Source: an uncultured Clostridia bacterium
GTDB lineage: Bacteria; Bacillota; Clostridia; TANB77; CAG-508
Reading direction: 5' to 3'
Length of the DNA: 64,000 nucleotides
Assembly (NCBI GenBank): GCA_948739805.1
Contig: CAPYID010000002.1
Location: 48,295-112,294 of the forward strand
Each line of letters begins with the position of its first letter. Within the stretch, counting starts at the first letter, position 1. The translations under genes were made by a program, and so were the position numbers. The notes beneath the pieces were generated by a model. The model worked only from the letters and a program-made list of their open reading frames with translations, did no database searches and was not told the origin of the DNA. Of this stretch, positions 1-64,000 are shown piece after piece.

Positions 1-1584
1 GCAGGAAAAAAATTTTTAGTAGACTGTGGAATGTATCAAGGTCAGGCAAAAGAGGAAGAAAAAAACTTTGATATATTTGCATTTAATCCAGAAGAAATAG
101 ATTTTATGCTTTTAACACATGCACATATAGATCATTCAGGAAGAATACCAAAACTATATAATGATGGCTTTAAGAACCCAATATATGCAACTAAAGCAAC
201 CTGTGATTTGTGCAGAATAATGCTTCCAGACAGTGGGCATATTCAAGAAATGGAAATGGAATGGAAAAACAGAAAAAGAATGAGGCAAGGAAAATCGTTA
301 TTAAATCCTTTATATACAGCAGAAGAAGCACAAAAGTCATTAGATATATTTAAACCAGTAAAATATAATGAAATAATTGATATAGATGAGAATATAAAAG
401 TAAGATTTAATGATGCAGGACATATGTTAGGATCAAGTATAATAGAGGTATGGATAACAGAAAATGGAGAAACAGAAAAAGCTGTATTTTCAGGAGATAT
501 AGGAAATAATGATATACCACTTTTATCATCTCCAACAATGATAGAAGATGCTGACTATTTAGTTATGGAATCTACATATGGCAATAGATTACACATGAAA
601 AATGAAACTAAAGCAGAAGACTTCCTAAATATAGCATCAAGCACACTTTTACAAGGAGGAAATGTAATTATCCCATCTTTTGCAGTGGGAAGAACTCAAG
701 AAATATTATATGAATTAAATAAAATAAAAGATGGTACAAATGATGCAGAATTTATAAATAAATACAATATTTTAATGAATACACCAGTATATGTAGACAG
801 TCCTCTTGCAATATCAGCGACAGAAATTTTTAAGCAAAATCAGGATTTATTTGATGATGATGTAAAAGAAGAAATACAAAGAGGGGATAATCCACTTGAA
901 TTTGATGGCTTAAAATTTACAAAAACAGCAGAAGAATCAAAGGCATTAAATGAAAGTATAGAGCCATGTATAATAATCTCAGCAAGTGGAATGTGTGATG
1001 TTGGGAGAATAAAGCATCATTTAAAGCATAATTTATGGAACCCTAAATCAACTATACTATTTGTAGGTTATCAGGCACAAGGAACACTAGGTAGAGCAAT
1101 AGTAAATGGGGCAAAAAAAGTAAAAATATTTGGAGATGAAATAGCTGTTAACGCAAAAATAGAATATATAGAGGGATATTCAGGTCATGCAGACCAAGAA
1201 TGGTTACTAAATTTTGTATATTCATTTTTTACCAAACCAAAGCAAATAATTTTAGTACATGGAGAAGAAGAGGCAAAAAATGTATTAAAGCAAAAAATAG
1301 AAGAAACAACAGACATACCAGTAACTATACCTAAGCTAGGGGAAAAATATGAACTTAAAAATGATAAAATACATTTATTAGAAACAATAGAATTACCAGA
1401 AAGAATAGAATCTGTAAATGATGATATATTAGCAAAAGTAAAAACTATTAAAAATGAGATAGAAGATATGGAAACAATTTTAAAAGAAGATATATTAATT
1501 CAAGAGGGTATTGGTAATAGAGAAAAAGAAATTAAATTACGTTTACGTGAAATTGAACGTTTAATTGTAGAGATAATACAATAG
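1..1584 (+). CDS. beta-CASP / MBL-fold metallo-hydrolase, RNA-metabolising nuclease family (5' end outside window)
   Basis: Reading frame is open to base 1 (protein would read AGKKFLVDCGMYQGQ...). HAHIDHSG (HxHxDH) MBL motif and C-terminal GYSGHAD beta-CASP motif. Coiled-coil-like charged tail. Confidence 0.75.
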   Translation, partial: AGKKFLVDCGMYQGQAKEEEKNFDIFAFNPEEIDFMLLTHAHIDHSGRIPKLYNDGFKNPIYATKATCDLCRIMLPDSGHIQEMEMEWKNRKRMRQGKSLLNPLYTAEEAQKSLDIFKPVKYNEIIDIDENIKVRFNDAGHMLGSSIIEVWITENGETEKAVFSGDIGNNDIPLLSSPTMIEDADYLVMESTYGNRLHMKNETKAEDFLNIASSTLLQGGNVIIPSFAVGRTQEILYELNKIKDGTNDAEFINKYNILMNTPVYVDSPLAISATEIFKQNQDLFDDDVKEEIQRGDNPLEFDGLKFTKTAEESKALNESIEPCIIISASGMCDVGRIKHHLKHNLWNPKSTILFVGYQAQGTLGRAIVNGAKKVKIFGDEIAVNAKIEYIEGYSGHADQEWLLNFVYSFFTKPKQIILVHGEEEAKNVLKQKIEETTDIPVTIPKLGEKYELKNDKIHLLETIELPERIESVNDDILAKVKTIKNEIEDMETILKEDILIQEGIGNREKEIKLRLREIERLIVEIIQ

Positions 1585-1616
1585 CAGTGAGAAATGCGAG
1601 ATAAGGAGAAAAACAA

Positions 1617-3512
1617 ATGAACAAATATTTTAATGATGCAATTATAGGAAATAATAAAATTAGAGCAGGTTTAACAAAAAAAGGAGAACTAATAAGGCTA
1701 TTTTATCCAAATATAGATTTTAAGCAATTCATAGAAGAATTCAAAGTAGGGGTAAAAGTGAATGATTCAGGACTAATTCATCTAGAACAAGATATAAACA
1801 ATGTATATGATCAATACTATTCAGAAGGTACAAATGTATTAAACACAGAAGTGGAAAACACATATTTTAAATTAGGAATAATCCAAACAGATTGTGCTCC
1901 AATAGGAGAAGACAATTTACTAATAAGAAAATATAAATTAATAAACCAAAATACAATTCCATTAGAGGTTAAATTAATAGTAAAATCTAAACTATTAACA
2001 AATGAAAATAATGATGTTGCATCAAGAATAATAGATAATGGTTTAATACAATATACACATGATTATAATTTTTCTATATTTTCAAATAAAAATATAATGT
2101 CACATAAATTACATGGAATAGACGATGTAATAGAAAGTGGAGTTCTAAACGATAAAGATTATATAGGAATGACAAACAATTCAGGAATTATATATGATGT
2201 ACAGACAATACAGCCAGGTAGTGAAATCGAAATTCCATTATACATATATATTACTGATAATAGAGAAAAATTTAGATTATCGGACATAGAAAAAGAAATA
2301 GACAATATTGTAAAAAAGGATTACAAGGAAGAGATATATAAAACAAAAAAATATTGGAGAAGATACTTAAAAAGTCACTCTAATATAGAATTTGAAAATA
2401 GTAGTTATGAGCAAATGTTAAAGAAAATATATGATAGAACAATATTATTGTATCCATTATTAGGAAACTCTGAAACAGGTGGTATAGCAGCAGCAATGGA
2501 GGCAGATGAAGGCAAAACAGCATGTGGAAGATATGCGTATTCATGGCCAAGAGATGCAGTATTTATAACAAATGCCTTAGACTTATTAAATATGGCAAAA
2601 GAAACAGAAAAATTCTATAAAAATTTCTGTAGAAACACACAAAGTAAAAATGGTATGTGGGAGCAGAGATTTTATACAGATGGAAGACTAGCTCCAGCAT
2701 GGGGATATCAAATAGACGAAACCTCAAGTGTAATATTTGGAGTATATAGTCATTATTTAAAGACAAAAGACTTTAGATTTTTAAAAGATAATTTTAAAAT
2801 GTTAGAAAAAGCAGTAAAATATCTAGAAAAATATATAGATAAAATTTTAAAAGGTGAAAGTCCTGAAAAAATAAGCTATGATTTATGGGAAATGCATGAA
2901 GGGGTTAGTTTATATTCGCTATCTAGTATTTTTGCAAGTTTTGAAGCCATGATAAAAATAAATGAGCTAATACTTCCAGAATTTGTAAACAATAGATTAA
3001 AGCAGAATGAGATAAAAGGGCAAATTCAAACATTACAGGACAGATTAGGAAAACTGAAAGAATTTATAATAAATAATTTTTATGATGAGCAAAATAACTT
3101 TTATAGAAGAAACTTAGAAGATGAAAAAATAGACATAAGTGTGTTAGGTGCAATTGTACCATTTAATGTATTTTCTGCAAAAGAAAAAAAGGTGCAAAAT
3201 ACAATAGAGAGAATAAATATGACATTAAGAACATATACAGGAGGATATCTAAGATTTGAAAATGACCATTATACAGGAGATAGACCATGGGTAATAGCAA
3301 CACTATGGATGGCATTATATTACATAGAAATAGGAAATATAAAAGAAGCAAGAGAATGTTTTGACTATGTTGTAAAGACACAAAATCCTCATGGCTTTTT
3401 AGCAGAACAAGTAGATAATCAAAAAATGGAACCAGCCTGGATAATAGGCTTAGGTTGGTCACATGCAATGTTTATATTGGTATTAAACAAACTGAAACAA
3501 CTAGAAAAATAA
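1617..3512 (+). CDS. glycoside hydrolase family 15 (glucoamylase/glucodextranase-like) protein
   Basis: 631-aa ORF with YSWPRDA motif and GGIAAAMEADEGK segment typical of the GH15 (alpha/alpha)6 catalytic domain. RBS AAGGAG upstream. Confidence 0.65.
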   Translation: MNKYFNDAIIGNNKIRAGLTKKGELIRLFYPNIDFKQFIEEFKVGVKVNDSGLIHLEQDINNVYDQYYSEGTNVLNTEVENTYFKLGIIQTDCAPIGEDNLLIRKYKLINQNTIPLEVKLIVKSKLLTNENNDVASRIIDNGLIQYTHDYNFSIFSNKNIMSHKLHGIDDVIESGVLNDKDYIGMTNNSGIIYDVQTIQPGSEIEIPLYIYITDNREKFRLSDIEKEIDNIVKKDYKEEIYKTKKYWRRYLKSHSNIEFENSSYEQMLKKIYDRTILLYPLLGNSETGGIAAAMEADEGKTACGRYAYSWPRDAVFITNALDLLNMAKETEKFYKNFCRNTQSKNGMWEQRFYTDGRLAPAWGYQIDETSSVIFGVYSHYLKTKDFRFLKDNFKMLEKAVKYLEKYIDKILKGESPEKISYDLWEMHEGVSLYSLSSIFASFEAMIKINELILPEFVNNRLKQNEIKGQIQTLQDRLGKLKEFIINNFYDEQNNFYRRNLEDEKIDISVLGAIVPFNVFSAKEKKVQNTIERINMTLRTYTGGYLRFENDHYTGDRPWVIATLWMALYYIEIGNIKEARECFDYVVKTQNPHGFLAEQVDNQKMEPAWIIGLGWSHAMFILVLNKLKQLEK

Positions 3513-3659
3513 CTATTAATTATTCATCATTCATTCACAGTTATTATATAATAACCCCATTATTCCTATAACATAAAAATTTCTAAAATTTTCAATTGAC
3601 TTTTATATGATGAGATAATATAATAAAAAATGTAGAATATTGTAGAAAGTGAAGGAAAA

Positions 3660-6600
3660 ATGATGATAGAGGGATATGAACTTAGTAAATACTTAGAGCC
3701 AGTAACTATAAAGATAATGAATTTTATACATAAATCAAGATGTTTATATACATGTACAGAAGATAACAATAATAAAATTTTAAAATATTCATACTTAAAT
3801 TTATGTACATATAATAGAGAAAGTGAAGAACAAGACTATATTGATTTATTAGCAGTTAATTTTGCAAACTATAATATGATGAGAGAAACAAGTAACTGGA
3901 CTATTGAATATAATCAGTATTCAGAAAGTATTAGAAGAAAATGTAATTGGTGTGATGTAAAATCAGACTTTTGTCCAATCAAAGCATATGCAGATTTAAG
4001 AAACTATGCAACACATAACAAATTAGACATAGATAAATTAATGGAAAAATTAGTAGATGAACCAATTGTGAAGACCATAAGTAATGAAGTTCTAGAGAAA
4101 AGTGTAGCAAATAAGGTCTTAAAAATATGTAATGACTTTTCAGAATTAAGGGTAGCACAACTATTAATTGAAACAAAGACAGTAAAGCTAATAGAAGCTA
4201 TAAATGATATAGTAAAATATAATCGAATAGACCTAAAGGTTAATAGTGATTCTTTAATTAATAATTTATATAATTATTATACAGAGACAGGACATACGAT
4301 AGAAGAAACAATAGATTTAAACAACTTAACAGATAACATACAAACACATATGTATGAATGCTCACCATATAAAATAGCAGCATATGTTTTATACTTATGT
4401 GCCATAGAAAAATTAAACCCAAAAAGAGTGTTAGAAAGAGCGATATATAAATGTGGCAATATTGCAGAAAGTAAATTTAACACCTACTATAAATGGTATG
4501 TATATCAAATAAAGGAATTAGACTGCGAACAAGATGTAAAAGAACAATTAATAGAGATAATTACTTATATAAAGAATTATCATACAAAATATCAATATCA
4601 TTTACCATATATTCAATTAAATATTAATGTACAAATTGAAGATGAGAGTTTATTAGAAAAGATAATGTCAATTATATATAGATTTGCAACTAGCTGTGGC
4701 TATATAAAGGAGAAAATGCTAATTATAGACACTGAATTTTTATATAGTAAATGTGAAAAAGATGCAGAAATAGTCAATAATATTGACAAAATGTATAAAG
4801 ATAGTGGAATGATTGTAGTAAAGGAACTTGAAAAAATTTCATTATCACAAAGTAAAATGGAAAACTTATTTTATGCAATAGAAAGTAGTATGAAGATTTA
4901 TGATAGAACAATAACAATAATTGCATCAAAAAATGATATGACAAATTTCATAAAAGGTTACCCATTACTTCAGTCAAAAATAAGACATAATATAAAAATA
5001 GAAGAATATAGTTTAGAAAAACTTCAAGATAAAATAATGAAAAGGCTAAAAAATAATTATGAAGTATCAGAAGAAATTGAAAGAAATGTAAGAAAATTCA
5101 TTGAAAGTGATTATAAGCAAAGTAATGTTAAAAATAATGACTATATTGAAGATTTATACAGAGATATTGTATATAGTAATTTTAATACTTTAAATGTATC
5201 AGCAGAATTAAAAGATGAAAGAATTAAATATGACAAAAAAGAAAGTAATGGAACATCTAAGAAAAACATTAAAGATTTAATAGGGCTAGAAGAAATAAAA
5301 AGAGAAGTACAGAAATTCAGAAATCTGTTAGCATTTAATAAAAAGATACCAAATAAATTAGAAAACAAAAACATGAATATGAACATGTTATTCTTAGGAA
5401 ATCCAGGAACAGGAAAGACAACAGTTGCAAGTATAATGGCGGATATTTTATATGAATTAGGATATATAAAGAAAAATAAATTTATAGATGTAACTGCAAA
5501 GGATTTAGTAGCAGAATATGTAGGACAAACAGCAATTAAGACATCTAGAATAATAGAAAATGCTTTAGATGGAGTATTATTCATAGACGAAGCATATTCA
5601 ATAGTATCAGCAAATAAAAATGCAAGTTTTGGAGAAGAATCTATTGCAACATTAGTTCAAGCTATGGAAAAATATAAAGACAGACTAGTAGTTATATTTG
5701 CTGGATACACTTTAGAAATGAAAAACTTCTTAGATTCAAACCCAGGTATAGCTTCAAGAATAGGATATACTTTTGAATTTAGCAATTATACAACAGAAGA
5801 ATTAATACAGATATTAGACAAATATGCTTTGAGCAAAGGCTTTACAATAGAAGACGAAGCTAAAAAAGGTATAATTGAAATATTAGAAATAAATAAAAAT
5901 ACTAGAAACTTTGGAAATGCAAGGTTTATGATTAATTTATTTGAAAGATTAGTTATGATACATGCCCAAGAATTTGAAGAAGATAAATTGATGACTATAA
6001 CAAAAAAAGATGTAATAGCATTAACAAATGAAAGTTTTAGTTTAAAGAAAAGTACAGAGGAAATACAAGGAGAATTATCAACATTAGTTGGATTAACTAA
6101 TGTTAAAAAGGAATTAGACGGTTTAATAGACTTAGTAATGCTAAATAACAAATTGGAAAAAAGGATACCATTAAACCTAAATATGATATTTATAGGAAAT
6201 CCAGGAACAGGAAAAACAACAGTTGCAAGAATTTTTGCAGAAATTTTATATAATTTAGGATATATAAAAAATAACAAATTAATAGAAGTAACAGGAAAAG
6301 ACTTAATTGGAGAATATGTAGGGCAAACATCAAACAAAACAGCAAAAGTATTAGAAAATGCATTAGATGGATTATTATTTATAGATGAAGCATATACATT
6401 AATGAATCAAGCTGGAAATAATGGCAATTATTCTCAAGATGCAATATCAACAATAACAAAATATATGACAGACTATGAAGGAAGAATAACTATAATATTT
6501 GCAGGATATAAAGAAGAAATGAAAGAATTTTTAGAATTAAACTCGGGTCTAATTTCAAGGGTAGGAGAAACAATAGAATTTAGTGATTATTCAGAAGAAG

Positions 6601-6869
6601 AACTATTAATTATATTTAAGAAAGAAGTTGAAAAAGCAGAATTTGAAATTGATGAAAAGGCAGAAGAGGCTATATTAAATATAATAAAGCAAAACATAAA
6701 AACAAAAAACTTTGGAAATGCAAGATTTGTAATAAATGTATTTAAGAAAACATTAATGCAACATGCAAAAAGGTGCAGAGAAATTCAAGATATAAAACAG
6801 CTAAAGACAATAACTGTAGAAGATATACCAGAAATTGAGATACATAAAGAAAAAAGAATAGGATTTTAA
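3660..6869 (+). CDS. large AAA+ ATPase with two tandem SpoVK/CbxX-type modules and a ~520-aa N-terminal domain of unknown function
   Basis: Two Walker A GNPGTGKTTVA motifs and two Walker B LFIDEAY motifs, each followed by VIFAGY and a sensor region. N-terminal half has no motif I recognise. Sigma-A-like promoter TTGACT-17-TATAAT at about 3594-3628. Confidence 0.7.
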   Translation: MMIEGYELSKYLEPVTIKIMNFIHKSRCLYTCTEDNNNKILKYSYLNLCTYNRESEEQDYIDLLAVNFANYNMMRETSNWTIEYNQYSESIRRKCNWCDVKSDFCPIKAYADLRNYATHNKLDIDKLMEKLVDEPIVKTISNEVLEKSVANKVLKICNDFSELRVAQLLIETKTVKLIEAINDIVKYNRIDLKVNSDSLINNLYNYYTETGHTIEETIDLNNLTDNIQTHMYECSPYKIAAYVLYLCAIEKLNPKRVLERAIYKCGNIAESKFNTYYKWYVYQIKELDCEQDVKEQLIEIITYIKNYHTKYQYHLPYIQLNINVQIEDESLLEKIMSIIYRFATSCGYIKEKMLIIDTEFLYSKCEKDAEIVNNIDKMYKDSGMIVVKELEKISLSQSKMENLFYAIESSMKIYDRTITIIASKNDMTNFIKGYPLLQSKIRHNIKIEEYSLEKLQDKIMKRLKNNYEVSEEIERNVRKFIESDYKQSNVKNNDYIEDLYRDIVYSNFNTLNVSAELKDERIKYDKKESNGTSKKNIKDLIGLEEIKREVQKFRNLLAFNKKIPNKLENKNMNMNMLFLGNPGTGKTTVASIMADILYELGYIKKNKFIDVTAKDLVAEYVGQTAIKTSRIIENALDGVLFIDEAYSIVSANKNASFGEESIATLVQAMEKYKDRLVVIFAGYTLEMKNFLDSNPGIASRIGYTFEFSNYTTEELIQILDKYALSKGFTIEDEAKKGIIEILEINKNTRNFGNARFMINLFERLVMIHAQEFEEDKLMTITKKDVIALTNESFSLKKSTEEIQGELSTLVGLTNVKKELDGLIDLVMLNNKLEKRIPLNLNMIFIGNPGTGKTTVARIFAEILYNLGYIKNNKLIEVTGKDLIGEYVGQTSNKTAKVLENALDGLLFIDEAYTLMNQAGNNGNYSQDAISTITKYMTDYEGRITIIFAGYKEEMKEFLELNSGLISRVGETIEFSDYSEEELLIIFKKEVEKAEFEIDEKAEEAILNIIKQNIKTKNFGNARFVINVFKKTLMQHAKRCREIQDIKQLKTITVEDIPEIEIHKEKRIGF

Positions 6870-6966
6870 TATATAGGTAATTACAAGAGCAAAATAAAAG
6901 GATTTCATCAATTATCATCAAAAATATAACCATAGGGGTAAAAATTAAATTAATTTAAAAAAGGTA

Positions 6967-6995
6967 TTGACATACTTATAGGTTAATGTTAATAT
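6967..6995 (+). promoter_or_regulatory. sigma-A-type promoter (TTGACA-17-TAATAT with TG extension) driving a short transcript
   Basis: TTGACA at 6967-6972, TGTTAATAT at 6987-6995. No ORF follows before the hairpin at 7035-7078. Confidence 0.4.
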
Positions 6996-7001
6996 ATAGT
7001 T

Positions 7002-7078
7002 GTGTGTGGGAGTTGCAATACCCAATGGTTAAGAGGTACATTGTATTTAAAAGAATTCAATGTACCTTTTTCCTTTTT
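7002..7078 (+). ncRNA. candidate small RNA (~77 nt) ending in an intrinsic terminator, between the AAA+ gene and secA
   Basis: Promoter at 6967-6995. 9-bp stem GGTACATTG/CAATGTACC followed by TTTTTCCTTTTT (7035-7078). No RBS or credible ORF inside. Confidence 0.25.
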
Positions 7079-7189
7079 ATTAACTATAGTGTAAAATTTC
7101 ATGAATTCTATAAAATTCCTCTTGTAAAAAATAGAAAAAAGTGATATAGTATGTTTTTAGAAAAAACATAAGTGAAAGGAAAAGGTATA

Positions 7190-9964
7190 ATGGGAATTTT
7201 TAACAAAATTTTTAAATCATATTCAGAAAGAGAAGTACAAAGGGTAATGCCACTTGTGGAAAAAATAAATAGTTTAGAGGAGGAAATTTCAAAACTATCA
7301 GATATAGAATTATCAAATAAAACCAAAGAATTTAAAGATAGGTTACAAAATGGAGAAACCCTAGATGATATTTTAACAGAGGCATTTGCAGTAATGAGAG
7401 AAGCATCAAAAAGAGTTTTAGGAATGAGACATTTTGATGTTCAATTAATTGGTGGAATTATTTTGCACCAAGGAAGAATTGCAGAGATGAAAACAGGAGA
7501 AGGAAAAACTTTAGTTGCAACACTTCCAGCATATTTAAATGCGTTATCAGGAAATGGAGTTCATGTAGTTACAGTAAACGATTATCTAGCCACACGTGAT
7601 AGTGAATGGATGGGAAAAGTTTACAAATTTTTAGGTCTAACAGTAGGACTAGTTATAAGTGGAATGAAGCCAGAAGAAAAACAAAAGGCATATTCAGCAG
7701 ACATTACATATGGAACAAATAATGAATTTGGATTTGATTATTTAAGAGATAATATGGTTATATATAAAAACCAAGCAGTTCAAAGAGGATTAAACTTTGC
7801 AATTGTAGACGAGATAGATAGTATATTAATAGATGAGGCACGTACACCATTAATTATTTCAGGAAAAGCAGCAGCTTCATCAGAAATGTATACAAAAGCA
7901 GACGATTTTGTAAAAAAACTTACACCAAAAATAATTGTAGAAGAAGATGTTAAAGACATTGATCAAGCAGAAGACAATGAAAAATACGACTATATAGTAG
8001 ATTTAAAGGCAAAATCTGCATCTCTTACAGCAAAGGGAATTGACAAAGCAGAAAAAACATTTAACTTAGAGAATTTAGATGACTTAGATAACTCAGATTT
8101 AGTTCATCACATAAACCAAGCATTACGAGCACATGGTATAATGAAAAAAGATATAGATTATATAGTAAAAGGTGGAGAAGTATTAATTGTAGACGAATTT
8201 ACAGGACGTATAATGTATGGTAGACGTTATAATAATGGTTTACATCAAGCAATAGAAGCAAAAGAAAGAGTAAGAATAGCAGATGAATCAAAAACTCTAG
8301 CAACAATAACATTCCAAAATTACTTTAGAATGTATTCAAAACTTTCAGGAATGACAGGTACTGCGATGACAGAAGAAGCAGAATTTCAAGAAATATACAA
8401 ATTAGATGTTATAACAATACCTACAAATAAACCAATGATAAGAGAAGACTCAAATGATGTAATATACAAAAATGAGAAAGCGAAATTTAATGCAATAGTA
8501 GAAGAAATTAAGAAAAGTCATGAAAAAGGTCAACCAGTATTAGTAGGAACAATATCAATTGAAAACTCTGAAAAGATAAGTAGTATATTAAAAAAAGAAG
8601 GAATACCACACCAAGTATTAAATGCAAAATTCCATGAAAGAGAAGCTGCTATTATAGCACAAGCAGGTAAATATGGTGCAGTAACAATATCTACAAACAT
8701 GGCAGGACGTGGTACAGACATTATACTAGGTGGAAACTCAGAATACTTAGCAAGACAAGAGATGAAAAAAAAGGCATATTCAGACGAACTAATAGAGCAG
8801 GCAAATGCATATAATGAAACAGATGACCAAGAAGTATTAGAAGCAAGAAATATATTTAGAGATTTAGAGAAGAAATTTGACGAAGAAATAAAAGAAGAGA
8901 AGGAAAAAGTAATAAAAGCTGGTGGACTAAAAATCATAGGAACAGAAAGGCACGAATCAAGAAGAATTGATAATCAGTTAAGAGGACGTAGTGGAAGACA
9001 AGGAGATGTCGGAGAATCAAAATTCTTCATAGGACTTGATGATAATTTAATGAAAATATTTGGTGGAGATGTAATAACAAATATATATGATAAAATAGGC
9101 GCAGATGAAGACATGCCTATAGAAGCAAAAATGTTATCAAGTGCAGTAGAAAATGCACAAAAAAGAGTTGAAGGAAGAAACTTTAGTATACGTAAGAATG
9201 TATTACAATATGATGATGTTATGAACACACAAAGAGAAATAATATATGGACAAAGAAGAGATGTATTAGACGGTAAAAATTTAAAAGAAAGTATATTAAA
9301 AATGATTGAGCCAGTAGCAACAGAAGTAGTTTCAAGTTTCTTTGGGACAGAAGAAAATGAAAATATAAATAAAGAATCATTAGCACAAGAAATAAAAAAC
9401 AATTTTGGGATTAGTGATATAGAAGCATTAAAAGAAGAAAAACTAAATCAAGTAGATATAATAAATGAGGTAGTAGAAAAATCAAAACAGAAATATGAAG
9501 AAAAAGAGCAAGAACTAGGCGAACAAGAAATAAGAGAACTAGAAAGAGTAGTAATGTTAAAAGTAGTAGACCAAAAGTGGATGGATCATATAGATGCAAT
9601 GGATGACTTAAAAGAAGGAATTGGTTTACGTGCTTATGGACAAAAAGATCCAGTAGCACAATATAGAATAGAAGGATTTGACATGTTTGACGCAATGGTA
9701 GCAGAAATACAAAAAGATGTAGTAAAAATCCTATTAAACATTCAAAAAGCAGGAGAACTAAAAAGAGAACAAACAGCAAAGATAACATCTGTTGCTCAAG
9801 CAACATTAGATAGTATAAATGTAGTAACAGAAAATAAGGAACAAGTTCCACAAACATCAGATGTGAAAAGAACACCTGTAGTAAATCAAGGACCAAAAGT
9901 AGGAAGAAATGACCCTTGTCCTTGTGGAAGTGGGAAGAAGTATAAAAACTGCTGTGGAAAATAG
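7190..9964 (+). CDS. secA: preprotein translocase subunit SecA
   Basis: Full-length SecA with DEAD-motor motifs ([27 protein letters not shown]) and C-terminal zinc-finger tail [18 protein letters not shown] at 7190 preferred over the upstream GTG at 7172 because of RBS spacing. Confidence 0.95.
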
Positions 9965-9973
9965 TATAAAATG

Positions 9974-9997
9974 AGGCTTTTTCGGAAGCCTTATTTT
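9974..9997 (+). terminator. intrinsic terminator after secA
   Basis: AGGCTT/AAGCCT 6-bp stem followed by TATTTT. Confidence 0.55.
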
Positions 9998-10022
9998 AAA
10001 AGCAGTACGAGTTGGAAATAAA

Positions 10023-10041
10023 TGTCCACGATTTGTCCACG
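10023..10041 (+). promoter_or_regulatory. tandem direct repeat TGTCCACG x2 (operator-like) upstream of the DUF2000 gene
   Basis: TGTCCACGATTTGTCCACG seen directly. Confidence 0.3.
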
Positions 10042-10070
10042 TAAAAAGATTCATAGGGAGGAATATTAAT

Positions 10071-10499
10071 ATGGTATATAATGATAAATATAAATTTGTA
10101 GCAATTATTAATGAAAAAATAGAAATAGGAAAGGCATTAAATGCAATTGCACATATGGGATTAGGATTAGTAAATATAGCAGATGAAGAAACAAAAGAAA
10201 ATATGTCTTTTGTTGATTTCCCAGATAAAGACGAAGAGTTACATAAGAGTATATCTGGATTATCTTTAATCGTTTTGGGCGGAAAAAATAACGAAATAAA
10301 AAAGGCTAGAAGGCAATTTAAAGAAGAAGGAATATTATTTGTGGACTTTATAGAAACAATGACAGGAGATACATATGCGGAGCAGTTGGTAAAAACAAAA
10401 GAGATAAATACAGAAGAACACAATTATTTTGGATTACTAGCATTTGGAGAAATAGAAAAAATAAATCCTATTACAAAAAGATTGTCATTATATAAATAA
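10071..10499 (+). CDS. DUF2000-family protein (predicted PTH2-like fold)
   Basis: 142 aa. KFVAIINEKIEIGKALNAIAHMGLGL matches the DUF2000 N-terminal pattern as I recall it. GGGAGG RBS 9 nt upstream. Confidence 0.5.
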   Translation: MVYNDKYKFVAIINEKIEIGKALNAIAHMGLGLVNIADEETKENMSFVDFPDKDEELHKSISGLSLIVLGGKNNEIKKARRQFKEEGILFVDFIETMTGDTYAEQLVKTKEINTEEHNYFGLLAFGEIEKINPITKRLSLYK

Positions 10500-10567
10500 G
10501 TTTAAATTATTAAAGTCTTCTATTGGGAACAAAAATGGCAAACTTGGGAAAATAAATTCAAAAAATA

Positions 10568-10598
10568 TTGACAAATGGTATAAAAACGGGTTATAATG
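10568..10598 (+). promoter_or_regulatory. promoter of the toxI-like/toxN unit (TTGACA ... TATAAT)
   Basis: TTGACA at 10568-10573 and TATAAT at 10593-10598 (spacer 18-19 nt). Confidence 0.45.
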
Positions 10599-10602
10599 AA
10601 TA

Positions 10603-10682
10603 TAATAGAAATAGATATTTAATATCTATTTACAGTTAAAAATCAGGTGAACCCTACCAATAAGTGGGAGCTGTAAAATCAA
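10603..10682 (+). ncRNA. toxI: putative type III antitoxin RNA (ToxI-like): 5' hairpin plus a single 36-nt ToxI-like repeat unit (10645-10680)
   Basis: Unit AGGTGAACCCTACCAATAAGTGGGAGCTGTAAAATC is bounded by AAAAT on both sides 36-37 nt apart. It aligns block-by-block with the ToxI repeat as I recall it (AGGTGA..CTACC..AAGTG..AGCT..AAAT(T)C). Palindrome AAATAGATATTTAATATCTATTT at 10609-10631. It sits between a promoter and a terminator immediately upstream of a ToxN/AbiQ-family ORF. Confidence 0.45.
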
Positions 10683-10719
10683 AAGGTAGAGATCTAGGTC
10701 TTTACCTTTTATATTTTTT
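10683..10719 (+). terminator. intrinsic terminator/attenuator between antitoxin RNA and toxN (typical type III TA architecture)
   Basis: AAAGGTAGAGATC/GGTCTTTACCTTT imperfect hairpin followed by TATATTTTTT. Confidence 0.5.
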
Positions 10720-10730
10720 AGGAGGGAAAA

Positions 10731-11258
10731 ATGAAACTATATTCAGTAACAGATAAATATATAGATTATTTAAGACAATTTGATTATAAAGTTTATGACA
10801 ATAAAGAAGATAGAAGAAAAGTAATGAGAAAATATTTGGGTATAGTTTTAACAATAAATGAAATGAACTATTATATACCAATGTCATCTCCTAAAAAGAG
10901 TGATTATAAAGATAATGAAATAAGAAAATCTATTGTTCCTATTGTAAGAATTGTATCAAATGAGGAAGTCGATAATGTACCAGTTTTAAAAGGAACATTA
11001 AGAATTAGTAATATGATACCTGTTCCAGATAGTGAATTAATATTATATGAGCCTAAATATGAAAGAAACAAAAATTATAAGATATTAGTTGAAAAGGAAC
11101 TTGAATTTATTGGGAAAAATGAAGAAATGATAAAGAAGTATGCAAGTATTATATATAATCAAAAAATTAATAATTATGATGTATCTTATATAAATAATGT
11201 TGTAGATTTTAAGTTATTAGAACAAAAATGTAAGGAATATAAAAGCGACAATAATTGA
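10731..11258 (+). CDS. toxN: type III toxin-antitoxin system ToxN/AbiQ-family endoribonuclease toxin
   Basis: 175 aa. MKLYSVTDKYIDYLRQFDYKV...KYLGIVLTINEMNYYIPMSSPKK closely parallels the AbiQ N-terminus as I recall it (MKFYTISSKYIEYLKEFDDKV...IGIVLEIQGHKYLAPLTSPKK). Size matches AbiQ/ToxN. RBS AGGAGGG. Confidence 0.8.
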   Translation: MKLYSVTDKYIDYLRQFDYKVYDNKEDRRKVMRKYLGIVLTINEMNYYIPMSSPKKSDYKDNEIRKSIVPIVRIVSNEEVDNVPVLKGTLRISNMIPVPDSELILYEPKYERNKNYKILVEKELEFIGKNEEMIKKYASIIYNQKINNYDVSYINNVVDFKLLEQKCKEYKSDNN

Positions 11259-11312
11259 AAAATTTAATATGGGCATTGTATTTTTTATAAGATTATTATA
11301 TACTATTTTCAT

Positions 11313-11333
11313 AAATCGAATGTAAACATTGTT
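11313..11333 (+). repeat. 21-bp direct repeat AAATCGAATGTAAACATTGTT, copy 1 (second copy at 18433-18453)
   Basis: Exact 21/21 identity between the two loci, which flank the integrase-containing segment. Confidence 0.7.
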
Positions 11334-11470
11334 TGCATTTTGTTTGCAAAAAATAAGAAAACATATACAAAAATAATACTAATAATACCAAAAATATAAA
11401 TGGCTATAATCCGTGATATTATTAGTATACATAGTATTCTATAGTATTGATAATACAGAAATAAAGTCTT

Positions 11471-11520
11471 CATGTGGAAGTGGAAAGAAGTATAAGAATT
11501 GTTGCGGAAGAAATGAGTAA
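11471..11520 (+). mobile_element. diverged duplicate of the secA 3' end (encodes ...[15 protein letters not shown]): att-site remnant of a secA-3'-targeting integrative element
   Basis: TGTGGAAGTGGAAAGAAGTATAAGAATTGTTGCGGAA versus the secA end TGTGGAAGTGGGAAGAAGTATAAAAACTGCTGTGGAA (9924-9960). Integrase gene lies 230 bp downstream. Confidence 0.6.
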
Positions 11521-11565
11521 AATCAATAGTTTGAGAGATGTATAAAATATAAAAAACTAATCTAA

Positions 11566-11670
11566 AAACACAAATTGTTGCCGATTTGTTGCCAAACAAG
11601 ATAGAAATCTCTAAAAGCTTTAAAAATGATACATTTCTTATGACAACAATTTGGGCGACAAATTGAATAC
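11566..11670 (+). promoter_or_regulatory. four copies of an 11-nt motif (A/T)ATTTGTTGCC arranged as two inverted pairs upstream of int1 (arm-type or operator sites)
   Basis: AAATTGTTGCC and GATTTGTTGCC at about 11571-11597. GACAACAATTT and GGCGACAAATT (the reverse complements) at about 11642-11667. Confidence 0.4.
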
Positions 11671-11679
11671 GAGAACTAA

Positions 11680-11706
11680 AAGTCAACATATAAAAAGTGT
11701 TGACTT
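11680..11706 (+). promoter_or_regulatory. 9-bp perfect inverted repeat AAGTCAACA-N9-TGTTGACTT overlapping the -35 TTGACT of the int1 promoter
   Basis: Seen directly. TTGACT at 11699-11704. Confidence 0.4.
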
Positions 11707-11746
11707 GTTTTTTATTTACTAAATTTTTTAGGAGGTAAAAATAGTT

Positions 11747-13015
11747 ATGGTTAGTGTCAGTAAAAGAGGAAAAGTGTATCAATATCAATTTGATATTGCA
11801 CCTATTAACGGCAAAAGAAAGAGAGTTACAAAATCTGGATTCAAAACAAAAGCAGAAGCAGAAAAGGCAGGAATAGAGGCATACAATGAATATAACAATA
11901 CAGGACATTCTTTTATTCCATCACAAATATCTTATAGTGATTATTTAGATTATTGGATGAAAGAACATTGCGAGATAAATTTGAAATATCACACAATAGA
12001 GGCATACAAAAATATTGTAAAAAATCATATAAAACCTAAATTAGGATTTTATAGATTATCACAAATAACAACAGCGACACTTCAAGAATTTATCAATAAC
12101 ATATATGTAGAAAAGAGCTTTTCGAAAAATTTTTTAAGGAATATTTTAAAGGTTTTGAAAACGTCATTTACCTATGCAACAGATGTAGTAGGATTTGTGA
12201 AGGAAAATCCATCATTAAAGGTTAGACTTCCTAAATATGATATTCAAGCTGAAGATCCAGTTCATATTTTTACAAAAGAAGAAGTCAAAATGATTTTAAA
12301 TAGATTTCAAAATAATCATGCAATTTATTATGCTTTTTTAACTGCGTACTATACTGGACTTCGAGTTTCAGAAGTGTTTGGACTAACTTGGAAGGACATT
12401 GATTTGGAAAACAAAAGATTAACAGTAAATAAAAATGTCTTGAAGAAAAATCAAAAAGGAGGAACAAAAAATAGAAATATTAGTGGAAATGCCACAACAG
12501 TTTGGTATTTTGGAACTTGCAAAACAACAAGTAGTTATAGAACTATTGATATTGGAGATACATTAGTAAATGCTTTAAAAGAATACAAAAAAGAGCAAGA
12601 AAAATATAAAGAAGAATATGGTGATTCATACATGAAGCATTATGCAAAAGAAGTAGAAAATCCATATACTAAAAAGAAGGAAATAAAAATAGTAAATGCT
12701 TATGCTGAAATTGATGTTACATTGCCAGAAGTCAATTTAGTTTTCTTAAAAAATAATGGAGTATTTGAAGGAACAGATACTTGCAAATATCCATTCAAAG
12801 TAATTCATTATGAATTAGGAATTCCATGCAGATTTCATGATTTTAGAGATACACATGCAACAAGATTAATTGAAGCAGGAGCAGATATAAAAGCAGTATC
12901 AAAGAGATTAGGACATAGTACAATAAAAACAACTTATGAAATATATGTAAGAGTAACAACAAAAATGGAAACAGATATAGTACAAAAATTTGAGCAATTT
13001 ACCTTAAATTTATAA
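11747..13015 (+). CDS. int: site-specific tyrosine recombinase/integrase (phage/ICE type), copy 1
   Basis: 422 aa. N-terminal KSGFKTKAEAEKA DNA-binding-type segment. C-terminal catalytic region with HDFRDTHATRL, GHSTIKTT and the YEIYV tyrosine region. Confidence 0.85.
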   Translation: MVSVSKRGKVYQYQFDIAPINGKRKRVTKSGFKTKAEAEKAGIEAYNEYNNTGHSFIPSQISYSDYLDYWMKEHCEINLKYHTIEAYKNIVKNHIKPKLGFYRLSQITTATLQEFINNIYVEKSFSKNFLRNILKVLKTSFTYATDVVGFVKENPSLKVRLPKYDIQAEDPVHIFTKEEVKMILNRFQNNHAIYYAFLTAYYTGLRVSEVFGLTWKDIDLENKRLTVNKNVLKKNQKGGTKNRNISGNATTVWYFGTCKTTSSYRTIDIGDTLVNALKEYKKEQEKYKEEYGDSYMKHYAKEVENPYTKKKEIKIVNAYAEIDVTLPEVNLVFLKNNGVFEGTDTCKYPFKVIHYELGIPCRFHDFRDTHATRLIEAGADIKAVSKRLGHSTIKTTYEIYVRVTTKMETDIVQKFEQFTLNL

Positions 13016-13084
13016 AAAATAAGAGTGTACCATGCAAGGGAATGTTATTAAAAAATTAATAAGAAAAATGAATGTTAATAATCT

Positions 13085-13130
13085 AAAAGGCTTGCCCTTT
13101 TATGTGTTTTCAGTGTTTCTTATGAACACT
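13085..13130 (+). terminator. weak hairpins with T-run downstream of int1
   Basis: AAAAGG-CTTGC-CCTTTT followed by AGTGTT-N7-AACACT. Confidence 0.3.
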
Positions 13131-13270
13131 TTCCTGCGTAGGCTATTATTATAATGAGCAAAATACATATTGTCTAAAAAAGATAAAAATAAAAAGTTTT
13201 AAAGCAAAGACAAAATTTAATTATTATGGTATAATGATTAAAACTTTTTATAAAGAGATAGGAGTAAATT

Positions 13271-13705
13271 ATGAAAGAAGAAAGATATAAATTTATATGT
13301 GCAGTTTATTTGCTATTAATAAAAGAAAATCAAATATTATTACTAAAGAGATATAATACAGGATATGAAGATGGAAATTATAGTTTAGTGTCAGGACATA
13401 TGGAAGGAAATGAGACAATTAAACAAGCAATGATTAGAGAAGCTAGAGAAGAAGCAGGAATAATAATATATGAAGAAGACATCAAAATAGCAACTTTTTT
13501 ACATAGAAAAACTGATCCAGAAAGGTTCGACTTTTTCTTACAATGTAAGAAATGGAATGGAGAGATTGACAATAAAGAACCAGATAAATGTTGTGAATTA
13601 AGTTGGTATGATATTAATAATTTGCCAAGTAATATAATTCCATGTGTTAGAAAGGCTATAGAAAATTATCAAAATAATGTTATGTTTGACAACTTTGGAT
13701 GGTAG
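13271..13705 (+). CDS. NUDIX hydrolase
   Basis: Nudix box GHMEGNETIKQAMIREAREEAGI (GX5EX7REUXEEXGU). 144 aa. Extended -10 TGGTATAAT at about 13227-13237. Confidence 0.75.
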   Translation: MKEERYKFICAVYLLLIKENQILLLKRYNTGYEDGNYSLVSGHMEGNETIKQAMIREAREEAGIIIYEEDIKIATFLHRKTDPERFDFFLQCKKWNGEIDNKEPDKCCELSWYDINNLPSNIIPCVRKAIENYQNNVMFDNFGW

Positions 13706-13739
13706 TTATATTTTAATATAGTAAGGAGAATTATAATCT

Positions 13740-14288
13740 ATGAACAATTATTTTATCATTCATGGCTCTTATGGAAATCCATACAAAAACTGGATTCCAT
13801 ATTTAAAGTCTCAATTAAGTAAAAGAAAATTAAATTGTATAGTGCCAAGCTTTACAACTCCATATAAACAAGATTATGAAAGTTGGAACACTATACTAAT
13901 GTCTTATGCCAAAGTTGGATATATTACAGAAGAAACAACTTTTATTACACATAGTTTAGGAGGAATTTTTCTATTAAAGTTCTTAATAGAAAATAAAGTA
14001 AAAGTAAAGAAAATTATTACAGTTGCAGGATTTAACAATATACATTTTGATAAAGATAATAGTTTATATGATTCGTTTTATATACTAGATGAAGAATTAA
14101 CAAAAATAAGCGAATTATGTCATGAAATAGTATGTATTTATTCTGATAATGATCCATATATTCCAATGGAAAAAGCTAAATTCTTTGCAGATAATATCAA
14201 AGCAAAAAAGCTTCTAATAAATAATGCAGGACACTTTAACGAAAAATATGGATATAAAGAGTTTAGGGGAATTTTAGAGTATATATAA
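13740..14288 (+). CDS. alpha/beta serine hydrolase of the RBBP9/YdeN family
   Basis: 182 aa. IIHGSYGNPYKNW N-terminus, THSLGG (GXSXG) nucleophile elbow and C-terminal NNAGHF. Confidence 0.65.
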   Translation: MNNYFIIHGSYGNPYKNWIPYLKSQLSKRKLNCIVPSFTTPYKQDYESWNTILMSYAKVGYITEETTFITHSLGGIFLLKFLIENKVKVKKIITVAGFNNIHFDKDNSLYDSFYILDEELTKISELCHEIVCIYSDNDPYIPMEKAKFFADNIKAKKLLINNAGHFNEKYGYKEFRGILEYI

Positions 14289-14453
14289 TACCTAGATTTC
14301 AAAAACACTTCAAAATTATTTCATTGTATTTAGAAAAAATATGTTCTATACTTATAATATGAAAATTTAACAAAGAAAAAACAAGAGTAATTATGTATCA
14401 AAAACGATATATGGTTATTCTTGTTTTCTTTTATGTTTGGGAGGTGTTGGATA

Positions 14454-14696
14454 ATGGCAAAATTAGAAAACGAAAGACTTATTTATACAGTTCAAGAAAC
14501 TGCAAAAATATTACACTCAAGCCCTAATTATATATATGAATTAGTCAAAAAAGGAAAGCTTAAAGCAGTAAAATTGAAAAGTATAAGGATTCTTAAATCT
14601 ACTTTAGAAAATTTTTTAAAAGAAAATGAAGGAAATGATCTATCAGATATTGATAGTATAAGGAAAATATCAATATACGAAGATATAGAAAGATAA
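14454..14696 (+). CDS. xis: excisionase/helix-turn-helix DNA-binding protein (Xis-like)
   Basis: Small basic protein. YTVQETAKILHSSPNYIYELVKKGKLKAVKL HTH segment. Lies immediately upstream of int2. ATG at 14454 with GGGAGG RBS preferred over the ORF-track start 14421. Confidence 0.55.
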   Translation: MAKLENERLIYTVQETAKILHSSPNYIYELVKKGKLKAVKLKSIRILKSTLENFLKENEGNDLSDIDSIRKISIYEDIER

Positions 14697-14702
14697 TAAG
14701 TT

Positions 14703-15974
14703 ATGGGTAATGTTACAATTCAAAAAAGAGGCAAATATTATCAATATAAATTTGAAGTAGCTAAGGTAGAGGGCAAAAGAAAATTCATAAATAAATCTGG
14801 GTTTAAAACAAAAGATGAAGCAATTAAAGCAGGAAATATTGCTTATACAGAATATTTAAACACTGGTTTGAGTTTTAAAGAAAAGGCAATTTCATTTAGT
14901 GATTATTTAGATTACTGGTATGAAAATTATTGTGAAATAAACTTAAAATATAATACAAGAAGAACTTATAAAACAATAATTGATAAATATTTAAAACCAG
15001 AACTAGGCAAGTATAGATTAAGTTCTTTAACAAGTGTAAAGCTAAATTCATATATCGTTGATTTATGCAACAAATATAACTATAAAAAATCATATTATAG
15101 AAATATATTAAAAGTTTTGAAAAACTGTTTTAGAGTATCAACAGATGTATATGGATTTATAAGGTATAATCCAACATTAACTTTAAAATTACCTAAAATA
15201 GAAGATGAGAAGGCTTTTAAGAAACATTTATATAATAAAAATGAAATTGATATAATTTTAGATAGATTTAAAGATGATGATACTTTTACTTGTGAATTTA
15301 TTACAAGTTGTTTTACTGGAATGAGAACAGGGGAAGTATGTGCATTAACTTGGGATGATATAGATTTCGAAAATAGAGTTATAAATGTTAGGCATACAGT
15401 ATATGACAAGCCAAAAGATAATAAAGGAAGATGGTATATAGGAACTACTAAAACTAAAAAATGGACAAGACAAATTAATATGTGTGAAACTGTATATAAT
15501 GCTTTAATGAATTATAAAAAGAAACAACAATATATGAAAAAAATATATGGTAAAGAATATTTAACTTATCATTTTGAAGATGTACTCAATAAATATGGAA
15601 AAGTGGTAGAACAACGAATTGTGCAGAATGAAAGTAATATCCTTCAAATAAACAAAGCAGATATGGTATTTACAAGACTTAATGGCAAATATGTTGGCAG
15701 AAATATTTTAAATTATCCATTTAAGATAATTCATAAAGAACTTGGTATTGAAAATTGTAGATTTTACGATTTAAGAGGAAGTTATGCAACTATTAATTTA
15801 AGAAATGGTATAGAAATCAGAGCTGTTGCAGATATTTTAGGACACAAATATATAGAAACTACTGAAAACTTTTATATATCTAGTACTGATGAAGATCAGA
15901 AAGATGTAAGTAATGTATTTGACAATTTAATGAGTTCAAAAACAATTGAAGATATTATAAAATATGAGATATGA
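14703..15974 (+). CDS. int: site-specific tyrosine recombinase/integrase, copy 2 (paralog of 11747-13015)
   Basis: 423 aa, collinear with int1 (RGKYYQYKFEVAKVEGKRKFINKSGFKTKDEA..., HKELGIENCRFYDLRGSYAT, GHKYIETT). Confidence 0.85.
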   Translation: MGNVTIQKRGKYYQYKFEVAKVEGKRKFINKSGFKTKDEAIKAGNIAYTEYLNTGLSFKEKAISFSDYLDYWYENYCEINLKYNTRRTYKTIIDKYLKPELGKYRLSSLTSVKLNSYIVDLCNKYNYKKSYYRNILKVLKNCFRVSTDVYGFIRYNPTLTLKLPKIEDEKAFKKHLYNKNEIDIILDRFKDDDTFTCEFITSCFTGMRTGEVCALTWDDIDFENRVINVRHTVYDKPKDNKGRWYIGTTKTKKWTRQINMCETVYNALMNYKKKQQYMKKIYGKEYLTYHFEDVLNKYGKVVEQRIVQNESNILQINKADMVFTRLNGKYVGRNILNYPFKIIHKELGIENCRFYDLRGSYATINLRNGIEIRAVADILGHKYIETTENFYISSTDEDQKDVSNVFDNLMSSKTIEDIIKYEI

Positions 15975-16131
15975 TAATTTTAAGAGCTGGCTTGGCTGGC
16001 TCTTTAGAAATTATAAAAAATAGTATCAAGGAATTAATTTTTTAATTATTGTAATTTTATGAAATTTATGATATATTTTTAAAAAAACTTTAAAATCTAT
16101 ATACTCAAAAAAATAAAGTCAGGAGAAATAA

Positions 16132-16578
16132 ATGGTAAATATTGAATATGCAAATGCCTATAGTGAAGTTTTAGAAATATTAAAATATATTTCTAAAGAA
16201 GATTATAGTAAGATTCCACAAAATAAAATAGAATTATTTAAAACAAATTCAAACAAAGAATATAAATTTATATATAATCCTGAAAAGACATTAGATGAAC
16301 AAAATGTTTCAAAAAGAGCAAAAGCGATAATAGGATTATTATTTAGAGATTATTGGGCAACTGATGTACAAAGAGAAAAAATTATTATAAAACAAAAAAA
16401 TGATAGATTTGTTTTAGAAGAACAAAAAAAGTCATTATATGATGTTAAAAATATATTTAGGAAAAGAAATATTAACAATGAAACTAAAGTAAAAGAAGTT
16501 ACAGAAATGATAGTTTATAAAGAAAACTTTATTAAAAAATGTATTAATAAAATAAAAACTTTTCTTAATTTAAAATAG
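16132..16578 (+). CDS. hypothetical protein (148 aa), first gene of a two-gene cassette
   Basis: RBS AGGAG 8 nt upstream. Stop is 3 nt before the next start. No recognisable motif. Confidence 0.5.
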   Translation: MVNIEYANAYSEVLEILKYISKEDYSKIPQNKIELFKTNSNKEYKFIYNPEKTLDEQNVSKRAKAIIGLLFRDYWATDVQREKIIIKQKNDRFVLEEQKKSLYDVKNIFRKRNINNETKVKEVTEMIVYKENFIKKCINKIKTFLNLK

Positions 16579-16581
16579 GAG

Positions 16582-17526
16582 ATGAATATGCAATATATAA
16601 ATAGTAAAGATTTAGATTATATAAATTCATTCTTTCATTTTTCAAGAATTGATAATAGAGACAGTATTGAACAGAATGGTTTACAAGCTGTTGCAGGTGG
16701 AGAAAATGAGGCTGGAAATGATAGAGATAACAAGACTATTTATTTTTCAAAAGGTATAAGTGGAGTTTTAAAAGCAATAGATGTTTGGGCAAGATGGGAA
16801 TACGATACATATGTAAGTAAATCAGATAGGGATATAAATTATGGTTATCAAGGTTATGATAAATCTGTTATGAAAGAAATTATTTTTGATAAATTATATA
16901 ACGATTTTAAAAATAGACAGTATTATATAGTAGATTTAAAAGAGGGAAAAGATGGAGAATTTGAGTATGTAGATATAGACGTAAAAAAGGTTTTAGCAAG
17001 AGATAAAAATGGAGTGCCATATAGAGGAGCTGTTTGGAAATATGGTGAATTTAGTGATTGGGGAACTTTAGATAATCCTAATAATGTACAAGAAAATTGG
17101 AATATGAATACAAAAATAGGCGAAAGGACAATTTCGAGTGATAGGTTAAAAATTATAGAAACAGAAAGTGGAAGAACGGATGCCTTAAGCTTTGCATTAG
17201 AATCGTATTCAAAATTTAGAGCATTAGTACCTGAACAAGATAGTCCAATGTATGAAATATTAGATAATTTTATGTCTTATGCAAAAGAAAGATATAAAAG
17301 TGATAAGGACTATGAAGATGGAATGCCTGATTTGGGAAGAAGAAAGGTTAATAAACGAGAACAAAAAAAATATCAAAAAATTAATAAAATTGAGACAAAA
17401 GGATTAGGAAGGCAAGTTGTTGCAGAATTAAAAGATATACAATTAATGGATGAAACAGAAAGAACACTAAACGAACAACAAAGAGCAATGCAACAAAATA
17501 AAGATGCTCAAAATCAATCTTTATAG
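16582..17526 (+). CDS. hypothetical protein (314 aa) with N-terminal motif resembling DarT/DUF4433-type ADP-ribosyltransferases, plus a K/R/E/Q-rich C-terminal tail
   Basis: FFHFSRIDNRDSIEQNGL versus the DarT N-terminal motif as I recall it (IYHITHIDNLPSIL..GL). A following IYF segment resembles DarT VPFYF. RBS AGGAG. Translationally coupled to the upstream ORF. Confidence 0.5.
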   Translation: MNMQYINSKDLDYINSFFHFSRIDNRDSIEQNGLQAVAGGENEAGNDRDNKTIYFSKGISGVLKAIDVWARWEYDTYVSKSDRDINYGYQGYDKSVMKEIIFDKLYNDFKNRQYYIVDLKEGKDGEFEYVDIDVKKVLARDKNGVPYRGAVWKYGEFSDWGTLDNPNNVQENWNMNTKIGERTISSDRLKIIETESGRTDALSFALESYSKFRALVPEQDSPMYEILDNFMSYAKERYKSDKDYEDGMPDLGRRKVNKREQKKYQKINKIETKGLGRQVVAELKDIQLMDETERTLNEQQRAMQQNKDAQNQSL

Positions 17527-17615
17527 CACTTAATGAGAATATGTTGATTTTATATTTAAACTAGATTATTTTGTATAAAAACGATTATAGAATACAACGT
17601 AAGGAGTGATATAAC

Positions 17616-18300
17616 ATGAAAATATATGTATATTTAGATGAAAGTCGGATCAATTCATAAAAATAGTAAAACAAGATATTTTGCAGTAGGTGGATATTTT
17701 TCTTATGAAGAAGACAGACTAAAAATAAAAGCGAAATATAAAAAAGAAAATCTTAAATTAAAGAAAGAAAAAAGTTTAGATTTAGATACTGAAATAAAAT
17801 CATATGATATGACTGAAGATGAAAAAGTAAGAATCTTCAATAAAATACAAGATATTGAAACTTTTCATGGTTGTGTTAAAGTATTCGATAAAAAGTATAT
17901 GAAAAAAGAGATAGTTGATTCTGATATATTTTTCAATTATGCTGTAAAAGTTCTAATTCAAGATTGCATATTGCCAGAATTGAACTTACAAGAAAATGAC
18001 GAGCCAATAGAGTTTATTATTAGTATAGATAACAGAAACATAAGAGTAGGGGAATTAAACAATTTGGAAACATATTTAAAAACTGAATTTTGTATTTATG
18101 ATGATGATTTTAAAATTACATATTATGATTCTAAAACAAATTATGGAATACAATTAGCAGATTTAACAGTTAATACTTTTTATAATTCATACAAAGATAT
18201 AAGTATTGTTGAAAATTTAATAAAAGAATTAAAACCTAAAAACTTTAGAGTAAGTTTATTTCCGAGAAATAGTAGGAATAAAAAACAAAATAATACATAA
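17616..18300 (+). pseudogene. DUF3800-family protein gene interrupted by a +1 frameshift (extra C at about 17646)
   Basis: Frame 0 from ATG 17616 (RBS AAGGAG) gives MKIYVYLDESRINS*. Removing the C at 17646 gives MKIYVYLDESGSIHKNSKTRYFAVGG..., the canonical DUF3800 DESG start. The downstream QLAD (QxxD) motif is present. Confidence 0.6.
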
Positions 18301-18316
18301 AATATTAGTGAAATAT

Positions 18317-18345
18317 TTGACATGCAATTTTTTGTGTGGTAAAAT
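18317..18345 (+). promoter_or_regulatory. candidate promoter TTGACA-17-TGgTAAAAT
   Basis: Seen directly. Followed only by a hairpin. Confidence 0.3.
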
Positions 18346-18360
18346 ATTTATAGAGTAAGA

Positions 18361-18420
18361 CCTAGGTAAGGTAGCTAAAAGCTAAGCGTATGTTAAGTAC
18401 GCTACCACCTAGGCATTTTT
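18361..18420 (+). terminator. long imperfect hairpin (CCTAGGTAAGGTAGC ... GCTACCACCTAGG, with an inner AGCGTA/TACGCT stem) followed by a T-run: terminator or small structured RNA
   Basis: Seen directly. GC content higher than surroundings. Confidence 0.45.
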
Positions 18421-18432
18421 ATTATAATTTAA

Positions 18433-18453
18433 AAATCGAATGTAAACATTGTT
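18433..18453 (+). repeat. 21-bp direct repeat AAATCGAATGTAAACATTGTT, copy 2
   Basis: Identical to 11313-11333. Confidence 0.7.
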
Positions 18454-18470
18454 GAATATTGTATAATTAA

Positions 18471-18827
18471 ATGCACGTTGTAGACATAAAATATCTACCA
18501 GTATGGAAGTATTGTGCAGAAGTAGCACAAAGAAAAAATGAGGAAAATGAGACAGCAAAAGGAACAAACTTAAAAATAGGAAATGATATGAAGCTAGCTA
18601 ATTTTATTGAGAAAGAAATAAAAGAAGAAAAAAGTTCACCAGAAGTAATAGAATATAAAATAAAACAAGCAAAATTTGAAACGACATTGTGTTTTAAGAC
18701 AATATATAACTACATTGATAAAGAAATATTAGAAGTAAAAAGAAAAGACTTAACATGCGGAAATTACAATAAAAAAGAGAAGTTCAAAAAGGAAGAATCG
18801 GAGTTTTTAAAACCAAATAAAGATTGA
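18471..18827 (+). pseudogene. IS30-family transposase fragment (HTH_38 region only; no DDE domain)
   Basis: SSPEVIEYKIKQAKFETTLCFKTIYNYIDKEIL resembles the IS30 WSPEQI...ISHETIYR(W/Y)IY segment. ORF is only 118 aa versus about 340 aa for an intact transposase. Confidence 0.4.
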
Positions 18828-18884
18828 AGAATAGTGATAAAATCCTCATAAATACATAATATGATATTGCAAGGAGGAATGAGG

Positions 18885-19670
18885 ATGAAGATATTTATTA
18901 TTTCAAGAAAAAAAATATATATTTGCTTTGTAATTTTATTTATAATATTAATAGTAAGTTCAATATATGTACAAGGATATTCCTTAGTCAAACAAGATAG
19001 TACAGTAGAAGATGAATTTGATAATAAAGTAAAAGAATTATGTAATAGAAGAGAAAAGGTAGCATACTTAACTTTTGATGATGGACCAACGAAAAATATA
19101 ACACCAAAAGTTTTAGACATTTTAAAAGAAGAAAATGTGAAAGCTACCTTTTTTGTAATTGGAAAATCAGTTGAGAATTATCCTGAAATTGTAAAAAGAG
19201 CATATGAAGAAGGTCACTATATAGCAAACCACGGATATAGTCATAATAACGAAAATCTATATAAAAGTGAAGAAAGCTTTGTAAATGAAATAAGAAAGAC
19301 AGATGAAGCAATAGGAAAAGCAATAGGTATAGAAAATTATTCATCTCATATATTTAGATTTCCAAATGGATTTATGTCTCCATTATATAAATCTAAGAAA
19401 AAGAATATGGCAAAAGTACTCACAGAAATGGGATATACATATATTGATTGGAACTCACTGAATAATGATTCCATTAAAAAATATACAAAAGCTCAACTTA
19501 CAGATAATCTAAAAAAATCATCAAAAGGAAAAGGCACTTTAGTAATATTAATGCATGACACAAAAGATGTAAGCAATAGTTCTGAAGCATTAAAAGAATC
19601 TATAGAATACTTAAAATCAGAAGGATATACATTTGAAAACTTTTATAATATTATAGAAAAACTTATTTAG
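18885..19670 (+). CDS. polysaccharide deacetylase (NodB-homology; peptidoglycan GlcNAc deacetylase-like)
   Basis: YLTFDDGP, HGYSH and LMHD motifs. Signal/TM N-terminus. AAGGAGG RBS places the start at 18885. Confidence 0.8.
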   Translation: MKIFIISRKKIYICFVILFIILIVSSIYVQGYSLVKQDSTVEDEFDNKVKELCNRREKVAYLTFDDGPTKNITPKVLDILKEENVKATFFVIGKSVENYPEIVKRAYEEGHYIANHGYSHNNENLYKSEESFVNEIRKTDEAIGKAIGIENYSSHIFRFPNGFMSPLYKSKKKNMAKVLTEMGYTYIDWNSLNNDSIKKYTKAQLTDNLKKSSKGKGTLVILMHDTKDVSNSSEALKESIEYLKSEGYTFENFYNIIEKLI

Positions 19671-19795
19671 AACGTTCTTGACCATATAGTCGATAGTTTG
19701 ACAGAGTATATCATAAATGTTAATCTAGTATAGCAAACTAGATACAGAGACTTATGATAAATAAACTGAACTTTATAGAGAGGGATGATAAAAAT

Positions 19796-20854
19796 ATGAA
19801 GGGGATAAAGATTGGAAAAAAACAGTCAAAATATCCGATTATTCAAGGTGGAATGGGTGTTGGAGTATCAATGCACAATTTAGCAGGAAATGTTAGCAAG
19901 GAAGGTGGAATTGGAATTATATCAACTGCTGATATAGGCTACTTAGAAGAAGATTTTGTAAAAAATCCGATGAAAGCTAACTTAAGAGCAATTGGCAAAG
20001 AAATAAAAAAGGCAAGAGAAATTGCAGGAGAAGACAAAATAATAGGTGTAAATATAATGGTAGCTTTAAAGAACTATGTAGAAATTGTAAAAGAATGTGT
20101 AAAACAAAAAGTTGATTTAATTATATCAGGTGCAGGAATACCTAAGGAATTACCAGAATATGTAAAGGGTAGCAATACAAGAATTGCTCCAATTGTATCA
20201 TCATTTAGATGCTGTAAACTAATAGTTGGACATTGGATGAAAAAATATAATTATGTACCAGATATGATAGTAATAGAAGGACCAGAAGCAGGGGGGCATT
20301 TAGGATTTAAAAGAGAAGAATTGGATGAAGATAAAAAACCTAAACTAGAGGAAATTACAACAGAGGTAGTAAAATATATTAAAGAATTAGAAAAAGAAAC
20401 AGGGAAAGAAATTCCTGTTATATCGGCAGGAGGAATATGGGACTCTAAGGACATAAAGAAATTTTTAGATTTAGGCGCAAGTGGTGTACAAATGGCAACC
20501 AGATTTGTTGCAACAGATGAATGTGATGCTTCAATAGAATTTAAGCAAGCATATGTAAAAGCAAAGAATGAAGATATAAAAATAATTAGAAGTCCTGTAG
20601 GGATGCCAGGAAGAGCAATAAATAATAGCTTTATAAAAAAAGTAGAAACAGAAAAATGTAAAATAGACAAATGCTATAACTGTATAAAAACATGTGATAT
20701 AGTTAATAGTCCATACTGTATTACAAAAGCCCTAATAAATTCTGTAAAAGGAAAAGTAGAGGAAGGATTAATCTTTTGTGGTAGCAATGTCAGTAAAATT
20801 GATAAAATTGTTCCATTACATGATTTAATGCAAGAACTAATCTGTGAACTATAG
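19796..20854 (+). CDS. NMO-family (nitronate monooxygenase / FabK-like) FMN oxidoreductase
   Basis: KYPIIQGGMGVGVS N-terminal signature and TIM-barrel-like length. Start at 19796 by homology-typical N-terminus. Confidence 0.7.
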   Translation: MKGIKIGKKQSKYPIIQGGMGVGVSMHNLAGNVSKEGGIGIISTADIGYLEEDFVKNPMKANLRAIGKEIKKAREIAGEDKIIGVNIMVALKNYVEIVKECVKQKVDLIISGAGIPKELPEYVKGSNTRIAPIVSSFRCCKLIVGHWMKKYNYVPDMIVIEGPEAGGHLGFKREELDEDKKPKLEEITTEVVKYIKELEKETGKEIPVISAGGIWDSKDIKKFLDLGASGVQMATRFVATDECDASIEFKQAYVKAKNEDIKIIRSPVGMPGRAINNSFIKKVETEKCKIDKCYNCIKTCDIVNSPYCITKALINSVKGKVEEGLIFCGSNVSKIDKIVPLHDLMQELICEL

Positions 20855-20898
20855 GGGGCACCATTTGGGCACCCGTTGAAATTTCAATGTGTCTCTAA
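20852..20898 (+). repeat. GC-rich intergenic repeat (TAGGGGGCACC...GGGCACCCG...ATTTCAATGTG), member of the GTAGGGGC family
   Basis: Shares the GGGGC(A)C head and the ATTTCAATGTG tail with the element at 46880. Confidence 0.45.
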
Positions 20899-20992
20899 AC
20901 ATGAGATGAGATAATATAATAAATAATTGTATTGATAAATCTCTCTATTTATGGTAATATTAACATATCAACACAGGAGGAAGGTAAAAGAG

Positions 20993-21952
20993 ATGATTTT
21001 ATCAATTTTTTTAATAATTATAGGATTTGCATTACTTGTAAAAGGAGCAGACTTTTTAGTAGAAGGTTCAAGTAGTATAGCAAAAAAATTCCATATTCCA
21101 GAAATAATAATAGGGCTAACAATAGTGTCGATAGGTACATCAATGCCAGAATTATTTGTGAGCTTAACCTCTGCATTAGAAGGACACTCAGATATGTCAA
21201 TGGGAAATGTAATAGGAAGTAATATTGCCAACCTATTATTAATATTAGGATTATCAACAGTTATTAGACCCATAAAATTTCAAAAAGAAACTAGACTAAT
21301 AGAAATGCCAATGTGTTTATTAATAACAATTATTTTTATGATATTTTGTAATACAGGAACAGGAATATCAAAAATAGAAGCAATTATATTATTAGTGCTA
21401 TTTGTAATATTTATTTTATATACAATAATTATGGGCAAAAAAGGTGAAGAATTCGATAAAGAAGACACTATTATAGAATTAAAAGCAGAGGGGGAAAAAG
21501 TATCAATATTTAAAAGTATTATATTTATTATATTAGGTATAATTGGCTTAAAAGTTGGAGGAGATTTAACAGTAGATAATGCTCTAGTAGTTGCAAGATA
21601 CTTTAATTTAAGTGAAAAAATTATTAGTTTAACAATACTTGCAGTTGGTACAAGTTTGCCAGAACTAGTAACAAGTGTTACAGCAGCAATTAAGGGAAAT
21701 AGTGATATAGCAATAGGGAATATTATTGGTTCAAATATTTTTAATATGTTGTTTATAATTGGTGTATCAGCATTTATAAATCCAATCATATATAACTCTT
21801 CATACAATCTAGAAATGATAATATTAATAATTGGAATATTATTATTATCACTATTTCCAATAATACCACCGAAAAATCAAATGAATAGGTCAAATGGACT
21901 TATATATTTAATTATGTATGTAGTATATATGGTAATTTTATTTGTACATTAA
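20993..21952 (+). CDS. CaCA-family sodium/calcium antiporter (YrbG-like)
   Basis: Two alpha-repeat motifs GTSMPELFVS and GTSLPELVTS. RBS GGAGGAAGG. Confidence 0.8.
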   Translation: MILSIFLIIIGFALLVKGADFLVEGSSSIAKKFHIPEIIIGLTIVSIGTSMPELFVSLTSALEGHSDMSMGNVIGSNIANLLLILGLSTVIRPIKFQKETRLIEMPMCLLITIIFMIFCNTGTGISKIEAIILLVLFVIFILYTIIMGKKGEEFDKEDTIIELKAEGEKVSIFKSIIFIILGIIGLKVGGDLTVDNALVVARYFNLSEKIISLTILAVGTSLPELVTSVTAAIKGNSDIAIGNIIGSNIFNMLFIIGVSAFINPIIYNSSYNLEMIILIIGILLLSLFPIIPPKNQMNRSNGLIYLIMYVVYMVILFVH

Positions 21953-22032
21953 GAATGGATATAAGTTGAAAAAGAATTGGTAACAATTCTTTTTCAACTT
22001 AGGTTTGTAGCTTAGAAAGGAATGATGGAAGT

Positions 22033-22923
22033 ATGGTAAATATTAGAGAAGAAGAATTAAAACGATTATTTTTAGAACTAAAAGGAACCAATAAAGATAT
22101 AGCATTTCAAAAAATATATACACAGTATAACAAATTAATATATGGAATTGCTTTCGGAATTCTTAAAAATAAGGAAGATTCAGAAGACATAGTACAAATA
22201 TTTTTCTCAAAGTTATATACACTTGAAAAAGAAAAATTACCAAATGAGAAAATAGCAAGTTGGATATATACAGTAGCTAAAAATGAAACTATCTCAGTAT
22301 TAAGAAAAAAGAAAGAACATTTTGATATTGAGACAATTTATGATATTGAGGATAAAGATAATGAAATAAACAATTTAATAGATAAAGAACAATTTAATAA
22401 ATTAATTGGCAAATTAGAAGAAAAAGAAAGAGAGATAATAACATTAAAAATAATAGCAGGTTTAACTTTTGAGGATATTGCAAAACTATTAAATAAACCA
22501 ACTGGAACAATAAAATGGAGATATTATAAAAGTGTACATACATTAAAATTACTACTAAGTAATCTAGTAATGTTTATTTTGACATTTGTTATAGGACTAA
22601 GAACTTTATTTAATAAAGAAAGTAAGATAGAAGATAATGCATCAATAATAAATAACGAAACAGAAAAAGTAGAAGATATTCAAATAAAAGATACAAATGA
22701 AACACAGCAATCAGAAATGATAGGAGAGGTTATAAATAGTATAAAAGACGAAACGAATAAAACTTATGAAAACACAGTTATAGAACAAGTACAAGAATAC
22801 AATTTAAATTATATAGGAATAGGAATTTTAAGTATTTCTTCAGTATTTTTATGCATAACAGTAATATTTACACTATTATTTACAAAGTACCAAATAAAAT
22901 TAAGGAAAAGAAAATCTAAATAA
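22033..22923 (+). CDS. sigma-70-family (ECF-like) sigma factor fused to a C-terminal transmembrane extension
   Basis: Region 2 (IYGIAFGIL) and region 4 (LTFEDIAKLLNKPTGTIKWRYYKSV) are present, followed by one TM helix, an acidic extracellular segment, a second TM helix and a KRKSK tail. Confidence 0.65.
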   Translation: MVNIREEELKRLFLELKGTNKDIAFQKIYTQYNKLIYGIAFGILKNKEDSEDIVQIFFSKLYTLEKEKLPNEKIASWIYTVAKNETISVLRKKKEHFDIETIYDIEDKDNEINNLIDKEQFNKLIGKLEEKEREIITLKIIAGLTFEDIAKLLNKPTGTIKWRYYKSVHTLKLLLSNLVMFILTFVIGLRTLFNKESKIEDNASIINNETEKVEDIQIKDTNETQQSEMIGEVINSIKDETNKTYENTVIEQVQEYNLNYIGIGILSISSVFLCITVIFTLLFTKYQIKLRKRKSK

Positions 22924-22994
22924 TTTAGAAAAGGAAAAAATGATATAATTTAAGTTTTGAAAAATGAACATTATGGATTAGAAAGGAAATAAAG

Positions 22995-23684
22995 ATGCCA
23001 AAAATATTGATAGTAGAAGATGATGAGAAATTAAGAAATGAATTAGAAATATTTTTAAGTAATAATGGATATGAAGCACAAACTCTAAAAGATTTTAAGA
23101 ATACTATAAATAAAATTTTAGAAATAAATCCTGACTTATTATTATTAGATATAAACTTGCCAGAAGCGGACGGAGAATATATTTGTAAAGAATTAAGAAA
23201 AAAATCAGATATGCCTATAATAATAGTTACAAGTAGGGAAAGTGAAATAGATGAATTACTTTGTATTAATTATGGAGCAGACCATTATATAACAAAGCCA
23301 TTCAACATCCAGATTTTACTTGCAAAAATAAATTCATTATTAAGAAGGGCAAACATGTCAGGAGAAGCAAGTGAAAAGATAGATGCAAAAGACTTTATAT
23401 TAAATAACTCAAAAAGTACAATAGAAAAGGATGGTAAAATAGTTGAACTAACTAAAAATGAATATAAAATATTAAATTTTTTAGTGCAAAACAGAGAAAA
23501 AATAGTATCAAGAGATGATATAATGGAATGCCTATGGGATAGTGAAAGTTTTATAGACGATAATACTTTAACTGTAAATATTACCAGACTAAGAAACAAA
23601 CTTGGAGAATTGGGGTTAAAGGAATTATTAGAGACGAAACGAGGACAAGGATATATACTCGTTTCTTTTCCAAACCGAAATTAA
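22995..23684 (+). CDS. OmpR-family response regulator (BceR-like)
   Basis: LIVEDD and LLLLDINLP receiver motifs. Winged-helix C-terminus. Confidence 0.85.
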   Translation: MPKILIVEDDEKLRNELEIFLSNNGYEAQTLKDFKNTINKILEINPDLLLLDINLPEADGEYICKELRKKSDMPIIIVTSRESEIDELLCINYGADHYITKPFNIQILLAKINSLLRRANMSGEASEKIDAKDFILNNSKSTIEKDGKIVELTKNEYKILNFLVQNREKIVSRDDIMECLWDSESFIDDNTLTVNITRLRNKLGELGLKELLETKRGQGYILVSFPNRN

Positions 23685-23699
23685 ATAGGAGAACCAAAA

Positions 23700-24716
23700 A
23701 TGAATTTAAAAAACTTTATAAAAGGTAAATTGCTAACAATAATATTAATAATATTTAGTTTAGCAACTATAGAGATATTCTTAATGGCATATCCATTTGG
23801 AAACTTTATAAAAATTTACATTCCTCTAAGCATAATATTTTTTGGAGCTATTGGGATACTTGTGGAATATTTTATAAAAAGAAGATATTATGCTAATTTA
23901 AAAAATATATTAGATGATTTAGATGAAAAGTATCTAATAACTGAACTTATAAAAGCACCAGAATTTATTGAAGGGAAAATATTAAAACAAACATTAGAAG
24001 AAATAGATAAATCTATGACAGAAAATGTTAATAAATATAAATATTTACAAGGAGACTACAAAGAATATATAGAATTATGGATACATGAAATAAAAATGCC
24101 AATAGCAACAAGTAAAATGATAATAGAAAACAATAAAAATACAGTAACAAAAAGTATAAATGAAGAACTAGACAAGGTAGAAAATTATATTGAGCAAGCA
24201 TTATTTTATGCAAGAAGTAACACAGTAGAAAAAGATTACTATATAAAAAAGAGTAGTTTAAAAGATATTGTTAATGATAGCATAAAGAAAAACAAAAATA
24301 TATTAATTGAGGAAAAAGTATTAATTAATATTCATGATTTAGATTTAGAGGTAAACACAGATAGCAAATGGATAATATTTATATTAAACCAAATAATACA
24401 AAATAGTATAAAATATAAGAAAACAGAAACTGAACTAAAACTAGAGATATATTGTAAGCAAGGCAAGGAAAATGTAATTTTATATATAAAAGATAATGGT
24501 TTAGGAATAAAAAAAGGAGAAATTACAAGAGTATTTGAAAAAGGATTTACAGGAACTAATGGAAGATTATCTAATAAAAAATCTACAGGGATAGGTTTAT
24601 ACTTATGTAAAAAACTATGTGATAAATTAGGAATAGCAATAGAACTAAACTCTGTTTATGGAGAAGGTACAGAAATAAGAATAGTGTTTCCACATAATTC
24701 ATTATATTTTAAATGA
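23700..24716 (+). CDS. sensor histidine kinase (BceS-like; intramembrane-sensing, two N-terminal TM helices)
   Basis: H-box ELWIHEIKMPIA. HATPase N and G boxes (IIQNSIKY, DNGLGI, GIGLYLC). Confidence 0.8.
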   Translation: MNLKNFIKGKLLTIILIIFSLATIEIFLMAYPFGNFIKIYIPLSIIFFGAIGILVEYFIKRRYYANLKNILDDLDEKYLITELIKAPEFIEGKILKQTLEEIDKSMTENVNKYKYLQGDYKEYIELWIHEIKMPIATSKMIIENNKNTVTKSINEELDKVENYIEQALFYARSNTVEKDYYIKKSSLKDIVNDSIKKNKNILIEEKVLINIHDLDLEVNTDSKWIIFILNQIIQNSIKYKKTETELKLEIYCKQGKENVILYIKDNGLGIKKGEITRVFEKGFTGTNGRLSNKKSTGIGLYLCKKLCDKLGIAIELNSVYGEGTEIRIVFPHNSLYFK

Positions 24717-24754
24717 ATAATATCACACAATTGAACAAAGAATAATAAAATAGT

Positions 24755-24790
24755 ATTGACAATGTGATAACAATGTGATATTATGAAGAT
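24755..24790 (+). promoter_or_regulatory. promoter TTGACA-17-TATTAT overlapped by a tandem direct repeat ACAATGTGATA x2 (likely DinJ-YafQ operator)
   Basis: TTGACAATGTGATAACAATGTGATATTAT seen directly. Confidence 0.45.
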
Positions 24791-24810
24791 ATATTTTGGA
24801 GGTGATTTTA

Positions 24811-25086
24811 ATGACAAGAACAGATAATATTAATATAAGGGTAGAACCAAAATTGAAAAAAGAAGTTGAAGAAACATTAAATGATTTAGGTATGAATATA
24901 ACAGATGCAGTAACAATATTTTTTAAACAAATTATAATGACAGAAAGTATCCCATTTATGATAAAAAAGCCTAGATTAAATGCAGAAACTATAAAAGTAA
25001 TCGAAGATGCAGAGAAAGGTATAAATTTAAGTAAAGGATATACAGATTTAGACGAAATGTGGAAAGATTTAGAGGAAGAGGATTAG
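24811..25086 (+). CDS. dinJ: type II antitoxin, RelB/DinJ family
   Basis: ININIRVEPKLKKEVEETLNDLGMNITDAVTIFFKQII resembles the DinJ ribbon-helix-helix N-terminus. GGAGGTG RBS. 3-nt gap to the toxin start. Confidence 0.7.
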   Translation: MTRTDNINIRVEPKLKKEVEETLNDLGMNITDAVTIFFKQIIMTESIPFMIKKPRLNAETIKVIEDAEKGINLSKGYTDLDEMWKDLEEED

Positions 25087-25088
25087 TA

Positions 25089-25388
25089 ATGTTAACAGTA
25101 AAATATAGTAATTTATTTAAAAAAGATTTGAAACTTATGCGAAAAAGAGGTCTAGACATAAACAAATTAAAAGAAGTGATAAAACTTTTAGCAAATAACG
25201 AAACATTACCAGATAAATACAGAGACCACTATTTATCAAATAATTATAAACGGCTATAGAGAATGTCATATACAACCTAATTGGCTTTTAATTTATTCAA
25301 TTAATTCAAACGAATTAGTATTAACAGCATTTAGAACAGGTTCACATTCTGATTTGTTGGAAAAGTAGATATTAAATATAAAAACCTT
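25089..25388 (+). pseudogene. yafQ: YafQ-family (RelE/ParE superfamily) toxin with an in-frame TAG at 25257-25259
   Basis: N-terminus FKKDLKLMRKRGLDINKLKEVIKLLANNETLPDKYRDHYL. After the TAG the same frame continues RECHIQPNWLLIYSINSNELVLTAFRTGSHSDLLEK*, matching the YafQ C-terminus (HVEPDWILIY...RTGTHAALF). Confidence 0.6.
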
Positions 25389-25400
25389 ACAAAATTGTAA

Positions 25401-25427
25401 GGTTTTTGTAATATAAATCGATGGCAA
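25401..25427 (+). terminator. intrinsic terminator
   Basis: AAAAACCTTACAA/TTGTAAGGTTTTT perfect hairpin with T-run. Confidence 0.75.
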
Positions 25428-25439
25428 ATGTTAAAAAAA

Positions 25440-25580
25440 GAGGTTATAATTAAGTTAGCCGTTAACGACAGAGGATGTTATAGCTGTTCAAGCAAAGCGA
25501 GTTACAGATATAGCATGCTGTGCCGTTTTACGGATAACTTATGTAGCGGAACGAAGTGACGCTGTAAACAAATTAAAGGA
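25440..25580 (+). ncRNA. GC-enriched, ORF-free structured segment upstream of the bceA-like gene (candidate cis-regulatory or small RNA; identity unknown)
   Basis: About 140 nt with GC content markedly above the local ~28% and multiple short stems (CCGTTTTACGG, AGCG-N11-CGCT, TTACAG...CTGTAA). Stops in all frames. Confidence 0.25.
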
Positions 25581-25670
25581 TACTTGGAAAAGATAGAATT
25601 TGTAAAGTCTTCCCTTAACACTTTAAAAACTATCTTTTCTGAGGTGTAACAAAATGAAAGGAGCTTTTAC

Positions 25671-26438
25671 ATGGAAAAAGTATTACAAGTAAAAAACATA
25701 GAAAAATATTATGGAAGCAAATCAAATTTAACAAAAGCCATAGACAACATTAGTTTTGATGTTGAAAAAGGAGAATTTGTAGGTATAATGGGGGCAAGTG
25801 GTTCGGGAAAAACAACACTATTAAATACAATATCAACAATAGATAAAGTAACATCAGGACATATAATTATTAATGGAGAAGATATAACAAAATTAAAAGG
25901 GAACAAATTAAACAGATTTAGAAGGGAAGAACTAGGCTTTATATTTCAAGACTTCAATTTACTAGACACTTTAACAGCATATGAAAACATTGCAATTGCA
26001 TTAACGATACAAAAAGTTAATTCATCAGAAATAGATAGTAAAATAAATGCTATTGCAGAAAAATTAGGAATAAAAGAAATACTAAAAAAATACCCATATC
26101 AAGTATCAGGAGGACAAAAGCAAAGAATTGCATCAGCAAGAGCAATAATAACAAATCCTAAGTTAGTACTTGCAGATGAACCAACAGGGGCTTTAGATTC
26201 AAAATCAGCAAGACAATTATTAGAAAACTTTGAATATTTAAATCAGAAATTACAAGCAACCATTTTAATGGTTACACATGATGCTTTTACAGCGTCTTAT
26301 GCAAATAGAATTTTATTTATAAAAGATGGAAAAATTTTTAATGAGTTAATCAAAGGTAATGATACAAGAAAACAATTCTTTGAAAAAATAATTGAAGTAC
26401 AAACACTTCTTGGAGGTGACTTAAACGATGTTATTTAA
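25671..26438 (+). CDS. ABC transporter ATP-binding protein (BceA-like)
   Basis: Walker A GASGSGKTT, signature SGGQKQR, Walker B LVLADEPTGALD. Confidence 0.85.
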   Translation: MEKVLQVKNIEKYYGSKSNLTKAIDNISFDVEKGEFVGIMGASGSGKTTLLNTISTIDKVTSGHIIINGEDITKLKGNKLNRFRREELGFIFQDFNLLDTLTAYENIAIALTIQKVNSSEIDSKINAIAEKLGIKEILKKYPYQVSGGQKQRIASARAIITNPKLVLADEPTGALDSKSARQLLENFEYLNQKLQATILMVTHDAFTASYANRILFIKDGKIFNELIKGNDTRKQFFEKIIEVQTLLGGDLNDVI

Positions 26439-28515
26439 GTTATCAGTTAAAAACATGCAAAAAAGCATAAAAGACTATGCGATTTACTTTCTAACATTAG
26501 TATTAGGAGTTGCAATCTTTTATATGTTCAATTCGTTAGACAGCCAACAAGCAATGTTACAAGTATCACAGTCACAAAAAGAAATAATAAAACTTATGAT
26601 AAGTATGCTTGGAATGGTATCAGTATTTGTAGCAATTATATTGGGATTATTAATTGTATATGCAAATAATTTCTTAATTAATAGAAGAAAAAAGGAATTT
26701 GGAATATATATGACACTAGGAATGGGAAAAAGACAAATATCAAAAATCATATTACTAGAAACAATATTTGTAGGCATAATCTCACTTGTAGTAGGACTTG
26801 TAATAGGTATATTTGTATCACAATTTATGTCAATAATAGTTGCAAAAATGTTTGAAGCAAACATGAGTGAATTTAAATTCGTATTCTCAAAAGATGCTTG
26901 TATAAAAACTTGCATATATTTTGGAATAATGTACATTGCAGTAATGTTCTTTAATACTATGACTGTTTCCAGATATAAATTAATAAATTTACTAAATGCA
27001 ACTAAGAAAAATGAAGAAATAAAAATGAGAAATCCAATATTATCTATTTTAGTATTTTTTATATCAGCAAGTATTTTAGGATATGCTTATTGGAAAGTAA
27101 CAGCTGATTTTCGATCTATGGATAAAGCTGTTAAGCTGTTACCACCAATCTTAATGGGAATCACAGGAACTTTAGGGATATTTTGGTCTTTATCAGGTTT
27201 TATATTAAGAATAGTACAAATAATGAAAAACATATATTTAAAAGGTACAAATATGTTTGTATTAAGACAGATTAATAATAAAATTAATACAACAGTTATA
27301 AGTATGAGTGTTATTTGTTTGATGCTATTTATGACAATTACAATTTTATCATCTAGTTTAGCTTTAAGGAACACACTAGAGAGAGGTTTAGTAGAAATGA
27401 CTCCAGTAGATATAAACATGTATAAGACAGCAAACTTACCTGAAAGTTATATAAATCGATTGGGAAATAAAGTAACATACTCAAAAGAACAACAAGAGGA
27501 CTCTAGAATAACAGTAAAAGAAACTTTAGTAAATAATGGACTAGATATAAATGTATTAAAAGATGTAATAGAAATACCAATATATGCAACTAATGACATA
27601 ACCTTAGAGAAATTTTTTGGAAGCGAAATAGAAAATGTAAAACAACTATATGCAATGATGGATTATAGTACACCAGAAGAAATAATTAAAATATCAGATT
27701 ATAATAAAATAGCTAGATTATATGGAATAGAGCAGTATGAATTAAATGATGATGAATATATAGTAATTTGCAACTTTGATAATATAGCTTCATTAAGAAA
27801 TCAAGTATTAAGTATAGGAGAGAACAAACTTACAATATCAGGAAAACAATATAAATCAAAATATAATGAATGTAAAAATGGATTTATTGAAATATCAACA
27901 AATCATACAAATACAGGAATTATTTTAGTACCAGACAGTTGTGCTTTAGCAGAGGAGTCAAAAGAAAAAAGTTTTTTAGTAGCAAATTATAATGCAAAGA
28001 CAGATGAGGAAAAAGAGAAAATAGAAGAGTTATTTATAGATGGTTCTACAATTATAAAAAAATTATCTGATAAGGGATTAAATGTTACTGGTATTTCAAA
28101 AATATCTATAATGGATGCAAGTGTAGGACTAGCAACAATAATAACTTTTATAGCAATTTACTTAGGAATAATATTTTTAATAGCAAGTGCTGCAATTTTA
28201 GCATTAAAACAGCTAACAGAAAGTTCAGACAATAAACAAAGATATGAAATTTTAAGAAAAATAGGCTGTGACGAAAAAATGATAAGCAAAGCATTATTTA
28301 GGCAAATTGGAATATTTTTTGGACTACCATTAATATTAGCTATAATACACTCATTATTTGGAATACAATTTGTATTAGAGATGTTATCAGGACTTGCCGA
28401 AAAAAAAGAATTATTACCATCAATAATTACAACAATAATAATTATGGGAATAATCTATGGAGTATATTTCCTAGCGACCTATTTTGGAAGCAAAAATATA
28501 ATAAAAGAAGAATAA
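26428..28515 (+). CDS. ABC transporter permease (BceB-like; FtsX-type; 10 TM helices with large extracellular domain)
   Basis: 695 aa, overlaps the ATPase gene by 11 nt. FtsX-like TM blocks at both ends. Lies downstream of the BceRS-like two-component system. Confidence 0.8.
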   Translation: MLFKLSVKNMQKSIKDYAIYFLTLVLGVAIFYMFNSLDSQQAMLQVSQSQKEIIKLMISMLGMVSVFVAIILGLLIVYANNFLINRRKKEFGIYMTLGMGKRQISKIILLETIFVGIISLVVGLVIGIFVSQFMSIIVAKMFEANMSEFKFVFSKDACIKTCIYFGIMYIAVMFFNTMTVSRYKLINLLNATKKNEEIKMRNPILSILVFFISASILGYAYWKVTADFRSMDKAVKLLPPILMGITGTLGIFWSLSGFILRIVQIMKNIYLKGTNMFVLRQINNKINTTVISMSVICLMLFMTITILSSSLALRNTLERGLVEMTPVDINMYKTANLPESYINRLGNKVTYSKEQQEDSRITVKETLVNNGLDINVLKDVIEIPIYATNDITLEKFFGSEIENVKQLYAMMDYSTPEEIIKISDYNKIARLYGIEQYELNDDEYIVICNFDNIASLRNQVLSIGENKLTISGKQYKSKYNECKNGFIEISTNHTNTGIILVPDSCALAEESKEKSFLVANYNAKTDEEKEKIEELFIDGSTIIKKLSDKGLNVTGISKISIMDASVGLATIITFIAIYLGIIFLIASAAILALKQLTESSDNKQRYEILRKIGCDEKMISKALFRQIGIFFGLPLILAIIHSLFGIQFVLEMLSGLAEKKELLPSIITTIIIMGIIYGVYFLATYFGSKNIIKEE

Positions 28516-28616
28516 AAATTCTATAAACGAAAAACGGTAATAAGAGGTATTAAAAAATAGATTATTTTTTTAGTACCTTAGAGATGAGCATAAATACAAG
28601 ATTTTAATAATAGAGA

Positions 28617-28640
28617 GAGTGTCCTATATATAGGACACTC
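28617..28640. terminator. bidirectional terminator (perfect palindrome GAGTGTCCTATATATAGGACACTC)
   Basis: Located between convergent genes. Seen directly. Confidence 0.7.
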
Positions 28641-28704
28641 ATTTTAACTATTTGCAGAATATTACATTTGTAAACCTAAATATACACTTTACATGCTGTA
28701 TTAA

Positions 28705-29154
28705 TTAATAAATCCAGCACTCAACTGTTCCACTACCTGTATTACCTATAACTTCGATATAAATTCTATAATTACCAGGTTCTACATTAATCATAGGAAT
28801 ATTGGTATACTCTGTGCTTGGTCCAAAACTTTTCCAGCCGATTTTTTCTACATCCTGGCTACCATCATTTGGTCCAACATGATAGCAAACACGAAGCTGG
28901 AGCTGCGTATTTTCTGGGAAGCCACTTGTTTTTAGTGTACACCCAGCCCAGGGACTCCAAGAGCCACTTACTTCTATTGGAATATAAACATTTTGCTCTT
29001 TGGAAATATTAATTGGTATATTTTGCGAAACATACCCAGACAAAGAACCATATGGTACAATTCCATCATTAGCATCAGAAATATCGGTACAGTTAGATAC
29101 TTCAGCAGCTAATACACAGTTTGAAGACATAGCAATAGTAATAACTAATGCCAT
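28705..29154 (-). CDS. small secreted protein of unknown function (signal peptide; beta-rich)
   Basis: MALVITIAMSSNCVLAAEVSN signal-like N-terminus. 149 aa. No motif recognised. Confidence 0.45.
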   Translation of the reverse strand: MALVITIAMSSNCVLAAEVSNCTDISDANDGIVPYGSLSGYVSQNIPINISKEQNVYIPIEVSGSWSPWAGCTLKTSGFPENTQLQLRVCYHVGPNDGSQDVEKIGWKSFGPSTEYTNIPMINVEPGNYRIYIEVIGNTGSGTVECWIY

Positions 29155-29388
29155 ACAAAAGGAGTAATAAAATTATTTAGGCGAAGCCTTAAAAATAACA
29201 AAATAAAATTGCAAATATATGGAAGTTAAAACATAATTATAAAGTAAATTTTACAAATTGTCTAGTAAATATGGAAAGAAAGTGAAATAAAAGGAAGAAA
29301 GTGGAAAAAAAATTGCTATATTTTGTAATATTTATTGTAATAATTTACTCTATTGTATATAATCAATATAACAAAGGGGGGAATTAAT

Positions 29389-30300
29389 TTGAATACTAGT
29401 ATATTACAATGTGACAATGTATATAAAAAGATTGGCAAAAAAAACATATTAAATGGAATTAATTTAGAAATTAATGAAGGGGAAATTTTGGCATTTATTG
29501 GGCCAAATGGAGCAGGGAAGACTACCACAATAAAAGTGATTTTAGGATTACAGAAAATTACTAATGGAAAGATAAAAATAAATGGATTTGATATAAAAAA
29601 AGATTTTATTAATGCAATAAAAAAAGTTGGTGCAATAGTAGAAAACCCAGATTTATATATGTATATGTCTGGATATGACAACTTAAAAATAGTAAAAGAT
29701 TATTATAATAATATATCAGAAGAAAGAATAAATGAAGTGGTTCATATTGTAGGGCTAGAAAACAGAATAAAAGACAAAGTATGTAAATACTCTTTGGGAA
29801 TGAGACAGAGATTGGGAATAGCTCAGGCAATTTTGCATAAACCAAATTTATTAATATTAGACGAGCCTACAAATGGTTTAGACCCGGAAGGAATTATCGA
29901 AATAAGAGAGTTATTAAAAAGGTTATCACACAATGAAAATATGTCGATTCTAATTTCAAGCCATAATTTAAGTGAATTAGAGAATATATGTAGTAAAGTT
30001 TGTATTATAAAAAATGGAACTATAATTGAAGAAACTACTATTAATAAGCTAAAAAATGAGGGACAAGAAGAATGCTATATTCTGGAAACAAGTAATACAA
30101 GTATGGCAATAAACTATATAAGAGAAAAATTTGAGATGATTGACCAAAATAATATCAAAATATATACAAGTAAATCAAATCTTCCTAATATAAGAAAAAC
30201 GTTAGAGCAAAATGATATAGCAGTTTATACTATAACAAAAATAAATAGCTCATTAGAAGAAGCATTCTTAAAAAGAATAGGAGGTAATAAAATTGATTAG
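29389..30300 (+). CDS. ABC transporter ATP-binding protein (ABC-2/antibiotic-export type)
   Basis: Walker A GPNGAGKTT, signature LGMRQRLG, Walker B LLILDEPTNGLD. TTG start at 29389 after RBS AAAGGGGGG preferred over the ORF-track start. Confidence 0.75.
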   Translation: MNTSILQCDNVYKKIGKKNILNGINLEINEGEILAFIGPNGAGKTTTIKVILGLQKITNGKIKINGFDIKKDFINAIKKVGAIVENPDLYMYMSGYDNLKIVKDYYNNISEERINEVVHIVGLENRIKDKVCKYSLGMRQRLGIAQAILHKPNLLILDEPTNGLDPEGIIEIRELLKRLSHNENMSILISSHNLSELENICSKVCIIKNGTIIEETTINKLKNEGQEECYILETSNTSMAINYIREKFEMIDQNNIKIYTSKSNLPNIRKTLEQNDIAVYTITKINSSLEEAFLKRIGGNKID

Positions 30301-31840
30301 ATTAATTAAAAATGAATTAAGAAAAATATTTAAGAAAAAAACAATATATATATTATTCATCATTACAACAATAGTAATATTAACTAATACAATTGTAGGA
30401 GTAAGTATTTATGAAGGAAAAATGATAGACCATAGTCTAGAGGAAATTAAGAATGAAAGAGAAGAAATGCAAGAAAGATTAAAGAATTTGGATTATACTA
30501 ATAGAAGTCAAATAGATGAATATATAGAAACAAAAACAAAATTAGAAATTGCTGAATTAAGCTTAAAATATGAGTATGGTTCTTGGCAAGAACGAGCAAT
30601 TAGTAGCTATGAGTATGAATTACAAGATATAATAAGAAATATAAATCTATATACATATAAAAATCAAAATAAAGAACAATTAGATATAACAAAGAAAAAG
30701 TATGATGAAGTTTTGTATTTACTAGATAAATGCGATTGGAAAGAATTTGCTAAATTTGAGCAAAAAGAAACTAATAATCAAATATCAAAATTAGAAGAAA
30801 GCAAAAAAAATAATAATCAACAAATTGATAAAAGAAATAATGAAATGTCTATAAATAATACTGGAAATCCAATGGAAATAACAGATTTTATTAATCAGAA
30901 TTCAACTATTAGTATAGAAGAACAAATATCAAGATATAAATCTAAAAAGGAAATTTTAGATATTAGGATAAAAGAAGATATTAGTTATGCATTTAGTGAT
31001 AGGAACACATTACTTTTAGAGTATAAAAGAACTGAAAATAGTTTCAAACAAATGTATGATAATAAAAATTATGATGAAATGGAATATGCTCAGAAAATAA
31101 AGTATAATGAAGATTTAGCTAATGTTAAAAAACTAGAATATATGTTATATAATAAAATTCCAACACTTAATAAAGACAACTCAAGAGATATGCTAAAGAA
31201 TTCTCTTAAATATTATGAAATTTTGATTATTACAATAACAATTATAGTATCTGTTTCTATAATAAGTGATGAAATTAATAAAGGAACAATAAAATTATTA
31301 TTAATAAAACCTTTTAGTAGAGGAAAAATACTTCTGGCAAAATTTATTACTTGTATAATTATAATGATACTTACTGTAGTATTTATATTAATAGTTCAGT
31401 GTTTAGCTGGTGGAATTATTTATGGCTTTTCTGATTATTTAGTTCCAATAATGGAATATGATTTTGGGACTAATAAGGTAATAGAAGTAAATATAGTTAG
31501 TGGTTTAATTACATCATTAATAGCAAAATTACCAATGTATATATTAATTTTAGCTATAACATTTGGAGTTAGTACAATTACAGCAAACACTCCATTATCA
31601 ATCATAATAGGGATTTTATTATATTTATCAAAAAACTTAATACAGGTAAATGAAAACATGAAAATTAACAAATACTTTTTAGCGACTAATTGGGATTTTA
31701 CTAGATATTTATATGGAGCATTACCAGAAGCCGAATTTTTAAATGAAAGCTTTTCAGCAATACTGTGTGTCATTTATTTTATAATTGTAATAGGTATAAC
31801 ATTTACAACTTTTAAACAAAAAGATATAAGAAATGTGTAA
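30293..31840 (+). CDS. ABC-2-type permease with long N-terminal extracytoplasmic coiled-coil domain
   Basis: Overlaps the ATPase stop. C-terminal six TM segments. Confidence 0.55.
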   Translation: MIRLIKNELRKIFKKKTIYILFIITTIVILTNTIVGVSIYEGKMIDHSLEEIKNEREEMQERLKNLDYTNRSQIDEYIETKTKLEIAELSLKYEYGSWQERAISSYEYELQDIIRNINLYTYKNQNKEQLDITKKKYDEVLYLLDKCDWKEFAKFEQKETNNQISKLEESKKNNNQQIDKRNNEMSINNTGNPMEITDFINQNSTISIEEQISRYKSKKEILDIRIKEDISYAFSDRNTLLLEYKRTENSFKQMYDNKNYDEMEYAQKIKYNEDLANVKKLEYMLYNKIPTLNKDNSRDMLKNSLKYYEILIITITIIVSVSIISDEINKGTIKLLLIKPFSRGKILLAKFITCIIIMILTVVFILIVQCLAGGIIYGFSDYLVPIMEYDFGTNKVIEVNIVSGLITSLIAKLPMYILILAITFGVSTITANTPLSIIIGILLYLSKNLIQVNENMKINKYFLATNWDFTRYLYGALPEAEFLNESFSAILCVIYFIIVIGITFTTFKQKDIRNV

Positions 31841-31898
31841 TGCCAATGCCAATAGGGACGGAGAATTTTGCCAATAGGGACGGAGAATTTTGGCAATT
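31841..31898 (+). repeat. tandem direct repeat, 23-nt unit GCCAATAGGGACGGAGAATTTTG x2 plus a partial copy
   Basis: TGCCAATGCCAATAGGGACGGAGAATTTTGCCAATAGGGACGGAGAATTTTGGCAATTTC seen directly. Confidence 0.6.
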
Positions 31899-31954
31899 TC
31901 TCTGGGTGTTTTTGAGTAAGGAGATAAAAAACAAAACTGTCAGGGTAATTTAAT

Positions 31955-31986
31955 AATATTTCTGTAATATGATTAAATTTCCCTGT
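31955..31986 (+). repeat. 32-nt conserved intergenic motif AATATTTCTGTAATATGATTAAATT(T/A)CCCTGT, copy A (copy B at 49888-49919)
   Basis: 31/32 identity between the two copies. Both lie 40-100 nt upstream of the next gene (ddh, miaB). Confidence 0.6.
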
Positions 31987-32086
31987 GGCATATCTTGCAA
32001 TTATTAACAAAATATATTATAATTAACAAGCCGATACAAAAAATTTAATATCGGAGCATTATAATGCTCCAGAAAGGACAACAATT

Positions 32087-33076
32087 ATGGGAAAAATTAA
32101 AATTGCAATCTATGGCTTTGGAAATTTAGGCAAAGGTGTAGTGGAGGCAATCAAGCAGAATCCAGACATGGAATTGGTAGCTATATTCACTAGGAGGAAT
32201 CCAGCGGAAATCGCCTCACAAGTGAATAACGATCAAATATCAGTAATATCAGCTAGTAGCGTTAGCTACTACAAAAGTGTTATTGATGTAATGATTGCAT
32301 GTGGGGGATCTGCGACAGACTTACCAGAGCAAACACCAGCGCTAGCAAAAATGTTTAATGTAGTGGATAGCTTTGACACACATGCAAAAATACCAGAGCA
32401 TTATGCAAGAGTTGATGAGGAAGCAAAAAGAGCAGGAACCATCGGCATCATATCATGTGGCTGGGATCCAGGAATGTTCTCATTAAACAGGCTTTATGCA
32501 GATGTAATATTACCAAAAGGCAATACATATACTTTCTGGGGAAAAGGGGTGAGCCAAGGGCACTCCGATGCGATACGTCGTATTAAAGGAGTGAAGGACG
32601 CTCGTCAGTACACAATACCAATAGAAGAAGCTGTAAACCGTGTAAGGAACGGAGAAAACCCAAAATTAACAACAAGAGAAAAGCATTTAAGAGAATGTTT
32701 TGTAGTTGCCGAGGAAGGAGCAGACAAGGCAAAAATCGAGGCAGAAATAAAAAATATGCCTAACTATTTTGCAGATTATGATACAACAGTTCATTTCATA
32801 AGTGAAGAAGAACTATTAAAAGAACATTCAGAATTGCCTCATGGTGGTAATGTACTTCGAAGCGGGGAAACAGGAAATGGACATAAGCATGTAATTGAGT
32901 ATAAACTAAAACTTGAGTCTAATCCTGAATTTACTGCAAACATTCTTGTAGCAGCTGCAAGAGCAGCATATCGTATGAACAAAAATGGCGAAAGCGGAGC
33001 AAGAACGATGTTTGCTATTCCGCCACAACTGTTAAGTCCATTATCAGAAGAGGAATTAATAAAAACTTTGTTATAA
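32087..33076 (+). CDS. ddh: meso-diaminopimelate D-dehydrogenase
   Basis: IAIYGFGNLGKGV Rossmann N-terminus. About 329 aa. Family-typical GWDPG segment. Confidence 0.7.
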   Translation: MGKIKIAIYGFGNLGKGVVEAIKQNPDMELVAIFTRRNPAEIASQVNNDQISVISASSVSYYKSVIDVMIACGGSATDLPEQTPALAKMFNVVDSFDTHAKIPEHYARVDEEAKRAGTIGIISCGWDPGMFSLNRLYADVILPKGNTYTFWGKGVSQGHSDAIRRIKGVKDARQYTIPIEEAVNRVRNGENPKLTTREKHLRECFVVAEEGADKAKIEAEIKNMPNYFADYDTTVHFISEEELLKEHSELPHGGNVLRSGETGNGHKHVIEYKLKLESNPEFTANILVAAARAAYRMNKNGESGARTMFAIPPQLLSPLSEEELIKTLL

Positions 33077-33267
33077 GTTTATTATAAGAATTACATTCCC
33101 ATAGAATGAACAGAGAAGAATATGGTGCGATAGACTATTTTCTTCTCTGTTTTTTGCTATTGATTTGCATATGTAAATATAGAAAATTAATATAATATAA
33201 AAAAAATATAGACAAATAATATAACAAGTGTTATAATATAACAAAAGTTATAAGAAAGGGGGATTTA

Positions 33268-33849
33268 ATGCCAGGTGTAAAAAAGATACAAAAAGAAGAT
33301 ATTTTAAATACTGCTTTAGATATTGTAAGAAAAGAAGGAATACAAAGTGTTCAAGCCAGAAATATTGCTAAAAAATTAAACTGTTCAACACAACCAATTT
33401 TCTACCAATTTAAGAATATGGAAGAACTAAAAGAAGAATTATTAAAAAAGATAATAGAAGTTTACAGAGAATATTTGGCAGTAGACGAAAAAGCACCACA
33501 TCTATATAGGCAAATTGGAGAAGGTTATATTAGATTTGCAAAACAAGAACCAAAACTTTTTGAGCTAATATTTATGAGTCCCAATAACCTAACAACAAAA
33601 AACTTTATCACACAAGATGAAAAAGTTTATAATGATATTTTAAAATATGTGGGTGCTGTAACAGGGATAACTTCGGAAGAAGAGATAAAAAGTTTTCATG
33701 CAAAAATGTGGACTTTTACACATGGAATAGCAACAATGATAGTAACAAAGACCTGTGAAATCCCAGAAGAACAAATAATTGAAATGCTAACAGAAGAATT
33801 TAAAGCTCTTATGTTTTTATATTCTAGTAAAGTTATCCCAGAGGGATAA
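33268..33849 (+). CDS. TetR-family transcriptional regulator
   Basis: N-terminal HTH ILNTALDIVRKEGIQSVQARNIAKKLNCSTQPIFYQF. Confidence 0.75.
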   Translation: MPGVKKIQKEDILNTALDIVRKEGIQSVQARNIAKKLNCSTQPIFYQFKNMEELKEELLKKIIEVYREYLAVDEKAPHLYRQIGEGYIRFAKQEPKLFELIFMSPNNLTTKNFITQDEKVYNDILKYVGAVTGITSEEEIKSFHAKMWTFTHGIATMIVTKTCEIPEEQIIEMLTEEFKALMFLYSSKVIPEG

Positions 33850-33948
33850 CTTTACATAAAATAAAATTATGTGAATTATTAGAGTTTCTTTGTGGTTATT
33901 ACCGCTTAGAAATTTTTAAAATTTGTCTTTTAGAAAGGAGAAAAATAA

Positions 33949-34888
33949 ATGAATAACATAATAGAAATCAAAAATCTAACAAAACAATACAAAGGATTAA
34001 AGGCTATAGACAATTTATCATTCGAAGTACATGAAGGAGAAATATTAGGACTATTACGGACCAAATGGAAGTGGTAAATCTACAACAATAAACTGTATAT
34101 TATCACTATTAAATTTTAGTGAAGGAAGTATAAAGATATTTCAAAAAGAAATGAGTCCAGATGCATATGATATAAAAGAAAAATTAGGAGTTGTATTCCA
34201 GGATGTAGCAGTATTTGAAGAACTAACAGTATATGAAAATATAGACTATTTCTGTGGATTATATATAAAGGATAAAGAGAAAAGAAAACAATATATAGAA
34301 GAAGCGATAGAACTAGTGGGACTAGAAGAATTTAAAAAATTTCACCCAAAACAATTATCAGGTGGGCTTTTAAGAAGATTAAATATAGCATGTGGAATAG
34401 CACATAAACCAAAATTAATATTTTTAGACGAACCAACTGTTGCAGTTGATCCACAAAGTAGAAACAACATATTAGATGGAATTCAAAAATTAAGAGACAA
34501 TGGAGCAACAATAGTGTATACGACACATTATATGGAAGAAGTTGAAATAATCTGTGATAGAGTAATTATCTTAGATAAAGGTAAAGTATTAGCGACAGGA
34601 ACAACAGATGAACTAAAAGAGCTAGCAAAAATAGAAGAAAAAGTAACGGTAGAAGTTAATGATTTAAATGAAGAATATATAGAAAAAATGAGAAAATTAG
34701 AGAATGTAGATGAAGTAACATATAATGGAAACATATTACTTGTTACATATAAAAAAGGCAAAAACAACTTAGTAGAATTAATTGATTATCTAAAAAAAGA
34801 GAGTATTAAATATAACAAGATTTATTCAGAAAGACCAACACTTAATGATGTATTCTTAGAATTAACAGGAAAGGAACTTAGAGATTAA
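33949..34888 (+). pseudogene. ABC transporter ATP-binding protein gene split by a +1 frameshift in the Walker A region (extra C at 34057)
   Basis: Frame from 33949: MNNIIEIKNLTKQYKGLKAIDNLSFEVHEGEILGLLRTKWKW*. Deleting the C restores ...GLLGPNGSGKSTTINCI..., which joins the 34151-34888 ORF (signature LSGGLLRRL, Walker B LIFLDEPT). Confidence 0.65.
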
Positions 34889-36078
34889 TGTTTATGCACA
34901 ACTTTAAATATGCCTTAAAAACTCTCTTTAGGGATAGAATGCTAATATTTTGGACCTTTGCCTTTCCAATTATATTAGGAGCCTTTTTCAATATGGCATT
35001 TTCAAATATTGAAAACAGTGAAAAATTAGAAATAATAAATATAGCAATAATAGACAATGATGAATTTCAAAATAATGAATTATATAAACAAGCATTTAAA
35101 ACATTAAGTGATGAAGAAAATAAAGATAGACTATTTAATACAAAGTATGTTACAGAAGAAGAAGCAAAAGATCTATTAGAAAAAGACGAAATAACAGGAT
35201 ATATGTTATTAGAAGAAGATACCCCTAAAATAGTAGTTACTACAAGTGGAATCAATGAAACAATTTTAAAATATGTAGTAGAAGAGATAGTAACAAATGG
35301 TGAAATAGTTGAAAATATAATGGAAAAAGAAATACAAAATGGAATAGGGGCAGGAATTTATAACTTATACAATTTAGACTATGAAAAAATATATAAAAAT
35401 GTATTAGAAAAAACACAAAATCAAGATGTAAAAATAAAAGATATATCAAATAACAATTTAAGTTATACAATGATAGAATTTTATACTTTAATTGCAATGG
35501 CTTGCTTATATGGTGGGATACTTGGAATGGTTGCTATTAATAAAAATTTAGCCAACATGAGTAACAATGGAAAAAGAGTATCAGTAGCACCTACACCAAA
35601 AGGAAAAGTCATTTTTAGTAGTATTCTAGCAAGTTATATAACACAATTAATAGGTTTAACTTTATTATTTATTTTTACGATATTTGTATTAAAAGTAGAT
35701 TATGGAACTAATTTGCCACTAATAATATTATTAGGAATAGTAGGAAGTCTAGCTGGACTATCAATGGGAGTAGCAATTGGAACAATACTTAAGTCAAATG
35801 AAAATGTAAAAATAGGAATTATTATAGCAGTTACAATGCTAGGATGTTTTTTATCTGGAATGATGGGAATTACAATGAAGTATATAATTGATACAAATTT
35901 ACCTATTGTCAATAAAATAAATCCTGCTAGTATGATAACAGATGGGTTTTATTCATTATATTATTATGATACCTTAGATAGATATTATTTTAATATAATA
36001 AGTCTGTTAGTTTTCAGTCTTATTATGATTATAGTATCGTATACAAGTTTAAGGAGGCAGAAATTTGAAAGCTTATAG
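34888..36078 (+). CDS. ABC-2 family transporter permease
   Basis: Start overlaps the ATPase stop. Six predicted TM helices. Confidence 0.55.
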   Translation: MFMHNFKYALKTLFRDRMLIFWTFAFPIILGAFFNMAFSNIENSEKLEIINIAIIDNDEFQNNELYKQAFKTLSDEENKDRLFNTKYVTEEEAKDLLEKDEITGYMLLEEDTPKIVVTTSGINETILKYVVEEIVTNGEIVENIMEKEIQNGIGAGIYNLYNLDYEKIYKNVLEKTQNQDVKIKDISNNNLSYTMIEFYTLIAMACLYGGILGMVAINKNLANMSNNGKRVSVAPTPKGKVIFSSILASYITQLIGLTLLFIFTIFVLKVDYGTNLPLIILLGIVGSLAGLSMGVAIGTILKSNENVKIGIIIAVTMLGCFLSGMMGITMKYIIDTNLPIVNKINPASMITDGFYSLYYYDTLDRYYFNIISLLVFSLIMIIVSYTSLRRQKFESL

Positions 36079-36211
36079 CCATCTTGCGTCGTTACACTTC
36101 ATTAAAAATCTAATCAACGTACAATAGTACGCCTCATAGATTTTTAATTTGTGTGCCTAGCAATATAACTATAATTTTCCAAATTATTTAAGTCTAGGAA
36201 AGGAAAAAGAT

Positions 36212-37360
36212 ATGATAGTATTTAAAACATTTTTAAAAGTATTAAATAAAAGTAAAATGCCTATTATTTTGTATACAGTAATATTAGTTTTCTTTGGAGC
36301 ATTTAATATGCAGACAAGTGAAAATAGTACAAACTTTGTAGCAAGTAAACCAGACATTTTAATTATAAATAAAGATAAAGAAGAAGGGATAACTAAAAAC
36401 CTAATAGAGTATATAAAAGAAAATAGTAATATAAAAGAAATAGAAAATAATGAACAAGCAATAGATGATGCATTATTTTATAGAGAAGTAAACTATATTA
36501 TATATATACCAGAAAACTATAGACAAAAATTTCTAAATGGAGAAAATCCAGAAATTGAGATAAAAAGTACAGGAGACTATCAATCAAGCTTTGCAGAAAT
36601 GATGTTACAAAGATACATACAAATAGCCAATATATATAAAGAAAACATAGAAGATGAAGATGAGCTAATAAATAAGATAAATGAAACATTATCAAAACAA
36701 ACAGAAATACAAATTACATCTAAATTAGATACAAATAACTTAGCTAAAGCATCATTTTACTATAATTTCGCAAATTATAGTATATTAGCAGGTTGTGTTT
36801 ATGTAATATGTTTAATATTATCTAGTTTCAAAGAAGAAAAGATAGCAAAAAGAACAATTATAAGTAGTATGAACTTTAGAAAGTACAATTTACAATTATT
36901 ATTATCAAATAGTCTATTTGCAATAATATTGTGGATATTTTATATAGCATTAAGTTTCATATTAGTTGGAGATATAATGTTTACTATACATGGACTAATG
37001 TACATTATAAACTCATTAATATTTACAATCTGTGCCTTAACAATATCATTTTTAATAGGAAACTTAGTAAGAAACAAAAATGCAATAAATGGAATTATAA
37101 ATGTTGTAGCATTAGGATCAAGTTTCTTATGTGGTGCATTTGTACCATTAGAATGGCTACCAGACACTGTCATAAAAATTGCTCACATATTACCATCATA
37201 CTATTATATAAGTAGTAATGAGATGATATCAGATTTAGAAGTAATAAATTTTGAAACAATAAAACCAGTATTAACAAACATGGGAATTATTTTAATATTT
37301 GCAATTGGATTTACAATTATTACTAATATAGTCTCTAGACACAAAAGAAAAATTGGATAA
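36212..37360 (+). CDS. ABC-2 family transporter permease (second membrane subunit)
   Basis: Same architecture as the preceding gene. Confidence 0.5.
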   Translation: MIVFKTFLKVLNKSKMPIILYTVILVFFGAFNMQTSENSTNFVASKPDILIINKDKEEGITKNLIEYIKENSNIKEIENNEQAIDDALFYREVNYIIYIPENYRQKFLNGENPEIEIKSTGDYQSSFAEMMLQRYIQIANIYKENIEDEDELINKINETLSKQTEIQITSKLDTNNLAKASFYYNFANYSILAGCVYVICLILSSFKEEKIAKRTIISSMNFRKYNLQLLLSNSLFAIILWIFYIALSFILVGDIMFTIHGLMYIINSLIFTICALTISFLIGNLVRNKNAINGIINVVALGSSFLCGAFVPLEWLPDTVIKIAHILPSYYYISSNEMISDLEVINFETIKPVLTNMGIILIFAIGFTIITNIVSRHKRKIG

Positions 37361-37444
37361 AAATTAATTGACAACATCGAATAAAAGTGCTATTATTTTT
37401 AAGTAAATAATAAAATTTGTAATTGTGAGTTTGGAGCGAAAAAA

Positions 37445-37864
37445 ATGGGAAGGATGTTAACACAAGCAAACCTAAATAAAACCAAGATATTTTTATATGT
37501 ATTGTGTAGAGTAATAATAGTTATAATTATATGTCTAGCAGGAGTAAGAGGATTTAATGGATTAAAAGAATGGTTTAGTAGCTTTGCGGGGATAATGAAA
37601 TTTTCCATACTATTTATAATAGGAATGGCAATAGGATTATATCCACTTATACATTTAAGAGATTCTTTAGCATTTTATGAAAATGGTATATCTGTAAATG
37701 GGAGAGAATATCTATTTTCAGACATTGGAGACATTACTTTTTGTGACTATCGTTCAGGAATTATGACCCAACAACTCATGAAAACGAATTTACGCAATTT
37801 TAATGTAACATATATAGAAAAACCTAAAAAAGCATATAATGAGGCATACTTAAATCAAGTTTAA
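37445..37864 (+). CDS. hypothetical membrane protein
   Basis: 139 aa with two hydrophobic helices. Confidence 0.4.
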   Translation: MGRMLTQANLNKTKIFLYVLCRVIIVIIICLAGVRGFNGLKEWFSSFAGIMKFSILFIIGMAIGLYPLIHLRDSLAFYENGISVNGREYLFSDIGDITFCDYRSGIMTQQLMKTNLRNFNVTYIEKPKKAYNEAYLNQV

Positions 37865-37885
37865 TAGAAAACGGAGGAAAAGAAA

Positions 37886-38479
37886 GTGGAAACTAAGTAT
37901 ATTATAATTGGTGTTGTAGTAATAGTGGTACTATTTGTATTTTATTACATAAAAATAACAATAGATGAGAAAAAAGGACAAAACAGTGAAGAAAAGCAAA
38001 AAGTTAAAGACATAATTAAAAAGATTACACCAGAAGGAGAAGACTATACAGCACTATATGCAGTATGGGAAAAAATTGACATCGGTGGAGGAGGAAGAAC
38101 TGTTACAACCACAACACATTATTGGTACTATGCAGTAGGATTTAAGCCAGGGGAACTTTATGTAGTACCATTATCATTTGATGGTGGGGACATTAGTTAT
38201 GGTGAACCTATGAACTTTACAAAAGAGAATACAGGAATGATAAATGCTAAAGAAGGGGACAGCTGGATGAGCATTTATGATTTAGAAGGAAAAGAAATTG
38301 TATCAGTTTTAGCAGGACCAAGCAACACTAAAGACGACAAATATCACCCAGTAAATATCCAACAAAAGGAAGAATATGAGGCGTTTTGCGCATTTATAAA
38401 AGAATTTATGAAAGAAGTAAACGATTATCATAATGTTACAGTTACAGGAAAAGTTGGGAAACCATTAGCAAAAAAATAG
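37886..38479 (+). CDS. hypothetical protein with N-terminal membrane anchor
   Basis: GTG start after GGAGG RBS. 197 aa. Confidence 0.4.
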   Translation: METKYIIIGVVVIVVLFVFYYIKITIDEKKGQNSEEKQKVKDIIKKITPEGEDYTALYAVWEKIDIGGGGRTVTTTTHYWYYAVGFKPGELYVVPLSFDGGDISYGEPMNFTKENTGMINAKEGDSWMSIYDLEGKEIVSVLAGPSNTKDDKYHPVNIQQKEEYEAFCAFIKEFMKEVNDYHNVTVTGKVGKPLAKK

Positions 38480-38622
38480 ATAAAATTATAAATTAAAATT
38501 CACCAAATATTACAAAAATGTAAATTTGGTGAATTTTCTATAAAAGTACAAATACTACTTGAAAAAATGAGAGTTAAAATATAAAATAATATAGAAAGTT
38601 TTATTAAGGGGGAAAAATAAAA

Positions 38623-39627
38623 ATGTCAATTTTGGTAACAGGTGGAACAGGATATATAGGAAGCCATACAGTAGTTGAACTATTAGAATATGGTAAAGAT
38701 GTTATTATAATAGATGATTTATCAAATAGTAAAATAGAAGTATTAGATTCAATTAAGGAGATAACAAATAAAACTCCTAAATTTTACCAAATAAATTACT
38801 TAGATAAAGAAAAAATAAGAAAAGTATTTAAAGAACATGATATTGAAACAGTTATAAACTTTGCGGGATTTAAGGCAGTAGGAGAGTCTGTCGCTAAACC
38901 ATTAATGTATTATCACAACAATATTGGAGGAGCTATTAACTTATTAGAAGTAATGCAAGAATTTGGAGTTAAAAATTTCATTTTCAGTTCGTCTGCTACT
39001 GTATATGGTGACCCAAAAGTAACTCCTATTACTGAAGAATGTGAAGTAGGAGGAACAACTAATCCATATGGCACAAGCAAATTCATGATTGAAAAAATCT
39101 TAAAAGATTTATACAATTCAGATAATTCATGGAATATATGTATATTAAGATACTTTAATCCAGTTGGAGCACACCAAAGTGGGCTAATAGGAGAAAACCC
39201 TAATGGAATACCAAATAATTTAATGCCATATATTACGAAAGTAGCAAATGGAGAGCTTGAAATTTTAAGTGTATATGGAAATGATTATAGTACAAAAGAT
39301 GGGACAGGGGTAAGAGACTATATTCATGTTGTAGATTTGGCAAAAGGTCATATAAAAGCAATGGAAAAATTAGAAAAAGAAAAATCAGGATTATATATTT
39401 ATAATTTAGGTACAGGCACAGGATATAGTGTTTTAGAAATTATAGAAAATTTCCAGAAAGTAAATAATGTTAAAGTAAATTATAAAATAGTAGAAAGACG
39501 TCCAGGAGATATTGCAATATGTTATACAAATCCAGATAAAGCATTAAATGAACTCGAATGGAAAGCAGAAAAAGGAATAGAAGACATGTGTAGAGATTCT
39601 TGGAATTATATAAATAATAACAAATAG
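38623..39627 (+). CDS. galE: UDP-glucose 4-epimerase
   Basis: GGTGYIGSH Rossmann motif, YGTSK catalytic motif, NPVGAH. 334 aa. Confidence 0.85.
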   Translation: MSILVTGGTGYIGSHTVVELLEYGKDVIIIDDLSNSKIEVLDSIKEITNKTPKFYQINYLDKEKIRKVFKEHDIETVINFAGFKAVGESVAKPLMYYHNNIGGAINLLEVMQEFGVKNFIFSSSATVYGDPKVTPITEECEVGGTTNPYGTSKFMIEKILKDLYNSDNSWNICILRYFNPVGAHQSGLIGENPNGIPNNLMPYITKVANGELEILSVYGNDYSTKDGTGVRDYIHVVDLAKGHIKAMEKLEKEKSGLYIYNLGTGTGYSVLEIIENFQKVNNVKVNYKIVERRPGDIAICYTNPDKALNELEWKAEKGIEDMCRDSWNYINNNK

Positions 39628-39646
39628 ATAAGAAAAAGGTGATTAA

Positions 39647-40381
39647 ATGATAGATATACATGCGCATATTTTAACTGAAATAGATGATGGAGCAAGTAGT
39701 TTCGAAGAAAGTGTAGCAATGCTCTATGAGGCGAGAAAGGCAGGGTTTTCTGGTATAGTATGCACACCACATTATATGCAACAATTCTATGAAAGAGATG
39801 TAAACTATGTAAGTAATAAACTACAAGAATTAGAAGTTGATGCAAAAAGAGTAGGAGTTCATCTATACCAAGGTAATGAAATATATATATCAAATGAAAT
39901 TTGTAAATTTATAAATGATAAAAAAGTCACAACAATAAATAATAGTAGGTATCTATTAATAGAAAGTTCATTAGACAATAACCCTACTAAAAATTATATA
40001 GAAATTATACAAGAAATTGTTAAAAATGGATATATTCCGATAATAGCACATCCAGAAAGATATCCATATATTCAAAAAGACATAAAATTTGCAAAAGATT
40101 TATTGAACAAAGGTGCTTTGTTACAAGCAAACTTTGCAAGTATAGATGGCTATTATGGAACACAAGCTAAAAAAACAATTATAAAATTATTTAAAAATAA
40201 AATGATACAATTTCTGGGAAGTGATGCACATAACAAGAAAACCATATATACTAACATATCTCAATACATGAAAAAAATATCAAAATATTTATCAGAAAAT
40301 GAAATTGATGAGCTAGCCTATAAAAATCCTGTAAAAGTTATACACAATGAAGTGATAAATATTGATACAAGTAAATTTTAA
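39647..40381 (+). CDS. PHP-family tyrosine-protein phosphatase (CpsB/YwqE type)
   Basis: MIDIHAHIL...DDGA, CTPHY, IAHPERY and GSDAHN motifs. Confidence 0.8.
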   Translation: MIDIHAHILTEIDDGASSFEESVAMLYEARKAGFSGIVCTPHYMQQFYERDVNYVSNKLQELEVDAKRVGVHLYQGNEIYISNEICKFINDKKVTTINNSRYLLIESSLDNNPTKNYIEIIQEIVKNGYIPIIAHPERYPYIQKDIKFAKDLLNKGALLQANFASIDGYYGTQAKKTIIKLFKNKMIQFLGSDAHNKKTIYTNISQYMKKISKYLSENEIDELAYKNPVKVIHNEVINIDTSKF

Positions 40382-40398
40382 AAAATTGTAAATGAATA

Positions 40399-40440
40399 TT
40401 GACTTTTTTTATACCTAGATGTACAATGTATAATATACAT
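40399..40440 (+). promoter_or_regulatory. promoter (TTGACT-17-TACAAT) overlapped by the perfect 15-nt palindrome ATGTATAATATACAT (PadR-type operator)
   Basis: Palindrome at 40426-40440, flanked by TACCTAG...CTAGGTA outer inverted repeats. Confidence 0.5.
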
Positions 40441-40473
40441 AGATTACCTAGGTATAAAAAGGAGGTCAAAAAT

Positions 40474-40812
40474 ATGAAAATTAGCAAAGAATTAGCTAGA
40501 GGCAGTACAACAATGCTTATTCTTAATCTTTTACAGAATAAGAATATGTATGGGTATCAGATAATTAAGGAGCTAAGTGAGAAATCAGAAAATGTATTTG
40601 AATTAAAAGAAGGAACACTATATCCAATATTACATGGACTAGAAAGTAAAAATCTAATTACATCTTATTGGGATGAGACAACAGCCAAAAAAAGAAAATA
40701 CTATACTATTACAGAAGCTGGAAAAAAGCAATTAAAAAACCAAAAAGAAGAATGGCTTACATTCAGTACAGGAGTAAATAGAGTAATAGGAGGTGTTTCT
40801 TTTGCTAACTAA
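40474..40812 (+). CDS. PadR-family transcriptional regulator
   Basis: TTMLILNLLQNKNMYGYQIIKELSE...GTLYPILHGLESKNLI winged-helix signature. RBS AAGGAGG. Confidence 0.8.
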   Translation: MKISKELARGSTTMLILNLLQNKNMYGYQIIKELSEKSENVFELKEGTLYPILHGLESKNLITSYWDETTAKKRKYYTITEAGKKQLKNQKEEWLTFSTGVNRVIGGVSFAN

Positions 40813-42172
40813 TGAATTTTTAAATAATGTATGTAAGAAAATAAAATATAAACCCATTAGAAGTGAAATATTTGAAGAGCTAAAAAACCATATTGAAGAA
40901 CAAAAAGACGAGTTAATTCAGAATGGAACAGAAGAAAAAATAGCAGAAGAAACAGTAATTCAAAATATGGGAAATGCAGAAGAGTTAGGAAAAAATTTAA
41001 ATAAAATACACAGACCAAAATTAGATTGGAAATTATTATTACTTATAGTAATTTTAATTACTTTTGGTGTTTTAGTTGTATCAATTAAAATAAGAAACTA
41101 TAATTCTGGTTTAACAAATGTGTCAATAAATGGGGGAAAATATTTAATAGCTTTATGTGTAGCAACTACTTTAAGTATAATAATATATTTTATAGATTAT
41201 AGAAAAATATCTAGATATTCAATAATACTGTATATAATAGCTACACTATGTTTTGTAATGCCATATTTAACTGGATTTGGTGTGAACCTTAATGGAAGAA
41301 TATATATGAGGATATTTAATGAAAGCATTTTACCTACAGATATTGCGATTCCACTGTATATAATATCTTTTGTAGGTTTCATACATAATGTAAATGAAGA
41401 AACAAGAATTAAATTCATAACCAAAAGTGGAAAAAATATAAATGTAAATATAATCAAAATAATAACATTAAGCATTATTTCCTTATTTTTTGTAATGCGA
41501 GAAAGTGTTGCTACATCAGTAATCCTAGCATTAGTATATATGATAATATCTACCATAAAATTAAGGGAAAAAGCAAAGAAATATATAGTTATACTGTGGA
41601 CAATACCAATAATACTAATAGCACTAATAATGGTTATGAACTTAAGTAATGGATTTGCTGAATATAGAATAAATAGAATATTAATAAACTTTAAACCAGA
41701 AATAGATCCACAAGGCTCAGGCTGGCAATTAATAGCTAGAAATGAAATGATAAAATCTGCAAAATTAATAGGAGAAGCGGAAGGAACCGAACTATATACT
41801 AGATTACTTTTTGAAGAAGAAAGAAATTGGGCTTTTATATCAATACTTGTAAATTATGGATGGATTGTAAGTATAGGAATGGTATTAGCAATTATATTAT
41901 TAAGTGTAAAATTAATAACAAATTCAATAAATATAAAAGAAGAGTATGGAAAATGGATAACAATAGGAATTTCTGCTATGTTTATATTAGAAAGTTTATT
42001 TAATGTTGCAATGAACTTAGGATTTGGAGTAGTAGCAGGATTTAATCTACCTTTAATTTCTTATGGAAGACCAAGCTTAATAATAAACATAATAAGTTTA
42101 GCACTAGTATTATCAGTGTATAGAAGAAAAGATATTAATATATCTAGGGGGGAGCATTGTTCGTCTGTATAA
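40793..42172 (+). CDS. membrane protein: DUF1700/HAAS-like N-terminal domain fused to a polytopic domain with a degenerate SEDS(FtsW/RodA)-like segment
   Basis: Overlaps the padR stop. N-terminus KIKYKPIRSEIFEELKNHIEEQKDELIQNG. Segment FEEERNWAFISILVNYG resembles SEDS PEAHTDFIF..EELG but with substitutions. Confidence 0.45.
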   Translation: MFLLLTNEFLNNVCKKIKYKPIRSEIFEELKNHIEEQKDELIQNGTEEKIAEETVIQNMGNAEELGKNLNKIHRPKLDWKLLLLIVILITFGVLVVSIKIRNYNSGLTNVSINGGKYLIALCVATTLSIIIYFIDYRKISRYSIILYIIATLCFVMPYLTGFGVNLNGRIYMRIFNESILPTDIAIPLYIISFVGFIHNVNEETRIKFITKSGKNINVNIIKIITLSIISLFFVMRESVATSVILALVYMIISTIKLREKAKKYIVILWTIPIILIALIMVMNLSNGFAEYRINRILINFKPEIDPQGSGWQLIARNEMIKSAKLIGEAEGTELYTRLLFEEERNWAFISILVNYGWIVSIGMVLAIILLSVKLITNSINIKEEYGKWITIGISAMFILESLFNVAMNLGFGVVAGFNLPLISYGRPSLIINIISLALVLSVYRRKDINISRGEHCSSV

Positions 42173-42259
42173 AGTATAGACTTTCGTTAAAATAATGTAA
42201 TATAGCAATCAAAATAGAATAAATATATAACAGTAAAGATAAAGTAAGATGAGGTAAGA

Positions 42260-42820
42260 ATGAGTATATTAGAAATTTTATTAATTTGCATAGGGCTTGC
42301 AATGGATGCGTTTGCAGTATCAATATGCAAAGGATTAGCAATGAAAAAAATGAACTGGAGAAAAGCAATAATAATAGGACTATATTTTGGAATATTTCAA
42401 GCAGTAATGCCAATTATAGGGTATTATCTTGGAGAAAAATTTGAAAACTTAGTAACTAGTATAGATCACTGGATAATATTAGGATTACTTGTATTCATAG
42501 GTGGAAACATGATGAAAGAATCCTTTCAAAAAGAAAATGAAGAAGCAAATGAGAATATAGACATAAAAACAATGATGATACTAGCAATAGCAACAAGTAT
42601 AGATGCATTAGCAGTAGGAATAACATTTGCCTTTTTTGAAATAAACTTAATATCAGTAGTCCTAGCAATAGGAATAATAACATTTATATTATCAGTTATA
42701 GGAGTCAAAATTGGAAATAAATTTGGAGCAAAATATAAAAGAAAATCAGAATTTGTAGGAGGGTTAATATTAATTCTAATAGGTATAAAAGTATTAATGG
42801 AACACTTGGGAATAATATAA
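42260..42820 (+). CDS. mntP: manganese efflux pump MntP
   Basis: GLAMDAFAVSI and TSIDALAVGITFAF repeat motifs. 186 aa. Confidence 0.8.
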   Translation: MSILEILLICIGLAMDAFAVSICKGLAMKKMNWRKAIIIGLYFGIFQAVMPIIGYYLGEKFENLVTSIDHWIILGLLVFIGGNMMKESFQKENEEANENIDIKTMMILAIATSIDALAVGITFAFFEINLISVVLAIGIITFILSVIGVKIGNKFGAKYKRKSEFVGGLILILIGIKVLMEHLGII

Positions 42821-42831
42821 ATTTAACATAT

Positions 42832-42856
42832 GTAGGGGCACATTACATATTTTTAA
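42832..42856 (+). repeat. GTAGGGGC-family intergenic repeat copy
   Basis: TGTAGGGGCACATTACATA. Confidence 0.4.
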
Positions 42857-42896
42857 TGAATAATTAATAATGAATAGTTAATGATGAATAATAGAT

Positions 42897-42943
42897 GTAG
42901 GGGCGCCCAGTAAAATTTGCTATGCAAATTTTACTGGGCGCCC
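42897..42943. repeat. GTAGGGGC head followed by a perfect 20-bp inverted repeat GGGCGCCCAGTAAAATTTGC-TAT-GCAAATTTTACTGGGCGCCC
   Basis: Perfect palindrome with strikingly high GC for this genome. Likely terminator and REP-like element. Confidence 0.6.
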
Positions 42944-43062
42944 GTTTATGTAGCAATAAATGTGAAATGTTTGTGAATTTAGCAATCACAAATTGACACT
43001 GCTAAAAATATACTATATAATCTATTAATATCATTTATGAGAAAAAAGAAAGGAAAGAAAAA

Positions 43063-44826
43063 ATGTTAAAATTACTAAGAAACTTAGGAAAAAAAGAAAT
43101 TATTTTAGCAATAATAAGTTTAATTTTAATTATTGCACAGGTATGGCTAGACTTAAAAATGCCTGATTATATGTCTGAAATTACAGTATTAGTACAAACA
43201 GAAGGAAGTGAGATGTCAGAGATTATAAAAAATGGAGCATTTATGCTTTCATGTGCCCTAGGAAGCCTAATCTCAGCTGTAATAGTAGGATTTTTAGCAT
43301 CAAATATATCAGCAACTTTTTCAATGACAGTCAGAAAAAAGCTATTTGATAAAGTCGGAAACTTAGCAATGCATGAGGTAAAGAGTTTCTCAACAAGTAG
43401 TCTAATAACAAGAACCACAAATGATATTACTCAAATACAAATGTTAGTTGCAATGGGAATGCAACTTTTGATAAAAGCACCAATTACAGCAATTTGGGCA
43501 ATAACGAAAATACTAAACAAAAGTTGGCAATGGAGTGCAATTACAGCAGTAGGTATAGGAGTTTTATTAGGAGTAATAGCAATACTTATGGTAATAGTAA
43601 TGCCAAGATTTAAAAAGGTTCAAAAATTAATAGACAAAGTAAATGGAGTAACCCGTGAGAACTTAACAGGAATTCGAGTAGTAAGAGCATTTAATGCAGA
43701 AGAATATCAAGAAAATAAATTTGAAGATGTAAATGAAAAACTTACGAACATGCAATTATTTAATCAAAAAGCATTCTCAGTTCTTTCACCAGTAATGTAT
43801 CTAGTAATGTATTTTTTAACACTTGCAATATATTTTGTAGGAGCATCTTTAATAAAAGATGCATTAATGGCAGATAAAATAGCATTATTTGGAGACATGG
43901 TAGTATTCAGCTCATATGCAATGCAAATAATAATATCATTCCTAATGTTAGCAATGATATTTATGATGTTACCACGTGCAGAAGTTTCAGCGGAACGTAT
44001 TAACGAGGTATTAGACACAGAAATAACAATAAAAGATGGAAAAATCGACAAAGACATAAGTGATGAAAGAGGTACAGTAGAGTTTAAAAATGTATCATTC
44101 AAATATCCAGATGCAGATGAATACATGTTAAAAGATATATCATTTAAGGCTAATAAGGGAGAAACAGTAGCATTTATAGGATCTACAGGTAGTGGAAAGT
44201 CAACTTTAATAAATCTTGTACCAAGATTTTATGATGCAACAGAAGGTAAAGTCTTAATAGATGGAGTAGATGTAAAAGACTATAAACAAGAATTTTTACA
44301 TAATAAATTAGGGTATGTGTCACAAAAGGCAGTTATATTTAATGAAACTGTAAAGAACAATGTAGCATATGGAGAAAATGGAAAAGGGGAAGCCACAGAA
44401 GAACAAATAAAAAAAGCAATTGAAGTCGCACAAGGAAAAGATTTTATTGAGAAAATGGAAAATACATATGATACACAAATGTCACAAGGTGGAACTAATG
44501 TATCAGGAGGTCAAAAGCAAAGAATATCAATAGCAAGAGCTATTGCAAGAAATCCAGAAATATATATATTTGATGATAGCTTTTCAGCACTAGATTATAA
44601 AACAGACAGTATTTTAAGAAAAGAACTAAAAAAATATACAGAAGATGCAACAACATTAATTGTAGCACAGAGAATAGGAACAATTATGAATGCTAATAAA
44701 ATAATAGTTTTAGATGATGGAGAGATAGTAGGGCAAGGAACACATAAAGAACTATTACAGAACTGTGAAGTATATAAGCAAATAGCATTATCGCAATTAT
44801 CAAAGGAGGAATTAGACAATGGCTAA
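43063..44826 (+). CDS. ABC exporter, fused permease/ATPase (heterodimer half 1)
   Basis: Six TM helices, Walker A GSTGSGKST, signature VSGGQKQR, DDSFSALD. Confidence 0.85.
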   Translation: MLKLLRNLGKKEIILAIISLILIIAQVWLDLKMPDYMSEITVLVQTEGSEMSEIIKNGAFMLSCALGSLISAVIVGFLASNISATFSMTVRKKLFDKVGNLAMHEVKSFSTSSLITRTTNDITQIQMLVAMGMQLLIKAPITAIWAITKILNKSWQWSAITAVGIGVLLGVIAILMVIVMPRFKKVQKLIDKVNGVTRENLTGIRVVRAFNAEEYQENKFEDVNEKLTNMQLFNQKAFSVLSPVMYLVMYFLTLAIYFVGASLIKDALMADKIALFGDMVVFSSYAMQIIISFLMLAMIFMMLPRAEVSAERINEVLDTEITIKDGKIDKDISDERGTVEFKNVSFKYPDADEYMLKDISFKANKGETVAFIGSTGSGKSTLINLVPRFYDATEGKVLIDGVDVKDYKQEFLHNKLGYVSQKAVIFNETVKNNVAYGENGKGEATEEQIKKAIEVAQGKDFIEKMENTYDTQMSQGGTNVSGGQKQRISIARAIARNPEIYIFDDSFSALDYKTDSILRKELKKYTEDATTLIVAQRIGTIMNANKIIVLDDGEIVGQGTHKELLQNCEVYKQIALSQLSKEELDNG

Positions 44827-46864
44827 TGAATTAAAAAATACTCCTAGAAGAAGGGGTCCAATGGGACCAGGAATGGGAGGTGCACCAGCAGAAAAGGCAA
44901 AAGACTTTAAAGTAGCAATGAAAAGACTATTTAGTGAATTAAAAAAATTTAGAATATTAATCATAATAGCACTTTTATTAGCAACATTAGGTGCAATCCT
45001 TTCAATAAGTGCACCAAATAGATTATCAAAACTAACAGACGAAATATCTAAAGGATTAGCAGTAAATAGTGATAATTTAGAAACTCTTGGGCAACAAGTA
45101 ATCACAAATTTTGATACAGGAAGAATAGAAGAAATTGAAATAGATGGAACCAAGATTTCGGTAGGAGACCAAATTGAATTCTTAAATAAAATGAAAGATA
45201 TGGGAGAGGATGCTACCGTAGAGAAGGTATATGAAAAATTAGATGAAATGCCAGAATCAATTCAAGAGCTAGTAAAACCATTTATGAATATGGAAGAAAT
45301 AACAAAAATAGCATTATTCTTAGCAACTATATATATTGCAAGTGCATTATTCACATTCATACAATCAATTTGTATGACAGATGTTTCAAACAAATTTGCA
45401 AAAGTTCTAAGAACTAGAATTTCTGTAAAAATAAATAGTTTACCACTTAGGTATTTTGATAAACACTCAACAGGAGATATATTATCAAGAGTCACAAACG
45501 ATGTAGATACAATAGCACAATCAATGAACCAATCATTAGCAACATTAGTAAGCAGTGTAACACTATTTATAGGGACAATAATAATGATGTTTTACACAAA
45601 CTGGATAATGGCAATAACAGCAATTTTATCAAGTCTATTAGGATTTATATTAATGTTTTTAATATTAGGAAAATCACAGAAATATTTCGTATCAAGACAA
45701 GAAGAACTGGGAAATTTAAATGGACATATTGAAGAAATATATTCAGGACTAAACGTTGTAAAGGTATATAATGGAAAAAAGGAAGCAGACAGGAAATTTG
45801 ATGAATACAATCAAAAAGTATATGAAGCAAATAGAAAAAGTCAATTTTTATCAGGATTAATGCATCCAATAATGGCATTCATAGGAAATTTGGGATATGT
45901 TGCAGTATGCATAGTAGGTGCCCTACTTACAATGAATAATATAATATCATTTGGAGTGATAGTAGCATTCATAACATATGTAAGATTATTCACAAATCCA
46001 TTAAGTCAAATTGCACAGGCAATGACATCATTACAATCCACAGCAGCAGCAAGTGAAAGAGTATTTGAATTTTTAGATGAAAAAGAAATGTCAAATCAAG
46101 AAGAAATTACAAAGACATTAAAAAAAGAAGAGGTAAAAGGAAAAATAGAATTTGAAAATATTGTGTTCCAATATGATAATAATGACAAGCCGACAATACA
46201 AGGATTTAGTGCAGTTGCAGAACCAGGACAAAAAATAGCAATAGTAGGACCAACAGGAGCAGGAAAAACAACACTAGTAAACCTATTAATGAAATTTTAT
46301 GATATAGACTCAGGAAATATAAAGATAGATGGAGTACCAACTACAGAATTAACGAGAGAAAACATACATGATTTATTTACAATGGTATTACAAGACACTT
46401 GGTTATTTGAAGGAACAATAAAAGAAAACATAATATATAATAGTGAAAATGTAAGTGATGAACAAATAGTAGAAGTATGTAAAACAGTAGGATTACACCA
46501 TTTCATAAAAACACTACCTAAAGGATATGACTCAAAAATAACAGAAGATGATAGTGTATCATCAGGGCAAAGACAATTATTAACAATTGCAAGAGGAATG
46601 ATACAAAATGCACCATTCTTAATATTAGACGAGGCAACTTCAAATGTAGACACAAGGACAGAAGAACTAGTACAAAAAGCAATGGATAAATTAACAGAAG
46701 GAAAAACATCATTTATAATAGCACATAGACTATCTACAATAAAAAATGCAGATTTAATATTAGTAATAGGCAATGGAAACATAGTGGAGCAAGGAAATCA
46801 CGAAGAGCTAATAGAAAAGAATGGAGTATATGCAGAACTATACAATTCACAATTTGAACTATAA
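44819..46864 (+). CDS. ABC exporter, fused permease/ATPase (heterodimer half 2)
   Basis: Overlaps the preceding gene by 8 nt. Walker A GPTGAGKTT, signature SSGQRQL, Walker B LILDEATS. Confidence 0.85.
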   Translation: MANELKNTPRRRGPMGPGMGGAPAEKAKDFKVAMKRLFSELKKFRILIIIALLLATLGAILSISAPNRLSKLTDEISKGLAVNSDNLETLGQQVITNFDTGRIEEIEIDGTKISVGDQIEFLNKMKDMGEDATVEKVYEKLDEMPESIQELVKPFMNMEEITKIALFLATIYIASALFTFIQSICMTDVSNKFAKVLRTRISVKINSLPLRYFDKHSTGDILSRVTNDVDTIAQSMNQSLATLVSSVTLFIGTIIMMFYTNWIMAITAILSSLLGFILMFLILGKSQKYFVSRQEELGNLNGHIEEIYSGLNVVKVYNGKKEADRKFDEYNQKVYEANRKSQFLSGLMHPIMAFIGNLGYVAVCIVGALLTMNNIISFGVIVAFITYVRLFTNPLSQIAQAMTSLQSTAAASERVFEFLDEKEMSNQEEITKTLKKEEVKGKIEFENIVFQYDNNDKPTIQGFSAVAEPGQKIAIVGPTGAGKTTLVNLLMKFYDIDSGNIKIDGVPTTELTRENIHDLFTMVLQDTWLFEGTIKENIIYNSENVSDEQIVEVCKTVGLHHFIKTLPKGYDSKITEDDSVSSGQRQLLTIARGMIQNAPFLILDEATSNVDTRTEELVQKAMDKLTEGKTSFIIAHRLSTIKNADLILVIGNGNIVEQGNHEELIEKNGVYAELYNSQFEL

Positions 46865-46879
46865 TATTACATTTAAATC

Positions 46880-46936
46880 GTAGGGGCACATTTCAATGTG
46901 CTCCAATTTTATCAACGGACGACCAATGGTCAGTCC
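46880..46936. repeat. composite GC-rich intergenic repeat: GTAGGGGCACATTTCAATGTGCTCC hairpin plus ACGGACGACCAATGGTC (reverse complement of CCATTGGTCGTCCG)
   Basis: Both motif families are present. Copies at 53953, 55663, 42832/42897 and 20852. Confidence 0.5.
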
Positions 46937-47023
46937 TTATTTGAAATTTAAAAATATAAAATCTTGATAAATTTTGTATATTGTGGTAAACTACAAAGGA
47001 TAGAAAGAAAAAGGAGAATAAAC

Positions 47024-48337
47024 ATGCAAATATTAGTAATCATAATCTTAATATTATTAAATGCTTTTTTTGCAGCAGCAGAAATAGCATTTATATCATT
47101 GAATGATGCAAAAATAGATTTACAAGCAAAAGATGGTAACAAAAAAGCAAAAAAAATAAAAGAAATGTTAGTAAATCCAAGCAAGTTTTTAGCAACAATT
47201 CAAATAGGTATAACACTTGCAGGATTTTTATCAAGTGCATTTGCCTCAGAAACATTTGCGAGTGAATTAGCACCAATATTAAATAAGTGGATACCACAAA
47301 TAAGTTTATCAGCTTGGAACAATATTGCGATAATAGTAATTACAATTATATTATCATATTTTACATTAATATTTGGAGAATTAGTACCAAAAAGACTTGC
47401 AATGAAAAATAGTGAAAAAATTGCATTTGCGTCTATTGGAATAATAAAAACAATATCAGTAATTACGTCACCATTTGTAAAATTTTTAACACTGTCTACT
47501 AATATAGTTTCAAAATTATTTGGAGTATCAGAAGGTGAAGAAGAAACAGTAACAGAAGAAGAAATTAGAATGATGATAGACGTTGGAAAAGAAAAAGGCA
47601 CGATAGACGAAGAAGAAAAGAATATGCTTAATAATGTATTTGAATTTAATGACAAAGTAGTATCAGAAATAATGATACCAAGAACAGAAATATTTGCTTT
47701 AGATATGAATATGTCAATTTCAGAGGTAATAGAGGAACTATCAGAAGACTTAAGATACAGTAGAGTTCCAGTATATGATGAGAAAATAGACAAAATAAAA
47801 GGAATAGTATATATAAAAGATATTTTATTATCAACTAAAAATAAAAACACAAAAATAAAAAATCTAATGAAAGAAGTATTTTTTGTATCAGAAACAAAGC
47901 CAGTAAATGAATTATTTGAGGAACTAAGAAAAAATAGAAAACAAATTGCAATAGTAATAGATGAATATGGAGGAACATCTGGAATTGTAACGATGGAAGA
48001 TATATTAGAAGAAATAGTAGGAGACATATATGATGAATATGACAAAGTAGAAAAATTGGTTGATCAATTAGATGAAAACACATTTGTTTTAAATGGAAAA
48101 TTAGCAATATACGAAGTTGAGGACATATTAGGGGTAGACATTGAGGAAGGAGATTATGATACACTTTCAGGATATTTAGTAGAAGAACTAGGAAGAATTC
48201 CAACCGAAAAAGATAAAGGAGTAGTAATAGAAACAGAAAAGGTAGCATATAAAATTGAGAATGTAAAAGATAGGCATATTTCAAAAGTAAAAGCCTGCAA
48301 AATTGAGCAAATAGAGGATAATGAAGAAGAAAAATAA
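47024..48337 (+). CDS. CNNM/TlyC-family (hemolysin-like) membrane protein with CBS pair and CorC_HlyC domain
   Basis: DUF21 TM N-terminus, two CBS motifs, C-terminal transporter-associated domain. RBS AAAGGAG. Confidence 0.8.
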   Translation: MQILVIIILILLNAFFAAAEIAFISLNDAKIDLQAKDGNKKAKKIKEMLVNPSKFLATIQIGITLAGFLSSAFASETFASELAPILNKWIPQISLSAWNNIAIIVITIILSYFTLIFGELVPKRLAMKNSEKIAFASIGIIKTISVITSPFVKFLTLSTNIVSKLFGVSEGEEETVTEEEIRMMIDVGKEKGTIDEEEKNMLNNVFEFNDKVVSEIMIPRTEIFALDMNMSISEVIEELSEDLRYSRVPVYDEKIDKIKGIVYIKDILLSTKNKNTKIKNLMKEVFFVSETKPVNELFEELRKNRKQIAIVIDEYGGTSGIVTMEDILEEIVGDIYDEYDKVEKLVDQLDENTFVLNGKLAIYEVEDILGVDIEEGDYDTLSGYLVEELGRIPTEKDKGVVIETEKVAYKIENVKDRHISKVKACKIEQIEDNEEEK

Positions 48338-48347
48338 GAGGTAAAAA

Positions 48348-49868
48348 ATGGGGAATATATTGAAATTAATATTTAGTAGAATTGGAATTATTGCAATATG
48401 TATATTAGTACAAATAGTTTGGTTATTCTTAATAGTTGCAAACTTTAGAGGTTATATTCCTTTAAATGTAATTTTAACTATTTTAAGTATACTAATAGTT
48501 TTAACAATAATAAAAAACGAAAGACATTTAGACAATAAGTTGCCATGGATTATATTAATAATATTAGTACCATTTTTTGGAGGATTACTATATGTATTTG
48601 TTGGTGCAAACTTATATTCAACACCAATGTTGAAAAAAATAAATGAAAAAGGAAAAAAGGCAAAAGAATATTTAATACAAGATTCAAAAATAATTAATGA
48701 AATACGAGAAAAAGATCTAAATATATATGGACAGGTTCAATACATGTCAGATTATGTAGGATATCCAATATATAATAATACAGCTATAAAATACTTCCCA
48801 ATAGGGGAAGAGACTTATAAAGTAATGATAGAAGAATTAAAAAAAGCAAAAAAATTTATATTTCTAGAATACTTTATAATAGGAGAAGGCAAAATGTGGC
48901 AAGGGATATTGGAAATACTGGAACAAAAAGTAAGAGAGGGTGTAGACGTTAGAGTAATATATGATGATGTAGGAAGTATAAGTTCTTTGCCAAATAAGTA
49001 TGACAGATTCTTAGAATCAAAAGGAATAAAATGTGTAGTATTCAATAAATTAAAACCTGTTATAGCAGTTATTATGAACAATAGAGACCATAGAAAGATA
49101 ATGGTAATAGATGGAAATGTTTCATTCAGTGGAGGAATTAATATTGCAGATGAATATATTAACAAAAAGGAGAGATATGGACATTGGAAAGATAATGGGA
49201 TAATGATAAAAGGAGAAGCGACATGGAATTTTACAGTTATGTTCTTAAAAATATGGAATGCATATAGAGAAGAAGATGAAACATTTGAAAAATTTAGACC
49301 AACAATAAAAGATGTAAAAGGAGATGGATATATATTACCATATGGGGAAAATCCATTAGATGATGAAATAGTTGGAGAAAACATATACTTAAACATTATA
49401 AATCAAGCAAAAAGGTATGTATATATATTCACACCATATTTAATTATAGATAGTGAAATGATATCAGCAATAACATTAGCAAGAAAGAGAGGTGTAGATG
49501 TAAGAATTGTAACACCAGGCATTCCAGACAAGAAAATAGTATTCACATTAACACGTTCATACTATAAAATGTTAAAAAAGGATGGGGTAAAAATATATGA
49601 ATATACACCAGGATTCTTACATTCAAAAGTATTTGTATGTGATGACGATATAGCCACAGTAGGAACTCTTAATTTAGACTATAGAAGTTTATATTTGCAC
49701 TTTGAGTGTGGTATATATATTTATGAATCAGAAGTAATACAAGATATAAAAAAGGATGCACTAGAAACAATGGAAAAAAGTCATTTAATTTCAGAAAAAG
49801 AATGTAATTTTGGATTTATAAAATCCATATTTCAAGCAGTACTAAAAATTGTGGCACCACTAATGTAA
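48348..49868 (+). CDS. cls: cardiolipin synthase
   Basis: Two HKD motifs (NRDHRKIMVIDG and HSKVFVCDD). N-terminal TM helices. Confidence 0.85.
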   Translation: MGNILKLIFSRIGIIAICILVQIVWLFLIVANFRGYIPLNVILTILSILIVLTIIKNERHLDNKLPWIILIILVPFFGGLLYVFVGANLYSTPMLKKINEKGKKAKEYLIQDSKIINEIREKDLNIYGQVQYMSDYVGYPIYNNTAIKYFPIGEETYKVMIEELKKAKKFIFLEYFIIGEGKMWQGILEILEQKVREGVDVRVIYDDVGSISSLPNKYDRFLESKGIKCVVFNKLKPVIAVIMNNRDHRKIMVIDGNVSFSGGINIADEYINKKERYGHWKDNGIMIKGEATWNFTVMFLKIWNAYREEDETFEKFRPTIKDVKGDGYILPYGENPLDDEIVGENIYLNIINQAKRYVYIFTPYLIIDSEMISAITLARKRGVDVRIVTPGIPDKKIVFTLTRSYYKMLKKDGVKIYEYTPGFLHSKVFVCDDDIATVGTLNLDYRSLYLHFECGIYIYESEVIQDIKKDALETMEKSHLISEKECNFGFIKSIFQAVLKIVAPLM

Positions 49869-49887
49869 ATACTGCTCTTGTCTTTGT

Positions 49888-49919
49888 AATATTTCTGTAA
49901 TATGATTAAATTACCCTGT
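49888..49919 (+). repeat. 32-nt conserved intergenic motif, copy B
   Basis: See 31955-31986. Confidence 0.6.
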
Positions 49920-49955
49920 CTCCATTTTTTAGATAGTTGAAAAAATAAAACAATT

Positions 49956-51404
49956 ATGATAAAATACAATACATGTATATTAGGAGGAAGGAAATACAAA
50001 GTGAAAATAGATGAAGAAATAGAATATCAAAAAGAATTTATAAATAAAATAAAAAAATTAAATGAAGGTAAAAAATTAACCTATAATATCCTTACAATGG
50101 GATGTCAATTAAATGAAAATGACTCTGAAAAACTATGTGGAATGATAGAAGAGATGGGATATACTAGAATAGAAGAATCAAAACAATCAGACTTAGCTGT
50201 TTTGAATACATGTTGTGTAAGAGAAAATGCAGAAGATAGATTATTTGGAAAATTAGGAGAACTAAAAAAATTAAAAGAAGAAAGAGGAACAATAATAGCA
50301 ATAGGCGGATGTATGATGCAAGAAAGTCATATTCAAGAAAAACTGCGAAGGAGTTATCCATATTTTGACATTATATTTGGAACACACACATTACATAGAT
50401 TTCCAGAAGACTTATATAATGCAATAAAGGAGAAAAAAAGGATAGAAGATATTATAGACATAGATGGAGAAGTATATGAAAACATTCCAATAAAAAGAAA
50501 TGATAAATTAAAAGCATCTGTTACAATAATGTATGGATGCAATAATTTTTGCAGTTATTGTATAGTACCATATGTTAGAGGAAGAGAAAGAAGTAGAAAG
50601 CCAGAAAATATTATAAAAGAGATTAAAGACTTGGCAAACACTGGTTATAAAGAGATAACATTATTAGGGCAAAATGTAAACTCGTATAATGGCGGTGAAA
50701 ACTATAATTTTGCCAACTTATTAAAAGATGTAAATAAAATAGAAGGGATAGAAAGAATAAGATTTGTATCACCACATCCAAAAGACTTTACAGAAGATGT
50801 AATAAAAGCAATTAAGGAATGTGATAAAGTTTGTAAGATTATACATTTGCCATTACAATCAGGAAGTACAAAAGTTTTAAAAGAAATGAATAGAAAATAT
50901 ACAAAAGAGCAATATTTAGAATTAGCACAAAAAATAAAAAAAGAAATACCAGATGTAGTATTTTCAACAGACATAATAGTTGGATTTCCAGGAGAAACAG
51001 AACAAGACTTTGAAGATACATTAGATGTAGTAAGAAAAATAAACTATGAACAAGTATATATGTTTATATATTCAAGAAGAGTTGGGACACCAGGAGATAA
51101 GATGGAAAATCAAGTTCCAGAAGAAATAAAACATAAGAGATTTAATAGACTAAAAGCATTAGTAGAAGAGCAAACAGAAAATAATAGTGAAAAATATGTT
51201 GGGACAAAGCAAAAAATTTTAGTAGAAGGAATAAGTAAGAGCAATGATGAAATGCTAACAGGAAGAACAGAAACAAATAAGGTAGTAGTATTTGATGGAG
51301 AAAGGAATTTAATAGGAAAAGTAATTGAAGTTCAAATTGTAAGAAATGCAATATGGTATTTACAAGGAGAGGTAAACACACATAATTTATTAAAAATAGA
51401 ATAA
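49956..51404 (+). CDS. miaB: tRNA-i6A37 methylthiotransferase MiaB
   Basis: MTTase N-terminus YNILTMGCQLNENDSE. Radical-SAM CNNFCSYCIVP. TRAM C-terminus. True start may be the GTG at 50001 after RBS TAGGAGGAAGG. Confidence 0.85.
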   Translation: MIKYNTCILGGRKYKVKIDEEIEYQKEFINKIKKLNEGKKLTYNILTMGCQLNENDSEKLCGMIEEMGYTRIEESKQSDLAVLNTCCVRENAEDRLFGKLGELKKLKEERGTIIAIGGCMMQESHIQEKLRRSYPYFDIIFGTHTLHRFPEDLYNAIKEKKRIEDIIDIDGEVYENIPIKRNDKLKASVTIMYGCNNFCSYCIVPYVRGRERSRKPENIIKEIKDLANTGYKEITLLGQNVNSYNGGENYNFANLLKDVNKIEGIERIRFVSPHPKDFTEDVIKAIKECDKVCKIIHLPLQSGSTKVLKEMNRKYTKEQYLELAQKIKKEIPDVVFSTDIIVGFPGETEQDFEDTLDVVRKINYEQVYMFIYSRRVGTPGDKMENQVPEEIKHKRFNRLKALVEEQTENNSEKYVGTKQKILVEGISKSNDEMLTGRTETNKVVVFDGERNLIGKVIEVQIVRNAIWYLQGEVNTHNLLKIE

Positions 51405-51455
51405 TTTAAAACAATTTATAATATATGTAATATTATAAGTCATAAATAAGGAGGA

Positions 51456-52727
51456 ATGATTATAATCATGGAGGAAATAATAGGAATAATCATGGCAGCA
51501 GGAAAAGGAACAAGAATGAAAACGGAAAAAGCTAAATGTGTACATAAAATATATGGAAAAGAAATGGTAAAAAGAGTTGTAGATACAGCAAAAGAAGCAG
51601 GAATAAATAATATTATAACTGTAGTTGGGCATAAAAGAGAGCAAGTAAAAGAAGTTTTAAAAGATACCGTTAAATATGCATATCAAGAAGACCTTTTAGG
51701 CACAGGAGATACAGTAAAGCAAGCACTTCCACTTTTAAAAGGAAAAAAGGGGAAGGTAGTAGTTTTATCAGGAGATGTTCCTATTATAAGACCATCAACA
51801 CTAAGAAATTTAATCAAGAAAAGTATAAAAGATAAAGAATATGCAACAGTTTTAACTGCAATTTATGAAAATCCGACAGGTTATGGAAGAATAATTAGAG
51901 ATATTGGTGGAAATGTAAAATCTATAGTTGAAGAAAAAGATGCAAATGAAGAAGAGAAATTAATAAATGAAATAGGTGCAGGAGTTTATTGTTTTGACAT
52001 TGAAGAATTATCTTTAGCTTTAGATAAAATAGACAATAATAATGCACAAGGGGAATATTATTTAACAGATGTTATAAAGATAATGAATGAAAAAGGCTTA
52101 AAAACAGGTGCTGTTATTATAGATGATAATACAGAAATATTAGGTGTAAATGATAGAGTTCAATTAGAATTAGTAACACAAATTCTAAAACTAAGAATAA
52201 ATACAGAACTAATGGAACAAGGAATAACAATAGAAGACATGAATTCTACATATATCTATGATGATGTACAAATAGGAACAGACACAGTAATACATCCTAA
52301 CACTACAATAAAATCAGGAGTAAAGATTGGTAAAAACTGTGAAATAGGACCAAATGCTTATATAAGAGAAAACTGTAAGATTGCAGATAATGTAAAAGTA
52401 GGAAGTTTTGTAGAAATAAAGAAAACTATTATAGGAGAAGGAACAAAAGTGCCACACTTAAGTTATATGGGAGACTGTGAAATTGGAGAAAATACAAATA
52501 TAGGTTGTGGAACAATTACATGTAATTATGATATACACAAAAATAAGAACAAAACAATAATTGGAGACAATGCCTTCATTGGCTCAAATGTAAACTTTGT
52601 TGCACCAGTAAATGTAGGAAATGATGTTTTAGTAGCAGCAGGCTCTACAATAACAGAGGATGTACCAGATGGTACTTTAGCAATAGCAAGAGAAAGGCAA
52701 ATAAACAAAGAAGACTGGAATAAATAA
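51456..52727 (+). CDS. glmU: bifunctional GlmU-like UDP-GlcNAc pyrophosphorylase / GlcN-1-P acetyltransferase
   Basis: IIMAAGKGTRMK nucleotidyltransferase N-terminus and C-terminal left-handed beta-helix hexapeptide repeats. Start may be the ATG at 51468. Confidence 0.8.
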   Translation: MIIIMEEIIGIIMAAGKGTRMKTEKAKCVHKIYGKEMVKRVVDTAKEAGINNIITVVGHKREQVKEVLKDTVKYAYQEDLLGTGDTVKQALPLLKGKKGKVVVLSGDVPIIRPSTLRNLIKKSIKDKEYATVLTAIYENPTGYGRIIRDIGGNVKSIVEEKDANEEEKLINEIGAGVYCFDIEELSLALDKIDNNNAQGEYYLTDVIKIMNEKGLKTGAVIIDDNTEILGVNDRVQLELVTQILKLRINTELMEQGITIEDMNSTYIYDDVQIGTDTVIHPNTTIKSGVKIGKNCEIGPNAYIRENCKIADNVKVGSFVEIKKTIIGEGTKVPHLSYMGDCEIGENTNIGCGTITCNYDIHKNKNKTIIGDNAFIGSNVNFVAPVNVGNDVLVAAGSTITEDVPDGTLAIARERQINKEDWNK

Positions 52728-52753
52728 ATATCCCCCACTGGGGGATATTTATT
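52726..52753 (+). terminator. intrinsic terminator (palindrome AAATATCCCCCA-CTGGGGGATATTT)
   Basis: Seen directly. Confidence 0.7.
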
Positions 52754-52806
52754 GTTCTTAAATCCAATATCAAACAATATAATATATAAACAAGGAGAAA
52801 AGATTA

Positions 52807-53942
52807 TGAATAGAATATATTATTTTGACCATGCGGCAACAACAGCTGTTGATGAAGAAGTTTTAAAAGAAATGGTACCATATTTTTCATATAGCTATGG
52901 AAATCCATCATCTGCATATACAATAGGTAGACAAAACAAAATGGCGATACATATAGCAAGGCAAAAGGTAGCAAAAGCCATAAATGCAAAACCAAAGGAA
53001 ATATATTTTACAGGATGTGGAAGTGAAAGTGATAATTTAGCATTAAAAGGAATAACTTATGCAAACAGCAAAAACAAAAAACATATAATCACAACAAAAA
53101 TAGAACATCATGCTGTGTTAAATACCTGTAAAACACTAGAACAAGAAGGAATAGAGGTAACATATTTAAATGTAGATAAAGAAGGAAAGATAAATTTACA
53201 AGAACTAGAAAATTCAATAAAAGAAAATACTATATTAATATCAATAATGACAGCAAACAATGAAATAGGAACAATTGAGCCAATAAAAGAAATAGGAAAA
53301 ATTGCAAGAAAACATAAAATACTATTTCATACAGATGCAGTGCAAGCAATAGGAAACATTAAAATAGACGTAGAAGAAATGAATATAGACTTATTATCAA
53401 TGTCAGCACATAAATTCTATGGACCAAAAGGAGTAGGAGCATTATATGTAAGAGAAGGAATAGGCTTTAAAGAAATACAAGATGGAGGACATCAAGAAAA
53501 TGGAAAAAGAGCAGGAACAGAAAATGTAGCAGGAATAGTTGGGATGGGAAAAGCAATAGAACTAGTACATGAAAATATAGAAGAATATAATAAAAAACTA
53601 ATAGAACTAAGAGAGTATTGCATAGAAAAACTGCAAGGCAAAATAGGTAAAATAAAGATAAATGGAGAAAGAAAAGATAGACTACCAGGAAATATAAATA
53701 TATCATTTTTAGGAGAAGACAGTTCAGAGTTATTATTAAAATTAGATGAGAAAGGAATTTGTACATCAGCAGGATCTGCCTGTAACACAGGAGCATCAAC
53801 TCCATCACATGTGCTAATGTCAATAGGGTTAAATAATGAAGAAGCAGAAGGAGCCCTAAGAATAACACTAGGGAAAGAAAATACAAAACAAGACATAGAC
53901 TATTTGGTGAATAGTATTGCAGACATTATAACATTTAAATAA
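52807..53942 (+). CDS. cysteine desulfurase (NifS/IscS family)
   Basis: YFDHAATT start, PLP-lysine region SAHKFYGPKGVGALY, active-site SAGSACN. RBS AAGGAG. Confidence 0.85.
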
Positions 53943-53952
53943 TAAATATACT

Positions 53953-53979
53953 GTAGGGGCGACCATTGGTCGTCCGTGT
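53953..53979 (+). repeat. fused intergenic repeat GTAGGGGC-GACCATTGGTCGTCCG (near-palindromic)
   Basis: Seen directly. Both family heads in one 27-nt element. Confidence 0.5.
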
Positions 53980-54131
53980 TAACATAAGATTAAAGATATA
54001 CACATTTTAACCCAAAATAAGAAAAAATAAAATTATAGTTATTTTTGAATTATTGTAACAAAAAGGGAAGAAAAAAGTCTAATATATAGAAATGAGTTTT
54101 CAGATACAGACTAAGAAAGGAGGATATTTTA

Positions 54132-54620
54132 GTGCAGAATTTAGAAGAAATATATAAGGAAAATTATGAATTAGTTTATAAGTATCTATTAGCTAATTGC
54201 CATGATGAAGACATTTCTGAAGAACTCACCCAAGAAACATTTTATAGAGCAGTAAAAAATATAAGCCATTTTAAGGGAGAATCAAAAATTTCTACATGGT
54301 TGTGTAAAATTGCGAAAAACCTTTGGATAGACGAAGTAAAGAAAAAAAATAAAAGGGAGGAATTGGATGAAAAAGGCACAGAGATCACATTAGAAGATAC
54401 TATTTTATCTGATGAAAATAAAATAGAAATATTTAAAAAGATACAAAATTTTAATATAGATATGAGAGATGTAATGTATTTACGACTAAGTGGAGAATTA
54501 AATTTTAGGGAGATAGGTGAAATAATGGATAAAACAGAAAACTGGGTCAGAGTAACTTTTTATAGGGGGAAGGAGAAATTAAAGGAGGTTAATGAAAATG
54601 AAAGAGAATCAAGAGTGTGA
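54132..54620 (+). CDS. ECF-type RNA polymerase sigma factor
   Basis: Region 2 (TQETFYRAVKNISHFKGESKISTWLCKIAKNLWID) and region 4 (DVMYLRLSGELNFREIGEIM). Confidence 0.75.
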   Translation: MQNLEEIYKENYELVYKYLLANCHDEDISEELTQETFYRAVKNISHFKGESKISTWLCKIAKNLWIDEVKKKNKREELDEKGTEITLEDTILSDENKIEIFKKIQNFNIDMRDVMYLRLSGELNFREIGEIMDKTENWVRVTFYRGKEKLKEVNENERESRV

Positions 54621-55422
54621 AATAATTAAAGATTTATTACCAAATTATATTGAAGGATTAACAAGTGAAGAAACAAATACATTCATTAAAGAACATTTAG
54701 AAGAGTGTAAAAATTGTAAAAAAATATATGAAAGCATGAGTGAAGATTTGAATATTAAAGAAGATAGTAATGATAGAAGAAAAATAAAAGCATTAAAAAA
54801 AGTACATAAAAAAATTAGAATATTACAAGCAATTATTTTTAGTGTGATAGCAATTTATATATTTATATATGTGAAAAATGTTATAATTTTAAACAGAATC
54901 ATAGATTTAGGCAAAAGTAACAATTTTAATAATTATTATCAGAAATCTGTAACAACAACACAAAAATATAGTGCTAAAACAGAATATTATCAAAGTAGTG
55001 AAAACTTTTTATATATAACTACTTGTATTAACTCAGATAATACTATAGATAAAATTATAAAGGGAAAACTTTATGGACAAAATTTCTATTACTATGAGGA
55101 AAATGGAATAGATAAATCATCAGACTATTCTCCTAGTATAGAAGCTAATCTACAATGGAGATTTGTCAATAAACCTATAGGACTAGCTTTAATACCTGGA
55201 GTCGTTAGAAATGCTACTTTAGATAAAAGAGAATGTTATCTTGTTGAATTAGAAAATAATATGTTTTTTATAGATAAAGAAACAGGAATGGAAGTCAAAA
55301 AGATATATTCTTCTGATAATAAAGTATATGACGATGAATATTCTTTTGGTACAGTAACAAATGAGCAAATTGAAAATATGATAAAACAATATAAAGACAA
55401 TTCATTATTAAGATATATGTGA
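54592..55422 (+). CDS. anti-sigma factor (zf-HC2 N-terminus, single TM, extracytoplasmic domain)
   Basis: HLEECKNCKK zinc-finger motif. Overlaps the sigma gene by 29 nt. TM helix ILQAIIFSVIAIYIFIYV. Confidence 0.65.
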   Translation: MKMKENQECEIIKDLLPNYIEGLTSEETNTFIKEHLEECKNCKKIYESMSEDLNIKEDSNDRRKIKALKKVHKKIRILQAIIFSVIAIYIFIYVKNVIILNRIIDLGKSNNFNNYYQKSVTTTQKYSAKTEYYQSSENFLYITTCINSDNTIDKIIKGKLYGQNFYYYEENGIDKSSDYSPSIEANLQWRFVNKPIGLALIPGVVRNATLDKRECYLVELENNMFFIDKETGMEVKKIYSSDNKVYDDEYSFGTVTNEQIENMIKQYKDNSLLRYM

Positions 55423-55570
55423 TTTGGCTCTTTATATACAATTTAGTACTTACATATAAGACTAAATAAGTTATATCTAAAGCACAAAATTATTAATTAT
55501 ATTTGTTACTTTAATTTTCACTATAATTTATATCTAATAATCAGTAAGAAATATGTATAGTTTAATAAAA

Positions 55571-55603
55571 GGCGAACCTAGAGATAGGCTCGCCGACTTT
55601 CTT
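55571..55603 (+). terminator. intrinsic terminator GGCGAACCTA-GAGA-TAGGCTCGCC followed by a T-rich tract
   Basis: Seen directly. Confidence 0.55.
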
Positions 55604-55770
55604 CTTTAGCATATATAGTTTAATTTAAGTTTTTGCTAATTTTCTGTATTCTGTTAAATTTTATTGGTCGTCCGCCATTGAAGATTAGAAATCAACAATA
55701 TATATAAAAAATATCAAATGTATTGAAAAAAATTTTCTTTTGTGGTATAAAGATGATATAAAAATAAGAA

Positions 55771-56811
55771 ATGAAGGAATATATGAAAAATATAAAAGAT
55801 TATAATTTAGACGAATTAAAAGAGGAAATGTTATCAATAGGAGAAAAAAGCTATAGAGCAGAGCAAATATTTAAGTGGATATATGTAGAAAATGTAACTG
55901 ATTTTAATGAAATGACAAACCTTTCATTAGAGCTAAGAGAAAAATTAAAAGAGAATTATACATTAGATATATATAAAATTATAAAAAAGCAAGAGTCTTC
56001 AGATGGAACAAAAAAATATTTGTTTGATGTACTAGATGGAAATGCCATTGAAACAGTACTTATGCAATATAAACATGGATATAGTATATGTGTATCATCA
56101 CAAATTGGATGTAAAATGGGATGCAAATTTTGTGCATCAACAGGAATAGCATTTATAAGAAGCCTTACATCAGGAGAAATTGTAGAACAGATATTAGCAG
56201 TGGGGAGAGATACAGGGATTAAAATATCTAATGTGGTATTTATGGGAATAGGCGAGCCTCTTGACAATTTTGATAATGTTATAAAAGCAATAAAAGTTAT
56301 AAATAATCAAAAAGGATTAAACGTAGGAGCAAGGCACATAAGTATCTCCACATCTGGATTAGTTCCAAAAATATATGAAATTGCAGACATGGATTTACAA
56401 TGTACTTTATCAATATCTTTACATGCAACTACAAATGAAAAAAGAAGCAAAATGATGCCAATAAATAATAAATATAGTATAGAAGAATTAATAAAGGCAT
56501 GTAAATATTATATAGAAAAAACCAACAAAAGAATATCATTTGAATATGCACTAGCCAAAGACAACAATGACAATTTAGATGATGCAAAAGCATTAGTAAA
56601 ACTATTAAAAGGAATGTTATGCCATGTTAATTTAATTCCAATAAATAAAATAGAAAATGGAGAATTTGATACAAGCACAAATGAGAATGTTATGAAATTT
56701 AGAGATTACTTAAATAACTGTGGAATAGTAGCGACAATAAGAAGAGAACTTGGAGACGATATAGAAGCTGCTTGTGGGCAGTTAAGAAGAAAAGAAGGAG
56801 GCAACATATGA
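55771..56811 (+). CDS. rlmN: 23S rRNA/tRNA m2A methyltransferase RlmN (radical SAM)
   Basis: CVSSQIGCKMGCKFCAST radical-SAM cysteine motif. C-terminal GDDIEAACGQL. Confidence 0.9.
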   Translation: MKEYMKNIKDYNLDELKEEMLSIGEKSYRAEQIFKWIYVENVTDFNEMTNLSLELREKLKENYTLDIYKIIKKQESSDGTKKYLFDVLDGNAIETVLMQYKHGYSICVSSQIGCKMGCKFCASTGIAFIRSLTSGEIVEQILAVGRDTGIKISNVVFMGIGEPLDNFDNVIKAIKVINNQKGLNVGARHISISTSGLVPKIYEIADMDLQCTLSISLHATTNEKRSKMMPINNKYSIEELIKACKYYIEKTNKRISFEYALAKDNNDNLDDAKALVKLLKGMLCHVNLIPINKIENGEFDTSTNENVMKFRDYLNNCGIVATIRRELGDDIEAACGQLRRKEGGNI

Positions 56812-57531
56812 GGATTTATGCAGGGACAAGCGTAGGGAAAATAAGAGAAAAAAATGAAGACTATTATTATACAAGCCAAAGCAATTTAAAACTATTCATA
56901 GTTGCAGATGGAATGGGACGGATATAATGGTGGAGAAATAGCAAGTAAAACTGCAACAAATACTGTAAAAGAATATATAGAAGAAAATATAGAACAAACT
57001 AATGGAGAAAAAGAAAAAATTTTTAACATGATATCTAAAGCAATGGAATATGCTAATAATGTAGTGTATGAAAAATCACAAGAAGATGAAGAACTATTAG
57101 GAATGGGGACAACAATGGAAATTTGCTTAATAATAAAAGATAAATTATACATAGGGCATATTGGAGATAGTAGAATATATAGAATTAGGCGAGGAGTAAT
57201 GCAAAAGTTAACAGAAGACCATAGCTATGTACAAGAACTGGTAAATGAAGGAACAATAACACCAAAAGAAGCAGAACACCACCCTAAAAAGAATATGTTA
57301 ATGAAAGCATTAGGATGTGCACTAACTGTAGAACCAGATATTATAGAAAGAAGCATTCAAGATGGAGACATAATTGAAATGAACACAGATGGTTTAACAA
57401 ACATGTTACCAGTAAAAGAAATTCAAGAAATAATAACACAAGAATCTGATAATATAGCACAAGAATTAATAGAAAAGGCAAACAATGCTGGAGGATTAGA
57501 CAATATAACAACAGTTATAGTTAAAATGTAA
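56808..57531 (+). pseudogene. stp: PP2C-family Ser/Thr phosphatase (Stp/PrpC) with a +1 frameshift (extra C at 56919)
   Basis: ATG at 56808 overlaps the rlmN stop (ATGA) and gives MRIYAGTSVGKIRE...FIVADGMGRI*. Removing the C restores VADGMGGYNGGEIAS, continuous with the 56902-57531 ORF. Confidence 0.7.
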
Positions 57532-57566
57532 ATATATTATAGATAAAAGATCTTAGGAGGTTTAAG

Positions 57567-59553
57567 ATGGGGCTAGAAGGTAGATTATTAGGAAATAGAT
57601 ATGAAATATTAGAACAAATAGGAAATGGACGGTATGGCAACGGTTTATAAAGCAAAATGCCATGTATTAAATAGATATGTTGCAGTAAAAGTATTAAGAG
57701 ATGAGTTTACTACTGATGAAGAATTTATTAAAAGATTTAATACAGAAGCACAAGCAGTAGCAAGTTTAACACATCCAAATATAGTATCTGTATATGATGT
57801 TGGACATGAAGGAAATTTATATTATATAGTAATGGAATTAATAAAAGGAAGAACATTAAAAGAAATTATAGTTTCAGAGGGAGCACTTGCATGGAAATGG
57901 TGTGTAAATGTTGCAATACAAATCGCGTCAGCTCTAGAAACAGCACATAAAAATAATATTATACATAGAGACATTAAACCACATAATATAATAATAACAG
58001 AAGATGGAATGGCAAAAGTAACAGACTTTGGAATAGCAAAAGCTGTTTCAAACTCCACAATTACAGCATTTGGAACAACGATGGGTTCTGTGCACTATTT
58101 TTCACCAGAACATGCAAAAGGAGGAATAACAGATGCAAAATCTGATTTATACTCTTTAGGTGTAGTAATGTATGAAATGCTAACAGGAAAACTGCCATTT
58201 GATGCAGATACACCAGTATCAGTTGCACTAAAACATCTTCAAGAACAACCAATAGAGCCAATAATAATAACCCCGACAATTCCACAAGCTGTAAATAAAA
58301 TAATAATGAAATCTATGCAAAAAGATTCAAGTCTAAGATATCAAAATGCTGGTGAAATGTTAAAAGATTTAAGTATAGCACTAAAAAATCCAGATGCAGA
58401 CTTTGTAAATATAGACAACACAATAAGAGACTATCCAACACAAACCATATCAACTATTTACTCAAAACCAATAGAAGATAAAGTAAAAGAGAAGGAAAAA
58501 GATATGGAAAAAGAGAAAAAGAACAAATTTACAGCATTCATAGGAAAACATAAAATCATTTCTACAATAATAGCTTTAGTTATCTTATTTGCTTTAACTA
58601 TAGCAATAACGAGTTTTGCATTTGATATGACAACACCTAAAGATGTATTAATTCCAGAATTAGTAGGGTTAACTTTAGATGAAGCGAAAACAAAAGTAGA
58701 AGAACAGAAACTGCAAATAGAAGTTAAAGAGGAGAGATATGATGCAGAAATAGAAGCAGGAAAAATAATTTCTCAAGACCCAATATATAAAGAAAACTAT
58801 AAAATAAAAGAAAAAACAACAATAAATGTAATTGTAAGCCTAGGACTAAAAATAGTAAAAGTACCTAAAGTTACAGGAAAAACACTAGAAGAAGCAAAAG
58901 AATTACTTGAAAAAGAAGACTTAGTAGTTGTTGTAGAAGAAGAACCAAGTAAAAAAATAGAAGCAGGATATGTAATAAGTCAAGACGTACCAGAAAATGC
59001 AGAAATTGGAGCTGGCTCAACAGTAACAATAAAAGTAAGTACAGGTGTAGAAAAAAGTTTAGTACCAAATGTACTTGACAAAACTGAAGCAGATGCAAGA
59101 AAATTAATAACAGAGGCTGGGTTAACATTAGCAACAGTTTTAAATGCAGAAGATACAACAAAAGATAATGGAATTGTATTAAAACAAAGTCTTAATGCTG
59201 GCGATACAGTAGAAAAAGGTTCAAATATGACAATTACAATAAACAAAATAGAAGAATTCATTACAGGAACAGTTAATCTAAACCTAAAATCATTATTAGG
59301 AACAAGTATAGAATATGTAGAAACTGAAGAAGAAGACACAGGAGAGACAATAAAAACAGCCAAGGTATCAGAGGTAAAGATTGTAGCAGGAACAGATACT
59401 ATTTATTCAAAGAAAGTTGCACAAGATAAAACAGACATAACAGCAACAGTTACAGGAAAAGGAACAGTAACAGTAAAAGTATATGTTGATGATGTAATAA
59501 AGAAAACCACAACAATCAATTTAAATCAAATTACAACATTAACAATAGAATAA
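57567..59553 (+). pseudogene. prkC: Ser/Thr protein kinase PrkC (kinase domain, TM, three PASTA repeats) with a +1 frameshift (extra C at 57630)
   Basis: ATG at 57567 after RBS TAGGAGG gives MGLEGRLLGNRYEILEQIGNGRYGNGL*. Removing the C restores IGNGGMATVYKAKC (glycine loop), continuous with the 57625-59553 ORF. HRDIKPHNI, DFGIA and PASTA repeats are present. Confidence 0.75.
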
Positions 59554-59618
59554 TATTATATTATTATAAGGGCACGGGACTACCTGTGCCCATTGAAATA
59601 AAATGAATAGGAGAATAA

Positions 59619-60509
59619 ATGCAAAAAGGATTAATAATAAAAAATATAACAAATAAATATTATATAAAATCAGAAGAAGTTATTTATGAAGCAGTAGCTA
59701 GAGGCAAATTCAAGCAAGAAGAAATAACACCAACAGTTGGAGACAATATAGAAATAGAGATTACAGATGAACAAAATAAAAAGGCAATAATTGAAAACAT
59801 AATAGAAAGAAAAAACTTTTCAAGAAGACCAAAAGTAGCAAATTTAACAAGTCTAATATGTGTTATAGCAACAAAACTACCAAAACCAGATTTGCTAATG
59901 TTAGACAAGCAATTAGTTTTTACTGAATATCTTAATATTAGACCAACAATCATTGTAAATAAAATAGACCTAGATGAAAATACAGCATTAGAAATAAAAA
60001 ATGAGTATTCTAATATAGGGTATAAGGTAATAATTACAAATGCAATAACAGGAGAAGGCATAAAAGAAATACTAAATAAAAATCAAAAAGACCTCCAGAT
60101 AATTGCACTTTCAGGAAATTCGGGAGTTGGAAAGTCATCAATAATAAATAAAATATTAAACAAAAATGAAGCAGTAGAAGGAGAAATTAGCACAAAAAAT
60201 AGAAGAGGGAAAAATACAACAACCATTACAAGTCTTTATGAGATAGAAAAAAACATCTATCTTGTAGATACGCCAGGATTTTCAACCTTTGATATTAATG
60301 AAATAGAATCAAACGATTTAGATAAATACTTTATAGAATTTAGAAATTATATAACACAATGTGAATATCAAGGATGTTCTCATGTGAAAGAAGAAAATTG
60401 TGGAATAAAAAGAGCAGTGGAGAATGGTAAAATTTCAAGAAACAGATATGATAGATATGTAAAAATATATGAAGATTTAAAATACAAGGAGGAACATAAA
60501 AAATGGTAG
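59619..60509 (+). CDS. rsgA: ribosome small-subunit biogenesis GTPase RsgA
   Basis: GNSGVGKSS P-loop, DTPG, C-terminal zinc motif CEYQGCSH..C. Confidence 0.85.
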   Translation: MQKGLIIKNITNKYYIKSEEVIYEAVARGKFKQEEITPTVGDNIEIEITDEQNKKAIIENIIERKNFSRRPKVANLTSLICVIATKLPKPDLLMLDKQLVFTEYLNIRPTIIVNKIDLDENTALEIKNEYSNIGYKVIITNAITGEGIKEILNKNQKDLQIIALSGNSGVGKSSIINKILNKNEAVEGEISTKNRRGKNTTTITSLYEIEKNIYLVDTPGFSTFDINEIESNDLDKYFIEFRNYITQCEYQGCSHVKEENCGIKRAVENGKISRNRYDRYVKIYEDLKYKEEHKKW

Positions 60510-61162
60510 AAATATCAACATCAATATTAAGTGTAGAAAAAGAAAAGGCAACAAGAACATTTTATAACTTAGAAACAGCGCATACAGATTATTTTCATAT
60601 AGATGTAATGGACGGAAAATTTGTACCAAATAATACTCATGAAATAATGGAAGAATATGCAACAACAATAAAACAAATTTCAAATATACCACTAGATGTA
60701 CACTTAATGACATATAATGTAAAGGATTATATAGAGCAATATATAGATTTAGAACCTAATATAATAACATTTCATATAGAAGCAATAAAATCAAAAGAAG
60801 AGGTATATGAAATAATAAAATGTATTAAAGAAAACAATGTAAAAGTAGGAATATCTATAAAACCAAATACAAGAATAGAAGAAATCTATGAATTTTTACC
60901 ATATATTCATATGGTATTAGTTATGACTGTTGAACCAGGTTTGGGAGGTCAAAAACTTATTCCAGAAACTTTAGAAAAAGTAAAAAAATTAAAAGAATAC
61001 ATAGAAAAAAATAATATAGAAATAGATATAGAAGTAGATGGAGGAATAAATTTAGAAACATCAAAAATAGCAAAAGAGGCAGGAGCAAATATTCTTGTAT
61101 CTGGCAGTTATATTATAAAATCAGAAGACTACAAAAAAACAATATCAGAATTAAAACAATAA
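60503..61162 (+). CDS. rpe: ribulose-phosphate 3-epimerase
   Basis: SILSVEKEK, HIDVMDGKFVPN, VMTVEPGLGGQK and DGGIN motifs. Overlaps the rsgA stop. Confidence 0.9.
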   Translation: MVEISTSILSVEKEKATRTFYNLETAHTDYFHIDVMDGKFVPNNTHEIMEEYATTIKQISNIPLDVHLMTYNVKDYIEQYIDLEPNIITFHIEAIKSKEEVYEIIKCIKENNVKVGISIKPNTRIEEIYEFLPYIHMVLVMTVEPGLGGQKLIPETLEKVKKLKEYIEKNNIEIDIEVDGGINLETSKIAKEAGANILVSGSYIIKSEDYKKTISELKQ

Positions 61163-61259
61163 AAAAATCCAAAAAATCTTGCATAAATATAAACATTATG
61201 ATAGTATAATTCTAAGAGAGAGCTTTAGACAAGAGAAAATATAAAAAGGGGAGATAAAA

Positions 61260-62513
61260 GTGAGAAAGAAAATTAGCTTAATATTAATAGCTTTAATAAT
61301 TTTAGTATCTATATTAGGTACATTTTGTTCGGCAAAAGAAATTCAACCAAGAACTGTAACAGAAGATGATATAATGCCAATATCTGAAACTGCACCAGAA
61401 GAAGATGGAACAATGCCGATATCTGAAACTGCACCAGAAGATAATGACAATACAGGCACTGATAATACACCAAATTATGATATTACATATTCAGATTTAT
61501 ATGTATTTGAAGATAAAGACTATGAAATGAACCAACTTATTGATGGAAATGCATTTATTATGGTAAATGGAAATGTAAAATTTACTGGAGAAGTAAATGG
61601 TTCAGTATTTATTTTTGCAAATGGAACAGTTGAATTTACAGAAAAATCAAGAATAATAGATTCATTATATATATTTGCAAGAGAAGTAAAAGTAAACGGT
61701 TCAATATATGATATATATGGTGCTTCTGAAAGATTTGAGTTAATGGAAAATGCTTATATTAGTAGAGATATTAAAATTTCAGCAGATGATGTTAAACTTA
61801 GAGGAACTATTTATAGAGATGTATATTTAGCAGGAAATAATATTGATGTAAAAGATGAAAAGACATCATTATTAGTTGGTGGAGATTTTAATTATACAAG
61901 TGCCAAAGAAATAGAAGGTTTACAAGATATTGTATCATATGGAGAAATAAAATTTAAATTAGAGAAAGAAGACGCTGTAGAAATTTCATTAGCTGAAAAA
62001 ATAAAAGATTATGCATTTAGTGCAGTTACTTCAATTATATATGCACTTGTAATATATTTTGTACTAAAATTATTATCACCAAGATTTACAGAATCTATTG
62101 CAAAAGATTTAAAAGAAAAATCAATAATAGCATTTGTAGTAGGATTAGTAACATGGGCAATATTATTTATAGCACTCATAATGTCTATAATGATACTATT
62201 TACAGCAATAGGGTCACCAATTAGTATAATAGCATGGTTAATAATGACAATAATAATATATATTAGTTCAGCAGTATTTTCAATTTCAGTAACAGGAATA
62301 GCTAAAGATAAAATACAGGCAGTTAAAGAAAATAAAATACTAGAAATATGTTTACTAATGGTAGTAGCATTATGTGTATGGATATTACAGAAATTACCAT
62401 ATATTGGTGGACTATGCAACTTTATAATACTTACAACAGGAATAGGGCTAATAATAAGGAATGTAATAGCTAAAAAGGAGACAGAGAAAACTGTAGAACA
62501 AAACGTTGAATAA
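61260..62513 (+). CDS. membrane protein with signal/TM N-terminus, 13-aa tandem peptide repeat, beta-helix/bactofilin-like repeat region and four C-terminal TM helices
   Basis: 39-nt tandem repeat at 61374-61451 encoding MPISETAPEEDGT x2. Repetitive (V/I)xGx(V/I) strands. Hydrophobic C-terminus. Confidence 0.5.
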   Translation: MRKKISLILIALIILVSILGTFCSAKEIQPRTVTEDDIMPISETAPEEDGTMPISETAPEDNDNTGTDNTPNYDITYSDLYVFEDKDYEMNQLIDGNAFIMVNGNVKFTGEVNGSVFIFANGTVEFTEKSRIIDSLYIFAREVKVNGSIYDIYGASERFELMENAYISRDIKISADDVKLRGTIYRDVYLAGNNIDVKDEKTSLLVGGDFNYTSAKEIEGLQDIVSYGEIKFKLEKEDAVEISLAEKIKDYAFSAVTSIIYALVIYFVLKLLSPRFTESIAKDLKEKSIIAFVVGLVTWAILFIALIMSIMILFTAIGSPISIIAWLIMTIIIYISSAVFSISVTGIAKDKIQAVKENKILEICLLMVVALCVWILQKLPYIGGLCNFIILTTGIGLIIRNVIAKKETEKTVEQNVE

Positions 62514-62721
62514 GGATAAAGATAGAAAAAATAGGATTCATAAAATGAATCCTATTTTTTGGTATTTTGCTCGAAAAAGTAAGCACAATTCAAATTGGGA
62601 GTGATTTTTTGGGTAGAAACATTTTCAAAGCAACATTTACCATTTTTTTGATAGACACAATTAGAAGAACAATTTATAGTTGTCAAGACTATCACCTCAG
62701 ATAAATAGTATATTAAATTTT

Positions 62722-63351
62722 TCAAGAATTATTCCAAGTTTTGCAAAATTTGTTAATTGTACATGTATTACATTTAGGACTTCTAGCTGTACAGGTATTT
62801 CTTCCATGCCATACAAATAGGTGATTAACATCTTTTAAATATTCTTTAGGAAAAATCTTTATTAAATCTTCTTCTATTTTTAAAGGATCCAACTGAGTAG
62901 AAAGACCTATTCTATTTGAAATTCTTTTACAATGTGTATCAACAGCGACTCCATTTGCTATTCCAAAAACTTCAAGAAGAATAACATTAGCGCTTTTTCT
63001 ACCAACACCAGGTAAAGTCAATAAATCTTCCATATTATGTGGAACAACTCCATCAAAATCAGAAACAATTTTTTGAGCACAAGCCTTTATATTTTTAGCC
63101 TTATTTTTATAAAAACCACAAGGATGTATAAACTTTTCTAGTGTAGGTAAATCGATATTTGAAAAATCCTCTGGAGTATTATATTCTTTAAAAAGAGAAG
63201 GGGTAGTCTTATTTACTCTTTCATCAGTACATTGAGCAGAAAGCATAACAGAAACTACCAACTCAAAAGGATTAGTAAAATCCAAACTACATGTAGCATC
63301 TGGATATGCATCTTTTAATATTTCAATTAATTCAATATAATTAGTATTCAT
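62722..63351 (-). CDS. nth: endonuclease III (DNA glycosylase/AP lyase)
   Basis: HhH-GPD motif LPGVGRKSANVIL. C-terminal 4Fe-4S cluster CTARSPKCNTCTINKFC. ATG at 63351 preferred over the TTG at 63357. Confidence 0.85.
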   Translation of the reverse strand: MNTNYIELIEILKDAYPDATCSLDFTNPFELVVSVMLSAQCTDERVNKTTPSLFKEYNTPEDFSNIDLPTLEKFIHPCGFYKNKAKNIKACAQKIVSDFDGVVPHNMEDLLTLPGVGRKSANVILLEVFGIANGVAVDTHCKRISNRIGLSTQLDPLKIEEDLIKIFPKEYLKDVNHLFVWHGRNTCTARSPKCNTCTINKFCKTWNNS

Positions 63352-63572
63352 AATCAAATATCCTTTCTTTATAGAAACTTTAATTTTAAAATAATTGTTA
63401 TCTCACTAGGCAGATGAGATTGGAATCTAACAACGTGAGATGTCAATTATTTTAAAATTTGTAACTTTTTTATGTAAATGCAATATAATATATATCAAGG
63501 AGGTAATAAAAGAGTTTATGTCTAAAAAGTGAGAATTTTGGAAAATCTCATAAATCATACCTCAGGAAGGAA

Positions 63573-63732
63573 GAAAAAAGTTATGTTAAAATTTTTAAAG
63601 AAAACCTTAGCAGTTTGTATGATTGGATTTGGATTAGGAGTTTTACTAGTTTTATTACTTCCAATAACTGGCTGGCTATTTATAATAGGGGTAGTAGTTG
63701 TTATAGTTGGTTTAATCTGGTTATCATGTTAG
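63573..63732 (+). CDS. small hydrophobic membrane protein (53 aa)
   Basis: Two TM helices. ATG at 63573 after GGAAGGAAG. Weak support. Confidence 0.3.
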
Positions 63733-64000
63733 TTACAAAATAATTTCCATTTGGCGTTGTTGTTGCTCAGTCGATTTCTCATCAACGTGCAAACGCACGC
63801 CTCAGAGAATATCTCCTTCACACGCCTAGCCAAATAAAAATTATTTTATAACTTATTATTGTTTATATGAGAGTTAGAGAGGAGTGATAAAATGACTATA
63901 GTTGTAAAAAAAGTCCCTAAATTTTTAAGGGGATTTGTAAAGCTAATATTTGGTATTAAAGACTAATTTTACATAAGATAAATTTAAACCCTAATGTTAA

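Follow-up and report, generated by a model that had tools for sequence, protein, structure and literature searches.

ICESt1, ICESt3 and CIMEs of Streptococcus thermophilus occupy the 3' end of fda, and their tandem arrangements are described by an accretion-mobilization model. IMEs that combine a MobV (Mob_Pre) relaxase with a tyrosine integrase include NBU1 of Bacteroides and streptococcal IMEs. Integrases of the Lambda/Tn916 type have arm-binding domains and use arm-type sites, and Tycheposons and tRNA/tmRNA-linked island arrays contain cargo modules that are split by partial copies of the target 3' end.

We analyzed a 64,000-nucleotide stretch of DNA from an uncultured Clostridia bacterium (hereafter, the window; secA and the parts of the island lie on its forward strand) together with ~110 related loci from genomes and metagenomes. 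The window probably contains site-specific integrative elements in tandem, now decayed, that have the last 13 codons of secA as their docking site. Judging from sequence comparison, a family of tyrosine-integrase elements of gut Clostridia uses the secA zinc-finger tail as a conserved attachment site. A literature search, whose coverage was incomplete, turned up no paper in which secA is named as a target of integration or attachment.

The secA 3' end and its second copy

The secA gene (7190..9964) is intact and ends with a SEC-C zinc-finger tail (Pfam SecA_DEAD, P-loop_SecA, SecA_SW, SecA_PP_bind and SEC-C); its start position was taken from gene calls on identical contigs. The predicted duplication of its 3' end is real. 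Positions 9923-9959 and 11473-11509 share 32 of 37 nt (86% identity, repeat finder), all five differences are synonymous third-position changes, and a degenerate tail pattern occurred at exactly two sites in the 64 kb, with 0.00 expected from shuffled sequences. The repeated segment corresponds to the last 13 codons of secA, with stop codons at 9962-9964 (copy 1) and 11518-11520 (copy 2). No tRNA or tmRNA gene is present as an alternative target.

Both copies were delimited by the repeat finder, the degenerate pattern and tail comparison. Copy 1 (9923..9964) is the att core and tail now fused to secA (TGTGGAAGTGG..., ending GK*), and is the proposed attL of the array, with a putative crossover in or next to TGTGG (9923-9927). 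Copy 2 (11473..11520) is a core with an element-type tail that ends GRNE*. Its homology to secA starts exactly at TGTGG and the sequence upstream is unrelated to secA; on one side it is flanked by the right-end arm of the left unit, and on the other by a left arm and the integrase gene int1, whose start (11747) is 227 nt after the copy-2 stop, i.e., as close upstream of an integrase as had been noticed. Copy 2 is a hybrid, attP-like junction between unit 1 (9923-11520) and unit 2 (11473-18453) rather than, as the original prediction implied, a displaced native tail. The latter, due at the far right of the island, is missing from the window.

SEC-C motifs (PF02810) occur in proteins besides SecA, and copy 2 could on this ground be the end of a decayed, unrelated SEC-C protein, or else a chance or slippage duplication unlinked to integration. 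However, it has no ORF upstream; the preceding 190 nt belong to a conserved non-coding right (P) arm (~11279-11472), which matches the right ends of over 20 loci at 80–89% identity, and the same geometry recurs in dozens of loci against a chance expectation of 0.00. An unrelated or chance origin of copy 2 is effectively refuted.

The gene content of the island was as listed in the prediction: DUF2000, ToxN, an integrase, NUDIX, Ser_hydrolase, an HTH_17 xis, a second integrase, two ORFs that match no family, DUF3800 and an IS30 fragment, downstream of which is a polysaccharide deacetylase gene. GC content is 22–31% throughout and does not set the island apart.

Related loci and the proposed family mechanism

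Conclusions on integrase loci are based on int1 and int2 queries. About 50 integrase genes of these two types start 226–252 nt after a secA-tail stop (one at 170 nt), and thirty-odd of the preceding tails are joined to a full secA. Second or third tail copies were found downstream, on the same strand, in L005, L006, L007, L014, L111, L114, L115, L125, L127, L130, L131, L147, L152, L176 and other loci, and in every downstream copy homology to secA begins at TGTGG. In L111, L114, L115, L125, L127, L131, L147, L152 and L176, tails are present at both borders and secA is intact. This comparison supports the claim that elements integrate in the secA 3' end and supply a replacement tail.

The attR of L114 and L147 has host-type codons (GGGTCTGGT) right after TGTGG, whereas the attL has element-type codons, which places the crossover at TGTGG; its position in the window was deduced from these sites and from an alignment of L004 with L114. 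The secA 3' ends of the latter two loci are 98.6% identical, and L114 corresponds to an L004-type site plus a 9-kb element. An empty site was thereby seen in a related species pair (L004 without and L114 with the element), but not in the window's own species, where exact look-ups of SecA, deacetylase, int1 and int2 in 22 metagenome samples revealed no empty secA site. For the deacetylase, the 261-aa start was used (the 269-aa ORF start gave no matches). The same-species contigs from these samples were 99.7–100% identical and had one arrangement only, with the island present; no excised or deleted form was detected among the 30 same-species contigs. Circular excised forms, also anticipated, did not appear, as no fetched contig was circular or had terminal overlaps.

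Complete elements are 9–12 kb long and consist of a tail, an integrase, AAA_25, a 68-aa ORF, a MobV relaxase, xis, a second integrase, cargo and a tail. Mob_Pre, AAA_25, xis and integrase are carried by L010, L111, L114 and others, and these complete relatives are mobilizable islands. The two integrases of one element are diverged (~41% identity), and integrase-less cassettes occur in L005, L006 and L014. In more than 20 loci, arm-site doublets 11 nt apart co-vary with the type of integrase N-terminal domain. The integrases are only ~30% identical to annotated phage and plasmid integrases, and a viral-contig scan with int2 yielded no relatives, so that a phage or satellite origin is unsupported.

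The family mechanism is shown in part by these loci and otherwise inferred. Recombination between the element attP and the secA tail would be carried out by a tyrosine integrase of the lambda type that has an arm-binding domain at its N-terminus. The attP would comprise a right arm, the core from TGTGG, the element-borne secA tail with its stop, and a ~230-bp left arm with arm-type sites. The crossover would fall within C(A/T)TGTGG or next to it, where the zinc finger has its Cys-Gly codons; thus SecA would stay intact and end in the element's tail, and the earlier tail would be pushed to the far end. Because part of the SecA zinc-finger tail is encoded in the segment that is exchanged, every element must carry a working replacement.

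A broader and more speculative possibility, which we rate as rather unlikely at present, is that a large, undescribed superfamily of elements in gut Clostridia shares the secA tail as its landing pad and builds integron-like cassette arrays between secA and prfB. One core would be combined with at least six interchangeable arm-site/arm-domain "codes" that might make co-resident elements orthogonal or let integrase-less cassettes hitch-hike, and the standard element would have two diverged integrases that flank attP and play distinct roles. The arm codes in such a scheme are TTGTTTGC, TTGTTGCC, TTGTCAACG, TTAGATAC, TGTCCAC and possibly TTTGACATC or TAGATAAG.

The two units in the window

Unit 1 appears to be an integrase-less remnant with DUF2000 and ToxN. 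Its layout is CIME-like, with cores at 9923 and 11473, only these two genes between them and no recombinase of its own. The segment following secA (9965..10070) contains a terminator-like hairpin downstream of the secA stop (~9973-9997) and then two copies of TGTCCACG (10023 and 10034), and is probably a left (P') arm, truncated, from an element that has been lost. Spacing within the doublet is the canonical 11 nt, and its offset from the stop is 58 nt, compared with 54 in the family; arms of L117, L173 and L172 contain TGTCCAC motifs, and the L172 copy adjoins a third integrase type. It is this single feature, the TGTCCACG doublet, on which the suggested element origin of the tail now on secA depends.

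The copy-1 tail and terminator might instead be native and never recombined, in which case the block from DUF2000 to DUF3800 came otherwise and carried an internal attP. Indeed, the GK* tail, the ataaaat.agg motif and the hairpin resemble the sequences at the unoccupied site of L013 and at the terminal attR tails of L153 and L005. We consider this improbable, however, because an attP-like junction inside a chromosome is the product of tandem site-specific integration, which needs an attL at secA; moreover, the doublet has the offset and spacing canonical for the family and a motif type known from related element arms, and element-borne left arms can hold a terminator hairpin (e.g., L014).

The following DUF2000 gene (10071..10499; Pfam PF09391, E = 2e-30) is cargo. 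It has no counterpart in the fetched loci, and blastn of 9973-10558 against related loci gave no match. The remainder of the unit (10559..11531) is the right end of an L114-type mobilizable element, with a leader, ToxN/AbiQ, the right (P) arm and tail copy 2, and is 92.3% identical to L114 (10363-11336) over 974 nt. The ToxN/AbiQ gene (10731-11258) was identified by Pfam (PF13958, E = 4e-38) and PADLOC (AbiQ, E = 1e-43). Its leader is 92% conserved between the window and L114; searches for a ToxI antitoxin RNA returned no Rfam hit, and instead of a repeat array TRF reported only an 11-nt near-palindrome (10610-10632). The right arm has int2-type arm sites at 11313..11347 (CGAATGTAAACA, followed by two TTGTTTGC sites at 11329 and 11340), and these motifs are present in the arms of every element whose integrase starts with MSNVTIQKRGKYYQYKF.

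Unit 2 is best described, from its sequence, as a putative two-integrase unit that lacks a relaxase module. Its left (P') arm (11521..11746) contains two TTGTTGCC sites (11575, 11586) and an inverted pair (11642, 11654). Arms of this type co-vary with an integrase N-terminus of the form MV(S/N)V(S/R)KRG, seen only in the window int1 and L127. The tyrosine integrase encoded by int1 (11747..13015) includes an arm-binding domain (Pfam Arm-DNA-bind_4, Phage_int_SAM_3 and Phage_integrase), and relatives ~70% identical to it lie 226–252 nt past secA tails in ~40 loci. The genes that follow, NUDIX (13271-13705; Pfam, and PADLOC PDC-S07) and Ser_hydrolase (13740-14288; Pfam), stand (13271..14288) where complete elements have AAA_25, the 68-aa ORF and MobV, none of which was matched in the window by tblastn with L010 proteins. 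Because the relaxase and AAA_25 module was lost, the unit does not count as a mobilizable element in its own right. Homology to related elements picks up again at ~14451, followed by xis (14454-14696; Pfam HTH_17) and int2 (14703-15974; Pfam), which have 79–94% nucleotide identity to xis-int2 in ~45 loci.

Both int1 and int2 match PF00589 and PF14659 above the cut-off. The PF14657 arm-binding domain scored 38.2 bits in int1 and 19.8 bits in int2, which is under the 22.3 cut-off although the region aligns. As read from alignments, the catalytic residues of int1 are R, HDFR, LGH and a C-terminal Y, and all members of the int2 family have YDLR, with Tyr replacing the box II His. The cargo (16132..18300) consists of a 148-aa ORF, a 314-aa ORF of no family and DUF3800 (17638-18300, with the N-terminus in another frame from 17617). 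Positions 17550-18453 match the DUF3800 right ends of seven loci at 88–95% identity. The only Rfam match here was to DUF3800-I, below threshold, and L010 and L015 had none.

It was predicted that two or three tandem elements had used the same att site. Tandem accretion with two units is supported, but a third element would require that int1 and int2 represent separate elements, the att between them having been deleted later. Each integrase type can define a compact element alone, as in L176 (int1-like, with tails at 4649 and 8536); int2-type integrases directly follow secA tails in L015, L120, L124, L127 and L148; and the two arms of unit 2 are of different types (left, TTGTTGCC; right, TTGTTTGC). 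Nevertheless, in seven loci that are 74–94% diverged (L111, L114, L115, L125, L131, L147 and L152) two consecutive tails enclose both integrases, and no att lies inside. In addition, xis abuts int2, and when the interval from int1 to int2 was searched in the window, L010, L111 and L114 for remnants of an att or arm, only chance 10-14-mers were found. Separate elements are, on balance, unlikely. It is possible that a single ancient int1-int2 fusion then spread, which would give the same present-day unit.

Unit 2, taken as one element, has no att at its right border, although the original prediction implied one. Its right (P) arm starts at 18428 and breaks off at 18453/18454, inside the first TTGTTTGC site; relatives run on (...acattgtttgcattttgtttgc...) for ~140 nt to the tail, and the window turns unrelated at 18454, 17 nt before an ORF (18471-18827) for the N-terminal third of an IS30-family transposase (fragment 18454..18830). 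This ORF matches NCBIfam transpos_IS30 at profile positions 15-109 of 267 (38.6 bits vs a cut-off of 80) as well as a PHROG transposase. As the full DDE transposase is absent, the fragment does not qualify as an IS30 element; it occupies the place where the right arm would continue and the att and native tail would follow. Assembly breaks are concentrated at 18462-18491. Since there is no right-hand att in the window, the assignment of the island as an element rests on homology with its relatives. An exact 21-nt repeat, AAATCGAATGTAAACATTGTT (11313-11333 and 18433-18453; 0.02 expected), which the original prediction had overlooked, was considered as the true att of the island and rejected, since in each of the two units it forms the conserved outer part of the right arm. 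The ancestral junction is secA-prfB, the two genes being 125 nt apart in L013; the window contains no prfB. The ancestral neighbor of secA being prfB and not the deacetylase gene, the empty secA-deacetylase junction that had been proposed is not expected.

The order of events may be reconstructed as follows. Unit 1 would have combined a left arm of the third type and DUF2000 with the ToxN-bearing right end of an L114-like element, without an integrase, and unit 2 would derive from a two-integrase element in which NUDIX and the serine hydrolase replaced the usual replication/relaxase module. The link to prfB, together with the right att and the missing part of the right arm, was most likely lost through an IS30-linked rearrangement. 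The island is probably unable to excise precisely and appears fixed.

Significance and comparison with known systems

With these data, secA joins the conserved genes whose 3' ends are integration sites. The element family is common in human-gut metagenomes and ferries defense-type and small-enzyme cargo (ToxN/AbiQ, NUDIX, DUF3800, GNAT and HD). Its natural series of arm-domain/arm-site pairs on one core could serve studies of integrase specificity and orthogonal integration tools. For genome annotation, 8.5 kb of accessory DNA is accounted for, and the island appears to be a fossil.

Like ICESt1, ICESt3 and CIMEs, the family has a tyrosine integrase at the 3' end of a housekeeping gene, tandem accretion with att copies between units, and some att-flanked units without an integrase. 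Unlike them, it targets the secA zinc-finger tail, consists of small MobV-type mobilizable islands that are not conjugative, and has many arm-site types on one core. The ~9–12-kb relatives resemble MobV IMEs in carrying Mob_Pre and an integrase between att repeats, but most have two diverged integrase genes, and the copy in the window is without relaxase and AAA_25. The three-domain layout and the repeated arm-type sites around the core are those of Lambda/Tn916 integrases; differences are the identity of only ~30% to annotated phage or plasmid integrases and, in the int2 family, the Tyr in place of the box II His. Finally, as in Tycheposons and tRNA/tmRNA-linked arrays, cargo modules are separated by partial target-gene 3' ends and include integrase-less cassettes. 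In contrast to these arrays, a protein-coding tail is targeted here; it has to remain translatable, and every tail copy therefore keeps the zinc-ligand codons.

The secA tail repeat and the elements found behind secA

Analysis of the sequence alone had suggested an integrative island behind secA, marked by a duplicated gene end. The duplication of the secA tail was confirmed: a repeat finder paired 9923-9959 with 11473-11509 (37 nt, 86% identity), and a degenerate tail pattern matched just these two sites in the window, where shuffled sequences are expected to give none. All five differences between the copies are synonymous. The homology begins at TGTGG, where TGT encodes the second Cys of the CPC motif and GG follows; the DNA 5' of copy 2 shows no relation to secA, and 227 nt separate the stop codon of this copy from the start of the int1 integrase gene. 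The genes listed for the island in the original prediction were also correct.

The organism belongs to an uncultured, very low-GC lineage of gut Clostridia (22-31% GC across the region), and the empty-site comparison was made across the clade as a whole, the nearest genomes being species-level relatives with 72-76% SecA identity. Two relatives have an integrase gene directly behind secA. In L010 it is int1-like, with xis and int2 further downstream, and in L015 it is int2-like (91% identity). In both, secA ends with CCGRNQ and the stop codon, the tail type of copy 2, followed by a conserved arm of ~230 nt that contains two TTGTTTGC sites (11-nt spacing), an inverted GCAAACAA and TTGTTTACATTCG. 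Other relatives carry extra same-strand tail copies 3' of secA (three in L005, two each in L006, L007 and L014, and a decayed one in L001), which flank cassettes that encode small enzymes but no integrase, together with a ToxN gene in the case of L014. These tail-bracketed cassettes (L005 10685-14600, L006 10697-13700, L014 10706-14220) retain arm-type repeats of the TTAGATAC type and encode nitroreductase-TrmO-GNAT, CutA1-HD, HAD/2'-5' ligase and 2-hydroxyacid dehydrogenase-GNAT-HD-ToxN; their layout resembles that of integrons.

A metagenome scan with int2 as the query yielded 78 loci, onto which the window proteins and the tail motif were mapped. The recurrent arrangement starts with secA and the tail, from which a left arm of ~230 nt leads to an int1-like integrase; then come a conserved 650-nt non-coding stretch, AAA_25, a 68-aa ORF, a Mob_Pre (MobV) relaxase, xis and int2. 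Cargo genes follow (e.g., NUDIX, ToxN, a serine hydrolase, a 148-aa-like ORF and DUF3800), and the right arm and a second tail close the element. Both tails are present, 8.9-12.2 kb apart, in seven loci (L111, L114, L115, L125, L131, L147 and L152). An additional locus, L130, has a similar layout with a truncated first integrase, and there are compact one-integrase forms of 5.0 kb (L127) and 3.9 kb (L176). Approximately 50 integrase genes begin 226-252 nt 3' of a tail stop codon and one at 170 nt; int2 genes that do not follow a tail have xis directly upstream. In every aligned member of the int2 family (14703-15974 in the window), the box II HxxR motif reads YDLR, with Tyr where His is usual. 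The 650-nt region that separates AAA_25 from the first integrase (L010 12272-12947, L111 3730-4380, L114 3735-4385) is 81-98% conserved among two-integrase elements and had no match in Rfam; it may serve as an oriT or replication origin, or encode a structured RNA.

Arm types and the probable crossover site

The type of arm varies with the integrase. Integrases starting with MSNVTIQKRGKYYQYKF in all cases have a left arm with two TTGTTTGC sites at offset 54. Only int1 of the window and the L127 integrase start with MV(S/N)V(S/R)KRG.VY.Y.FD, and their arm has TTGTTGCC/TTGTCGCC instead. Other tails are followed by doublets of different types (TTGTCAACG, TTAGATAC, TTTGACATC, TAGATAAG and TGTCCACG), and TGTCCAC motifs occur in the right arm of L117 and L173 and in the left arm of L172, beside a third integrase type.

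In all downstream copies, the conserved right arm joins the shared sequence exactly at TGTGG, as the secA body does at attL. Because TGTGG is followed by host-type codon choice at attR of L114 and L147 (arm-TGTGG-GTCTGGT), whereas it is followed by the element type at their attL (secA-TGTGG-AAGTGG), we infer that exchange would occur within or beside C(A/T)TGTGG. The original prediction had looked to related genomes for an occupied and an unoccupied allele. Such a pair was found as L114 and L004, in a related species and not that of the window. Their secA 3' ends are 98.6% identical, and a three-way alignment showed L114 to be an L004-type site with an inserted 9-kb element, the former tail and its downstream sequence now being at the right end of the element.

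The two units of the window

Comparative data support integration at the secA 3' end, with corrections to the original reading, among them the nature of copy 2 and prfB as the ancestral neighbor of secA. In its present form, secA ends with copy 1 (9923-9964). On the 3' side of this copy is a hairpin, followed by TGTCCACG at 10023 and 10034, the canonical position in a left arm. The next gene is not an integrase but DUF2000, which begins at 10071. Further on, 10559-11531 matches the right end of the L114 element (leader, ToxN, right arm and tail) at 92% identity, with int2-type sites in the right arm at 11313-11347. Given this L114-like right end and int2-type arm 5' of copy 2, copy 2 is a hybrid junction: to its left lies the right end of a remnant, and to its right the next unit begins with its left arm, which is of the TTGTTGCC type. 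The cores flanking this 1,550-bp unit 1 have TGTGGAAGTGG in common, and excision between them could in principle still be possible. It would leave the secA body joined to TGTGGAAGTGGAAAGAAGTATAAGAATTGTTGCGGAAGAAATGAGTAA, plus a 1,550-bp circle with the junction ...AAATAAAGTCTTCATGTGGAAGTGGGAAGAAGTATAAAAACTGCTGTGGAAAATAG. The ToxN leader (10561-10718, a promoter-like region and the presumed antitoxin RNA) is also 92% identical to L113 6001-6158, where it is located upstream of DUF3800 and no ToxN gene is present.

Unit 2 contains int1, NUDIX, the serine hydrolase, xis, int2, two unknown ORFs and DUF3800, and its homology gap coincides exactly with AAA_25, the 68-aa ORF and MobV of the relatives. 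Past DUF3800, the relatives continue as ...aatcgaatgtaaacattgtttgcattttgtttgc... over ~140 nt until the tail. The window matches this right arm only through ...acattgtt at 18453 and then passes into IS30-fragment-bearing sequence. The window also has an exact 21-nt repeat, because the outer part of one arm type is present in two units. Metagenome contigs of the same species repeatedly end or start within 18462-18491, a 30-nt segment where the IS30 fragment begins, which suggests that the genome or community contains further copies of this sequence.

Throughout the Clostridia, prfB is located 100-400 nt downstream of secA (125 nt in L013, 6864-6989), and in the close clade the gap holds 1.4-9 kb of inserted material. 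No prfB is present in all 64 kb of the window; therefore, an IS30-linked event apparently also broke the ancestral secA-prfB linkage, at the IS30 fragment. If so, prfB would adjoin the portion of the right arm that the window lacks (...TGCATTTTGTTTGC, ~125 nt, TGTGG-tail) and/or another portion of an IS30 copy.

The DUF3800 domain is split at 17617-17661: MKIYVYLDES is in one frame, which ends ...GAA AGT CGG ATC AAT TCA TAA, and the remainder continues in the +1 frame (GGA TCA...), the interruption lying in GAAAGTCGGATC. An identical interruption occurs in seven copies (the window, L113, L115, L120, L131, L150 and L152); outside it these copies diverge by 5-12%, and the changes in their leader are synonymous. 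Among 16,660 codons of the long ORFs of the window, in-frame CGG is absent and AGA occurs 422 times. The split may represent programmed +1 frameshifting, with the unused CGG codon as its site, or an upstream ORF that has been conserved. Directly 3' of this gene, between it and the right arm, is a sub-threshold match to the DUF3800-I RNA (RF02969; 18340-18427, 34.1 bits against a gathering score of 44.2, E = 0.03).

A CGG codon also arises from an extra single C at or next to the att core in secA tails of four independent assemblies (L015 ~10010, L011 ~1440, L118 ~4930 and L016 ~2915; for example, tgtatatgtCggaagtgg). It puts secA out of frame, with the tail intact in the +1 frame. Possible explanations are a recombination scar, an artefact of assembly and the frameshift device proposed for DUF3800.

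Mobility and relation to known elements

Thirty contigs from 22 metagenome samples were 99.7-100% identical to the window wherever they overlapped it, and none of these same-species contigs contained an alternative junction. No circular forms were found among the fetched contigs, and no viral relatives in a viral collection. With neither a right att nor a relaxase, the window island looks fixed and unable to move as a unit. A relaxase defines a mobilizable element, and the window copy lacks one; the island is therefore classed as a decayed derivative. It is probably a fossil, yet it pointed to a widespread and apparently undescribed family of elements in gut Clostridia.

The literature covered, which was incomplete, yielded no paper that identifies secA as an attachment site, and the nearest annotated phage or plasmid integrases have ~30% identity. 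The secA elements are of the same kind as the ICESt/CIME elements at fda, mobilizable elements such as NBU1 and island arrays at tRNA genes, in which a tyrosine integrase targets the 3' end of a conserved gene, the end is restored and elements accrete in tandem. What is new with respect to this known kind is the secA target, the two integrase genes in most elements and the several arm types on one core.

Follow-up and report, generated by a model that had tools for sequence, protein, structure and literature searches.

A conserved single-unit variant of the ToxIN type III toxin-antitoxin system in uncultured gut Clostridia

Comparison with described systems

The archetypal type III toxin-antitoxin system is ToxIN of Pectobacterium atrosepticum plasmid pECA1039 (structures 2XD0, 2XDB and 2XDD), in which a promoter, the ToxI antitoxin RNA, a terminator and toxN follow one another. 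The same order was found within a 64,000-nt stretch of DNA (hereafter the window; positions 48,295-112,294 of contig CAPYID010000002.1, assembly GCA_948739805.1) from an uncultured Clostridia bacterium (TANB77; CAG-508). The window toxin is homologous to pECA1039 ToxN (E 4.7e-16), with conservation of the catalytic positions 33, 52, 53 and 55, and its 36-nt antitoxin unit is identical to pECA1039 ToxI at 26 of 37 alignment columns (z = 6.4), including the AGGUGA, CUACC, UAAGUG and AGCU blocks. The ToxI repeat given in an initial annotation of this DNA proved to be 100% identical to that of pECA1039. In both RNAs the units are bordered by an AAAU-type motif, and both are matched (25.7 bits for pECA1039) by R1, a covariance model for which tandem units from more distant ToxN loci were the sole input (i.e. 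with zero sequences from the single-unit clade described below). The two systems differ in that pECA1039 has 5.6 tandem units and lacks a 5' hairpin, whereas the window has one unit with such a hairpin, and in their location on a gammaproteobacterial plasmid as opposed to chromosomal islets of uncultured gut Clostridia.

AbiQ of Lactococcus lactis pSRQ900 (4GLK) was the best sequence match among solved structures (E 1.5e-20) and provided the best PADLOC model (E 1.1e-43). AbiQ/antiQ is, like the window cassette, a type III abortive-infection system of Firmicutes with a terminator ahead of the toxin. The antitoxin antiQ contains 2.8-2.9 repeats of 35 nt as compared to one unit in the window. 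No unit was detected in antiQ by R1 at E<=1; in pairwise alignment with the window unit, 24 of 37 columns were identical (z = 4.5). Closer relatives are multi-unit loci of Clostridia and Negativicutes (L045, L033, L025/L031, L027 and L026/L044), whose toxins are 40-68% identical to that of the window and whose antitoxins are built from the same type of unit (e.g. unit 2 of L045 is identical at 31 of 38 columns). These loci share with the window the promoter, a leader motif (AAATATAG..AATC) and a terminator directly after AAAUC but, unlike the window, have two to four tandem units and never the AAATAGATAT hairpin. Two of them (L026 and L044) carry a different 5' hairpin (GATAAG-GCAA-CTTATC) before three divergent units.

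A natural ToxI-like sequence with fewer than two copies is known from phage PhiTE, whose pseudo-ToxI has 1.5 repeats (PMC3475682). This sequence is a phage anti-defence mimic without a toxin gene, whereas the one copy of the window is conserved and lies beside its own toxin. The 1.5 copies do not protect the phage, and escape mutants reach 4.5-5.5 copies (PMC3475682). A further gut Firmicute system, AbiF/RCd22 of Clostridioides difficile, likewise places an RNA antitoxin upstream of an abortive-infection toxin with a terminator between them, but the toxin belongs to an unrelated family (Abi_2) and the RNA has two motifs and is unprocessed between them (bioRxiv 10.1101/2025.04.15.648962).

Anatomy of the cassette

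The features of the cassette are listed in Table 1. They probably constitute a self-contained, ToxIN-like type III toxin-antitoxin and abortive-infection cassette of ~0.7 kb, in which the antitoxin gene has been cut down to one ToxI pseudoknot unit. Assignment of the open reading frame to AbiQ/ToxN in the initial annotation was borne out by a full-length match to the ToxN_toxin profile (E 3.9e-38; profile positions 1-159 of 159) and, besides the structures named above, by sequence matches to PDB entries 7D8O and 4ATO. Residues R33, S52, S53 and K55 align with K33, T52, S53 and K55 of ToxN and were all invariant among 20 clade proteins. Lys/Arg33, Thr/Ser52, Ser53 and Lys55 occupy the catalytic positions of the family, and K33R is tolerated (PMC8860590). 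By both full-length similarity and catalytic residues, the protein is a member of the ToxN/AbiQ family.

Table 1. Features of the single-unit cassette (window coordinates)
Feature	Position	Strand	Details
sigma-70-type promoter	10568..10597	+	TTGACA 10568-10573, 18-nt spacer, TATAAT 10592-10597
Initial transcribed segment GAATATAATAG	10598..10608	+	predicted transcription start near 10604
5' hairpin, 23-nt palindrome, 10-bp stem AAATAGATAT / ATATCTATTT, TTA loop	10609..10631	+	fold prediction
Linker ACAGTTAAAAATC with upstream AAAUC	10632..10644	+	predicted 5' ToxN cleavage site (AA^AU)
Single ToxI-like antitoxin unit AGGTGAACCCTACCAATAAGTGGGAGCTGTAAAATC, DNA repeat frame	10645..10680	+	R1 covariance match
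Intrinsic terminator	10681..10719	+	13-bp stem 10681-10710 followed by U-tract, between antitoxin and toxin
RBS AGGAGG for toxN	10720..10725	+	read from sequence; kept in related loci
toxN, ToxN/AbiQ-family endoribonuclease toxin, 175 aa	10731..11258	+	PF13958

The promoter agreed with the consensus at 12 of 12 positions, was kept in all clade loci and had no second counterpart in 10400-11500. Inspection of the sequence left no room for a second promoter between the terminator and the RBS. As read from the sequence, this is the cassette's only promoter and toxN could be expressed only via read-through of the terminator. The locus thus has a single promoter, with a predicted start upstream of the antitoxin, for both genes and a short palindromic Rho-independent terminator between them, as is characteristic of type III systems. 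Homology between cassettes of different loci starts at 10549-10562, and the initial transcribed segment has ~91% pairwise identity across the clade; a short leader related to this one, AAATATAG(AA)AATC, is present in the multi-unit relatives. The terminator, which had been placed between the genes from the outset, was detected in a terminator scan in which shuffled sequence gave an expectation of 0.1 such sites; it has a fold of -14.3 kcal/mol (z = -3.7) and exhibits compensatory double changes in six of its 13 pairs across clade loci.

A separate palindromic hairpin ahead of the unit had also been reported and was recovered with a predicted fold of -6.9 kcal/mol (z = -3.1). This hairpin is specific to the single-unit clade. 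The palindrome was unique in the window, and a dispersed repeat was rejected on the basis of this single occurrence. Across the clade, 98.9% of cells were paired, the 3' arm was 98.9% conserved, the sole changes were A-to-G on the 5' arm, yielding G.U pairs, and the loop varied from 3 to 7 nt. The hairpin probably acts as RNA, since G.U pairs accommodate its substitutions on the + strand only and the loop is of variable length.

The AAAAT motifs that had been described as delimiting the unit correspond to AAATC at 10640-10644 and 10676-10680, with a spacing of exactly 36 nt. The upstream AAATC was invariant in 35 loci whilst the length of the linker varied, with the linker of L061 consisting of CAAATC only. 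Placing the cut according to the GAA^AU specificity of ToxN (PMC8860590) gives a predicted processed 36-mer of 10642-10677. The unit is homologous to ToxI, and both stems of a predicted pseudoknot can form: GGUG (10646-10649) pairs with UACC (10655-10658) in stem 1, and CCC (10652-10654) pairs with GGG (10666-10668) in stem 2. The CCC:GGG pairing is replaced by a compensatory CUC:GAG in three loci (L011, L029 and L065), and compensatory changes were observed in five of six stem 2 pairs family-wide. The C11:G27 register was adopted for the unit and the nested fold of minimum free energy (C12:G27 register) rejected, since only the former makes the CUC/GAG variants compensatory.

Copy number, conservation and distribution of the unit

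The reference ToxI units were those of the retrieved ToxN loci. R1 produced one significant match in the 64-kb window (i.e. 128 kb of strand searched), covering 10641-10680 with 30.9 bits and E 1.9e-4; the next-best match had 12.6 bits and E 1.5. Judged by these scores, the unit is more than a chance resemblance. The claim of one recognisable ToxI-like unit in the leader was upheld, and the covariance search proposed with it for degenerate extra units yielded no extra one. In 10598-10640, R1 gave no match at E<=10 with filters off. On the basis of this result and of a global leader-unit alignment with z = 1.6, a further degenerate unit in the leader was rejected; the leader and the unit have in common only the AAAAUC motif. 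The initial annotation had offered either a one-unit antitoxin or one of heterologous units; the former stood and the latter was not supported, the hairpin segment being no closer to ToxI units than expected by chance. A second ToxI array that could act in trans was found by R1 neither in the window nor in ~231 kb of flanks of L001-L047. Among the clade loci searched with the unit region inside the contig, 36 of 36 had one match per locus. An Rfam scan of the region returned sub-threshold noise only (Termite-leu on the terminator and a ciliate telomerase RNA), but Rfam misses the archetypal ToxI too, so this negative says nothing.

The single-unit architecture was present in >40 independently assembled loci, with toxins 68-99% identical to that of the window. 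The order of promoter, hairpin, unit, terminator and toxN was found in 28 genomes, each representing a different species, as well as in metagenome and Logan contigs. The single-unit loci form one monophyletic clade that nests within relatives bearing two to four units, and their single-unit state is, on this sequence comparison, derived. Pairwise identity of the unit was 97-99% even where synonymous divergence reached ~1.5, whilst loops and the post-terminator spacer were only 51-66% conserved across the clade; against this divergence at neutral positions, hardly any change is seen in the promoter, the unit, its two AAAUC sites or the terminator. The toxin gene is under purifying selection, with a clade median dN/dS of 0.13 at dS of up to ~1.5. 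The single-unit ToxIN variant is therefore genuine and under selection. The cassette had been considered an unusual variant of the family, which holds with the refinement that it is neither a one-off nor a decay product but a conserved, derived architecture of a whole clade. Some copies are nevertheless decaying, with seven clade loci having an inactivated toxN behind an intact leader.

The carriers are uncultured gut Clostridia of mouse, human, rabbit and chicken, in which the cassette occupies small integrase-associated islets in unrelated genomic contexts. Homology between loci extends from the promoter to the toxN stop codon and no further, and hence the cassette has no other conserved partner. 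A phage origin was rejected as no relatives were present in the viral contig collection. A tRNA attachment site was also rejected: the window has no tRNA, and the repeat that resembles an attachment site corresponds to the 3' end of secA. Being common in gut Clostridia and lying in integrase-associated islets, the cassette may be relevant to phage defence among gut bacteria.

Tandem Repeats Finder (minimum score 30) detected no array of ~36-nt period at the locus, which accordingly lacks the tandem repeat included in the toxIN criteria of Blower et al. 2012 (PMC3401426); of 13 plasmid ToxN loci run with the same settings, 12 gave arrays of 2.0-5.6 copies. Among ToxN homologues without such repeats, that of an E. 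faecium plasmid (L058) is a candidate for another single-unit or repeat-free lineage. Published censuses demanded tandem repeats, with a range of 1.9-5.6, and Blower et al. left repeat-less homologues aside (PMC3401426). Single-unit loci have been excluded by this requirement, and reviews and papers up to 2025 still name repeats as a key type III feature. The type III definition is thus too narrow, and censuses based on repeat finders discard genuine loci. The clade provides a natural test of why other systems retain several repeats, for which antitoxin dosage, recognition of repeat junctions by ToxN and tuning of abortive-infection sensitivity are candidate reasons. At ~0.7 kb, the cassette is also compact and suited to structural or synthetic work.

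Proposed mechanism and alternative explanations

From the anatomy of the locus, we infer a scheme for processing, neutralisation, stoichiometry and the role of the hairpin. The strong promoter would act constitutively and give rise mostly to an RNA of ~110 nt comprising the 5' hairpin, AAAUC, the 36-nt unit, AAAUC and the terminator, whilst a minority of transcripts would pass the terminator and encode ToxN. ToxN would cleave both AA^AU sites flanking the unit and so release a 36-nt pseudoknot; the observed basis for this predicted unit-length processing is the 36-nt spacing of the AAAUC motifs at both unit borders. The pseudoknot would remain on ToxN with the active site blocked, as in ToxIN complexes. 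A halt in transcription (e.g. upon phage infection) would leave the short-lived RNA unreplenished and free ToxN. With one unit per transcript, the antitoxin excess would be set entirely by termination efficiency and RNA stability. Cloned single ToxI repeats neutralise ToxN when over-expressed (PMC3475682, PMC3401426). For AbiQ, constructs with 0.8 repeat were inviable and 1.8 repeats sufficed (PMC5086642), and therefore one unit is not guaranteed to be enough at native expression.

A very different explanation is that the locus is a product of decay or an artefact, i.e. an array collapsed by recombination or assembly error that has left a non-functional remnant or a solitary toxin outside the control of this RNA. 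One locus (L036) is indeed what remains of an L033-type array, with one unit left, the -35 element lost and the toxin truncated, broken copies of toxN occur within the clade, and most loci derive from short-read assemblies, mostly MAGs. The identical layout nevertheless recurs across >40 independent assemblies, among them k=31 Logan contigs in which the leader is covered without a break. Different assemblers are unlikely to have reduced 36-nt repeats to exactly one copy in every one of these, given that two to four copies are retained in relatives from the same collections. Selection on toxN, the near-invariance of the antitoxin elements against diverging neutral positions and the span of the monophyletic clade, with synonymous divergence of ~1.5, are also contrary to decay, which we regard as highly improbable for the clade. 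We assign an equally slight probability to a role of the palindrome as a DNA operator, in which this site just 3' of the -10 element would be bound by a repressor of host or mobile-element origin and control at the DNA level would make one unit adequate. A perfect 10-bp inverted repeat over the predicted transcription start, conserved in its sequence beyond the needs of pairing, would suit such a site. All substitutions (11 cells), however, are A-to-G on one arm, which maintains G.U pairing in RNA but breaks DNA symmetry; the arms lie 3 to 7 nt apart, depending on the locus; and the cassette contains no regulator gene whilst occurring in unrelated contexts. Autoregulation via DNA binding is not known for type III systems.

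An RNA role of the hairpin could extend to the antitoxin itself. In a composite antitoxin, the hairpin segment (~37 nt between the predicted start and the first AA^AU) would be either a second, heterologous ToxN-binding module, such that the antitoxin is hairpin plus pseudoknot, perhaps with another stoichiometry, or a stand-in for the neighbouring repeat needed for the 5' cut. The segment approximates one unit in length and, like the unit, has AAAAUC at its end, the 3' arm of the hairpin is conserved as highly as the unit, and ToxN in ToxIN touches the pseudoknot edges of two adjacent repeats (PMC8860590). The segment could also be joined to the unit, as ACAGUU (10632-10637) can pair with AGCUGU (10669-10674), with 94.5% of cells paired. 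This closing helix was kept as an idea only, having no compensatory change and being absent in L018 and L061, which lack ACAG. The segment is moreover a plain hairpin with no pseudoknot and, as described above, no similarity to ToxI, and the spacing from stem to AAAUC ranges from 2 to ~16 nt. The unrelated hairpin ahead of three units in L026 and L044 is consistent with a generic 5'-end element, and we consider a composite antitoxin distinctly unlikely. A slightly better, though still low, chance is given to the proposal that tandem repetition is dispensable in a natural type III antitoxin and that the heterologous 5' hairpin does the job of the neighbouring repeat, by presenting the 5' AA^AU to ToxN, stabilising the precursor or staying in the complex. 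If true, this would make the cassette a minimal ToxIN that follows a processing logic of its own and might also differ in stoichiometry or trigger sensitivity. The hairpin is most likely a 5' protective or structural element that stabilises or insulates the precursor of the single-unit antitoxin, and it may both protect the 5' end and give the 5' cleavage site a structured neighbour.

Anatomy of the cassette and identity of its antitoxin unit

Reading of window positions 10200-11500 recovered every element listed in the initial annotation where it had been placed, including the AbiQ/ToxN homologue, the unit delimited by AAAT-type motifs, the separate palindromic hairpin preceding this unit and the inter-gene terminator following it (see table). 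The promoter was the sole sigma-70 site of the region with 12/12 consensus positions, and the AAATC motifs (10640-10644 and 10676-10680) were spaced by exactly 36 nt. BLASTN of the window against all collected loci placed the start of cassette homology at 10549-10562 and its end at ~11240-11262. Because shared sequence ends at these borders, the inherited unit is taken to be limited to promoter, leader and toxN, with no further conserved partner. The gap between terminator and RBS was ~10-15 nt in all loci of the single-unit clade (i.e. toxins 68-99% identical to the window toxin) other than L020, in which an A-rich insertion of ~50 nt separates the terminator from the toxN RBS (~2910-3000).

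Elements of the window toxIN cassette
Feature	Position	Strand	Evidence
Sigma-70 promoter, TTGACA / 18-nt spacer / TATAAT	10568-10597	+	12/12 consensus positions
Conserved 11-nt stretch GAATATAATAG	directly after promoter	+	sequence reading
5' hairpin, 23-nt palindrome, 10-bp stem	10609-10631	+	fold -6.9 kcal/mol, z = -3.1
Linker ACAGTTAAAAATC	between hairpin and unit	+	sequence reading
36-nt ToxI-like unit AGGTGAACCCTACCAATAAGTGGGAGCTGTAAAATC	10645-10680	+	sequence reading, R1 match
Intrinsic terminator, 13-bp stem, then T-run	stem 10681-10710	+	terminator scan, fold; adjoins 3' end of unit
AGGAGG upstream of toxN	10720-10725	+	sequence reading
toxN ORF	10731-11258	+	PF13958 match

The toxN product contained a full-length ToxN_toxin domain (PF13958, E = 3.9e-38), matched the PADLOC AbiQ model (E = 1.1e-43) and matched by sequence all four solved ToxN/AbiQ proteins (4GLK, 1.5e-20; 2XD0, 4.7e-16; 7D8O; 4ATO), identifying it by homology as a member of this family. 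ToxN catalysis involves Lys33, Thr52, Ser53 and Lys55, with K33R known as a natural substitution (PMC8860590). The aligned residues of the window toxin are R33, S52, S53 and K55, all invariant in 20/20 aligned clade proteins.

The antitoxin was examined with a covariance model (R1) built from 21 tandem units, all drawn from eight more distant ToxN loci with 40-68% toxin identity to the window toxin (i.e. L025, L026, L027, L031, L033, L034, L044 and L045). Detection of the ToxI repeats of pECA1039, the archetypal ToxIN plasmid of Pectobacterium atrosepticum, at 25.7 bits validated R1 as a ToxI-family model. A scan of both strands of the whole window with filters off produced a single significant match (10641-10680, + strand, 30.9 bits, E = 1.9e-4), scoring above the archetype, whilst the second-best match was noise (12.6 bits, E = 1.5). 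The ToxI repeat given in the initial annotation proved 100% identical to that of pECA1039, to which the window unit aligned with 26/37 identical columns (z = 6.4). The further suggestion of an antitoxin built from heterologous units was not borne out; the hairpin segment gave no R1 match in the same scan, alignment of the 5' leader with the unit reached a z of 1.6 and no degenerate extra unit was detected in the leader. On sequence grounds, the window RNA unit is a ToxI homologue and the locus consists of one such unit plus a second copy of the 7-nt cleavage-type motif alone.

Even at a score of 30, TRF detected no ~36-nt periodicity at the window locus, which falls outside the operational type III definition in use since 2012 (i.e. 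a tandem array detected by TRF). Rfam returned no family at window 10400-11400. This negative is uninformative because Rfam (release 15) also returned no family for the archetypal array of pECA1039 (L048, 860-1070); annotation that relies on Rfam will in effect miss antitoxins of the ToxI type.

Distribution and ancestry of the single-unit clade

Loci were collected by a species-representative scan (one genome per species; 36 loci), a metagenome scan (11 further loci) and targeted retrieval of those close homologues that had diverged most (six further contigs). Where the leader lay inside the contig, all loci with toxins at least 68% identical shared one layout of promoter, GAATATAATA, hairpin, AAAUC, one unit, terminator and toxN, amounting to 28 species-representative genomes, nine metagenome contigs and five Logan contigs. 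Exactly one R1 match per locus was obtained in 36/36 clade loci searched. More distant loci contained four (L033), three (L025, L031 and L045) or two (L027) units, and the Phascolarctobacterium-type locus (L026/L044) contained three mutually divergent units rather than identical repeats. This last locus has its own 5' hairpin (GATAAG-GCAA-CTTATC; L026 2800-2925, L044 1300-1425) before the three units, directly after the promoter and unrelated to the hairpin of the single-unit clade.

In a neighbour-joining tree with pECA1039 as outgroup, single-unit loci formed one clade nested among multi-unit loci, which indicates that the single-unit state is derived. In multi-unit relatives the leader is short, TATAAT-AAATATAG(AA)AATC-unit, and the hairpin of the single-unit clade appears to be an insertion into such a leader. 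L036 (2880-3100), what is left of a four-unit locus of the L033 type, retains one unit; its -35 element is gone, its -10 element is mutated and its toxN breaks off after about 31 codons. This locus shows that recombination can reduce an array to a single unit, in this case with function lost as well.

For comparison, 12/13 ToxN loci in a spread sample from sequenced plasmids had 2.0-5.6 repeats under the same TRF settings. An Enterococcus faecium plasmid locus (L058; NZ_CP027515.1, 51487-53121) carries a ToxN/AbiQ-family gene (WP_002317408.1) with about 31 Enterococcus plasmid matches, no TRF repeat in a 560-nt stretch reaching to and just beyond the start codon and no R1 match in the 1.6-kb locus. 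The gene may belong to a further lineage lacking repeats, or its toxin may act with some other partner.

Constraint on toxin and RNA, and alternative readings

Median dN/dS of toxN was 0.13 (338 within-clade pairs), with dS relative to the window reaching ~1.5. In the same loci, mean pairwise identity was 97% for the body and 99% for the tail of the unit; clade values were 96% for the upstream AAAATC and 51% for the post-terminator spacer. The proposed structure was paired in 98.8% of cells of the clade alignment, as compared to 43-52% with partners slid. Compensatory double changes occurred at six terminator pairs, and CCC:GGG of pseudoknot stem 2 was replaced by CUC:GAG in L011 and L029, as well as in L065. 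Across the wider family, stem 2 exhibited compensatory changes in 5/6 pairs and stem 1 (GGU:ACC) wobble variation only.

This purifying selection and conservation pattern, the monophyly of the clade and the agreement of many assemblers make it very improbable that the locus is a decay product or assembly artefact, notwithstanding the existence of genuine remnants (L036 and L046; toxN deletions in L029, L030 and L032). Seven single-unit loci (L017, L023, L029, L030, L032, L035 and L046) have an inactivated toxN, several through internal deletions of ~70-85 codons (about residues 24-117; in frame in L030) that remove the catalytic S52-K55 stretch, and in all seven the promoter, hairpin, unit and terminator are undamaged. 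Decay in these loci runs toxin first, with the antitoxin kept.

Mean pairwise identity within the hairpin was 98.9% for the 3' arm, 91% for the 5' arm and 66% for the loop, whose length varied from 3 to 7 nt across the clade. The stem varied only by A-to-G substitutions on its 5' side, which create G.U pairs in 11 cells, and L065 had lost both partners of one pair. The palindrome could also be read as a DNA operator, but the one-armed changes, the variable spacing between arms and the lack of a regulator gene in the cassette render this reading highly unlikely; the patterns are a better fit to a + strand RNA structure. Conservation of the 3' arm could also reflect a composite hairpin-plus-unit antitoxin, or a hairpin acting as surrogate for a neighbouring repeat. 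This reading is doubtful given the absence of any ToxI similarity in the hairpin and a stem-to-site spacing that varies (L061 has only CAAATC). A leader segment, ACAGUU (10632-10637), can base-pair with AGCUGU (10669-10674) from the unit's 3' portion; the helix is present in the centroid fold and paired in 94.5% across 35 loci. It exhibited no compensatory change, which also counts against the composite reading, and was absent in L018 and L061-L064. This helix could be a precursor-only element closing around the unit.

Proposed mechanism and genomic setting

By analogy with ToxIN, whose genetic logic has been described (PMC5086642, PMC3401426, bioRxiv 10.1101/2025.04.15.648962), the promoter would produce mainly a terminated RNA of ~110 nt, with terminator read-through supplying the toxN message. 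ToxN would cut at two AA^AU sites, releasing a 36-nt pseudoknot (10642-10677) that inhibits the toxin. ToxN is known to cleave GAA^AU, the 2',3'-cyclic-phosphate end staying in the active site (PMC8860590). One unit should be sufficient in principle because over-expression of a single cloned ToxI repeat yields an active antitoxin (PMC3475682, PMC3401426). An excess of antitoxin would then have to depend on how strong the promoter is, how efficiently transcription terminates and how stable the RNA is, rather than on copy number. The hairpin begins ~5 nt away from the predicted start of transcription and may be a protective or structural 5'-end element; 5'-proximal stem-loops protect RNAs from RNase J-type decay in Firmicutes. 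The same working is thus proposed as for ToxIN, from which the cassette differs in its minimal antitoxin gene and added 5' hairpin.

The 2012 census, reporting 1.9-5.6 copies for toxIN, left homologues without repeats 'not examined any further' (PMC3401426), and repeats were still a key feature in a 2016 review (PMC5086642) and a 2025 preprint (bioRxiv 10.1101/2025.04.15.648962). The searchable literature, coverage of which was incomplete, yielded no account of ToxIN loci that naturally carry a single unit. The biochemistry is expected, since one repeat can suffice; novelty lies in the conserved natural single-unit clade and in the bias of searches that it brings to light, and both are directly testable.

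In the window, the last codons of secA (9923-9945) are duplicated 1.5 kb downstream (11473-11520; 22/23 nt identical), bracketing a DUF2000 gene and the toxIN cassette. Immediately beyond lie two tyrosine-integrase islets (integrases 11747-13015 and 14703-15971), whose further genes include NUDIX, Ser hydrolase and DUF3800. The secA 3' end looks like an integration hotspot with toxIN as cargo. The cassette lies directly 3' of secA in L002, L005 and L028, and follows an integrase in L001 and L032.

What the first reader, a model, noticed from the sequence alone, without database searches (positions are those of the whole stretch)
16132..18300. Candidate novel toxin-immunity or anti-phage cassette: 148-aa protein + DarT-like 314-aa protein + DUF3800, in integrase cargo
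Immediately downstream of the second integrase there is a translationally coupled pair: a 148-aa protein (stop 3 nt before the next start) and a 314-aa protein. The 314-aa protein opens with FFHFSRIDNRDSIEQNGL, which closely resembles the N-terminal strand-helix motif of DarT/DUF4433 ADP-ribosyltransferases (IYHITHIDNLPSIL..GL, from memory). An IYF segment echoes the DarT VPFYF strand. The protein ends in a long K/R/E/Q-rich tail. The partner is not a DarG-like macrodomain and the gene order (small gene first) differs from DarTG, so if this is an ART it is an unrecognised pairing. The next gene is a DUF3800 protein (DESG...QxxD), a family of unknown function. Location between an integrase and an IS30 fragment, beside a ToxIN system, is the classic context of defence and TA cargo.
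Basis: partly seen in the sequence, partly recalled or inferred. Interest (0 to 1): 0.8.

Follow-up and report, generated by a model that had tools for sequence, protein, structure and literature searches.

The report
Swappable enzymes on a docking tag
The two unannotated genes are real, and the larger one does look like a distant DarT-type NAD-using enzyme, but the small protein's sequence tracks a 40-residue tag on the enzyme rather than the enzyme itself, and the same tag-plus-small-protein pair sits on at least 15 unrelated enzyme families in uncultured gut Clostridia.

Summary
**Observation.** It is confirmed: the 148-aa ORF, the 314-aa ORF (more likely 312 aa from ATG 16588) and the DUF3800 ORF all exist.

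**The larger protein.**
- It matches no curated family.
- The family profile hits DarT1 in the PDB (E=0.0012).
- hhalign against 80 true DarT proteins gives 92.7% probability (score 52 against 13±2 for shuffles), but only over the 25-residue His/NAD motif.
- It is therefore a new ART-superfamily family, not a DarT member.

**The pairing.**
- The pair is co-conserved: 10 of 12 loci selected through the ART-like gene have the small gene adjacent.
- The small protein tracks a roughly 40-aa acidic tag (residues 269-310), not the enzyme.
- The same tag with unrelated heads (kinase-like, GH10-like, a 774-aa protein of unknown family) goes with small proteins 76-87% identical to the window copy.
- Related ART heads with different tails go with small proteins only 25-34% identical.

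**Other points.**
- DUF3800 is a separate module with its own DUF3800-I RNA.
- Best reading: a self-contained "variable enzyme, docking tag, cognate small partner" cassette, probably TA-like.
- The function is inferred, not shown.

The parts
16121..16125 (+). AGGAG ribosome-binding site of the small-protein gene, 6 nt before ATG 16132
   Evidence: Read directly from the sequence.
16132..16578 (+). Gene for the 148-aa small partner protein. It has a helical N-domain (residues 1-103), then a low-confidence linker and a K-rich amphipathic C-terminal helix.
   Evidence: The ORF is. It has more than 2,424 homologue clusters and no family or fold match. The AF2 model has pLDDT 80, and above 90 over residues 1-100. 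It lies next to a tagged protein in about 60 of 66 tagged ORFs.
16577..16581 (+). AGGAG box overlapping the stop codon of the small gene; it favours ATG 16588 as the start of the next gene
   Evidence: Sequence. Homologue N-termini. The gene is called as 312 aa in other assemblies.
16582..17385 (+). Head of the 314-aa protein (residues 1-268): an ART-superfamily-like domain of a new family. H19, F55, D133, K136 and N174 are invariant, and position 171 is acidic in 98% of members.
17386..17511 (+). Docking tag (residues 269-310, KIETKGLGRQVVAELKDIQLMDETERTLNEQQRAMQQNKDAQ). It is disordered or helical in the monomer model.
   Evidence: The tag HMM hits this ORF at residues 269-310 with E=3.9e-14, the only hit in the 64-kb window. 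The tag is shared with 15 unrelated head clusters. The small protein's sequence co-varies with it.
17638..18300 (+). DUF3800 gene. It lies inside the finding's coordinates but is a separate neighbouring module, not part of the conserved cassette.
   Evidence: Pfam DUF3800 E=1.8e-11. It is absent from all other small-protein loci.
18340..18427 (+). DUF3800-I RNA-like element, the partner of the DUF3800 gene. It is preceded by the best promoter-like site in the region (18317-18345).
   Evidence: Rfam RF02969 at 34.1 bits (gathering score 44.2); E=0.037 over 11 kb and 0.0009 locally. The central conserved stems match; the 5' hairpin and terminator stem are missing.

Best explanation
**What it is.** The cassette at 16132-17526 is one copy of a widespread two-part module in uncultured gut Clostridia.

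**Part 1, the enzyme.** It has a variable head joined by a flexible linker to a roughly 40-residue, usually acidic tag with the pattern [ST]Q.LG.[EQ].[VL].E..D..L.DETE...Q. In this window the head is a new, very divergent family of the ADP-ribosyltransferase superfamily. Its NAD-site motif (F-H19-F20-[ST], F55-S56) is closest to DarT1 and Tpt1, and E/D171 is the likely catalytic acid.

**Part 2, the small protein.** It is about 150 aa, basic and all-helical, and is encoded 0-35 nt away. I infer that its N-domain binds the tag.

**What is shown.**
- The fold and motif relationship of the head to ARTs.
- Strict adjacency of the tag and the small gene, whatever the head and wherever the tag sits.
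- Co-variation of the small protein with tag type rather than head type.

**What is inferred.**
- Physical binding between the tag and the small protein.
- NAD-dependent transferase activity, with an unknown substrate that could be nucleic acid or protein.
- The purpose of the module.

**Most likely mechanism.** I think the small protein acts as a tag-directed holder or neutraliser. It would keep potentially harmful enzymes inactive or sequestered until released. This is the logic of a toxin-antitoxin or abortive-infection module, made promiscuous by a portable handle rather than by re-evolving the antitoxin.
For: **Head**
- No curated family matches.
- The AF2 model is confident.
- The profile's best PDB hit is DarT1 at E=0.0012, followed by Tpt1 on the same motif.
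- hhalign against 80 PF14487 proteins gives 92.7% probability and a score about 16 sd above shuffled controls.
- H19, F55, D133, K136 and N174 are invariant, and position 171 is acidic in 98% of 87 diverse members.
- H19/F20 and S56 parallel DarT1 H17/F18 and S63 as described in PMC11543638.

**Module**
- The tag is shared with an unrelated kinase-like protein.
- 66 tagged ORFs were found, about 60 of them within 60 nt of a small gene.
- The tag can be C-terminal, N-terminal or internal.
- 15 head clusters carry it, including GH10-like, mTERF, S8, SAM methyltransferase and kinase-like heads. A Fic-domain protein next to a small gene carries a divergent tag-like tail that the tag model did not score.
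- Distant ART-like homologues with divergent tags still sit next to small-protein homologues.
- 10 of 12 ART-selected loci are paired.
- In the dissociation test the small protein is 76-87% identical when the tag is the same and the head unrelated, but 25-34% identical when the head is related and the tail differs.
- Mantel r=0.62, p=0.0005. Mean tag charge is -5.3, against a small-protein pI of 8.8.

**Autonomy**
- No neighbouring family recurs, and there is no secretion, conjugation or phage machinery.
- The module is absent from viral contigs, phages and plasmids.
- Gene order varies, as it does in PanAT systems (PMC8832971).
Against: - No experiment or complex model shows that the tag binds the small protein. 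Co-variation could partly reflect co-inheritance.
- The catalytic acid cannot be placed by alignment, and there is no invariant Arg like DarT R51/R52.
- Several heads (mTERF repeats, GH10-like TIM barrels) are not typical toxins. This fits a targeting or scaffolding role better than a TA role.
- It is unclear how binding a tethered tag would inhibit 15 different active sites.
- There are no PADLOC hits and no consistent defence-island context.
- The window copy's tag has a net charge of only -1.
Confidence: 0.45

Rival explanations
1. **Export or targeting chaperone.** The tag is a translocation or localisation signal. The small protein is the dedicated chaperone or adaptor that hands tagged effectors to a transport machine or to the membrane encoded elsewhere. 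Analogues are T3SS and flagellar chaperones, or T4SS C-terminal signals with adaptors.
For: - Variable effector-like heads share one terminal signal.
- GH10-like and S8 heads are usually extracellular enzymes, yet none has a signal peptide.
- Each tagged gene, or tandem array, has its own small helical partner.
- The small protein has a K-rich amphipathic C-terminal helix that could bind membrane.
- Some loci include a tail-anchored membrane protein.
Against: - No secretion or conjugation gene recurs within about 4.5 kb in 131 neighbours.
- The tag can be internal or N-terminal, which is unusual for a terminal export signal.
- There is no fold similarity to known chaperones.
Confidence: 0.2
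2. **Recruitment or scaffold module without a conflict role.** The small protein docks tagged enzymes onto a cellular structure such as the nucleoid, ribosome or envelope, or acts as a shared regulatory subunit for accessory enzymes.
For: - mTERF (nucleic-acid-binding), methyltransferase, PHP and DarT/Tpt1-like heads suggest nucleic-acid substrates.
- The small protein is basic.
- It is more conserved than the heads.
- Many loci sit among housekeeping genes.
Against: - The distribution is patchy, multi-copy and island-associated (integrases, relaxases, variable flanks).
- Heads are swapped rapidly, which is typical of conflict systems.
- Each enzyme carries its own adaptor gene rather than sharing one hub gene.
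Confidence: 0.15
3. **Type VII-like logic.** The heads are modifying enzymes (ADP-ribosylation, AMPylation, phosphorylation, methylation, acetylation, proteolysis). They use the tag to dock onto the small protein, which is their substrate and the real effector.
For: - Many heads are protein-modifying enzyme classes: ART-like, Fic, kinase-like, methyltransferase, S8 and GNAT fusions.
- Enzymatic antitoxins are known, for example HEPN-MNT (PMC11586414).
Against: - GH10-like and mTERF heads, the commonest or among the commonest, are not protein-modifying enzymes.
- The small protein has no feature of a known toxin.
Confidence: 0.08
4. **The first reader's model.** A DarT-like ART toxin is neutralised by a dedicated immunity protein or antitoxin that recognises the ART domain, with DUF3800 as a third component.
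For: - The gene pair is tightly coupled.
- The head is ART-like.
- The pair sits in an integrase islet near ToxN.
Against: - The small protein's sequence follows the tag, not the ART head.
- The same partner occurs with 14 non-ART head clusters.
- DUF3800 is absent from all other loci and has its own RNA partner.
Confidence: 0.07

Closest known systems
DarT1/DarT2 DNA ADP-ribosyltransferases (Pfam PF14487, DarTG toxin-antitoxin/defence systems)
   Same: - The β1-α1 NAD motif is shared: F-H-F-T..N..SI...GL. It includes the His and the nicotinamide-stacking Phe.
- A Ser follows the β2 aromatic residues, as in DarT1 S63.
- The predicted core has six strands.
- The gene sits in a small two-gene cassette.
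   Different: - There is no Pfam DarT hit.
- Only 25 columns align with confidence.
- The QAE catalytic strand and the Arg/Asp NAD loop have no confident counterparts.
- The invariant residues D133, K136 and N174 are unique to this family.
- The head is about 60 residues longer.
- The partner is neither a DarG macrodomain nor a NADAR.
- It carries a docking tag that DarT lacks.
PanA/Panacea (DUF4065) hyperpromiscuous antitoxins (PMC8832971)
   Same: - One conserved small partner pairs with many unrelated enzyme or toxin domains.
- The loci are two-gene and chromosomal, with variable gene order.
   Different: - There is no DUF4065 homology.
- Here the promiscuity comes from a portable tag on the enzyme that co-evolves with the partner. 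PanA instead re-evolves specificity for each toxin fold.
- Toxicity is untested.
Toxin-antitoxin-chaperone (TAC) systems: the ChAD extension recognised by a SecB-like chaperone (PMC5105189, PMC6377645)
   Same: A short C-terminal extension is grafted onto unrelated proteins and makes them clients of a dedicated small partner encoded alongside.
   Different: - The partner is not SecB-like.
- The tag sits on the enzyme rather than on an antitoxin.
- The module has two genes, not three.
- The tag is acidic and helical rather than aggregation-prone.
Effector-chaperone and signal-adaptor pairs of secretion systems (T3SS class I and flagellar chaperones; T4SS C-terminal signals; from general knowledge)
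   Same: Variable effector heads carry a shared short signal, and a small helical partner gene lies next to each effector.
   Different: - No secretion machinery is linked.
- The tag may be internal or N-terminal.
- The hosts are Gram-positive, where no such pathway is known.
DUF3800 genes with DUF3800-I RNA (Rfam RF02969; PMC5737381)
   Same: The third gene is a DUF3800 protein, and a DUF3800-I-like RNA lies directly downstream, which is the published association.
   Different: - The RNA hit is below the gathering score and lacks the 5' hairpin and terminator.
- This module is unrelated to the tag cassette.

Membership tests
DarT (PF14487 / DUF4433) | Significant match to the family HMM | tested here: not met
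   The window protein has no DarT hit even at E<=1. Only 1 of 87 relatives hits, at E=0.014.
DarT (PF14487 / DUF4433) | β1 His plus aromatic NAD-binding motif followed by helix α1 | tested here: met
   The family profile hits DarT1 8baq at E=0.0012 on this motif. hhalign gives 92.7% probability and score 52.1, against 13.2±2.4 for shuffled controls. H19 is conserved in 100% of members and F20 in 83%.
DarT (PF14487 / DUF4433) | ART-characteristic catalytic Glu (E152 in DarT1, E160 in DarT2) in the QAE strand | tested here: inconclusive
   Position 171 is E in 59% and D in 39% of members and lies at the edge of a predicted strand. hhalign does not align it to the DarT Glu.
DarT (PF14487 / DUF4433) | NAD-loop Arg for proton abstraction (R52 in DarT1, R51 in DarT2) | tested here: inconclusive
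   The 87-member family has no invariant Arg; the invariant residues are H19, F55, D133, K136 and N174. The equivalent position cannot be mapped.
DarT (PF14487 / DUF4433) | Operon partner that reverses ADP-ribosylation (DarG macrodomain or NADAR) | tested here: not met
   The partner has no Pfam, NCBIfam or PADLOC hit and is all-helical with no fold relatives.
ADP-ribosyltransferase superfamily (fold level) | Split β-sheet ART core recognisable by structure comparison | tested here: inconclusive
Tpt1/KptA RNA 2'-phosphotransferase | R-H-R-R catalytic tetrad and a match to the PTS_2-RNA HMM | tested here: not met
   Only the shared His motif aligns (E=0.45). 1 of 87 members hits PF01885, at E=0.0027. 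There are no invariant Arg residues.
Type II TA / PanAT-like two-gene module | A two-gene unit conserved across species, in varied genomic contexts, with variable gene order | tested here: met
Type II TA / PanAT-like two-gene module | The toxin arrests growth and the partner neutralises it by direct binding | not testable with these tools
   This needs expression and pull-down experiments.
Type II TA / PanAT-like two-gene module | Panacea (DUF4065) domain in the partner | tested here: not met
   The small protein has no Pfam hit at E<=1.
Polymorphic toxin-immunity systems | Conserved N-terminal trafficking region, variable C-terminal toxin, and a toxin-specific variable immunity gene | tested here: not met
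   The polarity is reversed: the heads vary while the tag and small partner are conserved, and the partner tracks the tag rather than the head.
Known anti-phage defence systems (PADLOC-DB 2.0) | Match of either protein to a defence-system model | tested here: not met
   Neither protein has a hit at E<=1.
DUF3800 (PF12686), third gene only | Match above the Pfam gathering score | tested here: met
   45.4 bits against a cutoff of 21, E=1.8e-11.

The most novel reading that the evidence does not exclude
Gut Clostridia possess a previously undescribed 'plug-and-socket' protein system. It has a portable tag of about 40 residues and a co-evolving receptor protein of about 150 aa. Together they are shuffled as a unit among at least 15 unrelated enzyme families, including a new DarT/Tpt1-like ART family. 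The system would act either as a universal tag-directed neutraliser, which would be a new way to build toxin-antitoxin or defence modules, or as the recognition step of an unknown protein-targeting or export pathway.
Probability: 0.45. Interest if true: 0.85.

Novelty: new variant of a known kind. Interest (0 to 1): 0.72.

Why it matters
**A new ART-like family.** It adds a family of ART-like enzymes with an unusual invariant set (H, F-S, D, K, N and an acidic residue at position 171). This widens the known chemistry around DarT and Tpt1.

**A new organising principle.** The tag and its small partner form a portable docking pair that lets unrelated enzymes plug into one cognate partner. If the partner neutralises the enzymes, this shows how antitoxin promiscuity can arise by moving a handle instead of re-evolving an interface. 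It would also give a ready-made orthogonal tag-binder pair for engineering. If the partner targets the enzymes, it points to an unknown effector pathway in abundant but uncultured human-gut Clostridia.

**Abundance and testability.**
- The small protein has more than 2,400 clusters at 90% identity.
- One variant is listed in 2,140 blocks of the contig index, more than 1,000 contigs.
- The central claim can be tested directly with peptide-binding and toxicity assays.

Tried and rejected
**Curated libraries.** Pfam, NCBIfam, PADLOC and PHROGs gave nothing for either protein.

**Single-sequence PDB searches.** These returned only noise.

**Fold of the small protein.**
- Foldseek against the PDB gave a best E of 2.6.
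- The profile search against the PDB gave a best E of 1.5.
- No fold could be assigned.

**Libraries and queries that failed.**
- The afdb50 fold library was unavailable.
- Alignment A3 was too diverse for the metagenome locus scan, so A1 was used instead.

**Phage or plasmid carriage: rejected.** There are no relatives in IMG/VR, INPHARED or PLSDB.

**Link to polyvalent proteins of conjugative elements: not supported.** I considered this (PMC5512222), but no transfer genes recur.

**Fusion partners of longer ART-like proteins.** Pfam found no domains in them.

**E193 and Q170 as catalytic residues: rejected.** Both are invariant in close relatives but are not conserved in the wide family.

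**ToxI-type tandem repeats upstream of ToxN.** Tandem Repeats Finder did not find any.

**Island boundaries.** No tRNA is present in the window. The repeat pairs found are ambiguous between att sites and IS ends.
Full report
**1. The observation**

The window has about 26% G+C and its genes run mostly on the + strand.

The start of the second gene needs a small correction:
- An AGGAG box (16577-16581) overlaps the stop codon of the first gene. It abuts ATG 16582 but lies 6 nt before ATG 16588.
- All homologues begin at the second Met.
- Other assemblies call the gene as 312 aa.
- The true spacing is therefore probably 9 nt, which is still tightly coupled.

The surroundings are as described:
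- An HTH_17 excisionase-like gene and an integrase (14421-15974).
- A DUF3800 gene (Pfam E=1.8e-11).
- An IS30 transposase fragment (18471-18827).
- ToxN/AbiQ 5 kb upstream, behind a second integrase islet.

**2. The 314-aa protein is ART-like but not a DarT**

It matches nothing in Pfam, NCBIfam, PADLOC or PHROGs. A first search found 53 close homologues, none annotated. An exhaustive profile search found 205 representatives. In these the core of about 240 residues stands alone or sits in proteins of up to 947 aa.

Structure:
- An AlphaFold model built on 39 homologues is confident (pLDDT 84, pTM 0.83).
- It shows a compact α/β core with six strands, a disordered stretch at 273-294 and a terminal helix.
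- Apart from generic helical-repeat matches, the hits are nearly all ADP-ribosyltransferase folds: CC0527, MbcT, four DarT entries, ArtA, pertussis S1, a RES toxin, TreTu, TreX, Tpt1 and CARDS.

Sequence, independently of the structure:
- A profile of 87 diverse members has E. coli DarT1 (8baq) as its best PDB hit, E=0.0012. Tpt1 comes next. Both align on `fFHFT..N..SI...GL`.
- I recovered real DarT genes from PLSDB and collected 80 PF14487 proteins.
- hhalign between the two family profiles gave 92.7% probability and a score of 52.1. One hundred column-shuffled controls scored 13.2±2.4 (max 19.1), and the reversed profile scored 12.6.
- The confident alignment covers only 25 columns.

Conservation across the 87 members:
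- Invariant: H19, F55, D133, K136 and N174.
- F20 is F in 83% and S56 is S in 76%.
- Position 171 is acidic in 98% (E 59%, D 39%). It lies just before the W-N-M-x-T strand.

The DarT1 structure paper (PMC11543638) describes H17 and F18 on β1, S63 in place of the classical Tyr, and E152 as the essential Glu. The new family matches the first two features. E/D171 is a plausible third, but the alignment cannot place it, and no Arg is invariant.

My conclusion is that this is a new family of the ART superfamily with its nearest relatives among DarT1 and Tpt1. It fails the membership tests for DarT itself.

**3. The small protein and the pairing**

In the abundant variant P0092, the neighbouring gene encodes a 306-aa kinase-like protein. 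It is unrelated to the ART-like head but shares the last 40 or so residues with it, `LGRQV..EL.D..L.DETE...Q`.

A scan of 185,579 species genomes returned 66 loci, all from uncultured gut Clostridia or Bacillota. ORF analysis of these loci gave the following:
- The small gene is coupled, with gaps of -1 to 35 nt, to a large variable neighbour. The neighbour is usually upstream, sometimes downstream, and sometimes present on both sides.
- A tag HMM finds 66 tagged ORFs, about 60 of them within 60 nt of a small gene.
- The tag is usually C-terminal. It can also be N-terminal (L018, L073) or internal, between a kinase-like and an ART-like domain (L014, L015, L046).

With the tag trimmed off, the heads fall into 15 BLAST clusters:

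| Head cluster | Loci |
|---|---|
| GH10-like, one with a PHP domain | 14 |
| ART-like | 12 |
| Kinase-like | 11 |
| mTERF repeats | 5 (10 genes) |
| Unknown, about 720 aa | 5 |
| S8 peptidase | 2 |
| SAM methyltransferase | 2 |
| Unknown, about 290 aa | 2 |
| Singletons | 7 clusters |

- None of the tagged ORFs has a signal-peptide-like N-terminus.
- A Fic-domain protein (L052) also sits next to a small gene. Its tail looks tag-like by eye, but the tag HMM did not score it, so it is not among the 15 clusters.
- Two close ART-like homologues (P0016, P0035) have a C-terminal GNAT fusion and no tag.

**4. The small protein follows the tag, not the enzyme**

Distant ART-like homologues with divergent tags (P0178, P0198) are still followed by clear small-protein homologues (hhalign 99.8%). 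In loci chosen through the ART-like gene, 10 of 12 have the small gene adjacent. The two exceptions are a GNAT fusion and a long alternative tail.

The decisive comparison is:

| Partner group | Head relative to window | Small-protein N-domain identity to window |
|---|---|---|
| Canonical tag, unrelated heads (kinase-like, GH10-like, a 774-aa protein) | unrelated | 76-87% |
| ART heads with other tail types | 57-68% identical | 25-34% |
| Canonical tag, distant ART heads | 28-32% identical | 69-72% |

Supporting figures come:
- Tag divergence and small-protein divergence correlate (Mantel r=0.62, p=0.0005).
- The tag is acidic (mean net charge -5.3) and the small protein is basic (pI about 8.8).

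The conserved, co-evolving unit is therefore the tag plus the small protein, and the heads are swapped at the junction. This contradicts a dedicated ART-immunity pair. It strongly suggests that the small protein binds the tag, although binding has not been shown.

**5. Context**
- All contigs read that carry the identical small protein (22) share the window's gene order.
- Across other loci, no family recurs in more than 3 of 131 flanking genes. Most are housekeeping, with occasional integrase, RhuM, YhcG or candidate defence hits. No secretion, conjugation or phage machinery recurs.
- The module has no relatives in IMG/VR, INPHARED phages or PLSDB plasmids.
- It behaves as a self-contained, dispersed, sometimes multi-copy cassette.

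**6. DUF3800 is a separate module**
- DUF3800 occurs in none of the other loci fetched through the small protein by then (about 76 loci).
- Directly downstream, at 18340-18427, lies a sub-threshold match to the DUF3800-I RNA. It scores 34.1 bits against a gathering score of 44.2, with a local E of 0.0009.
- The central stems are well matched. The element follows the best promoter-like site in the region.
- This fits the published gene-RNA association (PMC5737381).

**7. Mechanism and rivals**

*Shown:* the ART-like fold and motif; the adjacency of tag and small gene; the co-variation.

*Inferred:* tag binding; NAD-dependent transfer by the head; the purpose of the module.

I favour a tag-directed holder or neutraliser, which is TA-like (confidence about 0.45). 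My reasons are that the cassette is autonomous, patchy, island-associated and variable in gene order, like PanAT systems (PMC8832971). It also resembles the ChAD-SecB logic of TAC systems. The rivals are:

| Rival | Confidence |
|---|---|
| Export or targeting chaperone plus signal | 0.20 |
| Non-conflict recruitment scaffold | 0.15 |
| Heads that modify the small protein (type VII-like) | 0.08 |

The mTERF and GH10-like heads are the main difficulty for a toxin reading.

**8. Novelty and verdict**

Neither protein belongs to a described family. I found no description of a portable tag with a co-evolving partner shared across unrelated enzymes. The closest concepts are the PanA, TAC and effector-chaperone systems, and each differs in a defining feature.

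I rate the finding as a new variant of a known kind, with a substantial chance (about 0.45) that it is a categorically new docking system. Interest is 0.72.

Noticed in passing
window 18340-18427 (+), with promoter-like site 18317-18345: A sub-threshold match to Rfam DUF3800-I RNA lies directly downstream of the DUF3800 gene (34.1 bits against a gathering score of 44.2; local E=0.0009). The central conserved stems match, but the 5' hairpin and terminator stem are missing. It is probably a variant of the published DUF3800-associated RNA.
   Followed up: partly
window 11313-11333 and 18433-18453: An exact 21-nt direct repeat, AAATCGAATGTAAACATTGTT (0.02 matches expected by chance), brackets a 7.1-kb segment. 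The segment holds both integrases, NUDIX, a Ser hydrolase, the excisionase-like gene, the cassette and DUF3800. The right-hand copy abuts the IS30 fragment, so the repeat may be an att site or an IS terminal repeat.
   Followed up: partly
window 9923-9959 and 11473-11509: A 37-nt duplicate (86% identity) of the secA 3' end, which encodes the SEC-C motif [12 protein letters not shown], brackets the DUF2000 and ToxN/AbiQ genes. This looks like successive island insertions at the 3' end of secA.
   Followed up: no
window 10731-11258 (ToxN/AbiQ) and 10400-10730: ToxN/AbiQ is clear (Pfam 3.9e-38, PADLOC AbiQ 1e-43). No ToxI/antiQ-like tandem repeat array was detected upstream by Tandem Repeats Finder or Rfam.
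   Followed up: partly
L013-L019 (e.g. L016:5055-5981): In a three-gene variant of the module, a 308/314-aa protein with a C-terminal transmembrane helix (tail-anchored, no Pfam hit) sits 19-20 nt upstream of the small gene, and a tagged kinase-like or ART-like protein sits downstream.
   Followed up: no
L030, L037, L040, L053, L055: Bacterial proteins made of mTERF repeats (Pfam E down to 5e-100), a family best known from eukaryotic organelles, carry the tag. Up to three occur in tandem before one small gene (L040:1989-5495).
   Followed up: partly
P0016 (L005:407-2014) and P0035: Close ART-like homologues (55-62% identity) are fused to a C-terminal GNAT acetyltransferase domain in place of the tag. 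They have no adjacent small gene.
   Followed up: partly
L007-L012 (human-gut contigs carrying P0092): The kinase-like cassette sits at a fixed chromosomal site next to alr, an ATP-grasp gene and HU. The upstream side is a hotspot filled with different mobile elements (RepA_N/TnpV/relaxase, integrase, YhcG).
   Followed up: no
window about 24.8-25.3 kb (seen as L079:18680-19128): A RelB/YafQ toxin-antitoxin pair lies about 8 kb downstream of the cassette, so this stretch holds several independent TA-like modules.
   Followed up: no
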